Shown here one piece after another: positions 1 through 50,814 of a DNA stretch of 50,814 nucleotides. A program made the translations under genes and the position numbers. This stretch comes from Octopus bimaculoides (lineage: Eukaryota). The notes under the pieces are model-generated. The model worked only from the letters and a program-made list of their open reading frames with translations. It had not been told where the DNA came from and searched no databases. Within the stretch, counting starts at the first letter, position 1. Each line of letters opens with the position of its first letter. The stretch spans positions 25,536,166 through 25,586,979 of the forward strand of contig NC_068996.1 of the NCBI RefSeq assembly GCF_001194135.2. Reading direction: 5' to 3'.

Positions 1-39
1 AAAAGTATATATTAGTATGACGCTCGGGAATACGGAAAG

Positions 40-76
40 TCTTTGACGTTTCGAGCTACGCTCTTCAACAGAAAGA
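40..76 (-). ncRNA. Minimal type I hammerhead-like motif (variant core CUGUUGA) in a probable Penelope-like tail
   Basis: Minus strand reads TCTTT-CTGTTGA-A-GAGC-gta-GCTC-GAAA-CGT-C-AAAGA: stem I 5 bp, stem II 4 bp, palindromic ACGT stem III, GUC cleavage triplet. A6 is replaced by U. Confidence 0.6.
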
Positions 77-134
77 ATACGGAGACAAGGAGAAAAACAC
101 GGAGAAAAAAAATTGAATAGTGTTCAGTCAACGG

Positions 135-347
135 TCAATCATATATATATAAACAAATAGTAAATGAGTATATACATATATATGTACAGGTATGTGCATA
201 CCGACATCCACCTGTATGTATAGGTGCATATCTGGGTACAGGACATTGCAAACAAAACAGAGACAGGAAACACACAAGCCACATAAAGAACATTCTACTT
301 CATCAGCTACCTCGGTTTTTAACACCGGCGTTTCAAAGAGCTAGGCA
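135..347 (-). repeat. Dispersed repeat family A, copy 1 (possible PLE-derived 3' tail)
   Basis: Near-identical to 24250-24460 and related to 13560-13830 (shared gtgcataccgacatccacctgtatgtataggtgcatatctgggtacagg...cttcatcagc...ggcgtttc). Confidence 0.7.
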
Positions 348-361
348 ATATATATATATAT

Positions 362-516
362 ACGACAGGCTCCTTTCAGTTTCTGTCTGCCAAATTCACT
401 TACAAGGCTCTGGTCAGCCTGAGGCTATAGTAGAAGACACTTGCCCAAGGTGCCATGCAGTGGAACTGAACCCAGAATCATGTGGTTGGTAAACAAGTTA
501 CTCACCACACAGCCAT
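362..516 (-). mobile_element. tRNA-derived SINE family 1, 5' half
   Basis: Reverse complement of head TGGCTGTGTGGT...GGGTTCAGT...GGCACCTTGGGCAAGTGTCTTCTACTATAGCC, seen more than 10 times in the window. Confidence 0.85.
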
Positions 517-809
517 AATTTCATGAGCAGGCAGTTCCATTGATTGGATCAACTAGAACCCTTGTCATTGAAACTGATGGAGTCCTAGTTGCATCAGTTT
601 GTTCATCGATCAAACCGTTTTTAAGTATTTGATTAATGTAATAGATTTTTGTGTGTGATTTGTGTATTTCCGTTTGGAGTATTTTTTGGTATATTTGCTG
701 TATTGCATTTGTGCCTTATTCTTTTATAGTATGGCTCCACTGGTCTATTAGAATAGCCAGAACAAATAGAATAAATAGAACTCAGTGCATAAATATCTTT
801 TGTTGTATA

Positions 810-1300
810 TCTTATACTTGTTTCAATCATTCGACTCTTGTCATGCTGGGACATCACCTTGAAGGGTTTTAGTTGAGTGAATCGACCCTGGCACTTATTG
901 TTTTTTAAAGCCTGGTATTTATTATATTGGTCTTGCTTACTGAACTGCTAAATTATGGGGTTGCAAACAAGTACCAGTTGGCAAGCAGTGCTGGAAGACA
1001 AGTGCATGCGTGCGCGTGCACACACACACACACACACACAAACACACACATGACAGGCTTCTTTTGGTTTTTGTCTACCAAATCCACTCACAAAACTTTG
1101 GTCTGCCTGGGTCTGTAGTAGATTTTTAGGATAGTGGATGAGGTGAAGCAAACACCAGGTACCTAATAGGAACGGTTAAGTTCAGCTGTGAATTCTCTAT
1201 TCTACTTACACAGTAGAAGATACCTGCCCAAGGTGTTATTCAGTGGGACTGGAAAGAACCATGTGCTTGGTAAGCAAACTTCTTACCACACTGCCATGCC
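810..1300 (-). mobile_element. SINE family 1, near full length, with internal (CA)n and an 89-bp insertion at 1123-1211
   Basis: Matches head and tail of the copies at 33060-33493 and 35243-35650. Confidence 0.8.
1123..1211 (+). repeat. Short unclassified ~90-bp element inserted into a SINE
   Basis: Flanked by AGTAGA direct repeats (1117-1122, 1212-1217). A diverged inverted copy lies at 2717-2807. Confidence 0.6.
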
Positions 1301-1394
1301 TATAACTATGCATATATTTAAAAAAAAATTTTATTCATCAGAAATTAATGAGATTGACTTAAATGCTGAGAGTTCCATGTATGTGGCATGTAAA

Positions 1395-1640
1395 AAAACA
1401 CCTTTTGAGCGTAGTTGTTGCCAGAACCGCCTGACTGGCCCTCATGCTGGTGGCACGTAAAAAGCACCCACTACACTCTTGGAGTGGTTGGCATTAGGAA
1501 GGGCATCCAGCTGTAGAAACTTTGCCAGATCAGATTGAGCCTGGTGCAGCCTTCTGGCTCACCAGTCCTCAGTCAAACCATCCAACTCATGCCAGCATGG
1601 AAAGCAGATGTTAAACTACGACGATGACGATGACGATGAT
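1395..1640 (+). mobile_element. RTE LINE 3' UTR fragment ending in (GAT/GAC)n
   Basis: GGAAGGGCATCCAGCTGTAGAAAC...CATGGAAAGCAGATGTTAAAC-(GAC/GAT)n. The same tail is contiguous with an RTE ORF at 44095-45212. Confidence 0.8.
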
Positions 1641-1654
1641 GAGGATGATGATGA

Positions 1655-2027
1655 TGATGATATATATATTGTTGTTGGCACTTCATCGCTTATGACGTCG
1701 AGGGTTCCTGTTGATCCGATCAACGGAACAGCCTGCTCGTGAAATTAACATGCAAGTGGCTGAGCACTCCACAGACACATGTACCCTTAACGTAGTTCTC
1801 AGGGATAATCAGCATGACACAGTGTGACAAGGCTGACCCTTTGAATTGCAGGCACAACAGAAACAGGAAGTAAGAGTGTGAGAAGATTGTGGTGGAAGAG
1901 TACAGCAGGGTTGGCCACCATCCCCTGCCGGAGCCTCGTGGAGCTTTAGGTGTTTTCGCTCAATAAACACTCACAACACCCGGTCTGGGAATCGAAACCA
2001 CGATCCTATGACCGTGAGTCCGCTGCC
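1655..2027 (-). mobile_element. tRNA-derived SINE family 3
   Basis: Minus strand has B-box-like GGTTTCGATTCC, body shared with 29345-29670, and an (AAC)n tail. Confidence 0.75.
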
Positions 2028-2269
2028 NNNNNNNNNNNNNNNNNNNNNNNNNNNNNNNNNNNNNNNNNNNNNNNNNNNNNNNNNNNNNNNNNNNNNNNNN
2101 NNNNNNNNNNNNNNNNNNNNNNNNNNNNNNNNNNNNNNNNNNNNNNNNNNNNNNNNNNNNNNNNNNNNNNNNNNNNNNNNNNNNNNNNNNNNNNNNNNNN
2201 NNNNNNNNNNNNNNNNNNNNNNNNNNNNNNATATATATATATATATATATATATATACTCTTCTAATTT

Positions 2270-2480
2270 TTGCTCTTCTACTTTTTCTACTCATCGGGCA
2301 ACATTCATGCTGGTACACCATCTTTGAAGGGCTTAGTTAAACAAGTCAACCTCACTTGACTTATTTTTCCTACAAATGTCATACTTATATGATCAACCAC
2401 TTTTTGCCAAACTGCTAAATTATGGGTATGCAAATAAACCAATAATGGTTATCAAGTAATAAGGGGACAAACATAAACTC
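2270..2480 (-). mobile_element. SINE family 1, 3' half
   Basis: Degenerate match to the family 1 tail (catgctgg...ccatctttgaaggg...gccaaactgctaa). Confidence 0.6.
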
Positions 2481-2617
2481 AATGATTGATGCATAACTAC
2501 AAACATGCACACGTGTGAGTGTGAGTATGTGTGAGAGTGAGTGTACATCTGTGTGTAACTGCATTTGTGTATGTACAAAGAAGGAGAGTGAGTGAAAGGG
2601 AAAAAGAGAGAGTGAGA

Positions 2618-2688
<71 letters not shown>

Positions 2689-2716
2689 CATGGTAGAGGG
2701 AGATGTGTGCTTTAAT

Positions 2717-2807
2717 GTGTTAGTAGAATGGAGAATTCACAGTTAGACTTAACTATTCCTAATGTGTATGTGATGTTTGCTTCACCTCGTCCACCACCTT
2801 AAAAATC
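2717..2807 (-). repeat. Second copy of the ~90-bp unclassified element
   Basis: Reverse complement aligns to 1121-1211 (shared gaggtgaagcaaaca, taggaa, gttaagt, ctgtgaattctc, attctac). Confidence 0.6.
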
Positions 2808-3048
2808 AACCAAAAAAAACAAAATAAAATAAAATAAAAATGTATAAATGAAAGAAAAAGTAAAAGGAAGACAAGGAAAAGGAAAACATTGAAAATGTAA
2901 AAAATCAATGAAATCAAAGAATATAAATTGGAAAAAGAAAATAGGTAAAACGTAGATCAAAAAAGGAAAAGGAAAGCAAAAAAGAAAAAAAGAAATAAAA
3001 TAAAGCTTAAACAAAAAAAAAAAGTAGAAAAAGAAAGAAATTTCTCAC

Positions 3049-3091
3049 CTGTTTTGAAACAGAGGAGAAGAATGACAATCCATAGTTCCAT
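3049..3091 (-). CDS. Putative first coding exon of a secreted or membrane protein: signal peptide MELWIVILLLCFKT(G), phase 1 donor; whole exon 3049-3125
   Basis: Acceptor attatattccttacag before 3125, upstream in-frame TAG, Kozak-like AAAACTATGG, hydrophobic core WIVILLLCF, donor CAG|gtgaga. The sequence is non-repetitive. Confidence 0.65.
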
Positions 3092-3429
3092 AGTTTTAAT
3101 TCTTGAAGAGTAACAATTCTAATTTCTGTAAGGAATATAATGAGGATCTAGAGTAATGTTTGACTAGTTGAATATTTTTCTCCTCACAAAGTATGAAAGA
3201 GATTTATGGTACTTGCCACTTTCCCTCACTGTCTCTGTCTGTCTTTCTTTTACTCTTTCTCTCTCCTCCTCTGTAACCCTCTCTGTAATTCTCTCTTTTG
3301 CATTCACACTATTTCTCTCACCCTCTCTCCCTCCCTGTCTTCCCCCCACCGTTTCTTTATCTTAGTTTCTTCTTCAATGCTTCATTCTTTTCACTTTCCT
3401 TTCTATTGTTGGCCTGACAAAATATTGTA

Positions 3430-3503
3430 CACATACATACATACACACATGCATATATATATGTATTTATGTATATGTATGTATGTGTGTGTGTATGTGT
3501 GTG

Positions 3504-3559
<56 letters not shown>

Positions 3560-3910
3560 TATACATATGTATATATATATGTGTACGTGTGTATATATAT
3601 ATTGGTATATATATACATATATATATAGGTATATATACATATACACATAGGTGTGTATATATATATATATATATAGGTGTATATATGTATATAGGTGTAT
3701 ATATATATATATATAGGTGTATATATATATAGGTGTGTGCATGAATAACTATATGTATGTGCATATACATACATACACATATATACATGTGTGTGTATAT
3801 CATCATCATCATCATCATATATATATACATACACATACACATGTACACACACATACACACGCACACATATTTACACATATATGTGTAAGTATGCATGTAT
3901 ACATGTATAC
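3430..3910. repeat. Compound (TA)/(TG)/(TATG) microsatellite
   Basis: Directly visible simple repeats. Confidence 0.95.
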
Positions 3911-5009
3911 AAGTATCTATGTAGAAACTTCACTGTGAAAACAGTTATAATCACCTTTGTTTAATGTTGTAGCATTGTCAAATGAATTAAACTAAATCAT
4001 TGTTATATAGGCTATAAAAGGATTTGTGTTAAATTGGTGGCAAGTTGTATAAGTAAAGAAATGTTTTTGGTTTGTTTTGTTTTTCTGCGGGAATTTAGTT
4101 GTTTGACTTTGGAAAGCAGAATGGAACTGTTAAGTAAACACATGAGCACACTCACTTTTGTACACACACACACACACACGCGCACATACACACACACACA
4201 CACATGCACACACATACATACGTACATACACACACACATACATACATACATACATACATGCATATACACATACATACATACATTGCATGCATACATACAT
4301 ATGTTTACACACACACACAGATAGATAGATAGATAGATAGATAAACTCAAAGAAAGATAAATCGACAGGTAGAGAAAAAGATAGATTGGTAGATAGGTAA
4401 GGAAATGGATAGCTAGAAAGATATAAATATATGTACAAGTTGAAACTTGCTGACACACTGTTCTTTGCAATCTTTAATAAGAATTGCGTGGCAAAGATAG
4501 AGTCTGCATTGCTTTTTTTCGCTTCCAGTCAGTTTATGATGTTATTGTTGGAACTGTTGTTGTTTTTGTGGACACAACTCAGCTCTTGATAAATTAACAC
4601 TCAAAACTCAAAATTAATTAGAGTTTACTTATCAAAGTTTATCCCCACCGACACCTACTCTCTACCACCCAGTGTTCACCCCCCCCCTGTATTTCTATCT
4701 TCCAAACTGGTGGTCATATGATTCTTTTTCATAATCCCTGGGGACAGACCATTAATTTATACTTACAAACTAACAGATTCTACCCACCCACCTCACACTG
4801 ACTCATTTGTGATAATATACCACCTGCACCTGTCCACCCCCACCACTGAACTGCCTTTTTAGCTGTATGTCTTCCTCTATTCTCTTCTCATGTTCTCACC
4901 ACCACCACCACCACCATATCGTAGTAATCTACCACCTTCAGGTGACTGCCACTGACAAGTTCATTCTGGTCTTTTTAGTATTAGGAAAAAAATGTACATT
5001 ACATTTATG

Positions 5010-5340
5010 ATGATGACGATGGTAGGATGTTGGTGCTGGTGGTGCTGGTGTTGGTGATGGTGACCGTGGTGGTGGTGTTGTTGTTGTTGTTGTGGTGGTG
5101 GTGGTGAGTATGTGTCGTGATGGTGTTACTGTTGCTGTTGATGTTGGTGGTGATGATGACGATGGTAGGATGATGATGATGATGATGATGATACTTGGTG
5201 ATGTTGGTGTTGGCAGTGGTAGTAGCAGTGTTGGTGGTGGTGATGGCGGTGATGATAACAACAATTACAATGATGATGAGGACAATGATGATGACAGCAG
5301 TGACAATGATGATGTTGACAATGATGATTGTTGATATGAT
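5010..5340. repeat. (GGT/GAT/GTT)n low-complexity trinucleotide tract
   Basis: Directly visible. Confidence 0.9.
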
Positions 5341-5419
5341 AATGGTTAGTAAATGTTGTTATTGTTGCTTTTAAACCCAAGCAATCACTGATCAAGTAAA
5401 TCTGTCCATAAGACCTTCT

Positions 5420-6200
5420 GTGTGCTGTTGACCTAGTTCTGTGAAATATTTGGAGAAGAAATTCCAGATGTTGAAGCAAAGCCTTGAACTGAAGGGTCTT
5501 AAAGTAAATTTATCCAAGTCTAAAGTTTTGTGAAGAAGTAAAAATGGCAGGACCGTGGTATTATCAGAGTAATGGCTCTGCATGGTATGCAGAAGAGGGG
5601 CTCACAGAAATACCATATAGTGTGCCTACATAAATAAATAAATAGATAGCTTCTGTTACATTCCAGGGAGAAAAACTAGAAGTAGTTGATAGCTTCTGTT
5701 ACCTAGGTGACCAAGTCAGTAACGGAGTGGGTGAGTGGATGGGAGGATGCTCTGAAAGTGTAGCTGCTAGAATAAGAATAGCCTTGGCAAAGTTCAGAGA
5801 GCTCTTACCTCTGCTGATGACAAAGGGCCTCTCTCTCAGAGTAAAAGGTAGACTTTATGACACATGTGTACAAACAGCCATGCTACATGGCAGTGAAATA
5901 TGGGCCGTGACTGCTGAGGAAATGCGTAAGCTTGCATGCAATGTAGCAAGTATGCTCCACTGGATGTGTAATGTCAGTGTGCATACACGACAGAGTGTAA
6001 GCACCCTGAAAGAAAAGTTGAACTTAAGAAGCATCAGATATGATGTGCAAGAGAGACGACTACGCTGGTATGGTCATGTGTTGCGAATGAATGAGGACAG
6101 TTGTATGAAAAAGTGTCACACCCAAGCAGTTGAGGGAACCTGTGGAAGAAGTAGACCCAGGAAGACCTGGGATGAAGTGGTGAAACATAACCTTCAAACA
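5420..6200 (+). pseudogene. RTE-clade LINE reverse transcriptase C-terminal region, decayed
   Basis: Translation gives FCYLGD, RIRIALAKFRELLPLL, MLHGSEIW, ERRLRWYGHVLRM and RSRPRKTWDEVV, typical of the RTE RT C-terminus. Stops and a deletion occur upstream. Confidence 0.9.
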
Positions 6201-6287
6201 TGGGTTGGACGGTTTGACTGAGGACTGGCGAACCGGATGGCTGCACCAGGCTTCAATCTGATCTGGCAGAGTTTCTATACAGGAAAA
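6198..6287 (-). mobile_element. Inverted fragment of the RTE 3' UTR
   Basis: catgggttggacggtttgactgaggactgg...gagtttcta matches 15560-15645 and 44138-44220. Confidence 0.8.
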
Positions 6288-6289
6288 GC

Positions 6290-6557
6290 CTAAATTATGT
6301 GAAGTCGTTTACATATCTTGGTAGTAAAGTAAATTTGGGTGCTTCCCTTGATGATGAAATTGCCAACCATCTTGCAAAGGCAACCAACGCATTTGGTAAA
6401 CCCAGTCATCACCTATGGAATAAAAGGGGCATTAAACTTGACACCAAAATATAGGTCCATAAAGATGCCATTCTTACTACTCTCTTGTATGGCTCAGAAT
6501 CATGGATACCCTATAGATGACATTAACAAACTAGACATCACCCACAAAACTGTCTGA
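6290..6557 (+). pseudogene. RTE/BovB-like RT C-terminal fragment (second RTE family)
   Basis: Translation FTYLGSKVNLGASLDDEIANHLAKATNAFG...RGIKLDTKI*...TTLLYGSESW. Confidence 0.8.
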
Positions 6558-7149
6558 CCTTCTTACAATCCACTAAATTCTCAAATCTTCTGCCATAGTC
6601 TCACCTCTTCTGCAATATTCTCACCCTCTGAACCACCTTCTTACCCTCTCTACCATGTTCTAACTTCTCCAGTAGCCTCCTCACTCCCTCTGTTATTCTT
6701 TTCTACCTATACCATAATGGCCTCTGCTCCTTGGATCTAGATGGTCTCATGCTAACCCTACTCACTTATTTTGCCTCCTCTTATCACCTTTCTTATGTCA
6801 AACCACTCCTGGCCCTTACTAATCGCTGGCCCTTACTAATCAAACCCTTACTATGTCAAACCACTCCTGGCCCTTACTAATCCAGTCCTCTCTCACAAGA
6901 ATATTTCGCTCTCTGGAATTTCTTCCTTGCTCATATCTTTCCGGCAGGTCTTCACTTGCTGCTGTTTAGGCAGAAGAACAGAATCAATCTCAGTGGTCAG
7001 TCTCAGAGGACCAACAAACACCACAGGTGCTGTCCTTCTATCCAGACCTGACATATAGAAAGAAACAAAGTGATTGTAAGTGTAGTTGGCAAGAAATTTC
7101 TCTGCTATTTCTTGCAGATAAAACAACTGCTGATTAGCTTCCACATTGG

Positions 7150-7420
7150 CTTGCACACTCTATTGTTGTTGTTGCTGCTGCTGCTAATCAAGCCAGCATC
7201 TGATCAAAAGTATTCCAGCAATGACCATCCTGTCTTTTTAGAAGTATCATGGACTACATTATATAATGAGTCCTTTGCTTTTTTCCACAACAGTAGAGAA
7301 GTTGTTCTCAACCATTTGTTGCCAATGGACACCCTTGATTTCTATTTTACTTGGGTAAACCCTCCTAGCCATTTGATGTTTAAAAAATCTTGTTCCCTTG
7401 TCATCTTCTCACAAAAGGGA
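7150..7420 (-). repeat. Family B retroposon tail with (AAC)n end
   Basis: (ttg)n...ctgatcaaaagtattccagcaatgaccatcctgtcttt, related to the units at 29715-30670 and 33835-34040. Confidence 0.55.
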
Positions 7421-7554
7421 TGATAGGGGTTCAAGACTCCTGGCAGTTTGCTGTGCTTGAAAAGCCACATCAAGCTAAGTTAAAGTGTGGTTGCCCTTGT
7501 ATACAAGCTCATATCATGCAACCCTCTCCAGCTGAGCATCCCTAATCTTTCAGG

Positions 7555-7745
7555 CTCGTAAGTGCTGGTGCCATGTAAAAGCACCCAGTGCACTCTGTAA
7601 TGTGGTTGGCATTAGGAAGGGCGTCCAGCTGTAGAAACCATGCCAAAACAGACATGGAGACTGAACAGTCCTTCAGCTGGCCAGCTCCTGTCAAACTGTC
7701 CAACCCATGCTGGCATGGAAAATGAACATTAAATGATGTTGATGA
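7555..7745 (+). mobile_element. RTE 3' UTR fragment
   Basis: gtaaaagcaccc...ggcattaggaagggcgtccagctgtagaaacc...catggaaaatgaacattaaatgatg. Confidence 0.75.
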
Positions 7746-7848
7746 TCATGAACTAAATTTTATTCAGAAATGTAATGAAATAAATTGTTAAAATGTTTTG
7801 TACATTATTTACATTTGACGGATATTTGTCCTCATCTTGTTTGTTGTT

Positions 7849-7891
7849 AACACGTTTCGGCTGATATACCCTCCAGCCTTCATCAGGTGTC
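7849..7891 (-). ncRNA. Type I hammerhead motif, left arm, lacking 3 nt at the cleavage site
   Basis: GACAC-CTGATGA-A-GGCTG-gagggtatat-CAGCC-GAAAC-GTGTT. Confidence 0.6.
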
Positions 7892-7974
7892 TTGGGGAAT
7901 TTTTGAACCTGGGTTCTCATTCCTAATGATGTTACTATTATTATATTATTATTATTATTACTATTATTAATCAG

Positions 7975-8048
7975 GTCGCTGCTGTAAATCGAACTCGGAA
8001 TCTTGGGGTTAGTAGCCCGCGCTCTTAACCACTACGCCATATGCCCGT
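7975..8048 (-). promoter_or_regulatory. tRNA-derived module with Pol III A box and near-B box inside the PLE 3' region
   Basis: A box TGGCGTAGTGG (8039-8029) and B box GTTCGATTT (7994-7986). The right-arm copy has a perfect GTTCGATTC at 9836-9844. Confidence 0.6.
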
Positions 8049-8075
8049 GGGCAATTATGGAGTGAATTTTAGGGC

Positions 8076-8444
8076 TTATAAATCTATTATTTTTCTATCC
8101 TTCCTCAATACTGGTTCCCATATGCTATTCATATCTGCACTCGGTCTGCTTAGGAGGTTGTTGTGTCCTAGCATATGTGCTGCTTCTTTTAGTTTTCATA
8201 TTTTCCAGTGTTGTTCCCTGTCTATTATTTTAACTTCATCCCACAGGGGGAGGTGGTCTCTATTATTCCATACATGATCAGCTATACCCAATTTATCAAT
8301 ATCTCCTCGTGTCACAGCTTTGTGATGTTCTTCTACCCTTATTTTGAGGGGGCGACATGTTTCGCCTTTGTATAACCTACCACAGCTGCATGGGATGGAG
8401 TACACGCAGTTTTTGGTCATATTCTCTTCTGTTGGTGGTTTTAC
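8076..8444 (-). pseudogene. PLE GIY-YIG endonuclease C-terminal half
   Basis: VKPPTEENMTKNCVYSIPCSCGRLYKGETCRPLKIRVEEH...IADHVW...WDEVKII. A premature TGA at 8196-8198 is followed in frame by KLKEAAHM...IIDL*. Confidence 0.9.
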
Positions 8445-8794
8445 NNNNNNNNNNNNNNNNNNNNNNNNNNNNNNNNNNNNNNNNNNNNNNNNNNNNNNNN
8501 NNNNNNNNNNNNNNNNNNNNNNNNNNNNNNNNNNNNNNNNNNNNNNNNNNNNNNNNNNNNNNNNNNNNNNNNNNNNNNNNNNNNNNNNNNNNNNNNNNNN
8601 NNNNNNNNNNNNNNNNNNNNNNNNNNNNNNNNNNNNNNNNNNNNNNNNNNNNNNNNNNNNNNNNNNNNNNNNNNNNNNNNNNNNNNNNNNNNNNNNNNNN
8701 NNNNNNNNNNNNNNNNNNNNNNNNNNNNNNNNNNNNNNNNNNNNNNNNNNNNNNNNNNNNNNNNNNNNNNNNNNNNNNNNNNNNNNNNNNNNNN

Positions 8795-9326
8795 TGGACG
8801 TATTAATAACACGCACCGAGTATGGATTCAGGACATCCGTATATCGCAAGCCAACCTTCACTGGATGATACCTTAACTTCAATTCACACCATCCATACAG
8901 TGTAAAGAGAGGAATTGCTTAGTACCTAAAACATTGAGTAAAGAATATAAGTAGCGATCGTGATACCCACCACGAAGAATGATCAAGCTCAGTAACAATC
9001 TATTAAGAAACAACTACCCCAAGAACATACTATCTACTCCAATTATGAAGAAAAGAGAAGATGAAACCAATAAACTGTCTACAGTCTGTCTACCCTATGT
9101 GAAAGGCCTCTCCGAAAAGATACAAAAGATATGCAGCCCATATGACATCAGGGCAGTATTCAAGAGCAATACAACACTTCGCAAATATCTCCTTCGGGTA
9201 AAACCACCAACAGAAGAGAATATGACCAAAAACTGCGTGTACTCCATCCCATGCAGCTGTGGTAGGTTATACAAAGGCGAAACATGTCGCCCCCTCAAAA
9301 TAAGGGTAGAAGAACATCGCAAAGCT
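8795..9326 (+). pseudogene. PLE RT C-terminus/thumb plus GIY-YIG N-terminus
   Basis: DVLITRTEYGFRTSVYRKPTFTG*YLNFNSHHP...NNYPKN...LPYVKGLSEKI...CVYSIPCSCGRLYKGET. Contains in-frame stops. Confidence 0.9.
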
Positions 9327-9938
9327 NNNNNNNNNNNNNNNNNNNNNNNNNNNNNNNNNNNNNNNNNNNNNNNNNNNNNNNNNNNNNNNNNNNNNNNNNN
9401 NNNNNNNNNNNNNNNNNNNNNNNNNNNNNNNNNNNNNNNNNNNNNNNNNNNNNNNNNNNNNNNNNNNNNNNNNNNNNNNNNNNNNNNNNNNNNNNNNNNN
9501 NNNNNNNNNNNNNNNNNNNNNNNNNNNNNNNNNNNNNNNNNNNNNNNNNNNNNNNNNNNNNNNNNNNNNNNNNNNNNNNNNNNNNNNNNNNNNNNNNNNN
9601 NNNNNNNNNNNNNNNNNNNNNNNNNNNNNNNNNNNNNNNNNNNNNNNNNNNNNNNNNNNNNNNNNNNNNNNNNNNNNNNNNNNNNNNNNNNNNNNNNNNN
9701 NNNNNNNNNNNNNNNNNNNNNNNNNNNNNNNNNNNNNNNNNNNNNNNNNNNNNNNNNNNNNNNNNNNNNNNNNNNNNNNNNNNNNNNNNNNNNNNNNNNN
9801 NNNNNGAGCGCGGGCTACTAACCCCAAGATTCCGAGTTCGATTCACAGCAGCGACCTGATTAATAATAGTAATAATAATAATAATATAATAATAGTAACA
9901 TCGTTAGGAATGAGAACCCAGGTTCAAAATTTCCCCAA

Positions 9939-9984
9939 GACACCTGACGAAGGCTGGAGGGTGTATCAGCCGAAACGTTGTGTT
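9939..9984 (+). ncRNA. Intact minimal type I hammerhead ribozyme motif in the PLE right arm
   Basis: GACAC-CTGACGA-A-GGCTG-gagggtgtat-CAGCC-GAAA-CGT-T-GTGTT. Palindromic ACGT stem III, predicted cleavage after 9979 (GUU). Confidence 0.8.
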
Positions 9985-10072
9985 AACAACAAACAAGATG
10001 AGGACAAATATCTGTCAAATGTAAATAATGTAAATAATGTAAATAATTCCTCATCTCTTAAATATAGAACTG

Positions 10073-10185
10073 TAAAATGTTTTGTGTATTGTAGAAGTAT
10101 AGCCAATTTATAGCACATAAGTTTTAACAACAAAATCTTATAATATTGATTCCACAAGACCCATATGGATCCTGGTTGAGAACCA
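10073..10185 (-). mobile_element. hAT/Charlie-like MITE end, the apparent PLE insertion target
   Basis: Ends in GGTTGAGAACCACTA, related to the CAGTGGTCCTCAACC terminus at 34809. Confidence 0.55.
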
Positions 10186-10479
10186 CTACATTAGAGTGCC
10201 ATAAGAATGAGATTTGACTGCTATTTCTGACAGGTCAAGCAATGAGAGATTCAGCCTTAAGACTGTACTCTTTATAGAAGTCATTATAGTTGTTGTTCTT
10301 GTTGTCTGTCTTGTTTTTTGTTACAAAAGTTCACTTTCTCTTGATAGCATGAAACAGGAAGAAAAGATAAGCATCAATTATCTTAGTTTTTTTTAATCTC
10401 AAAGTTTCAATTGCAAATAATTGAGGGTCATTAAGAGTTTAATAAATATCATTCTATCAATTGTATATGTGTGTACGGA

Positions 10480-10635
10480 TGGCTGCGAAACACAGGCTTG
10501 ATTGTGTAGGTAAGAAATTTGGTTTCCAACCATATGGCTCTAGGTTTAGTCCCACTGCCTGGCATCTTGGGCAAGTGTCTTCTACTATAGTCCTTGGTGG
10601 ATTTGGGTGATAGAAATTGACAGAAGACCATCATA
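10480..10635 (-). mobile_element. SINE family 1, 5' half (plus-strand text reads the family head)
   Basis: gtgtaggtaagaaatttggtttccaaccatatgg...ggcatcttgggcaagtgtcttctactatag; the orientation call is approximate. Confidence 0.6.
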
Positions 10636-10787
10636 TGTATGTATGTAAGTATGTATGTATGTATGTATGTATGTATGTATGTATGTATGTATGTATGTAT
10701 GTATGTGTGTGTGTGTATGTATGTATGTATGTATGTATGTATGTGTGTGTGTATATGTATGAATGTATGTGAACATGTATGTATGTA

Positions 10788-10822
<35 letters not shown>

Positions 10823-11441
10823 ATGTATGTATGTATGTATGTATGTATGANNNNNNNNNNNNNNNNNNNNNNNNNNNNNNNNNNNNNNNNNNNNNNNNNN
10901 NNNNNNNNNNNNNNNNNNNNNNNNNNNNNNNNNNNNNNNNNNNNNNNNNNNNNNNNNNNNNNNNNNNNNNNNNNNNNNNNNNNNNNNNNNNNNNNNNNNN
11001 NNNNNNNNNNNNNNNNNNNNNNNNNNNNNNNNNNNNNNNNNNNNNNNNNNNNNNNNNNNNNNNNNNNNNNNNNNNNNNNNNNNNNNNNNNNNNNNNNNNN
11101 NNNNNNNNNNNNNNNNNNNNNNNNNNNNNNNNNNNNNNNNNNNNNNNNNNNNNNNNNNNNNNNNNNNNNNNNNNNNNNNNNNNNNNNNNNNNNNNNNNNN
11201 NNNNNNNNNNNNNNNNNNNNNNNNNNNNNNNNNNNNNNNNNNNNNNNNNNNNNNNNNNNNNNNNNNNNNNNNNNNNNNNNNNNNNNNNNNNNNNNNNNNN
11301 NNNNNNNNNNNNNNNNNNNNNNNNNNNNNNNNNNNNNNNNNNNNNNNNNNNNNNNNNNNNNNNNNNNNNNNNNNNNNNNNNNNNNNNNNNNNNNNNNNNN
11401 NNNNNNNNNNNNNNNNNNNNNNNNNNNNNNNNNNNNNNNNN

Positions 11442-11920
11442 TGCTTTGATGATCATGGAGCTTTCTAGTAACATGTCCATGCCTGATCTTCTGCTCATAT
11501 AGGCTCATCCTTTCATCTGATGATATGTTGCAGTAGAGTCATGCAATTTATTTTGGCATGTACTCTAGGTTAACAGATAAAGAGTGTTGCTCAAGGAGCT
11601 GCCTTCCAAGTCTTATGGTATGTATGTATGTATGTATGTGTGTGTATGTGTGTGTGTGTATACGTATGAATGTATGTAAACATGTATGTATGTATGTACG
11701 TACGTATGTATGTTTGTATGTATGTATGTATGTATGTATGTATGTATGGATGTATGTATGTATGTACGTACATATGTCTGTATGCATGTTCCTCAGGACC
11801 TGTTTGTCTGGAGTTTTTAAGGTCCAGCCAACATTCAGAATGTGTCTCAGACATCTTTGATGTAAGCATTCAAGGACCTTTACATGACGTTTGTGAAGGG
11901 AGATGAAATGGTCTGGCCAT
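11442..11920 (-). pseudogene. RTE/BovB-like RT C-terminal fragment interrupted by (TATG)n
   Basis: HKRHVKVLECLHQRCLRHILNVGW...KQVLRNM in ORF 11548..11952. Confidence 0.75.
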
Positions 11921-12095
11921 ATTGTTTTAATGGTAGATGAATGCACACCCAAAAAGCTGTTTTACGGCGAGCTTGCAGAGGGGAAACACAATCAGTGTAA
12001 ATCTAAAAAGAGATTTTAGGATGGCTCAAGGACTACCATGAAGTCACTTGGAATGCAAAAGCCATAGAAACCCTTGCTTCAGATCAAGCTGGATG
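11915..12095 (+). pseudogene. RTE/BovB-like C-terminal fragment, opposite orientation
   Basis: HIVLMVDECTPKKLFYGELAEGKHNQCKSKKRF. Confidence 0.7.
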
Positions 12096-12142
12096 GTAAA
12101 CAAAAGTGTGTACATATGTATATATATGTGTGTATGTGTATG

Positions 12143-12219
<77 letters not shown>

Positions 12220-12240
12220 ACACACATACACACACACATA

Positions 12241-13481
12241 CAGGGCGCGATGGGTAAATTGTCGCCATTTCATATTTTTAACTTTGTGCATATGCATTGT
12301 TGTTCTTGATTTTGTTGACTACACAGTATAGTAGGGGCAGTTGAGCACCGTCTGTATGGAAAACAGCACCACGATGCAATTCACTCTGCCAGAAATTTGG
12401 AAATGACATGCTGTGCTGCTTAGAATTTGTGCTGGAAACTTCAATACAAATATTTCAGAGTGTTTGGGTGTCAATTTGAGGACATGTACTGAGTGTGATA
12501 AAAATCAAAGATCCAGTCAACATCATGGTGTTTGGAGTGATCACTAGTGATGGTGATGTTATGTCACTATTCATCTTCCCACACAACCTCAGACTCAATG
12601 CAGAAGTCTACATCAGTCTGAGTTTCTTAGCAGGCAGGTAGTGCATGAAGACATTTGGTATTCCTTATACAAGATGAAAAAGAGTCAATTTTTATCCTAA
12701 GCCATCAAGGACAAGAGAAAAGACTGTTACAAAGCTTTTGAACAAACTCAAGTATCCCCTCCAACTGAACATGCTTTGGTTTTTCTCAGATGAGAAAAAT
12801 TTCAGATGGTGAACATACAGAACAACTGTTGGCTTGCTGTGTCCCCAAAACATGTACTGAAAGTGATAAAAATCAAACAACCAGTCAAAATCATGGTGTT
12901 TGGAGTGATCACTAGTGATGGTGACGTTATGCCTCTATTCATCTTCCCACACGGCCTCAGACTCAACATGGAGGTTTACATCAAGTGCCTAGAGGAGGTA
13001 GTGCTGCCATGGATCAAGGGGCTGGCTGTTGGAAGATGCTATGTCTGGCAACAGGACTCTGCACCATGCCACACAAGCAGGAGAACCCAGTCATGGCTGA
13101 CAGACAAATTCTGTGACTACATCACCCCTAACATCTGGCCACCTAATTCCCCAGACTGGAACCCCCTTGATTAATATGTGTGGGGTGCAGTTGAGCGAGA
13201 AACCAACAAGACTCCTTGTAACACAAAAAATGAACTGAAGGCAAGGATTATTGCAGCATTCACCAATTTAAACAAGGAGACTGTCCTGAAGAGTTGCAGG
13301 AGATTCTGAAGTCGTCTGGAGACCATGGTTGAAGCCAATGGCGATTTTATTGAATAAATTTACTCTTTAGCATTTCAAGATATTTTTATGTAGTTTTGGT
13401 AAATATGTCTGTTAAAATGAGATGTTAGTGTTATTTTCCCTTTTGAATAATTTAGACAATACTATTTTCACTGCACCCCAG
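12241..13481 (+). mobile_element. Tc1/mariner DD37D (maT-type) transposon remnant, internally rearranged
   Basis: TA-flanked ends CAGGGCGCGATGGGTAAATTGTC and a degenerate TGCACCCCAG. Transposase has FSDEKNF, MVFGVITSDG and WQQD-37aa-PLD*YVWG. Confidence 0.85.
12660..13356 (+). pseudogene. DD37D transposase catalytic domain, with frameshifts and stops
   Basis: ORF 12806..13174 continues past the stop as YVWGAVERETNK...ELKARIIAAF...VEANGDFIE*. Confidence 0.85.
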
Positions 13482-13559
13482 TATATATTCATATATATGT
13501 TTATATTCATAAGCCTATATATATATAAACAATATATGAGTATATGCATATATATGTAC

Positions 13560-13835
13560 ATGTATGTACATACCTTCATCTACATGTACATATAGATACA
13601 TATCTGGGTACATGACGTTGCAAAAAAACATAGACAAAATGATAAACAAGGTACAAAAAACAAGCAGGCCACATAGAGAACATATCCTTCAGCAGCTGCC
13701 ACCATTAAAACACTGGCGTTTCGAAGAGTTAGGGCAGGACGCATCATTAAAATGGCTCTTCCCACAAACACAAATTAAATTTTTTTCGTGGAGGATAGTG
13801 GCGGACGGAAAACAAGACAGGAAAATGAAACGGTG
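13560..13835 (-). repeat. Dispersed repeat family A, copy 2 (more diverged)
   Basis: catatctgggtacat...gccacatagagaacat...ggcgtttcgaagagttagggcaggacgcatc...gtggcggac. Confidence 0.7.
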
Positions 13836-13892
13836 ATATATATATATATATATATATACATAAATATGTATATATATATGATGATGATATGG

Positions 13893-13939
<47 letters not shown>

Positions 13940-14789
13940 TATAAATAAATACACATACATACATTTATATCATATGCATACACACACATGCACACACACA
14001 CACACACTCACACACACACATGCAGACACACAATACCACACATGCGCGTGCTTGTGCACACACAAGGACAATATGAAATGCAAGATCTGTTCATTCCAGA
14101 ATTATATCCCTTGGATTGACTGGTGAAATCGAAAGCAAACCCTATAAGCTAGGCCAATGTGCCAAGAGTCTTCATTGCATGAGTATGTAAATGTATGCAG
14201 TTGAATGAGGGAGTGATGGGAGAGGGTGAGGGTGGGTGTGAGAGAGATAGTGAGGAAGGTGAGGAGGTAATTAGCTAGTTTGTGAAGGACAATTATATGT
14301 ATGCATGTATGTATAAGTGATGTGTGGAAGAAATGCGATAAAGTCACAGAAAGGGGGGGGAGTAAAGAGAGGGTGAGTGAGATGGAGTTGGAGGTAGGTA
14401 GATGAAGAGAGGCAGAAGGGAAGATAGGGTAACAACAACAACAACAACAACAATAATAATAATAATAATAATAGTAATAATAGTAATATGGCTAAGGATT
14501 GATTGGAGGGAAGAAAAGAGTAAGAGAATATGTAACAAGGGTTAAGTATGAGAAGAGATAAATGTAAGAGAGTATAAAAGTAACTCTCAAAATGTCAAAT
14601 TTACTGTCATTACTGTTAGGTGAAATTTGACCAATTAGTCAAAATATACTTCCATTCATGAGGACAAGGAGAAAAATTCCTGGATGAAGCGAATTCTTCA
14701 GGATAATTCTTTTCTCCACCTTACAGAAGATGCACCACCTACTGTTGATGTTATACGACACAGCTTTTCCTTTCAACAACTATATGTGC

Positions 14790-16990
14790 CTGTCTATTGA
14801 TGTGATATTAAACCTTTCTTAGATCCTAAAAGAAGACTTGTTCAGTCTGATCTTGAAAGAGCCTTCCATTTGCCATATCACTGTATACCTACATTGTCCT
14901 ACCATGGTTCTTCAATACTATTCCCACCTCATATTTGATGGTTTCTGAGTTACATTGCTACTTTTAGTGGGCATGTGGCATTACCTCTGAAAGTGTAGCC
15001 TGCATTAATTTTGAGTCTATTAACTTAAATTTGTTTCATATTGGGTGTTCAGCAAAAGGAAACTCTTGAGGTGTGCTTTTCAACATCTTCCTACATTTAT
15101 GTGCTAGAGGAAAATGTTTGTTGGGTAATCTAAAAAACAAGTATAACTTATTCAAATCATGACCATTAGTAACCAGGACAGTATTGTAGTAATAATGGAC
15201 TGACACATCAATGATATTTAGAAGGAGGTCTTTAGTCTGTCTTTCTCATTTGCTTCACAACTTGCTTGGATTCTTGAAAAGTAGGCTTCATGTTCATCTG
15301 CAGCTGAGGCGGATGATTTGGAATATTTCTCAGGAAGTCCTCAGCTGTGTTCAAGATTCTATTTAGACGGGTGGTGGAAAAATGTTTCTTCCAGCATAGG
15401 AGTATGTCCCATGGATCAGTTAGGATGTTTGTATTGTCAGCTATAAGAAGGGATCCAGTTTATGTTCATACTGGTTCAAATAGTTGTTTCATTCTAGCAT
15501 AGAAATTTATGAGTTCACATGCATCTGTCGTCGTCGTTTAAAGTCCGCTTTCCATGCTAGCATGGGTTGGAAGATTTGACTGAGGACTGGTGAAACCAGA
15601 TGGCTACACCAGGCTCCAATCTGATTTGGCAGAGTTTCTACAGCTGGATGCCCTTCCTAACGCCAACCACTCAGAGAGTGTAATGGGTGCTTTTACGTGT
15701 CACCCGCACGAAGGCCAGTCAGGCGGTACTGGCAACGGCGACGCTCAAAATGGTGCATTTCATGTGCCACCCGTACAAAAAAAAAAAAAAAGCCCTGAAA
15801 TTCAACTACTTTTTGTTGTCACCAAATGTTCTGTAGTTCTCTTAGTTTTTTTGACACTCCTGTTTTAGTTTCTGAAAATACTTCTTTTTGAGTATGGATC
15901 TTTGGTTTGTTCATGAGCCTGTTGAGCATGTTTTCTTTCCTCAATCAGGTTGATTGATTTCAAAAGTTTTCATCACACCAGTCCTGATTTTTGATCTTGG
16001 TGAAGCTGATGACAGTGTTTGGCATTTCTGCAACTCTTCATTCTTCATCAATAGACCAGTCATTAACTAGATTAGGACTAAGTTCCTGACTTATTTTGGC
16101 TTCAAAAGTGGTTGCAGTGTCAGAGTTCTGGAGTTTAGAAATGTCATATGATATGGTGGTTGCTGTTGCATTCTTGGTTTTTTACATAAGGAAATGCTTT
16201 TACATGTGGTAGCATTAATACTAGCAGTCATCAGCATAATGGCCCAATTCAGTGACAAGGACATCTCTTTTGTTGTGTTGCTGTATGATGGCATTGTCTA
16301 TCATTAGATGTGATTTCTGAGCCAGATAATGGTAGCAACTTCCAATGTTTAGACCACTTTTTCTAGGACCTTCTTCAATTGAGGTGGGCAGCAATATTTC
16401 TAGACAGGCCTGCCCAGATACAAATGCAGGACTGGACTCTTAATTGTCTTTAGATCTAAGTAGGGTGACCTCCAATGTGCAGGTTTAGGATGAGAATCTT
16501 CCAGTTTCACCAAAATCTGCTCTTGTCATCCATTCTCTATCATGGGCTTTGCAAAAGTTGGTTGATGATAAAAAAAAATCAGAATAGAAGAAAGTGATGA
16601 TGACTTGAATTTGTTTAAGGTGGACCTCAACTTGCCAGGAAGTGACCCACACACTTGGTTCCATGACCTTTGTCTGTAACACATATTGAATGAGATATGC
16701 AGGATGCAGTTTTAAAACTGCAATGGATTGCTGCTGCTCTGGTTATAGTTCTGAGTGGTGCCTTCTGTAGCTTACCAGTCATACATAGCCCTCTTCATAT
16801 ACTGGTTCAACCACTGAGATCGGTTGCAATCATTATCCATTTGTTCCATGATAGGGGTCTTCAGGGGTTGGTTGCACTTAGTCTAGATCCTTGTCTTCGA
16901 CCTTGCCACCAAGGGTGGCCTTTCAAGTGACTTAGGACTCTCGATAGAAGTGCTTTCAGAATCATGCAAGCCCCTCCATTATGACCAGGA
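14790..16990 (-). mobile_element. Highly decayed RTE/BovB-like LINE (5' UTR, endonuclease, linker, internally deleted RT, C-terminus)
   Basis: Minus translation NFYARMKQLF...NILTDPWDILLCWKKHF...NIPNHPP...PTFQE, LRELQNIW*QQK and GSKKGLISHQ match RTE ORF motifs. Confidence 0.7.
15525..15778 (-). mobile_element. RTE 3' UTR copy nested in the older LINE
   Basis: Close match to 25500-25733 and 42340-42565. Confidence 0.85.
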
Positions 16991-17006
16991 GTGACCGTCA
17001 GAGGGG

Positions 17007-17064
<58 letters not shown>

Positions 17065-17068
<4 letters not shown>

Positions 17069-19743
17069 GGTTATGACTTTTTGATTATTTTGGAGATAAA
17101 CAATTTCCTGTATCAAGTCAATGAACAATTTCATATAAGTAGGGAAAATAACCTTTATTTTAAGTTTATTTTAAAAAACCGTCACCCTCAACTGAAGAAA
17201 TCTAACACCACTTTTGACCCAAATCATGCAAAATGGTAGGGGATGGGTGTTTCATAATGCCTACACAAGGTTTTACCAAACTTGGTGCGCTGACTTAATG
17301 CAATGCAGAAGCAGTATATCTCAAATTTCAGCTTTCAAGTTTAAGGGTTACAGAGTTTTTAATTTGTTCTGACTTAGGCCCTACTTTAGGAAATATCATC
17401 TTCTTCACCTTTTTATTTCTGTGACACTAAAAACTCTGACTATATTAACTGTTTTTCAGAGTAGTAGGCTTATCTAACTGGAGTATCTAAAATAATGCCT
17501 CATAAGAGAAGTGTTTGTGTCAATCAAAGAAACAAAAAAATCTGCACGAAAAATCTCATGCAATTTCAAGACTCACATAGGAAAAGAAGACCTGTTCCTC
17601 TAGAAGAGCATTCTTTGGAAAACAACTGCAGGATACCAATGTAACTTCAAATTGTCGGTCACAACCTGTTCCTTGGAGGTACCATCAAAGCAAGGAAAGA
17701 AAGAACAAAGGAAATTTCAAAAGAAGTAACTTTTTTATAGCAAAAGAAATTAAATTTCCCATATTTATCAATTCAAAATGTACAAGCAAAAGTAGAAAAA
17801 GTGCTGAATAGCCTACGATAAATGTGTAAAATGAGGAAAATAGGATTCATGGAAAGGAATTTTTGACATCATAAAGGAAAAGAGTGAATGACTGCAGTGA
17901 GGATAGAAGGTTATATTATCTTCAAATTGAAAGCAAAGGACACATTGGGTATGCAACTGGAAATGAAGCCAATTCCAAAACTATCCATCAATCCAAAAGA
18001 AGAAAAGTGTCCTTAATTCCACTTCAACCAGAGCAACTTCAGTGTTATTGTCAACGTCTGAAGCAGAGACTGAAAGTGAATATCAAGAGTCTGAAAAATC
18101 AGTTGAAGAATCCACACAAACAAGGAGGAAGTATAGCAAAACTGGAACAGCAACCAAGTTAGTAATATCTTCCAAGTTATCAACCCAAAAAGCAGCAACA
18201 GTTTGTCGACAATTATCTCAAGATGGAATCAATGTCGAAACTTCTTCCCAATCTGGTATTTACAGATCAACAATCAAAGAAGCTGTTAAACTAAAAGAGA
18301 AAATGAAGAAAACACTACATTTAGAAAACTGGTCATTGCATTTTGATGGTAAACATATTGATGACCAAGAATATCAAGTGCTAGTTTTAAAGAATGAACA
18401 GAGAGAAGTTAAGTTAGAAGCACTCCAATTACCAAACGGAAAAGCCGATACAGTTGTGAAAGGAATAACAGCTGTTTTAGATGAATACAATTTATGGAAC
18501 TGTGTAAAAGATGATTGTTGCTGATACAACAAGTGTGAACACTAGGAAAAGAAATGGCATTATCATTCAGTTGCAAAGACTGTTTGTTCAAAAGGGTTTG
18601 AAAGAATTGCAATTTATTGGTTGTCAGCATCATATCCTTGATAGAACTCTTTGTGTTGTAATGGATAACAAACTTGGAGAAAAAAGTCATCTCCCAATAT
18701 TGAATATACATTTATCCCAGAGCTTCTAAGCAATTTCAACAGTGGTGAAGCAATTTCAGCAGGATGGTGAGATGACATGAAATTTCTATTTCATTTGACC
18801 AGAATTTTTTGTTTATTTGAAGAAACCAGAAAATTTCCTACAGTAAAGTTTCAAAAAATACCCAACTTAAGTAATGCAAGATGGAATTCTCAAGCAATAG
18901 TAGCTCATTTGGCATTTATTCTTCTACCAGAAAAGAAGAGTTTTGCTTCTCAATGTTTGTCAAATCATTTCTTACAGCTGTAAAAAACTCTGTAAAAAAC
19001 TTTTGAGTTGAGAACCAACAAAACTGGAAATTTCCAGGACAAATCAGAGTACAGAATGGGCAATCAAATGCCTTCAAGATCTTTATGATGTTAATTAAAA
19101 AGGAGGAGAAACTTCAGCTTCGATTTATTTTATCTAACAAAACATGTTAATTCTTTGTTACGTTTAAAAATTTGCTAACATTCAGCTCTCTTTTTCTTAT
19201 ACAGTTATTTAAAATTGGAAATAAACTATGAAGTTAAAAATATATATTGTTTTTAATCTTGTATGTTATTTGAATACTTGTAGTGGCCTCTGTCTTAAAA
19301 TAGCCTAGTTTTGAACCTTTGCATAGAGCAATTTCAATTCAGTAATCTCAAAAATGTATAAATACACTTTTATTTCACATCCCTCTTGCGTTTACAAGGA
19401 TTTAGGCAGCGGAAATACTGAAGTATGAATCTAGTGCCACCTAGTGATTATAGTTTTAAAAGCCCATAACTCTAAAACTACTTCAACTAGAAAGCTGAAA
19501 TTTTGGATGTACTATTTCTGCATTGCATTGAGTCAGCACACCAAGTTTGGTAAAAACTTGAACAGGCGTTATGAACCCCACTAGAATTTTACATGATTTG
19601 GGTCAAAAATGGTGACCGGTTTCTTAAGTTGGGGGTGACATTTTTTCAAATAAAGCAAAATAATGTTAGTTTCCCAATTTTTATGAAATTATTCATCGAA
19701 TTACAGTATAGGGTTACTAGGTTGTGAAAAAGTCATACCCCTA

Positions 19744-19744
<1 letters not shown>
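17065..19744 (+). mobile_element. hAT-superfamily DNA transposon (hATm-like), 2680 bp, with ~300-bp imperfect TIRs
   Basis: Termini TTAGGGTTATGACTTTTT / AAAAAGTCATACCCCTAA. 17065-17370 aligns with the reverse complement of 19440-19744. Confidence 0.85.
17497..19150 (+). pseudogene. hAT-type transposase, frameshifted
   Basis: SLHFDGK (first Asp), ADTTSVNT (second Asp), GCQHH (CxxH) and SNARWNS (RW motif) across ORFs 18042..18524, 18511..18729 and 18777..18983. Confidence 0.8.
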
Positions 19745-19775
<31 letters not shown>

Positions 19776-19961
19776 TCATAAATATATATACACACATATA
19801 TGTAAATTTGTGTGTGTATATGTGTTATATATACATGTATATATATATTAAAGGAAGAGTGAAACAAAACCAAAGCAGGACAAGCATATCAGATCATTTT
19901 AAAATATTTTAATTGATGTAAAGGTTAATCAAAAGTCAGGAAAAGTATATGTACTTATATG

Positions 19962-20000
<39 letters not shown>

Positions 20001-20184
20001 TACTTCACTCATGACATCCAAAAAGTGTAAAACAAATGTTCCTTTTACAAGTTGACTTTTAAAGACAACATCCATTCCAAATTTTGCTTTCATTTTCAAG
20101 ACCATTGGATTAGTTGATACTACTGGAGTTACCTCCCCTGACTGTTACTTTTAAATTTTAATTGCAACGATAATTTAATCAGCT

Positions 20185-20555
20185 ATCTTTTATCTTTTAC
20201 TACTTTTAGTCATTAGACTGTGGCCATGCACCACCTAGAGGAATTTTTAGTTGAATGTATCGACCCAATACTAATTTTATTTCAAAGTACTGGTTCTTAT
20301 TCTATTGATCTCTTTTGCTGAGTCACTATCTTACAGAGACATAAACATACCAACACTGGATGATAATGGTTGTCAAGTGGTGGTGGGGTGGCGATAAACA
20401 CATGCACAAAGAGACATACGCATAGGTATATATACATATATACGATGGGCTTCTTTCAGTTTCCATGTACTAAATTCACTCACAAAACTTTGGTATGCCT
20501 GAGGCTATAGTAGAAGACATCTGCCCAAGGTACCATGTAGTGGGATTGAACCTGC
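20185..20555 (-). mobile_element. SINE family 1, near full length
   Basis: Tail (ttttagtcattagactgtggccatgc) through head (gaagacatctgcccaaggtaccatg). Confidence 0.75.
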
Positions 20556-21115
20556 GCATATGTTAATTGAAGTTTTTTCAACTCACTGTATATATATATA
20601 TATGTGTGTAATGCACTACTGTGTATGTGTGTGTGTGCATCTTTCTCTCTCTCTTTCTCTCTATCTTTCTCTCTCTCTCTCTATCTCTTGCTCTCTCTCT
20701 CTCTATCTCTTGCTCTCTCTCTCTCTATCTCTTGCTCTCTCTCTCTCTATCTCTTGCTCTCTCTCTATCTCTTGCTCTCTCTCTAAATATATATATGTAT
20801 ATATATATATACACACACACATATATATACACATATATATATGTATACATATGCATACACACATATATATACACATATTCATACGTACACACATACACAC
20901 ACAGACACACACACAAATATACGAAGGTAGATAGATGGATAAATAGATATATCTAGATAGGTATACATATATATTTGTAAGTGTGTGTGTGTGTGTATAT
21001 GTGTGTGTGATTGTGTGTGTACATGTGTGTGTGTGTGTGTGTGTTTTATACATACTTACATACACACAACAAAGACATTCACATGCAGTATGCAGCAGAG
21101 CATCACATATGTCTG

Positions 21116-21177
<62 letters not shown>

Positions 21178-21217
21178 GAGAGAGTGAGAAAGAGAGAATA
21201 TATTTGTATTTCTATCA

Positions 21218-21264
<47 letters not shown>

Positions 21265-21784
21265 CATGTGTTGTCCTATGACTGTGTCAGTTGTGTGAAC
21301 AGAAGGGAAGGCTTACATGCTGTAGAGGAAAATTAAATTAAAACATGCATGATATAAGTATTACAAAAAACATCAATTGACAATATGTAATAAAAAGGTG
21401 TCTGATAAACAATTTGGAAGAGTAATTTGAAGGATAAAAGAGTTTTTAAAATTTTGTTAAAAAAAAAACATTTTATAATTTTTTTTATATTTCCATTTTA
21501 TAATTTTTTTGTCTTTTGTGTGTGAAAACTTAACCTACATATTTCAGATGAAGGTCAGGTTTTGTGAATAAATGTTTGTAGGATAAACAAAATGTCCATA
21601 TTACAGTGAGTTGAGTTGTAGCAATGGAGGCTATACTTTGTGTCTCCCTGGTTTTGGAATAGATACACTGTATCTCAGCAAGTCATATTGTAACGGGTGA
21701 CAAAAAGGGTTGGCAAAAAGTAGAGGCATCAGAAAGGTCCACCAACTCATACAAAAATGGAAAAGTGTTTTTGAAATGAAACAC

Positions 21785-21849
<65 letters not shown>

Positions 21850-22100
21850 GTGATGGTGGTGATGATGATGATAGTGATGATGATGACGACGACAAGGAAG
21901 AGGAGGATATTTGTAGTGGTGTTGATGGTGGTGGTGGTGTTAACGATGGCAGCAATAACAGTGATGATGAAAATAACTGTCACGAGCATGATGGTGGTGA
22001 TGGTAATGATGATGATGATGACAATGATGAGGACAATGATGATGGCGATGATAGTGACAACAATAATGATGACGATAATACAGTAGGTGACGATGATGTT
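21785..22100. repeat. (GAT/GGT)n tract
   Basis: Directly visible. Confidence 0.95.
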
Positions 22101-22167
22101 GATTTCCAGAGACAAGTAAAAGAAACAAACAATGCATCTAATACTTAATCTTCTTCAATATGAAAGG

Positions 22168-22198
<31 letters not shown>

Positions 22199-22783
22199 TA
22201 TATGTATCTNNNNNNNNNNNNNNNNNNNNNNNNNNNNNNNNNNNNNNNNNNNNNNNNNNNNNNNNNNNNNNNNNNNNNNNNNNNNNNNNNNNNNNNNNNN
22301 NNNNNNNNNNNNNNNNNNNNNNNNNNNNNNNNNNNNNNNNNNNNNNNNNNNNNNNNNNNNNNNNNNNNNNNNNNNNNNNNNNNNNNNNNNNNNNNNNNNN
22401 NNNNNNNNNNNNNNNNNNNNNNNNNNNNNNNNNNNNNNNNNNNNNNNNNNNNNNNNNNNNNNNNNNNNNNNNNNNNNNNNNNNNNNNNNNNNNNNNNNNN
22501 NNNNNNNNNNNNNNNNNNNNNNNNNNNNNNNNNNNNNNNNNNNNNNNNNNNNNNNNNNNNNNNNNNNNNNNNNNNNNNNNNNNNNNNNNNNNNNNNNNNN
22601 NNNNNNNNNNNNNNNNNNNNNNNNNNNNNNNNNNNNNNNNNNNNNNNNNNNNNNNNNNNNNNNNNNNNNNNNNNNNNNNNNNNNNNNNNNNNNNNNNNNN
22701 NNNNNNNNNNNNNNNNNNNNNNNNNNNNNNNNNNNNNNNNNNNNNNNNNNNNNNNNNNNNNNNNNNNNNNNNNNNNNNNNNNN

Positions 22784-22815
<32 letters not shown>

Positions 22816-23191
22816 CTCGTTCAGAGATTTAACATTGCTTGTTTTCACTTTTTCGAGATCAGTGAATAATTTCACTGGAAAAAGATATATGTATTTGCAT
22901 CGGGAAATCTTTCGCATTGAAGGTCGGTGATTGTCGTACGCTGAGGACGAGTAAATACCCAGAAACTCGAGTCCGTATGTATCGCAGATCAAGATGGGAA
23001 GGATGACTTCCCTTTGCAAATACAGACAGGACACAGATGTGTGTCAATAGCCAGCTGGAGGAGATGTTCTCCTGGGGCTAAAAGCAATAGTAACATCCAC
23101 CCTTAGGGGGCAGCCACATTTAAGTGGCAAATATACTTCACCTTGTCGTGCAGTTACTGTTAATACCTCGTTCAGAGATTTAACATTGCTT
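22816..23191 (+). mobile_element. Non-coding hammerhead-containing unit, 351-nt period, with 25-nt terminal direct repeats (retrozyme-like)
   Basis: CTCGTTCAGAGATTTAACATTGCTT at 22816-22840 and 23167-23191, (TA)n on both flanks, several hairpins and an internal hammerhead motif. Confidence 0.6.
22935..22979 (+). ncRNA. Type I hammerhead motif with palindromic stem III and imperfect stem II
   Basis: CGTACG-CTGAGGA-cgagtaaataccca-GAAA-CTCGAG-T-C-CGTATG: 6-bp stem I, ACTCGAGT palindrome, GUC site at 22971-22973. Confidence 0.7.
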
Positions 23192-23429
23192 ATATATATA
23201 TATGTAACATAATGTACAACTTCCCTTTCAATCATGTCTAACCTAGTACCAGAATGCATCATACTTTCACTAATTGTTTTCAGTGTTTATGTACATATGA
23301 GCAAACACATATAACCCCTCTCAGTCACCACTCCCCCACACCACCACCACCACCACCACCACTGCCTTTTGATCCAGCAGAACATCCAGGATTTGACTTG
23401 TGAATAAAAGGAGAGTGAAAAGGAGGGCA

Positions 23430-23570
23430 GGAACAGTAGTGAAAGGCAGGATGAAAAGCAAAATTGGTGCTGATGATTTGAACCCAGAACACACAGAACT
23501 GGAACAAATATCACAATGCATTCCGTCAAATGCTATACCAATTCTGTTGAAGTGCATTGAAACTAACATG
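23430..23570 (-). mobile_element. Degenerate copy of the SINE seen at 46662-46894
   Basis: Minus strand gggttcaaatc...ttttgcttttcatcctgcc resembles gagttcaaattcc...ctttgcctttcatccttt. Confidence 0.55.
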
Positions 23571-24249
23571 TCTGAAATGTTGGCTGCTTTACTTGTCATG
23601 CAGAATCAGCTCATCCTCTACCCCACCCCTCACACCACCATCTTTTCCTCCTCCTCCTCCTCCTGTAATTTTATGCCCTTATTTATAGGGAACAGCTTTT
23701 CTCTTATGTCTGTTTCACTAATTACATGACTATATTCAAAGTTTTATCTCTTTTATTTTAGATTTTTCAAAGTTTCTTATTAGCTTTCTACAATTGGATT
23801 GGAATAATAGACTTCCTAAATCCATATCTGAGGTTTCTAGATCTTGACAGTCTCATTTTCAAAAATGTGTTGAATACATTTGGCATCTCTGTTGTTTCTT
23901 ATATACTGAACAAATTCATGTAAACTTTTTCACCAAACGTTTCTTTGAAACTGTTAACATTATGCTCCAATCGTCACTCTTTGATTTGTTTGTTATAGTC
24001 AATACATACATAAATGATTGCATGCATGCATCAATCCATCCATCCATTCATACATGCATATAAATGGAACAGACAAGAGAAGAGAGGTGAAAGAATAGAT
24101 GTTTATTCCATTTGTTTACAGCTGTTTCATAACCTTGTTATATAATAGATATTACACCAACATTTGCACATATAAGTGTACTGAGAAGTAAACTAACAGA
24201 CTAGCATTATGAATGATATATTGAATCCCTATTATTACTATGTATGTAT

Positions 24250-24910
24250 ATATATATATAAAAACAAATAGTAAATGAGTATATGCATATATACGTACAG
24301 GTATGTGCATACCGACATCCACCTGTATGTATAGGTGCATATCTGGGTACAGGACATTGCAAACAAACGTAGACGAGAACACACAAGCCACATAGAGAAC
24401 ATTCTCCTTCATCAGCCACCCACGTTTTAACACCGGCGTTTCGACGAGCTTGGGCAGGACGCATCGCTAAAACGGCTCGTCCCATGGATCGCAGATTAAA
24501 TTTGTATACGCAAATTAAATCTAGCCATGGAGGAATGTAGTGGCGGACAAAAAACAAGACAGGAAAACAAACAGAAAAGGCNNNNNNNNNNNGACCCGAG
24601 AGGGACAAAGTGGTGCGTGCGTTGCTTGGCGAAAGCCAAGGAAGGAAAGGATTATTGACCGGAAGCATGTGACCATGCCGGTGTAAAGGGAAGAGAGAGA
24701 AACAGAGGGAGGAAGTAGAAGAATAGGTGAGCAACGAGAGGAAAAGAGAAAGAGAGGAAAAACGAGGGGGAAAAAGAGATACGTAGTAGTAACAGAGGAA
24801 GAACGAGAGGGGTAAAGCGAGATACGTAGTAGTACAGAGGAAGAACGAGGGGGGGAAGGAAAGAGAAAGAGATAGAGTAGCGTCGGAGGATATGAGTTAC
24901 GAAAACTACT
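24250..24910 (-). repeat. Dispersed repeat family A, longest copy, with pyrimidine-rich upstream segment
   Basis: Matches 135-347 and 13560-13835, and extends across a 12-N gap into a CT-rich segment on the minus strand. Confidence 0.65.
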
Positions 24911-25179
24911 TACATTTGGAAGATGCTGCGTATGTGTATGTGTGTGTATGTATTGCATATGTATACAACAATACAAGCATTTATGTATATATGTGTATAC
25001 ATATGTAAGTATGTATGTGAGAGAGAGAGAGAGAGAGTGATAGAGATAGCTGGAGAGAGAGAGAGAGAGAGAGAGAGAGGAAGAGAGTTAGAGAAAGGAA
25101 GAAAGAGAGAGGTAGAAAGGGAAGTAAGAGAGAGAGAGAGAGAGAGAGAGACTATAACAGTATCATCAATTACCACAAA

Positions 25180-25733
25180 GCTCATTGAATGTGAAAATTT
25201 GTTTTCGAGACCTTTGGAAATATGAAGTTCGTGAGAAGACCCAGCAAGCCAAATGAGACCATAACCCATGGACTATGCCAGGGGTGTAGCCAGTCCACTT
25301 ATGCGTACCTTTCCTTCATTGGACACTAAACTCTGCTTGCGAAGACCTGTTGAAGCAAGTGAAATGGAAATGAAATTAAATTTGACAACTGGCACCCATG
25401 ATCGTTGCCAGAGCAGCTGACTGGCTTTCATGCTGGTGGAATGTGAAAAAACATTCGAGCAAGGTCGTTGCCAGTGTCGCTGGACTGGCACGTAAAAAAC
25501 ACCTTTTTGAGCGTAGCCGTTGCCAGTACCGCCTGACTGGCCTTCGTGCGGGTGACACGTAAAAGCACCCACTACACTCTCTGAGTGGTTGGCGTTAGGA
25601 AGGGCATCCAGCTGTAGAAACTCTGCCAAATCAGATTGGAGCCTAGTATAGCTATCTGGTTCACCAGTCCTCAGTCAAATCGTCCAACCCATGCTAGCAT
25701 GGAAAGCAGGCGTTAAACGATGATGATGATGAT
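25180..25733 (+). mobile_element. RTE LINE 3' UTR, near complete, with (GAT)n tail
   Basis: Collinear with the 3' UTR following the RTE ORF at 44095-44860 (reverse complement). Confidence 0.85.
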
Positions 25734-25989
25734 GTGTATTAGATAACTTGCTGCTTCATAACATGCACGCACATACATGCACGCACATACATGCACATAC
25801 ACATGCACACATACATGCATGCATGCACACACACATACACACATGCACGCACATACACACAACACAACTACATCTACAATTTATAACATGGAATTGTGTA
25901 TGCTATAATTTCATATACTTGTCTATAAATAATGGTAGGCCTGGGTGATAAATAGTAAGATTGATATTTTCTCAAATGGACAATCTCAC

Positions 25990-26160
25990 TTGAAAATTCT
26001 TACACATGTCACAGGCACAAGTGCCAGAAAAGCGACGCTGGGCACAGGTGCCATCCCAATTTCGCTTTCACTTGCCCCAATAAGTCTTCACAAGCTGAGT
26101 TTCGTGTCCAATGAAGGAGACAACGTTGGCATGGGTGCCAGTCGTCAAATTTAGTTGTCG
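25990..26160 (-). mobile_element. RTE 3' UTR internal fragment
   Basis: Matches 44475-44590 and 42195-42270. Confidence 0.7.
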
Positions 26161-26179
26161 AATTTTTAGATATTGAAAT

Positions 26180-26450
26180 CACATTGCCAGCTTTTGAAAA
26201 CTCCTTAAACAGCATGCAACATTACTGGCCAATTTCATCCTGCAACTCAAAGAAGAGAAGGTAAAATACGACCTGACCTGGTCAATAATTAGACACTCGA
26301 GTCCCTATAACACACTATCCCAGAAATGCCAGCTATGTTCCAAGGAATCGCTGTCTATACAGTTGACGAAAGAGATTATATAGAGATTTGCAAAATGCCT
26401 GCCCAGATGATTGCATGCACTTTCACAAAATACGATGGAAACCACACCTA
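26180..26450 (+). pseudogene. Fragment of a second PLE clade, GIY-YIG C-terminal tail
   Basis: HATLLANFILQLKEEKVKYDLTWSIIRHSSPYNTLSQKCQLCSKE fits the T-L-S-x-Y-I-W-x-L-K...WSI...PY...CxxCxxE pattern of PLE endonuclease tails (recalled pattern, not searched). Confidence 0.55.
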
Positions 26451-26665
26451 ACCAGTACAACTAAACACAAAAGTATAACCCCGACCATTTGAATTCACCA
26501 CTCAACCCCACTGAATTACAACCACATGAACAACAACCATGGAACCTATACCAAGGAAGAACCACATGGGAATGCTACATGTATTTAGGTACATTCATAT
26601 AGGACAGGTGAAGAATGCAGCCATAGGTCACTAGAGTATAGTTTAAAAAAAAAAACAACATAATA

Positions 26666-26835
26666 CGTGGGCTGATCAATAAGTATCCGAACTGTTGCCA
26701 CAGTAACGAAGCCAAAGCATGCAGAGTGAAGCCACTTGGCACAGATTGACCCTGAACTCCGCTGTGCATGTACACTAAGCCCCAACATTCCAGCTCACTT
26801 CCACTGTTTACAGCAGTAATTGGAAGGAATGTGCG
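26666..26835 (+). mobile_element. Probable Tc1/mariner terminal fragment
   Basis: TA followed by CGTGGGCTGATCAATAAGTATCC, resembling a mariner TIR. Confidence 0.4.
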
Positions 26836-26876
26836 CCAATTACTGCTGTAAACAGTGGAAGTGAGCTGGAATGTTG
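26783..26876. repeat. Perfect inverted repeat, 41-bp arms, 12-nt loop
   Basis: 26783-26823 is the exact reverse complement of 26836-26876. Confidence 0.95.
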
Positions 26877-26917
26877 ATATATATATATATATCAATATCT
26901 ATCTATCTATCTATCTA

Positions 26918-27038
<121 letters not shown>

Positions 27039-27724
27039 ATATTTATATATATCTATATATATCAGATATAATATGCATTATTATATACATACTGTACTTG
27101 AGAAAATCTGCTCATAACAACAAATGTGAGTTTCTAAAAGCATTTTGTCTATGCATGTATATGCTGGGTGCTGTCCTTGCACACATACTCCCCTGTGAAG
27201 CCCCTCTCTACCTCATCTCATCTCTCTACTCACTCCCTTCCCCCCACATCCCAGTTGTTCCTACATCTATACTGCCCTATCTTCTTGATGCACATTACAT
27301 CCCTTAATTCTTTGTGCTACAGTTCCTCCCTCCCTTCCTTTGCCACCTTCCCCCCTTTTCATCCTTCATTCTCATTATCATCTCCACCCACCTTCTTCTG
27401 CCATGTTGCATCTTAATACCTTGCATATCTGCTATCATTCCCAGTGCTCTCTTGTTTACTACCTCTATAGTTACCTCTTATGTATGTCTATCATGATCCC
27501 CATTGCTCCAATGCCTTGCACATCGTCTTCTCCACCCTGTACCACCATCCCTGAGCAACTGCTGTCTCTTTCTTCTTATCCATCCCCAACCCATACTGAT
27601 ATTTCCCTTCAAGCTGCACCTCCACTGCTGTTCATCACTCACTACACCCACTCTATTCCTATATTTAACCATCTGTTACTACCCGCTTCCAATGATCCAT
27701 TGTCCATCTCATCTCTTGCTTCTT

Positions 27725-28600
27725 GAGGCAAAACCTAGGGTGGAAGGCAGCAGCCACATAGCATTCCTCATCCACCAGGAGGGTCCTAAACCTTTTTTTG
27801 ATGCCTGCCAAAAGTGTGCCGACTAAGGGGCTGCAGTAGATGAGGCCTTTGGACTTCAAGTCCTTGAGCCAAAAGATTGTCACAGCAACTGTTGACAGCA
27901 GAGTCCCAAGGTAGGCTTGTTGCTTCCCCTGAATCTTGTCAAGCACTTTGGCCAGAGGTGACATGACCTGGAAATAAAATAATGGAGAATTAGCAAATTT
28001 TAGAAATTTAAATTTGTAGGGAAACAGACTAGTAAAAAATATATTGTCAAATCAAATATCAATTTTAATTTTATAATTTAGTATCTATAATATTATTTTA
28101 GTATTATATTAATAATTAATATACAATATAATATGTGTTTTGAAGGATTTATGATATAATATGTGTCATGTCTAGAAGCTGAAGTTCTTTAAGGTGTTCC
28201 AAATATTACATACTGGTTCTTGAGCACTAGTGATTGCTGCAGCCTCTAAAATATAATATTATATATAATATATATATTATAATAATATAATATTATTTTA
28301 TTATCAATTTATTACCTTGGCACACTCCTTCATTAAGTCGAAATTCTCAAACTGTTGACCTTCAACTGGGTCATGACTCTGTGGAGAACAGACCTCTTGT
28401 TCTCCAGGATGGTGTTGAGGACCACCACAGAGTCATAGGTGGAGTTCCACCCCATTGTGTTGGGGACAGCCAGCCACCTCACTGCCTCAGCATATATGCT
28501 GTCTGCTGCCACAGTACTGCAATTTTGCTGATTCCAGAAGGCACATGCCTTAATCATGGCAGCCCTGTAGGGCCTCCTGAACTATGCACTCTTTTTACCC
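27725..28600 (-). pseudogene. hAT transposase remnant with a GT-AG intron (27968-28315)
   Basis: PNTMGWNSTYDSV (RWNS-like), then LMKECAK|VMSPLAKVLDKIQG...CSPLVGTLLAGIKKRF...AAAFHPRF. Confidence 0.8.
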
Positions 28601-29344
28601 TTTTCTGGCTCTAAAAGCCTTTAAAACCCTAAAAAAAGGGTTTCCTGAAAGGGTTGACTGGAAATGAATTGAGCTGTAAAACATCATCTCTAAAAACACC
28701 TCATCCAGCATGGAGGTGGATGTTAAACGATGATGATGATGATGACAGTGAAAATTATGTTGATGACAGTGATGGTGATAAAGATGACGATGACGATGAC
28801 AATGATGATGACGATAATGACACCGACATCGCTGCCGATGATGATGATGATGCATATCTACAAGATGAGATTATTCAATGTAACCTTCCATTTTTTTCCC
28901 TTTTAATAAATTAAGTTGCGGCATTAATGCTCTGAAATTCTTTTTCCATCTATGTCTTTATTTTTTCCTTCCTAGAGTTATCAACCTGCAGATGTTGAAG
29001 GTTCAAGATGAGCATTGATGGCATTAATCTCACTGTTCTCAGGGATTTACAAAGATTATGGTCAGAGCTCTTTCTTTCTAATTAACCCATTAACTATCTT
29101 CCTACCTAAGAGATCCATTGCCAATGAATGGACACATGTTTAGAAACATTTTATGATTCCTTTAGAACTTGTAAATCTTTCAATAGCTTCCAAAGCTTGT
29201 CTTTATTAAGCCTTGTATATTTCGTGTGTGTTTTTTTTTACAACACTCATGCACTTTGGTTTTTAGATATTTAGCCCTAAGTAACTATAGTCCAACAAAC
29301 CTGTGATCAAAACCTGTGAAAAGTTTCCTGTTGGTAACATTTTT

Positions 29345-29670
29345 GTGAAGGCATGTGACTTACTGGTAAAGGTATTCAACTCGTGATCATGAGGTCATGG
29401 TTTCAATTCCTGGTGGTGCATTTTGTCTTTAAGCAAGGCATTTTATTTCACATTTCTCAAGTCCACTCAGCTGGTAAAAATGAGTAGTACCTGTAATTCA
29501 AAGGGCCAATCTTGTCACATTCTATGTCCCACAGAATCTCTCTGAGAAGTACATTAAGCATATACGTGTCTTGGTAGTACTCAGCCACTAGCATGTTAAT
29601 TTCACAAGCAGACTGCTCGATTGATCATATCATTTGGAACTTTCATTGTCATAACAGACAGAGTGCCAGT
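29345..29670 (+). mobile_element. SINE family 3
   Basis: tRNA-like head (gaggtcatggtttcaattcc), body shared with 1655-2027. Confidence 0.7.
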
Positions 29671-29714
29671 GCAAGTGTAATTAGGACTATATTATCTAAT
29701 AAGATCTTTTTCAT

Positions 29715-30670
29715 TGTTGGAATTGTCAAGCACCAAGTTAGACTTGATGTACTACGTCTGTGATCAAAGACGTTCCAGCTGTGACTATTACACCTTTTAT
29801 TCAGCTGTAGTATATCTAATAGAAAAGGTGCATGGCTCAGTGGTTAGAGTGTTGGGCTCACAATCATGAGGTTGCGAGTATGATTCCCAAACCGAGCTGC
29901 GTGTTGTGTTCTTGAGCAAAACACTTTATTTCATGTTGCTCCAGTTCATTGAACTGTAGAAATGAGTTGTGATGTCTCTAATGCCAAGCTGTTTTGGCCT
30001 TTGCCTTTCCCTTGGATAACATTAGTGGCATGGAGAGGGGATACTGGTATGCATGGGCAACTGCTGATCTTCCATAAACAACCTTGCCTGGACTTGTGTC
30101 TCAGAGGAGAACTTTCTAGATGCAATCCCATGATTATTTGTGACTGAAGGTTTTTTTTTAGTATATCTAGGACTATAACTGTATAATAAATACTTCCTTA
30201 TTGTTGTTTAGCACCAAGTCAGACTTGATCCAGCAGACTTATGATTAGACATTCCAGCTGTGATCATCCCATCTTTTATTCAGCTGTAGTGTAACTAGTG
30301 TCATCTTATCTAATGAGTCTTTTGTTGTTGTTGTGGTGGTTCTTGATATTGTTTAGTCCAGGTCAAACTTGATCCAACAGACCAATAATTAAAGAATGTT
30401 CCAGCCATGACCATCACATATTTTATTCAGATGTCATTTATCCAGAACCGTATTATCTTTCCTTGTTGCTGTTGTATTATTTGACCCCATATAGACCTGT
30501 TCCAGAAGACTAAGGATCAAAGGTGTTCTAGCTGTAACTATTTCATCTTTTAATTTAGACATAGTGTACCTACAACTAATATATTCCCTTGTTACTGTTG
30601 CTATCATTTAACCCTATGCAATCCCGATTCTGTAGACCAAGGATCAATGATGTTCTAGGTATGACAAGGT
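29715..30670 (-). repeat. Head-to-tail array of about 5 diverged 120-140-bp family B units, interrupted by a SINE
   Basis: Recurring (ttg)n...gacttgatc...atcaaag..gttccagc..tgac.atc...ttttattcag at about 29715, 30200, 30320, 30460 and 30590. Confidence 0.7.
29825..30150 (+). mobile_element. tRNA-derived SINE (family 3-related head)
   Basis: TGGCTCAGTGGTTAG A box and gtgttgtgttcttgagcaaaacactttatttc. Confidence 0.75.
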
Positions 30671-30877
30671 TTTCTTACTGCTATGAAAAGTGAGTTCTGT
30701 TTTTGGTGGACCCTTTCTTTGAAAGAATGCTAAGTGTAGTTTAGACAATTTACTTTAGATCAGTGGTTTAACCTTTTCATACTTTTGTAGTTTAATAATT
30801 CCCTTCATGAAGGGACATTTGTGAAATACATCATTGCTACATTAAAAAAAAAAAAAAAGCAACTATGAGAAAAACCA

Positions 30878-31215
30878 AACCCCTTTCCCCATTTCAATTC
30901 TTTTGTTTCCATATTTCTACTGAAATGCCCTGTGTTTGTTTCATTTAATTTTGAAAATAATGAAGAATATAGTAAAATAACTTTGTCATTATTAAGTTGG
31001 AATTTGGAACATAAATTAACATGAAACTTTGATGGAAAGTTTTAATTCAGATCACTTTAACCTTTTAGATACCATATCAGTTTTGAAACACTGCCTAAGT
31101 TTCAATTAATTTTGAAAATAATGAAAAATATAGTAAAATAACTTTGTAATTGTTAAGCTGTTATCTGGAACACAAATTAACATACAGTTTTGATGGATGG
31201 TTTTAATTTAGATCA
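30878..31215 (+). repeat. AT-rich MITE-like repeat with an internal tandem duplication of ~170 bp
   Basis: tttcatttaattttgaaaataatgaagaatatagtaaaataactttg... occurs twice. Related pieces lie at 32905-33005 (minus) and 34280-34410. Confidence 0.6.
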
Positions 31216-31420
31216 TCAACATCATTTAACATCTGCTTTCCATTCTGGCATGGGTTGGATGGTTTGGCAGGAGCTACCCAGGCATGTTTTTTTTTGTTTT
31301 TACGAATGGATGCCCTTCCTAATGCTAACCACTCTGCAGAGTTGACTGAGTGCTTATTAAGTGGCACCAGCACAGGTGAGGTCAGCTTTGACATGGTTTT
31401 TACAGCTCGATGCCCTTCCA
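31215..31420 (-). mobile_element. RTE 3' UTR fragment
   Basis: catcatttaacatctgctttccattctggcatgggttgg...ggatgcccttcctaatgc. Confidence 0.7.
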
Positions 31421-31767
31421 AATACCAACTACTTTACTTAGATAACTTTAAAAACAAGAAGTTTGTATCATAAAACCAGGGGCAGTTTTGAGCAGGCTCA
31501 GATCAAAGGAGTCAATAAAATAGAAGCAACACTGTGAATGGGAACTTGGATCTCTGTGTATTTAATATAAAGAGATTCCTAAGGACAAGTTTCTTTTCTT
31601 GAACTGGAGGACACTACATGCTCTGGATAGAGTTGCTTTTGTGTAGACAGGCATATTTTCTGTTATATTGTTCTACACATATTTTTATAGTTCTTCATTC
31701 AGCATTTGTCTCTTTTTAGATGTTTATGTGAACTAGTGCCTCTTATGTTAAATTTTCAGGAGTGGCA

Positions 31768-31913
31768 GTGTGGTAAGAAGTTTGCTTCACAACCACATGG
31801 TTCTGGGTTCAGTCCCACTGCATGGTTTCTTAGGCAAGTGTCTTCTACTATAGCTTCGGGTCATCCAGTGTCTTGTGAGTGGATTTGGCAGAAAGAAACT
31901 GAAAGAAGCCTGT

Positions 31914-31971
<58 letters not shown>

Positions 31972-32240
31972 CGTGCGTGTGTGCGCGTGCATATGTGCGT
32001 GCATGTGTGTACATGTCTTTATGTCTGAGTTTGACCCCCACTGCTGCTTGATAACCAGTGTCGGTGTGTTTACATCTCCCTAACTTAGTGGTTTGACAAA
32101 AGAGACTGATAGAATAAGTACCAAGCTTTCAAAAGGAAAAAAGTACTGGGGGTTGATTCATTCAACTAAAAATTCTTCAAGGTGGTGCCTCAGCATGGCG
32201 GCAGTCTAATGACTGAAACAAGTAAAAGACAAAAGATAGG
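31768..32240 (+). mobile_element. SINE family 1, full length, with internal (TG)n
   Basis: Head ggagtggcagtgtggtaag through tail gactgaaacaagtaaaagac. Confidence 0.85.
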
Positions 32241-32629
32241 GAGAGGACTCATATAAAGAAATTATAAAGAGACGTTGGCACATCATCAGTTGAGTTTTCC
32301 GTCTACTGACAACACAATTTTCTATTGATACTTTAGTCCTGGCAAATACTTCTTTCTTTCATTCTTTTTTAAACTATGTTTAACTCTTTTGATACCAACC
32401 TGGTGGAGACAGCTCCTGGCTTTGACACAAATTTCCTGTTTTAAAGTGATCTTAATTAAAACCTTCTGACATATTTCAAGTTAATTTTTGATCCAAATAC
32501 CAGTTTTATATATGTATAGAACAATATAACTGAAAATATGTCAGTCTGCCAGACAGTAGCTCAATCTGGCATGGGTGGTATCTTTCACTTTGACAAAGAA
32601 ACCTGTCCATGTGGATCTCTTTATATTAA

Positions 32630-32851
32630 CCCTTTAGCATTTAAATTTCTCTGTCAAATACAATGCTTATTTATTCACATTGTTTTGAATTAATCATGCA
32701 TTACATTATTGCTCTGAGATTTTGATGACACATTGCTTATTTTTAGAATAACATTAAAGCAGAGGTGTAAGAGGCCAAAATCTAACTGATTTGAACATAA
32801 AACAGGTAGGATATATTTTGGTTGAATATGGCCAGTTTATATGCTAAAGGT
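32630..32851. mobile_element. piggyBac-like MITE
   Basis: TTAA|CCCTTTAGCAT ... ATGCTAAAGGT|TTAA. Confidence 0.65.
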
Positions 32852-33059
32852 TTAAATACATTGAGATCCAAGTTCCCATCCATGATGCTGCTTGTGTTTT
32901 ATTGTCAAAGTTAATTTACTAAAATGTTCATTATTTTCATAATTAATTGAAACAAAGGCTGTTGTGTTTTTTTTTAAAGAAACATGGTAATAAAATGGTT
33001 AAAATGTAAATATTATACCTGGTTTAATATTCTTTTTATGAGAAAATTCACAATAAGTG

Positions 33060-33493
33060 CAGGAGTGGCTGTGTGGTAAGAAGCTTGCTTTCCAAACACA
33101 TGGTTCCCAATTCAGTCTCACTACATGGCACCTTGGGCAAGTGTCTTCTACTATAGCCTCAGGCTGACCAAAGCCTTATGAATGGATTTTGGAAGATGGA
33201 GAATGAAAGAAGCCCATCATATATATGTGTGTGTGTGTGTGTTTCTGTGTGTGTGTGTGTGTGTCTGTGTTTGTGTGTTTGTGTTTCTTCCTCACCACTG
33301 CTTGACAACCGGTGTTGGTATGTTTATGTCTCCATAACTTTGTGGTTCAGCAAAAGAGACCAATAGAGTAAGTACCAGGCTTAAGAAATAAAGAAAAATG
33401 TATTGGGGACGATTCATTTGACTAAAATTCTTCGAGGCAATGCTCCAGCATGGTTGCAGTCTAATGACTGAAATGAATAAAAGAATAAAAGAA
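33060..33493 (+). mobile_element. SINE family 1, full length
   Basis: Head with GGCACCTTGGGCAAGTGTC, (TG)n centre and AAAAGAAT tail. Confidence 0.9.
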
Positions 33494-33834
33494 GCCCTTG
33501 TAAATACCCAGCGCACCACTGCAACCCCTCCATGATAGTTGCCACTCCCTTTGTGAGCTCACAGTACCTTTAAGGGAATATTGTTGCCCTAGTTAGAAAC
33601 TACCGTTTTAGGTATTCATGACTAAGCCACTTTTGAGGTGTGTTTGAAGCAGAGAGTAAATCAAAATTTGTATAACATTAATAATGTTATTAAGATATAA
33701 GTAAAATTATTTTATGCTCTTAAAGAAAGTCAAATTCACAAAATATATTCAAATATGTTCAAATATATTCAGTAGAAATTGAAGAGAGGTTAGTATCAGT
33801 AATAGACAAATCGGCAAAGAGCCCCAAACTGAGA

Positions 33835-34040
33835 CATGTTGTTGTTGCTGCTGTTGTTGTTATTGTTGTTGTTGTTATTGTTGTTGTTGTTGCTGCTTCT
33901 GTCTAGTTCCAGGTCAGTCTTAATGGAGCAGGTCTTTAATCAAAAGCTAGTTACAGGGATCAACTTGTCTCTTTTTTTTCTTCAGGCATTGTGTACGTAG
34001 GACTAGGTTATCCAATGTGACCCTTTTATGACAATAAGTC
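33835..34040 (-). repeat. Family B tail copy
   Basis: (gtt)n...ccaggtcagtcttaatggagcaggtctttaatcaaaag. Confidence 0.5.
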
Positions 34041-34808
34041 AGAGGTGAGAGAAGTCATATTAAAGTTAGTTGCTGTGAAACTATGAAGTCATGCTATGAA
34101 ATCATATTAAAGTTAGTTGCTGTGAAACAAGGCAAAATAAGGGCTTTTATTTTTATATAAAATATAAACATTCGCACAAACTCTATAAAAACAAATGTGG
34201 CAGAGTTTTGAAACAAAAGGAAAAAAGCAGCCCAACTATAACTTAATTATTAAAAAAAATTTCTTCAGATTCCTGTTTTAACTCTTTTGTTACCATATTT
34301 ATCATTTCTACTGAAATACACTATCTTCGTTTCAATTCATTTTGTAAACAATGACGAATTTAGTAAAATAATTGTTATTAGGCTGGTGTTTGGAAGATAA
34401 ATTAACACACACATGCACATACGCACACATGTGCATGTGTGCATCTATACACACACAAACACACACATACATTGCTCTTCTTATCAAACATGGCTAATAC
34501 TCATAGTTAAAATGCTTTTATTAACATTCCTCACTGGTTGATAAACAAGTTATCATTGGCCATAATAAAGTGTACAATATATGAGGCTTCATTTTTTTTT
34601 TTTAACATGAAGAAAATTATACAGAGAAAAGCTGCATGTGCGTGTGTGTTTCTTTACAGTGTAGAGAGGTGAGTATATTTACTGGTATAAAAGCTCTGAA
34701 CCATTGGTGGAAACTGAAGGTTATGAAAAGGCTAGATATATTGAGTTGTTTTCTCATAAGTAAGTTCACAACAACCTGTAATGCTCATTAATTAGCATCT
34801 GTCTAAAT

Positions 34809-35812
34809 CAGTGGTCCTCAACCGGGGTCCATATGGCTTCTGAGGGTCCATATAAGATTTTTGTGGTTCATGCAACAAAATAGTAAATTGGGGACTTACA
34901 ATAGTATTTTAGTATTTTAAGGGCCCCTGAAAATTTTTTTTACTTTAGATGTATGTATTGGTATGTATTGCAACAAACAGCTAGGTTTCTTTGTCTAACA
35001 TTTTAAATAATTCAGCTCACACAATTTAATGTTTGACAAACAAAATAAGAATTTTTAAAGAAGTTTCTATAAAACTAATTAAACACTGAATGGCTATGGG
35101 GGTCCACTAGAATAAAATATTAATCAAAAGGGTCCATAGATAGAAAATGGCTGAGAAACCCTGCTTTAGATGTATGTATTGGTATGTATAGCAAGGAAGA
35201 GCTAGGTTTCTTTCTCTAACATTTACATACTCCTATTGGCATAGGAGTAGCTATGTGGTAAGTAGCTTGCTTACCAACCACATGGTTCTGGGTTCAGTCC
35301 CACTGCGTGGCACTTTGGGCAAGTGTTTTCTACTATAGCTTTGGGCCGACCAAAGCTTTGAGAGTGGATTTGGTAGACGGAAACTGAAAGAAGCCTGTCG
35401 TATATATGTATATATAAATATGTATGTGTATATGTTTGTGTGTCTGTATTTGTCCCCCAACATTGCTTGACAACCAATGCTGGTGTGTTTACGTCCCCGT
35501 AACTTAGCGGTTTGGCAAAAGAGACCAATAGAATAAGTACTAGGCTTTCAAAGAATAGGTCTTGGGGTCAATTTGCTCAACTAAAGGTGGTGCTCCAGCA
35601 TGGCCACAGTCAAATGACTACAACAAGTAAAAGAGTAAAAGAGTAAAGAGTATACTTCAACCTAACAAGTTGATATGTAAAAAACAAAATAGGAATTAAA
35701 AAAAAGAAGTTTGTATAAAACTAGTTTTTAAACATCGAATGACTATGGCGGTCCATCAGGGTAAAATAGTAATCAACGGGGTACATTGGTAAAAAATGGT
35801 TGAGAACCTCTG
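34809..35812 (+). mobile_element. hAT/Charlie-like MITE with a duplicated 3' half and a nested SINE
   Basis: TIRs CAGTGGTCCTCAACC / GGTTGAGAACCTCTG, TSD GTCTAAAT / GTCTAAGT, and an internal extra end GGCTGAGAAACCCTG at about 35149-35163. Confidence 0.75.
35243..35650 (+). mobile_element. SINE family 1, full length, well preserved
   Basis: Head GGGTTCAGTCCCACTGCGTGGCAC through the AAAAGAGT tail. Confidence 0.9.
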
Positions 35813-36194
35813 GTCTAAGTCATTAATTGGCTGGAAGAGTAGAAGAAGACTTGCTTGAGTAGATGAATGAAACAGCACACCAGTTGTTTGGCTGCTACTG
35901 TTGCCATGGAAGCTGCTGTAATGATTAACAATGTAAGCACACCAGTGGTTGGTTTGGAAAGTGATGATGATATTGAGTCATGTGTCAATGAAGCAAGCAC
36001 ACTGATGAACTGGTAGAGAAAACAACAGTGTGACACCTGTGTCTGTTGGTCTGAGAAGACAGAATCAAAGAAATCAAACTAAGTTTGTTGATTTGTGTTC
36101 CCTTTGGTGGAACTTCACAGATATAATATAATGATATACTTTCAGTGTTCTCATTACTAGCATCTTATAAATTTTGATAGAGTTTTATGCTTCT

Positions 36195-36492
36195 AAGTAC
36201 AGGACTCTTTTTTTAAGCCTAGAACTTATTCTATCAATATCCTTTGCTGAACTGCTAAGGTATGAGGGTGTAAACACATCAACGCCAGTTGTCAAGTGGT
36301 GGTGGGCGACGAACACAAACACAAAGACACAGACACACATACACACATATATGATGGGCTTCTTTCAGTTTCTGTCTACCAAATCCACTCACAAAGCTTT
36401 GGTTAGCCTGAGGCTATGGTAAAAGATACTTGCTTAAGGTACCAGGATTATGTGGTTGGGATGCAAGCTTCTTACTACACGGCCATGCCTGC
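36195..36492 (-). mobile_element. SINE family 1
   Basis: Reverse complement match to head and body. Confidence 0.8.
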
Positions 36493-36499
36493 ACCAGAC

Positions 36500-36600
36500 A
36501 TATGCACACACACATGCACACACACACACATACACACACGTTCACACACGCACACACACACATATATATATATATACAGGTACACACACACTCACATATA

Positions 36601-36640
<40 letters not shown>

Positions 36641-37023
36641 CATACATATATATATATACATGTAATATATATATATATATATATATATACAATATTATAA
36701 AAATATAAGTGTATACATGCATACATATACATCCATGTACATATATGTACAGGTATGTACATATGTGTACACACACACATATATATATATATAATATACA
36801 TATATATATATATAATATACATATATATATATAATATACATATATATATAACATACATATATACATATAATATACATATATATATAACATACATATATAT
36901 AATATATATATATATATAATATACATATATATAATAAACGTATATACATATATATATATAAAATATACATATGTATGTATAATATACATACATATATATA
37001 TAAAATATACATATATATATAAT

Positions 37024-37071
<48 letters not shown>

Positions 37072-37135
37072 CATATATATATATCTATAATATACATATA
37101 TATATATATATAAAATATACATATATAAAATATAC

Positions 37136-37207
<72 letters not shown>

Positions 37208-37566
37208 ATATACATATATATATATATATGCATATACATATATATATAATATACATATGCATATATATATAATATACATATATATATATATAATATATAC
37301 ACACACATGTATATAATATACATATATATATATAATATACATATATATATATACACATATATAATATCATATATATATATACATATATAATATTATATAT
37401 ATATAATATTATATATACATATATGATATACATATATATATACATATATATAATATAATATTATTCATATATATATAAATAATATACATATATAATATAC
37501 ATATATATATTCTATATATATATATCATCATCATCATCATCATCATATATATAGAATATATATGTA

Positions 37567-37610
<44 letters not shown>

Positions 37611-37630
37611 TCATAATATAATACACACAC
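36500..37630. repeat. ~1.1 kb (TA)/(TATACA)-type compound microsatellite
   Basis: Directly visible. Confidence 0.95.
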
Positions 37631-38898
37631 ACAAATAGAGATTATGGCTATCATACATAGCTCATCGTAACTCATCTGAATTTTATGCAGGACCATTCAC
37701 TTCTACAAAACCTGTCTGCCAGGATGGCACCAATATCTAGATTTCTGTCAGTACTATAATGATACTTTCTATGGTTAATATATTTGTTTCATCTTTGTCA
37801 TGTGATTTTTTTAACCAATCAGCAGTTAGTACTCTGTTGAGTTAACTTAGGGTTATTTAAACAGAAGTAAAGCTGCTATTTGTTTTGGCTCTTGTTAGCT
37901 TCGGTCAAACCTAGATGGATTGATTTCTACTAGATTAATATATGTACATATATCTGATTTTTTTCTCTATTTATTGATGGTCTTTTAGCTAAAAAGTTTG
38001 ATTCTACAGCAGAAATTATTCTATTGACATGAACATTTTCTACACACATCCAATTGACTTTGTAAAGTATAAAATGTTCATTTTCTATAGCACTTTTTCT
38101 CAAACACATTATCTGACCAATGTGTGTATATTTTTCAAACTCCTTTATGTAAATTTTATGTGGACTAATCTTATAAGTTAAATTATGTTGTATTCCAAGG
38201 AAATTTCTCAAATTTGTATTCACAGAAACCACACATTGTCTAATTAATACTGCTTTACTTTACCAACAAGATTGGAAGAGGCCTGTTTTTCTAATAATAG
38301 GAACAATTACTTATAATTCATTCTTGTTGTTATATCTCAGAATAACTTTTAATTTCCTGACTAGTTGTTGAATGCAAAAACAACAAAATTGCAATAAATA
38401 TTATTATTATGAGAGTACAGCATAAAATCAATAAGAAGCAGTTGTGGTGATGATGGGGGTGGATTAATATTAGTGAAACTTGAACAATATGGGTAGGAAG
38501 AGATTTCCAGAAGTTTTGCAACTCTGACAAGAAAGTGTTAAATAAGATACCTGGAAATGAAACACAGAGGAGATGGTGTATTTGATGAACATGAATGAAA
38601 AGTGTACAATAAAACTTGAAGAATATCTGAAACTGAATACAAGACTAGTAGACTTAAGCAGAATTTACTTTTTGACCCTTTCAGTAATGATGAAAATCAC
38701 ATCAAGGTAATCATCATCTTTCATTTTCCGCTGTGGGGATAAAATAAGTACAACAGTATAGAGAATCTGTTCAACAAACTGTACTTCTTTCTTTGCAAAA
38801 ATTAGTTGTTGTTTAATCTCAAGTGAGTCCTGGTTGAATAGATTTATGATCAATGGCATTTTGGTCAATACCGTATCATTTTCATTATCATCATCATC

Positions 38899-38930
<32 letters not shown>

Positions 38931-39129
38931 CATCATCGTCGTTGTCATCGCCGTTGTTGTCGTCATCATCGCCGTTGTTGTCGTCATCATCGCCATTGTT
39001 ATCGCTCTTGTTGTCATCATCATCATTGTTGTTGTTGCTGTTTCGTTGTTGTCATCATCATCATCATCATCATAATTGTCGTCGTCATTGTCATCATCAC
39101 TGGTAGCCCAGTTTCCAAGGCATATATAA

Positions 39130-39325
39130 ATGACTGAGATCACAACACCTCACCTGGATGGGACACCAGTCCATTGCAGGATTACTCATATTTGCCAGCT
39201 GAATGGACTGAAGCAACGTGAAATGAAGTGTTTTGCTCAAGAACACAATGCGTCGCCCGGTCTAGGAGTTAAATCCACAGTTACCCAGTTGTGAGTGCAA
39301 CATCCTAAGCACTAAGTCTGCATCA
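39130..39325 (-). mobile_element. SINE family 3-related 5' half
   Basis: gaaatgaagtgttttgctcaagaacacaat is the reverse complement of the gtgttcttgagcaaaacacttt box. Confidence 0.7.
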
Positions 39326-39423
39326 CACACACACACACACACACACACAGAGTCTAAAACATACATATATATATATATATATATCCCTTAGTGGGCTGTA
39401 CCCCCAACCCCTAACTCTCTCAC

Positions 39424-39479
<56 letters not shown>

Positions 39480-39700
39480 AAGACTCATAAAGCAAGTTAC
39501 CTAGTTTCCATAGTGTATATATGATCGAGATCACAATACTGCCCCTGAATGGGATGCTAGTCCATTGCAGGATTACTCATATAACAATGTGAAATGAAGT
39601 GTTTTACTCTAGAACACACCACACCTCACAGTTCAGGAATCGAAACACCAATCTTGAAATCATAAGTGCAACACACTAAATATTAGACCACATTTCTTCA
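39480..39700 (-). mobile_element. SINE family 3-related 5' half, second copy
   Basis: Aligns with 39130-39325. Confidence 0.65.
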
Positions 39701-41070
39701 TGTACTTTCACTGCCAATATAAAAATTGATGTTGCTGTTATTGTTGCTGTTGTTTGATAAAGTTTGACCAAGATGAATCTTCATCAAGTCGACCAATGAT
39801 CAGGAATGGTTAAGTGGTTAAGAAGTTTGTTTCGCAACTATGGGGTTTTAGGTTCATTTTCACAGTATGTCACTTCAGATAATGGTTTTCTACTGTGGTA
39901 TTGAGTTGAACAAAGTTATATGAGTGAAATTTGTAAGATGGAAACTAACAAGAAGCCTGCAAGAAGAGCTGTTTCTGGTCTTGGGTAGTAGACCTAGTTT
40001 ATTGCCTGATTTGACCGCTATTGCCCAAACCTTTGGCAATCCACTCCTTTCTAAGAGGGTAGACTTGGCTGTTATTTATACTAGAGTGGGTGAATCAAGT
40101 TGGAGCTTCTTTGTTGGCTCTTGGTTGTTGTTGTTGTTGCTGTTGTTTATTCCAAAGTCAACTCTGATTGAGTAGACCTAGGATCAAAGACAATCCAATC
40201 AGGACCATAACACNNNNNNNNNNNNNNNNNNNNNNNNNNNNNNNNNNNNNNNNNNNNNNNNNNNNNNNNNNNNNNNNNNNNNNNNNNNNNNNNNNNNNNN
40301 NNNNNNNNNNNNNNNNNNNNNNNNNNNNNNNNNNNNNNNNNNNNNNNNNNNNNNNNNNNNNNNNNNNNNNNNNNNNNNNNNNNNNNNNNNNNNNNNNNNN
40401 NNNNNNNNNNNNNNNNNNNNNNNNNNNNNNNNNCCTCCTCCTCCTCCCTCCTCTTATGTTTAAAGGCATAAGTGTTTACTTCAAAAGGGATTTTGCAAGA
40501 ATTCACCTCATGTCTTCAGTTGGAGGATAACTTCCTCCCACCAGAGGGAAAAAAAGGCCCTGAAAATAGTCATTGGAATTGTCCTTCAATCTGACAAACC
40601 CATTAAAAAATAAAACAAAAAGAGCATTCCATCCATAATTTTCCTATTTATTTAGGTGTATAAAGGACTGCATTATCTAATGTATCTTTTCTTTAGAAAT
40701 ACAGATTGTGATTTAAGGGTCATTTGGTTGCTATTTCTAGTAGTTCAAGCAATCATGTGGAGGATTCATCATAGTCTTGCCAACATAAAAGTTAGTTTAA
40801 CTTTGTGTGAACTAAACAACACACTTATGTAATTATAAGCTGTTATTTAATCAACTGAATGGCAAGATTAATTAAGTGTGTTAACGAACTGATAAGGAAT
40901 ATTGATTACAAAACCAGTTTTTCAATTACCTTTGGCATTTTACTGTAAACTTGGGATATACTCCCTGAATTTCATTCTACAACAGCAGGATAATATATAC
41001 ATACATGCATATGTACATTCATGCATACATACATACAAACAAACATCCATCCATACATATATGTGCATGC

Positions 41071-41109
<39 letters not shown>

Positions 41110-41564
41110 CATACATACATACATACATACATATGCATACACACATATACTCATTTACACACATACACACACATATATATTTATGTCTTAAACAAATAGC
41201 TTTGGAATGAAAGCTATAAACGTTTTAGTAAAGTGGGCATGAGTATATGTGACACAACAAGCCAAGAAATTTTTGTTAATTAAAATTACATTTTTAGTGA
41301 TGAGAACAAATCATTATCTAAATGACTAATTCTGATAAAAAATTGTAGGGGAGACAATCTTGAAGTTTTAACTGATTAAAACTAAGTAGAAATATAATGC
41401 AGTGAAGTGTGAGACAGCTAGAACAGTGATGTTTTGAAGATGTAACTATACAAAGTAATAAAAGAACCTCTGTGCAGTTGCCTGATTTGCAAGGAATTTT
41501 AGTTAAATATCCCATAAATTGCTCTATATTGTCTTATCAAAAGTGATACATATTGGACAATATA

Positions 41565-41788
41565 TCTTTTATCTTTTACTTGTTTTAGTCATTAGACTGT
41601 GGCCATGCTGGGGCATCACCTTGAAGGGTTTAGTTGAACAAATCAACCCCAGTACTTATCTTTTTATTCTAAGCTTTCTACTTATTCTATCTCTTTTGCT
41701 AAGTTATGGGGGTGTAAACAAATAGCACTGGTTGTTAAGTGGTTGTGGGGAACAGAAACACACACACATGCACACGCACGTGCACGCA

Positions 41789-41829
<41 letters not shown>

Positions 41830-42070
41830 CACACACACACACACATCAGATTTCTGTGTCTGTTTTGGCATGGTTTTTACAGGCTAGATGCCTTTGCTAA
41901 CGCCAACACCCAGCAGAGTGGACTGAGTGCTTTTTATGTGGCTTCATTCAGTTTCCATCCATCAAATCCACTCGCATGGCTTTGGTCAACCTGGGCTATT
42001 GTAAGAGACACTTGGTCAAGGTGCGGTGCAGTGGAACTGAATCTAAAACCACATGGTTGAGAAACAAGCA
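41565..42070 (-). mobile_element. SINE family 1 split by (CA)n and an RTE-tail fragment
   Basis: Tail at 41565-41760, head at 41945-42070. Confidence 0.65.
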
Positions 42071-42189
42071 TTCTGTATGAGTGTCTGTGTGTATGCATAC
42101 ATGTGCATGTGTTTGCATATGCACATGTGTGCAAGCTTGCATGCTAGTTAATAACAACCAATGATCCTTGTAGCCTTCAGTATCTTCCC

Positions 42190-42565
42190 GTCTTTAAGCG
42201 AAATCGGGATGGCACCTGTGCCCAGCGTCGCCTTTCTGGCGCTTGTGCCCGTGACACGTGTAAGGATTTTCGAGCGAGATCATTGCCAATGCCCCTGGAC
42301 TGGCTCTTGTGCGGGTGGCACATAAAATACACCATTTCGAGAGTGGCCGTTGCCAGTTCCGCCTGACTGGCCTTCGTGCGGGTGACACGTAAAAGCACCC
42401 ACTACACTCTCTGAGTGGTTGGCGTTAGGAAGGGCATCCAGCTGTAGAAACTCTGCCAAATCAGATTGGAGCCTGGTGTTGCCATCTGGTTTCACCAGTC
42501 CTCAGTCAAATCGTCCAACCCATGCTAGCATAGAAAGCGGACGTTAAACGATAAACGATGATGCT
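42190..42565 (+). mobile_element. RTE 3' UTR copy
   Basis: Nearly identical to 25500-25733 in the distal part. Confidence 0.85.
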
Positions 42566-42809
42566 TTTATTGCAACCCTTTACAATGTGTTACTTTGCAG
42601 TTTGACAAATAGGTCTTGATGAAATAAGTATTAGACTGAAATGAAGACTAGGGTTGATATAATCAGTTAAAGCCCTTGATGGTGGTGCTGCAACTTGGTC
42701 ACAGTCCTACGGCAGAAACCAGTCAAAGAATATCAATGTCAACAGTATTGTACTGTTTTCATTCCTGTTAAAATGAAAGAGCGTTGTCGTAGTTCACTAC
42801 CTGATATCA

Positions 42810-43340
42810 TTGTCACCACCACTGCCACCACACCACACCACACCACATCACAAACCCCCTCCCCATCATTGTAATTGTTATCATTATTGTCATCGTCATC
42901 GTCATCATCATCATTATCATCATCATCATCATCATCATCATCATTGTCATCATCATCATAATTGTTATCATTGTCGTCATCATTATTGTTGTCACCATCA
43001 TCATTGTCATTATCATAATTGTTGTCGTCATCACCATCTTGCAGGGCAATTTCATCTGATGATCTACCGATTCTGACATTGCTCTGCCTTTGTAGGCAAT
43101 ATACTGAAAAAATGTTTTATTTGCAAAGAAATCAAATTCAATTCAGCATGAATTAGAACTTTAAACTGATGGTGGTGAGGGTCAAGGATAGTGGGTAAGT
43201 GGTGGTGGTGGTGGTGGTGGTGGTGGTGGTGGTGGTGATGATGATGATGATGAGGGTAATGAGATGGAGGAAGAAGGGGAAGAGGTAGACAGTGATGGTG
43301 GTGGTTGTACTGGTCGTGGTGGTGGTGGTAATAGTGGTAG

Positions 43341-43372
<32 letters not shown>

Positions 43373-43600
43373 GGAGTGGTGGTAGTAGTGGTGATAATGA
43401 TGACAATGCTGTTGCTGCTACTGATGATGATTATGATGATGATGATGACGATGATGACAATGATGATGACAATGGTGGTGGTGGTGGTGATGATGATGAT
43501 GATGATGACGACATCAGTGGTGGTGGCGGTGATGACAATGATGATGACGATGATAGTGATGGTGATGATGATGATGATGATGATGATGTGGATGATGATG
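42810..43600. repeat. (CAT)n and (GAT/GGT)n low-complexity tracts
   Basis: Directly visible. Confidence 0.9.
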
Positions 43601-44094
43601 ATATACTCTATATAGTTTCTATTTATATTGACGTCACTGTTGAAAGATAACTCCAGTCACCTGTACTGCTTCACACTAACAGTTTTCTGTATGTTTGTAT
43701 TTACATATCAATTTTTCTTGTTTGTTTGTTTCATTTCTTTTTATTTTTGCATTTGAGACCCTACAAGTTTTACTGAAGACAAGACAATTTATTTAAAGAT
43801 AAGAATCTATAAAAATATATATAAAAAAAAAGTAAAGAAAGAAATCCTGTTTTTATAAGCAGACTATATAATCAGCTTTACGTACTTTGAAATGACTTTT
43901 CAGGGAAAACACTCACTCTGATCTGAGCAAGATTTAGTATTATATTGACTTAATTTGGTCTAAACAGGAATGAAACACATTTACAAATTTTATTACCTGC
44001 CTTCATCTCTGCAAATGTTTCGAGATTTTGTGGAAGATGTTTTGCGAAGATGCATGCACACATACATGTATGATATATATATATATATATACAT

Positions 44095-45212
44095 CATCAT
44101 CATCATCATCGCTTAATGTTTGCTTTCCATGCTAGCATGGGTTGGACGGTTTGATTGGGGACTGGTGAGCCAGATGGCTGCACCAGGCTCCAATCTGATC
44201 TGGCAGAGTTTCTACAGCTGGATGCCCTTCCTAACGCCAACCACTCCGAGAGTGTACTGGGTGCTTTTACGTGCCACCGGCACGAAGTTCAGTCAGGTGG
44301 TGCTGGCAACGGCCATGCTCACATAATGTTTTTTAAGTGCCACCTGCACAGGAGCCAGTCCAGCAGCACTGGCAACAACCTTGCTCGAATGTTTTTTCAC
44401 GTGCCACCAGCACGGAAGCCAGACCGCAGGTGCTCTGGCAACGATCACGCTTGGACGGTGCTCTTAGTGATCTACTGGTACAGGTGCCATCACGATTTCG
44501 CTTTTGCTTGCCCCAACAGGTCTTCACAAGCCGAGTTTAGTGTTTAATGATGAGACGTTGGCATGGGTGCCAGTCTACAAATTTAGTTCGATTTTGATTT
44601 CACTTGCCTCAACAGGTCTTTGCAAGCTGAGTGTAGTGTTCAATGAAGAGACGTTGGCATGGGAGCCAGTGTACAAATTTAGTTCGATTTCGATTTCACT
44701 TACTTCAACAGGTCTTCGCAAGCATAGTTCAGTGTCCAATGAAGGAATGTCACGCATAAGTGGGCTGGCTACATCCCTCGCAGAGGCCTTGGATTTTGGT
44801 CTCACTTGGCTTGCCGGATCTTCTCAAGTACAGCATATTTCCAAAGGTCTCGGTCTCAAGTCATTGCCTCGGTGAGGCCTAAAGTTCGGAGGTCGTGCTT
44901 CATCACCTCATCCCAGGTCTTCCTGGGTCTGCCTCTTCCACAGGTTCCCTCAACTGCTAGGGTGTGGTACTTTTTCACACAGCTATCCTCATCCATTATC
45001 GCCACATGTCCATACCAGCACAATCGTCTCTCTTGCACACCACAACTGATGCTTCTTATGTTCAGCTTTTCTCTCAAGATACTTACACTCTGTCTAGTAT
45101 GCACACTGACATTACTCATCCATCGTAGCATACTGGCTTCATTCCTTGTGAGCTTATGCATGTCCTCAGCAGTCATGGCCCATGTTTCACTGCCATGTAG
45201 CATGACTGTTCG
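44095..45212 (-). mobile_element. RTE LINE 3' end: RT C-terminus, ~750-bp 3' UTR and (GAT)n tail
   Basis: RTVMLHGSETWAMTAEDM...ERRLCWYGHVAIM...GRGRPRKTWDEVMKHDL, same family as 5420-6200. Truncated by a gap. Confidence 0.9.
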
Positions 45213-46025
45213 NNNNNNNNNNNNNNNNNNNNNNNNNNNNNNNNNNNNNNNNNNNNNNNNNNNNNNNNNNNNNNNNNNNNNNNNNNNNNNNNNNNNNNNN
45301 NNNNNNNNNNNNNNNNNNNNNNNNNNNNNNNNNNNNNNNNNNNNNNNNNNNNNNNNNNNNNNNNNNNNNNNNNNNNNNNNNNNNNNNNNNNNNNNNNNNN
45401 NNNNNNNNNNNNNNNNNNNNNNNNNNNNNNNNNNNNNNNNNNNNNNNNNNNNNNNNNNNNNNNNNNNNNNNNNNNNNNNNNNNNNNNNNNNNNNNNNNNN
45501 NNNNNNNNNNNNNNNNNNNNNNNNNNNNNNNNNNNNNNNNNNNNNNNNNNNNNNNNNNNNNNNNNNNNNNNNNNNNNNNNNNNNNNNNNNNNNNNNNNNN
45601 NNNNNNNNNNNNNNNNNNNNNNNNNNNNNNNNNNNNNNNNNNNNNNNNNNNNNNNNNNNNNNNNNNNNNNNNNNNNNNNNNNNNNNNNNNNNNNNNNNNN
45701 NNNNNNNNNNNNNNNNNNNNNNNNNNNNNNNNNNNNNNNNNNNNNNNNNNNNNNNNNNNNNNNNNNNNNNNNNNNNNNNNNNNNNNNNNNNNNNNNNNNN
45801 NNNNNNNNNNNNNNNNNNNNNNNNNNNNNNNNNNNNNNNNNNNNNNNNNNNNNNNNNNNNNNNNNNNNNNNNNNNNNNNNNNNNNNNNNNNNNNNNNNNN
45901 NNNNNNNNNNNNNNNNNNNNNNNNNNNNNNNNNNNNNNNNNNNNNNNNNNNNNNNNNNNNNNNNNNNNNNNNNNNNCACACATATATATATATACATGCA
46001 CACATATATATGTATATACAGTAGA

Positions 46026-46263
46026 CAGACAATTTGTCGACAGACAATTGGCTGACATACAACTTACAGGCAGGACAATTGTGTGGTATAGTGGAGAGTC
46101 CTGTTGCCAGACACAGAGTGTTCCAGCAGCCATCCTCTTGACTCAGGGCAGCACGACCTCCTCCAGGCACTTGCTGTAGGCCTTTGTGTTGAGTCTGGGG
46201 CTCTGTGGGAATTGTCTGTTGGTGAATTGTCTGTTGGTGAATTGTCTGTCGACGAATTGTCTG
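46026..46263. mobile_element. MITE with TIRs built of 15-bp tandem units (CAGACAATTCGTCGA), carrying a maT transposase fragment
   Basis: Left cagacaatttgtcgacagacaatt; right reverse complement cagacaattcgtcgacagacaattcaccaacagacaatt. The interior minus strand translates to RLNTKAYSKCLEEVVLP*VKRMAAGTLCVWQQDS. Confidence 0.7.
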
Positions 46264-46584
46264 CACACACACACACACNNNNNNNNNNNNNNNNNNNNNN
46301 NNNNNNNNNNNNNNNNNNNNNNNNNNNNNNNNNNNNNNNNNNNNNNNNNNNNNNNNNNNNNNNNNNNNNNNNNNNNNNNNNNNNNNNNNNNNNNNNNNNN
46401 NNNNNNNNNNNNNNNNNNNNNNNNNNNNNNNNNNNNNNNNNNNNNNNNNNNNNNNNNNNNNNNNNNNNNNNNNNNNNNNNNNNNNNNNNNNNNNNNNNNN
46501 NNNNNNNNNNNNNNNNNNNNNNNNNNNNNNNNNNNNNNNNNNNNNNNNNNNNNNNNNNNNNNNNNNNNNNNNNNNNNNNNNNNN

Positions 46585-46925
46585 TAGTAGAAGACAGTTG
46601 CCCAAGGTGCCACGCAGTGGGACTGAACCTGGAACCATGTGGTTCGTAAGCAAGCTACTTATTTCTTTATTGCCCACAAGGAGCTAAACATAGAGGGGAC
46701 AAACAAGGACAGAGAAAGGGATTAAGTCGATTACATCGACCCAGTGCGTAACTGGTACTTAATTTATCGACCCCGAAAGGATGAAAGGCAAAGTCGACCT
46801 CGGCGGAATTTGAACTCAGAACGTAACGGCAGACGAAATACCGCTAAGCATTTCGCCCAGCGTGCTAACGTTTCTGCCAGCTTGCTCGCCTGCCAGCAAG
46901 CTACTTACCACACAGCCACTCCTAC
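46585..46925 (-). mobile_element. SINE family 1 head, split by a nested SINE
   Basis: The head sequence resumes after the insertion. Confidence 0.85.
46662..46894 (-). mobile_element. Young tRNA-derived SINE family 2 with a MetaSINE-like central box
   Basis: GAGTTCAAATTCC B box, GCCTTTCATCCTTTCGGGGTCGATAAATTAAGTACC box, 13-bp TSD AGCAAGCTACTTA (46649-46661, 46895-46907), CpGs retained. Confidence 0.85.
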
Positions 46926-47094
46926 GCCTATGTATGCATGTATTATAAAATGTGGCACAAGACAACAAAGGAATGCATGGAAAACAGGAAGAAAAACACA
47001 ATAAAGGTGGAAANNNNNNNNNNAAAATGTGGCACAAGACAACAAAGGAATGCATGAAAAACAGGAAGAAAAACACAATAAAGGTGGAAATGCT

Positions 47095-47440
47095 CAATCC
47101 CTCATCAGTTATTGGTTATTAGTCTCTTTTTGCCTAAATGTCAAATGAGAGGGATGTAAACAAACAAACCCTGGCTGTCAAGTAGTGGTAGAAGATAAAC
47201 ACACACACACACACACACACATGCACACTCACTCACACACAGAAACGCATGCACACACATATGCACACGCACACACACACACACACATGCACACACAATT
47301 TCCACCTACCAAATCCACTCAGAAGGCCTTTATTGGCCTAGAGCCAATTAAAGACACTTGTGGAAGGTGTCTTCTTGTGGGACTGAACCTAGAACCATAA
47401 TTGGAAAGCAAACTTCTGAACCATACAGCCATGCCTGTGC
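47095..47440 (-). mobile_element. SINE family 1, degenerate
   Basis: Body and head motifs on the minus strand. Confidence 0.65.
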
Positions 47441-47640
47441 CTATATATGTATATATTGAAATAATTATTTATCCATCCAGGCCACCTTCCATTTGTAAAG
47501 TACATGTACAGAAGTAAATATATGTAATTTTTACCTTTAACAGCATCTTTAATGACAGCACATCTCAACTAATTGATGACACTAACCTTTCAAGTGTTTA
47601 TGTATGTTTATCTGTGCATACATCTCACACACACACATGC

Positions 47641-47673
<33 letters not shown>

Positions 47674-47914
47674 TGCTTACACAAAGACCCAGATGTATAT
47701 AGATACATAATCACATTCAAGGGCAGTGTACTGCAGTAATTTATCTGTTTTCTCAATCACTAACTGATACTAATAATTCACAGAAGAGAAGCAAAACTCA
47801 CAAAGAAAAACAAAACTCACACTTGCACACATGCTACATGTTAATGTGTCTGTGTCTGCATTTCCATATCTGCTTCTTTTTATCTGTTTGTCTTTGTATG
47901 TATGTTTATATCTT

Positions 47915-48130
47915 TTATCTTTTACTAGTTTCAGTTATTAGACTGCAGCTATGCTGGAGCACCATCTTGGAGAATTTTAGTTGAGATCAACTCCAGTACT
48001 TATTTCAAAGACTGGTACTTATTCTATCGCTTTTTTTTGTTCTTTTTTTTTGCCAAACTGCTAAGTTACAAGATGTAAACACACCAACAATGGTTGTCAA
48101 GTGATAGTAGAAGACAAACACAGACACAAA

Positions 48131-48191
<61 letters not shown>

Positions 48192-48350
48192 TGGGCTCCT
48201 TTCAGTTTCTGTCCAGCAAATCTGCTCACAAGGCTTTTGTTAGCCTAAGTCTGTTGTAGAAAACACATGCCCAAGGTACCAGACAGTAGGACTGAACCTA
48301 GAACCATGTGGTTGGGAAGCAAACTTCTTACCACACAGCCACACCTGTGC
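47915..48350 (-). mobile_element. SINE family 1, full length
   Basis: Tail to head on the minus strand, (CA)n centre. Confidence 0.85.
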
Positions 48351-48704
48351 CTATAATTTTATGATTTAAACAAAAATGAACTAAGAGAAATAATGCCAAG
48401 TGGCTAGTGATATGTATCTGAATATTCTCGATTTTTTAAAAACTACATCTAATGCTAGGGGATGTATCACAAGTACCAAATAGCTATTAAGATCAGCTCC
48501 ATATGAGAAGGGGAGATAATCGCAAGAATCAAGAATTCTCCTAAGATGAGAGGTCATTAAGAAAAAGAACAGGTTTATTGTCTGGAGACAAGTGGACACT
48601 CGTTTCTGGCTCAATAACTGTCATCAGCATGACAGTTGTCCAACCTTATCTCCAGTAGAGAGGGAACTTTGATTTATAGAAAAATATAACAAGTACATAC
48701 TGGC

Positions 48705-48870
48705 ACAGGTGTAACTCTGTGGTAAGAAGCTTCCTTCCCAATCACATGATTCCAAGTTCAGTTTCACTGCATGGCACCTTGGACAAGTGTCTTCAATTAT
48801 AGCCTTGGGTTGACCAAAGCCTTGTGAGTGGATTTGATTGACAGAAATTGAAAGAAGCCCTTCATACATA
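48705..48870 (+). mobile_element. SINE family 1, 5' half
   Basis: ggcaccttggacaagtgtcttcaattatagcc. Confidence 0.75.
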
Positions 48871-48925
48871 TACATGTAGATGCAAAACTACTGGTCACTC
48901 TATGACTGGACATAAACTTAATTAC

Positions 48926-48965
<40 letters not shown>

Positions 48966-48968
<3 letters not shown>

Positions 48969-50240
48969 TAGCTGAATAGCCTGTTGTTGCCAGGCAATTT
49001 TTACAAAAGAATGTCTTATATAAACTTTTGTTTATTCCATGTCAGATCATGTTTTCCCCCCACAGATAAGCTTCTTGCTCAGGATAGATTTGCAATTCTT
49101 TGCAAAAAAAACTTCGTTGAGGATTCTTTTCCCTTTTTAAATTATTTGCATGTCTGTTCAACTGTTTCACATAATTTATTCATTAAAACTTATTAAAACT
49201 TCAGAAGTTCTTACTACTTTGGTCATTGTAATGCTTTGCTTTTGTTTGTTTAATAAAAATTCCTCCTTGTAATGAATTTGCTTTCATTTTGTGATAGCTA
49301 TCGCAGAAAATGCCAGCTTCCAAATCCTGTTTTTTGATTAGGTAAAATTGATTAAACTTTAAACCTCAGTAACATTTCTTTGCAATTTTCTGGAAGAAAT
49401 GATGAACAAAATTGGATTTAACATGGAAAATTATTTCAGTATATCAAATTTGAAAATTTTGACGTAATTTTAAAATTTCACAATATCTGACAGCAACAGG
49501 GAAGAGCCTACAACAGTAGAGAGACAGACAGTTATAGAACATCACACACACACACATGCGCACACGCACACACACACACGCACACAGAGGTAATCATGAG
49601 TTTAAAATTGTGTATAGTATGTATGTATTTATGTATGTATGTATGCATGTACGTATGTATATGTATATGTATATGTGTATGTATCTGTGTGTGAGTGTTT
49701 CATTGTGATGCACACCAAAAAAGTCACCTGTAGATAACTGTTGTCAACTTACCCCCTCTATCCTTAAAACTTCGTATTCCTCACACCCACCTTTCTTTCC
49801 CTTCCTTGGCATTTTAAAAGTTACTTATGTGCATGTGTATACGTGTGTGTGTGTGTGTATGCATGCATCTATGTATTTACGAAAGTATGTATGCAGTGTT
49901 GCGTGTATATCCCTGAATGACATCTGCATTAATGTTATCATCCCACTGCCACTCCATACTCGTCACTTACACAATGCTGTTTTCCCCTGCCCTGATATCA
50001 GCCACACTTATTATGCCACCACATTTCTCTCACACTAACATTCTTGCACCCTTCTCATTTTATCAAAATAATAGCCCAACCGCATTATAGGATTTTATTG
50101 AAATTCAGTTAGCCTATAGTTGAACTGGAAGTTAGTTTAACATGTATGCAAAGTTTCAAGATTGGTTCACCGATGTAGGCAGCAAGATAGTAACAGACAG
50201 ATTGACAGACACAAATTGACATTTATGTATAAAATATATG
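48966..50240 (+). mobile_element. Possible non-autonomous Helitron-like element
   Basis: Start GCTAGCTGAATAGCCTGTTGTTGCC and end ...catgtatgcaaagtttcaag...(acag)n...ttatgtataaaatat resemble ends of invertebrate non-autonomous rolling-circle elements (recalled pattern only). Confidence 0.35.
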
Positions 50241-50480
50241 GTTATGTGTTTGTGTATGTATTTGTGTCTGCGTTTGTGCCCCCCACCATCATTACTTGAC
50301 GGCTTGTGTTGGTATGTTTACATTCTCGTAACTTAGCAGTTTGGCAAAGGAACCGATAGAATAAGTACAAGGGACTTCAAAAATAAGTCCTGGGTCAAAT
50401 TGTTTGACAAAATTACTTCAAGGTGGTGCTCCAGTATGGCCACAGTCAAATGACTGAAACAAATAAAAGAATAAAAGAAT
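50240..50480 (+). mobile_element. SINE family 1, 3' half
   Basis: gtaacttagcagtttggcaaagg...ggtggtgctccagtatggccacagtcaaatgactgaaac, AAAAGAAT tail. Confidence 0.85.
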
Positions 50481-50814
50481 ACGCACATATACATATTTAG
50501 TTTATTATTGTAATCAAACACACACACACAAAATATATACACAATATCATACCAACACATACACACACATACATACACACATTTACATACAAACATATAC
50601 ATACATACATACATATAGACGTTAGCAGTGAGGAAAGCTGACAGCACATGTGCATCTGTTTGCATATAAATGTGTTTCGATGCGTTATCATGTATGTTAT
50701 TGTTTGATGTTCACGGCTTCTGGCTGCTTTTTGTTGTTTCCCAGATGGTAAACTTACAATCAAACATGTTTTCAAGATGTTATAAAAATAGTAGCCAAAT
50801 CTTCATCAAACCAC

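What the first reader, a model, noticed from the sequence alone, without database searches (positions are those of the whole stretch)
22816..23191. Retrozyme-like unit: 351-nt hammerhead RNA module with 25-nt terminal repeats, inserted in (TA)n
Seen: an exact 25-nt direct repeat at both ends (period 351 nt) that is unrelated to the (TA)n flanks, so it is not a duplication of the flanking target. The unit has no meaningful ORF. It carries a type I hammerhead (6-bp stem I, CUGAGGA, GAAA, palindromic stem III ACUCGAGU, GUC site) and a run of hairpins at 22860-22877, 22996-23012, 23030-23045, 23059-23073 and 23113-23128. Established: minimal type I hammerheads with palindromic stem III work as dimers in Penelope-like elements and in non-LTR retrozymes, which yield small circular RNAs of a few hundred nt. 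Inference: this is a slightly-more-than-unit-length insertion reverse-transcribed from a circular RNA, i.e. a candidate cephalopod retrozyme family. Stem II (cgagtaaataccca) is imperfect, so this copy may be decayed from something like TGGGTaaatACCCA.
Basis: partly seen in the sequence, partly recalled or inferred. Interest (0 to 1): 0.85.

Follow-up and report, generated by a model that had tools for sequence, protein, structure and literature searches.

The report
Solo hammerhead retroelement copy in octopus DNA
A 351-base non-coding insert in a (TA)n microsatellite of an octopus-like genome looks like a single, probably dead copy of a known kind of small mobile element that carries a self-cutting hammerhead RNA motif; whether it belongs to a multi-copy or active family could not be tested here.

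Summary
There is an exact 25-nt direct repeat at 22816-22840 and 23167-23191 (period 351). (TA)n lies on both sides and the unit has no meaningful ORF. A type I hammerhead-like motif lies at 22935-22979, with every conserved core base, a 6-bp stem I, a palindromic stem III and a GUC site.

Two new findings support a real hammerhead element. Stem I continues into a 41-bp interrupted helix. The unit RNA folds far better than shuffles (z -5.8). The genome is octopod-like and carries Penelope-like elements (PLEs).

Several results count against a working ribozyme or a proven family:
- Stem II does not pair (0 kcal/mol), and the G10.1-C11.1 pair is missing.
- No Rfam hammerhead model matches.
- The locus has 1.07 units and one ribozyme, so it cannot release a unit-length RNA.
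- No second copy was found in any sequence I could reach, and no octopod genome could be searched as DNA.

Best reading: a solo, degenerate copy of a PLE-type non-autonomous hammerhead element (a metazoan non-LTR "retrozyme" relative). It was copied from a template longer than one unit. That template could be a circle or a multimeric transcript; the data cannot tell which.

This is a new member of a known kind, of modest interest.

The parts
22784..22815 (.). Left flank of the insertion: (AT)14.5 followed by AAT. It directly follows the assembly gap 22210-22783.
22816..22840 (+). Terminal direct repeat, copy 1 (CTCGTTCAGAGATTTAACATTGCTT)
   Evidence: family D4, 100% identity
22816..23166 (+). 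One 351-nt unit: non-coding, 42.7% GC. The predicted RNA is 62% paired, with MFE -116.6 kcal/mol and z -5.83.
22890..22940 (+). 5' arm of a 41-bp interrupted helix (15+11+9+6 bp). Its last 6 bp (22935-22940) form the 5' strand of hammerhead stem I.
   Evidence: the 146-nt arm alone has z -5.58; inverted repeat I2
22941..22947 (+). Hammerhead core C3-A9 (CUGAGGA)
22948..22961 (+). Stem II region CGAGUAAAUACCCA. It does not pair outward from the core (C-A and A-C mismatches) and folds at 0.0 kcal/mol. Its CGAGU pairs instead with ACUCG of stem III in the MFE fold.
22962..22973 (+). G12 A13 A14, the palindromic stem III ACUCGAGU (22965-22972) and C17. The predicted cleavage site lies between 22973 and 22974.
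   Evidence: an 8-bp intermolecular stem III forms in the cofold of two copies
22974..23024 (+). 3' arm of the 41-bp helix. Its first 6 nt (CGUAUG) form the 3' strand of stem I.
23030..23128 (+). Run of local hairpins: 23030-23045, 23057-23072 and 23113-23128
23167..23191 (+). Terminal direct repeat, copy 2. This is the first 25 nt of a second unit or, alternatively, a target-site duplication.
23192..23204 (.). Right flank: ATATATATATATG, the rest of the (TA)n target

Best explanation
This is a solo copy (1.07 units) of a small non-autonomous retroelement carrying a type I, dimer-type hammerhead ribozyme. It belongs to the class that includes Penelope-like-element (PLE) pseudo-LTR hammerheads and metazoan non-LTR retrozymes.

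Inferred mechanism. A source locus with at least two units is transcribed. Paired hammerheads, sharing an 8-bp intermolecular stem III, cut out unit-length RNA, which can be ligated into a circle. A PLE reverse transcriptase/GIY-YIG endonuclease supplied in trans nicks AT-rich DNA, here a (TA)n tract. It then copies a template longer than one unit, either a circle or an uncut multimer. That leaves one full unit plus 25 nt of the next.

Shown here: the terminal redundancy, the (TA)n flanks, the hammerhead core with stems I and III, the very stable fold with stem I extended into a long helix, the lack of coding capacity, and PLEs in the same genome.

Inferred: the RNA template, the PLE helper and the existence of a family.

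This copy is probably dead. It has one ribozyme only, and its stem II is disrupted by two transition-type mismatches.
For: - Exact 25-nt terminal repeat with period 351. Only the 25 nt are duplicated, and (TA)n lies on both sides, so the simplest pre-insertion site is one continuous microsatellite.
- All conserved hammerhead core positions are present, with a 6-bp stem I, a palindromic stem III and C17. Chance expectation is 0.007 per window. None of 30 chance core matches in metagenomes had a stem I above 4 bp.
- Stem I continues into a 41-bp helix with the core at its tip.
- The unit folds at z -5.83. Twenty-four background segments average -0.57, and only a microsatellite segment falls below -4.
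- Size 351 nt, GC 42.7% and no ORF homologues. These match published metazoan retrozymes: about 300-bp monomers (220-400 nt in the species studied), low GC and highly self-paired (PMC7229834, PMC7761336).
- PLE RT/GIY-YIG fragments lie at 8079-8444 and 8797-9326 in the same window, and about 500 relatives are in the protein database.
- Literature: PLEs and relatives favour AT-rich or (TA)n targets and make partial tandems and tails (PMC8557442, PMC11167929). Retrozymes are PLE derivatives and include dispersed monomer (solo) copies (bioRxiv 10.64898/2026.07.22.740005).
Against: - Stem II does not form and the conserved G10.1-C11.1 pair is absent.
- No Rfam hammerhead model matches, even at E<=10.
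- There is one copy only in the window.
- No relative was found in 40 kb of octopod/cephalopod-like PLE loci, in 5.8 billion predicted proteins searched with all six frames, in JGI metagenomes or in IMG/VR.
- The window's own PLE shows no hammerhead and no similarity to the unit.
- There are no expression or cleavage data.
Confidence: 0.55

Rival explanations
1. Same class of element, but the 25-nt repeat is a target-site duplication. A 326-nt element (22841-23166) was copied from a linear RNA and inserted into a 25-nt unique island lying between two (TA)n runs.
For: - The 326-nt core folds just as well without the repeat (z -6.06), so the 25 nt are not needed for the structure.
- Metazoan retrozyme repeats are reported to have target duplications longer than the 4 bp seen in plants (PMC7229834).
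Against: - It needs a contrived target: a complex 25-mer embedded in a microsatellite. The redundancy model needs only a plain (TA)n.
- PLE-type insertions typically show partial tandems, and target duplications in microsatellites are usually not discernible (PMC8557442).
Confidence: 0.15
2. The locus is really a tandem array (n.07 units) that the short-read assembler collapsed to one unit. The true locus would then be a proper multimeric retrozyme array with two or more ribozymes.
For: - The window has 10 gaps of irregular size, typical of short-read scaffolding. One of them, 574 N, ends 32 nt before the unit.
- Near-identical 351-bp tandem units are a classic case of assembly collapse (general knowledge).
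- Published retrozymes are mostly tandem (PMC7229834).
Against: Nothing in the sequence shows it. Both junctions with (TA)n are assembled, and the gap is separated from the unit by 32 nt of microsatellite. No read data are available.
Confidence: 0.15
3. The hammerhead resemblance is fortuitous. The unit is an unrelated structured repeat or an unknown non-autonomous element.
For: - Stem II fails, Rfam gives no hit, and there is a single copy.
- At 0.007 per 47 kb, a genome of gigabase size would hold hundreds of such look-alikes if stem II is not required (extrapolated).
Against: - The motif sits exactly at the tip of a 41-bp helix that supplies stem I.
- It lies inside a repeat-bounded insert in (TA)n. 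Joint chance is below about 1e-3 per window.
- Both stem II mismatches are C-A/A-C, each one transition away from a pair (direct reading).
Confidence: 0.12
4. It is a solo pseudo-LTR or a heavily 5'-truncated copy of an autonomous PLE, rather than a dedicated non-autonomous element.
For: - PLE hammerheads lie in pseudo-LTRs, and most occur genome-wide as single motifs from truncated PLEs (PMC4209133).
- PLEs are present in this genome.
Against: - There is no PLE coding similarity in the unit or in the 1.4 kb downstream.
- There is no nucleotide similarity to the window's PLE or to two related PLE loci, and none of these showed a hammerhead.
- The unit closes on itself with period 351, which a truncated 3' end would not do.
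Confidence: 0.1

Closest known systems
Metazoan non-LTR retrozymes (Cervera & de la Pena 2020, PMC7229834; Li, Clavereau & Pollet 2026, bioRxiv 10.64898/2026.07.22.740005)
   Same: - Non-coding unit of a few hundred nt (351), with low GC (42.7%).
- Type I hammerhead with a weak or palindromic helix III that requires a dimer.
- Highly self-paired predicted RNA.
- Co-occurrence with PLEs.
- Dispersed monomer copies are described.
   Different: - The assembly shows no tandem array: 1.07 units and one ribozyme.
- Stem II is unpaired.
- Family, copy number and circular RNA were not demonstrated.
- No cephalopod example appears in the papers I could search.
Minimal hammerheads of Penelope-like elements (Cervera & de la Pena 2014, PMC4209133)
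   Same: - Type I topology with a palindromic 15.2-16.2/helix III, implying action as a dimer.
- Mostly found as single dispersed motifs.
- The host genome carries PLEs.
   Different: - PLE minimal hammerheads have a long helix II (6-8 bp), a conserved G10.1-C11.1 pair, an extra nucleotide after A9 and a short helix I (4-5 bp).
- Here helix II is broken and helix I is 6 bp, extended to 41 bp.
- The motif is not next to a PLE ORF at this locus.
PLE insertion architecture: pseudo-LTR partial tandems and 30-40-bp tail (Craig et al. 2021, PMC8557442; Frangieh et al. 2024, PMC11167929)
   Same: - Slightly more than one unit, with a short terminal redundancy (25 nt).
- Insertion into AT-rich or (TA)n DNA.
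   Different: - The tail is defined from many copies of a family, some with it and some without. Only one copy is available here.
- No RT start site or helper element has been identified.
Newt/salamander satellite 2 and Schistosoma Sm-alpha hammerhead repeats (stated from my own knowledge and as cited in PMC7229834)
   Same: Genomic repeats of a few hundred nt with type I hammerheads that act as dimers.
   Different: Those are high-copy families with active ribozymes. Here there is one degenerate copy.

Membership tests
Hammerhead ribozyme, type I | Conserved core: C3 U4 G5 A6 N7 G8 A9, G12 A13 A14, A15.1-U16.1, H17 | tested here: met
   CUGAGGA at 22941-22947, GAA at 22962-22964, A15.1 at 22965, U16.1 at 22972, C17 at 22973
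Hammerhead ribozyme, type I | Stem I formed by the two open ends | tested here: met
   6 bp (22935-22940 with 22974-22979), extended to a 41-bp interrupted helix
Hammerhead ribozyme, type I | Stem II hairpin closed by a 10.1-11.1 pair (usually G-C) | tested here: not met
   0 bp outward from the core. There are C-A and A-C mismatches, and the region folds at 0.0 kcal/mol.
Hammerhead ribozyme, type I | Stem III (here the palindromic, dimer-forming variant) | tested here: met
   ACUCGAGU is self-complementary, and an 8-bp intermolecular helix forms in the cofold of two copies.
Hammerhead ribozyme, type I | Match to a curated covariance model (Rfam hammerhead families) | tested here: not met
   No hit at the gathering score on the window, and none at E<=10 on 22784-23300
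Hammerhead ribozyme, type I | Self-cleavage at H17 | not testable with these tools
   Needs in vitro transcription of monomer and dimer constructs
PLE minimal hammerhead (PMC4209133) | Palindromic positions 15.2-16.2 / loop 3 | tested here: met
   CUCGAG at 22966-22971
PLE minimal hammerhead (PMC4209133) | Long helix II (6-8 bp), G10.1-C11.1, and an extra nucleotide between A9 and 10.1 | tested here: not met
   Treating C22948 as the extra nucleotide gives a G-C pair, but only if A22961 is also bulged out. Even then only 3 of 4 positions pair (direct reading).
PLE minimal hammerhead (PMC4209133) | Located in the pseudo-LTR next to a PLE RT/EN ORF | tested here: not met
   No PLE protein similarity in 22784-24581. 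The nearest PLE coding stretch is at 8797-9326. Upstream is an assembly gap.
Metazoan non-LTR retrozyme | Non-coding unit of a few hundred nt with GC below 50% | tested here: met
   351 nt, 42.7% GC, and no homologues of any reading frame
Metazoan non-LTR retrozyme | Tandem repeat with at least two consecutive units, each with a complete hammerhead | tested here: not met
   1.07 units and one motif in the assembly. Assembly collapse cannot be excluded.
Metazoan non-LTR retrozyme | Multi-copy family in the genome | not testable with these tools
   No octopod genome can be searched as DNA here. Single copy in the window. Nothing in 40 kb of PLE loci, the protein databases, JGI metagenomes or IMG/VR.
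Metazoan non-LTR retrozyme | Stable, highly self-paired predicted RNA | tested here: met
   MFE -116.6 kcal/mol, z -5.83, 62% paired. Background mean z is -0.57.
Metazoan non-LTR retrozyme | Expressed as unit-length linear and circular RNA joined at the cleavage site | not testable with these tools
   Needs RNA-seq or northern data
Metazoan non-LTR retrozyme | Co-occurrence with PLEs in the host genome | tested here: met
   PLE RT/GIY-YIG fragments in the window, and 506 relatives at E<=1e-5, including Octopus sinensis

The most novel reading that the evidence does not exclude
This locus is a fossil of a live octopod retrozyme family. Tandem source loci elsewhere in the genome would make about 351-nt circular RNAs through dimeric hammerheads. 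A PLE enzyme would spread them into (TA)n microsatellites, with the 25-nt overhang marking two alternative reverse-transcription start sites (a retrozyme counterpart of the PLE tail). It would be the first cephalopod retrozyme family and a direct structural link between retrozyme insertions and the PLE internal-initiation mechanism.
Probability: 0.2. Interest if true: 0.5.

Novelty: new member of a known kind. Interest (0 to 1): 0.35.

Why it matters
If the family is real, retrozyme/PLE hammerhead elements extend to cephalopods. Cephalopod genomes are repeat-rich, and none of the retrozyme papers I could search mentions them.

The locus would also be a clean single-insertion example: (TA)n target and 25-nt terminal redundancy. 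That bears on how these elements are copied, whether from a circular template or from a multimeric template with the internal initiation shown for a PLE enzyme in vitro.

As it stands, it is one degenerate copy of a kind of element already described in corals, mussels, insects, fish and amphibians. Its value is as a seed sequence for a genome-wide search.

Tried and rejected
1. Rfam at the gathering score on the whole window, and at E<=10 on 22784-23300: no ribozyme family on either strand. The same search on the window's PLE region found nothing.
2. BLASTN of the unit against the window: only the self match and the 25-mer.
3. Fishing for other copies through spurious ORFs. The 116-aa circular ORF, then a concatenation of the other five frames, were searched against 5.8 billion predicted proteins: nothing.
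4. Exact look-up of four ORFs within 5 kb of the unit, to fetch the same locus from other assemblies for an empty-site test: none on record.
5. Two loci fetched through PLE proteins: an ENA assembly contig and Octopus sinensis chromosome CM016859.1, 20 kb each. Neither holds a copy of the unit or a hammerhead, although many other window repeats match the O. sinensis locus at 75-90%.
6. Exact 23-mer of the ribozyme in JGI metagenomes and IMG/VR: 0 hits.
7. Degenerate core pattern in metagenomes: 30 hits, all chance, with no stems and no flank similarity.
8. tRNA-derived SINE idea: ARAGORN finds nothing.
9. Truncated PLE idea: no blastx similarity.
10. Folding with and without the 25-mer, to tell a target duplication from redundancy: both fold equally well, so the test is uninformative.
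11. Other direct repeats of 18-24 nt in the window (for example 39168/39559 and 29794/30273) turned out to be SINE-like copies unrelated to this unit.
13. The single search of protein representatives was not used, because its hits could not be traced back to DNA.

Full report
**The sequence**

An exact 25-mer, CTCGTTCAGAGATTTAACATTGCTT, occurs at 22816-22840 and again at 23167-23191, 351 nt apart. Nothing else is duplicated. To the left lie (AT)14.5 and AAT, to the right ATATATATATATG, and the interior is unique within the window.

The left microsatellite starts right after a 574-N assembly gap (22210-22783). This is one of ten gaps of irregular size in the window. The assembly is therefore a short-read scaffold, and the locus may be incompletely represented.

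**The hammerhead-like motif**

A descriptor scan of both strands finds one hammerhead-like site in the window, at 22935-22979 on the + strand. Its parts are:
- CGUACG (5' strand of stem I)
- CUGAGGA
- CGAGUAAAUACCCA (stem II region)
- GAAA
- the palindrome ACUCGAGU
- C17
- CGUAUG (3' strand of stem I)

Every conserved core position is present, and the topology is type I.

A motif this good (stem I >=6 bp, stem III >=4 bp, stem II unconstrained) is expected 0.007 times per simulated window. As an empirical control, the 19 fixed core bases occur 30 times in JGI metagenomes. None of those sites has a stem I above 4 bp or any flank similarity.

Complex exact direct repeats enclose about 11% of the window. 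The chance that such a motif falls inside a repeat-bounded segment is therefore below about 1e-3.

**What is wrong with the ribozyme**

- Stem II does not pair outward from the core: C10.1 faces A11.1 and A10.3 faces C11.3.
- The 14-mer folds at 0.0 kcal/mol.
- In the monomer, its CGAGU pairs instead with ACUCG of stem III.
- In a cofold of two copies, stems I and III (8 bp, intermolecular) form, but stem II does not.
- An alternative register is possible, with C22948 as the extra nucleotide typical of PLE hammerheads. It restores a G-C closing pair only if A22961 is also bulged, and one A-C mismatch remains.
- No Rfam hammerhead model matches, even at E<=10 on a 517-nt search.

Both mismatches are one transition away from a pair.

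**New evidence for a real structured RNA element**

I permuted the 351-nt unit at the predicted cleavage site (22973/22974). It folds at -116.6 kcal/mol, against -87.2 +/- 5.0 for dinucleotide shuffles (z -5.83). The minus strand gives z -5.19.

Twenty-four other 351-nt segments of the window average z -0.57. Only one, made of complementary microsatellites, is below -4.

The fold places stem I at the inner end of a 41-bp interrupted helix, 22890-22940 with 22974-23024. The catalytic core sits at its tip. That 146-nt arm alone has z -5.58.

Published retrozyme circular RNAs are likewise predicted to be stable and highly self-paired (PMC7761336). Given such a hairpin, finding CUGANGA at one side of its loop and GAAA-palindrome-UH at the other by chance is negligible (my estimate, about 1e-8).

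The unit is 42.7% GC. Its longest circular ORF is 116 aa, and no reading frame has any relative among 5.8 billion predicted proteins.

**Context**

The window comes from an octopod-like genome.
- Two inverted, decayed PLE copies lie at 7796-8444 (-) and 8795-10074 (+). They encode the end of the reverse transcriptase and a GIY-YIG endonuclease.
- A composite of these fragments finds 506 relatives. The only named one is Octopus sinensis LOC118763458, at 77% identity.
- Window repeats match an O. sinensis chromosome at 75-90%.
- This PLE has no hammerhead that I could detect and no similarity to the unit.
- Neither the unit nor the 1.4 kb downstream of it has PLE coding similarity.

At this locus, then, the unit is not the tail of a PLE ORF. 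The gap upstream leaves a small doubt.

**How it probably arose**

Published work supplies the frame:
- Metazoan type I hammerheads lie in PLE pseudo-LTRs and in short non-coding tandem repeats called non-LTR retrozymes. The repeats are cut by dimeric hammerheads, circularised, and thought to be copied into cDNAs longer than one unit (PMC4209133, PMC7229834, PMC7761336).
- A 2026 preprint derives retrozymes from PLE pseudo-LTRs and describes dispersed monomer copies.
- A purified PLE enzyme cuts AT-rich DNA and starts reverse transcription at internal sites of a multimeric transcript. That explains the partial tandems and the 30-40-bp tail (PMC11167929).
- (TA)n is a preferred target of some PLE clades (PMC8557442).

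One unit plus 25 nt sitting in (TA)n fits this picture.

The data do not show that the template was a circle. An uncut multimer copied by a PLE enzyme gives the same product. A 25-bp target duplication is less parsimonious but is not excluded, and folding with or without the 25-mer cannot decide between them.

**What could not be tested**

All need the host genome or transcriptome, and none is searchable as DNA with these tools. Indirect routes all came back empty. This is weak negative evidence only. The reachable octopod sequence amounted to about 20 kb plus the window.

**Verdict**

The locus is best read as a solo, degenerate copy of a PLE-type non-autonomous hammerhead element. It works like a retrozyme relative. 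It fails two membership tests for an active retrozyme, namely at least two tandem ribozymes and an intact stem II. It also fails one for a canonical hammerhead, the stem II and covariance-model match.

It is a new member of a known kind, of modest interest, and useful as a seed for a genome-wide search.

Noticed in passing
window 7796-8444 (-) and 8795-10074 (+): Two inverted copies of a decayed Penelope-like element, split by assembly gaps. They encode the RT C-terminus and a GIY-YIG endonuclease, and the + copy has stops and a frameshift. Identity to Octopus sinensis LOC118763458 is 77% aa. No hammerhead was detected in the 3' region.
   Followed up: partly
window 29794-30290 and 39168-39600: A SINE-like insert (29812-30165) lies between 18-nt direct repeats at 29794 and 30273, with pol III box-like motifs by eye. 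A related fragment is at 39196-39267, and a 24-nt repeat pair is at 39168/39559. ARAGORN calls no tRNA.
   Followed up: partly
window 12806-13174 (+): A 122-aa ORF resembling the C-terminal DDE part of a Tc1/mariner transposase (Pfam DDE_3, weak, E 0.0076).
   Followed up: partly
window 5727-6221 (+) and 44856-45212 (-): Two related ORFs (…MLHGSE.WA.TAE.M.KL…RRL.WYGHV…) that look like the C-terminal end of a LINE reverse transcriptase. Pfam gave no hit, so the identification rests on memory only.
   Followed up: no
window 15590-15868 (+), 25273-25629 (-), 44155-44547 (+): Three copies of an interspersed repeat whose ORFs share …FLQLDALPNANHSESV.GAFTCHPHEGQSGGTGNG…. The family was not identified.
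   Followed up: no
window 44493-44744: A 96-nt tandem repeat, 2.6 copies at 85% identity, next to the repeat family above.
   Followed up: no
window 20901-21251: This segment folds at z -13. The cause appears to be the (GT)n/(TG)n and other simple repeats listed there by Tandem Repeats Finder, not a structured RNA. It shows that fold z-scores in this microsatellite-rich genome need a complexity check.
   Followed up: no
whole window: Ten assembly gaps of irregular length (10-764 N) and more than 100 microsatellite arrays. This is a short-read scaffold, in which near-identical tandem units would tend to be collapsed.
   Followed up: no
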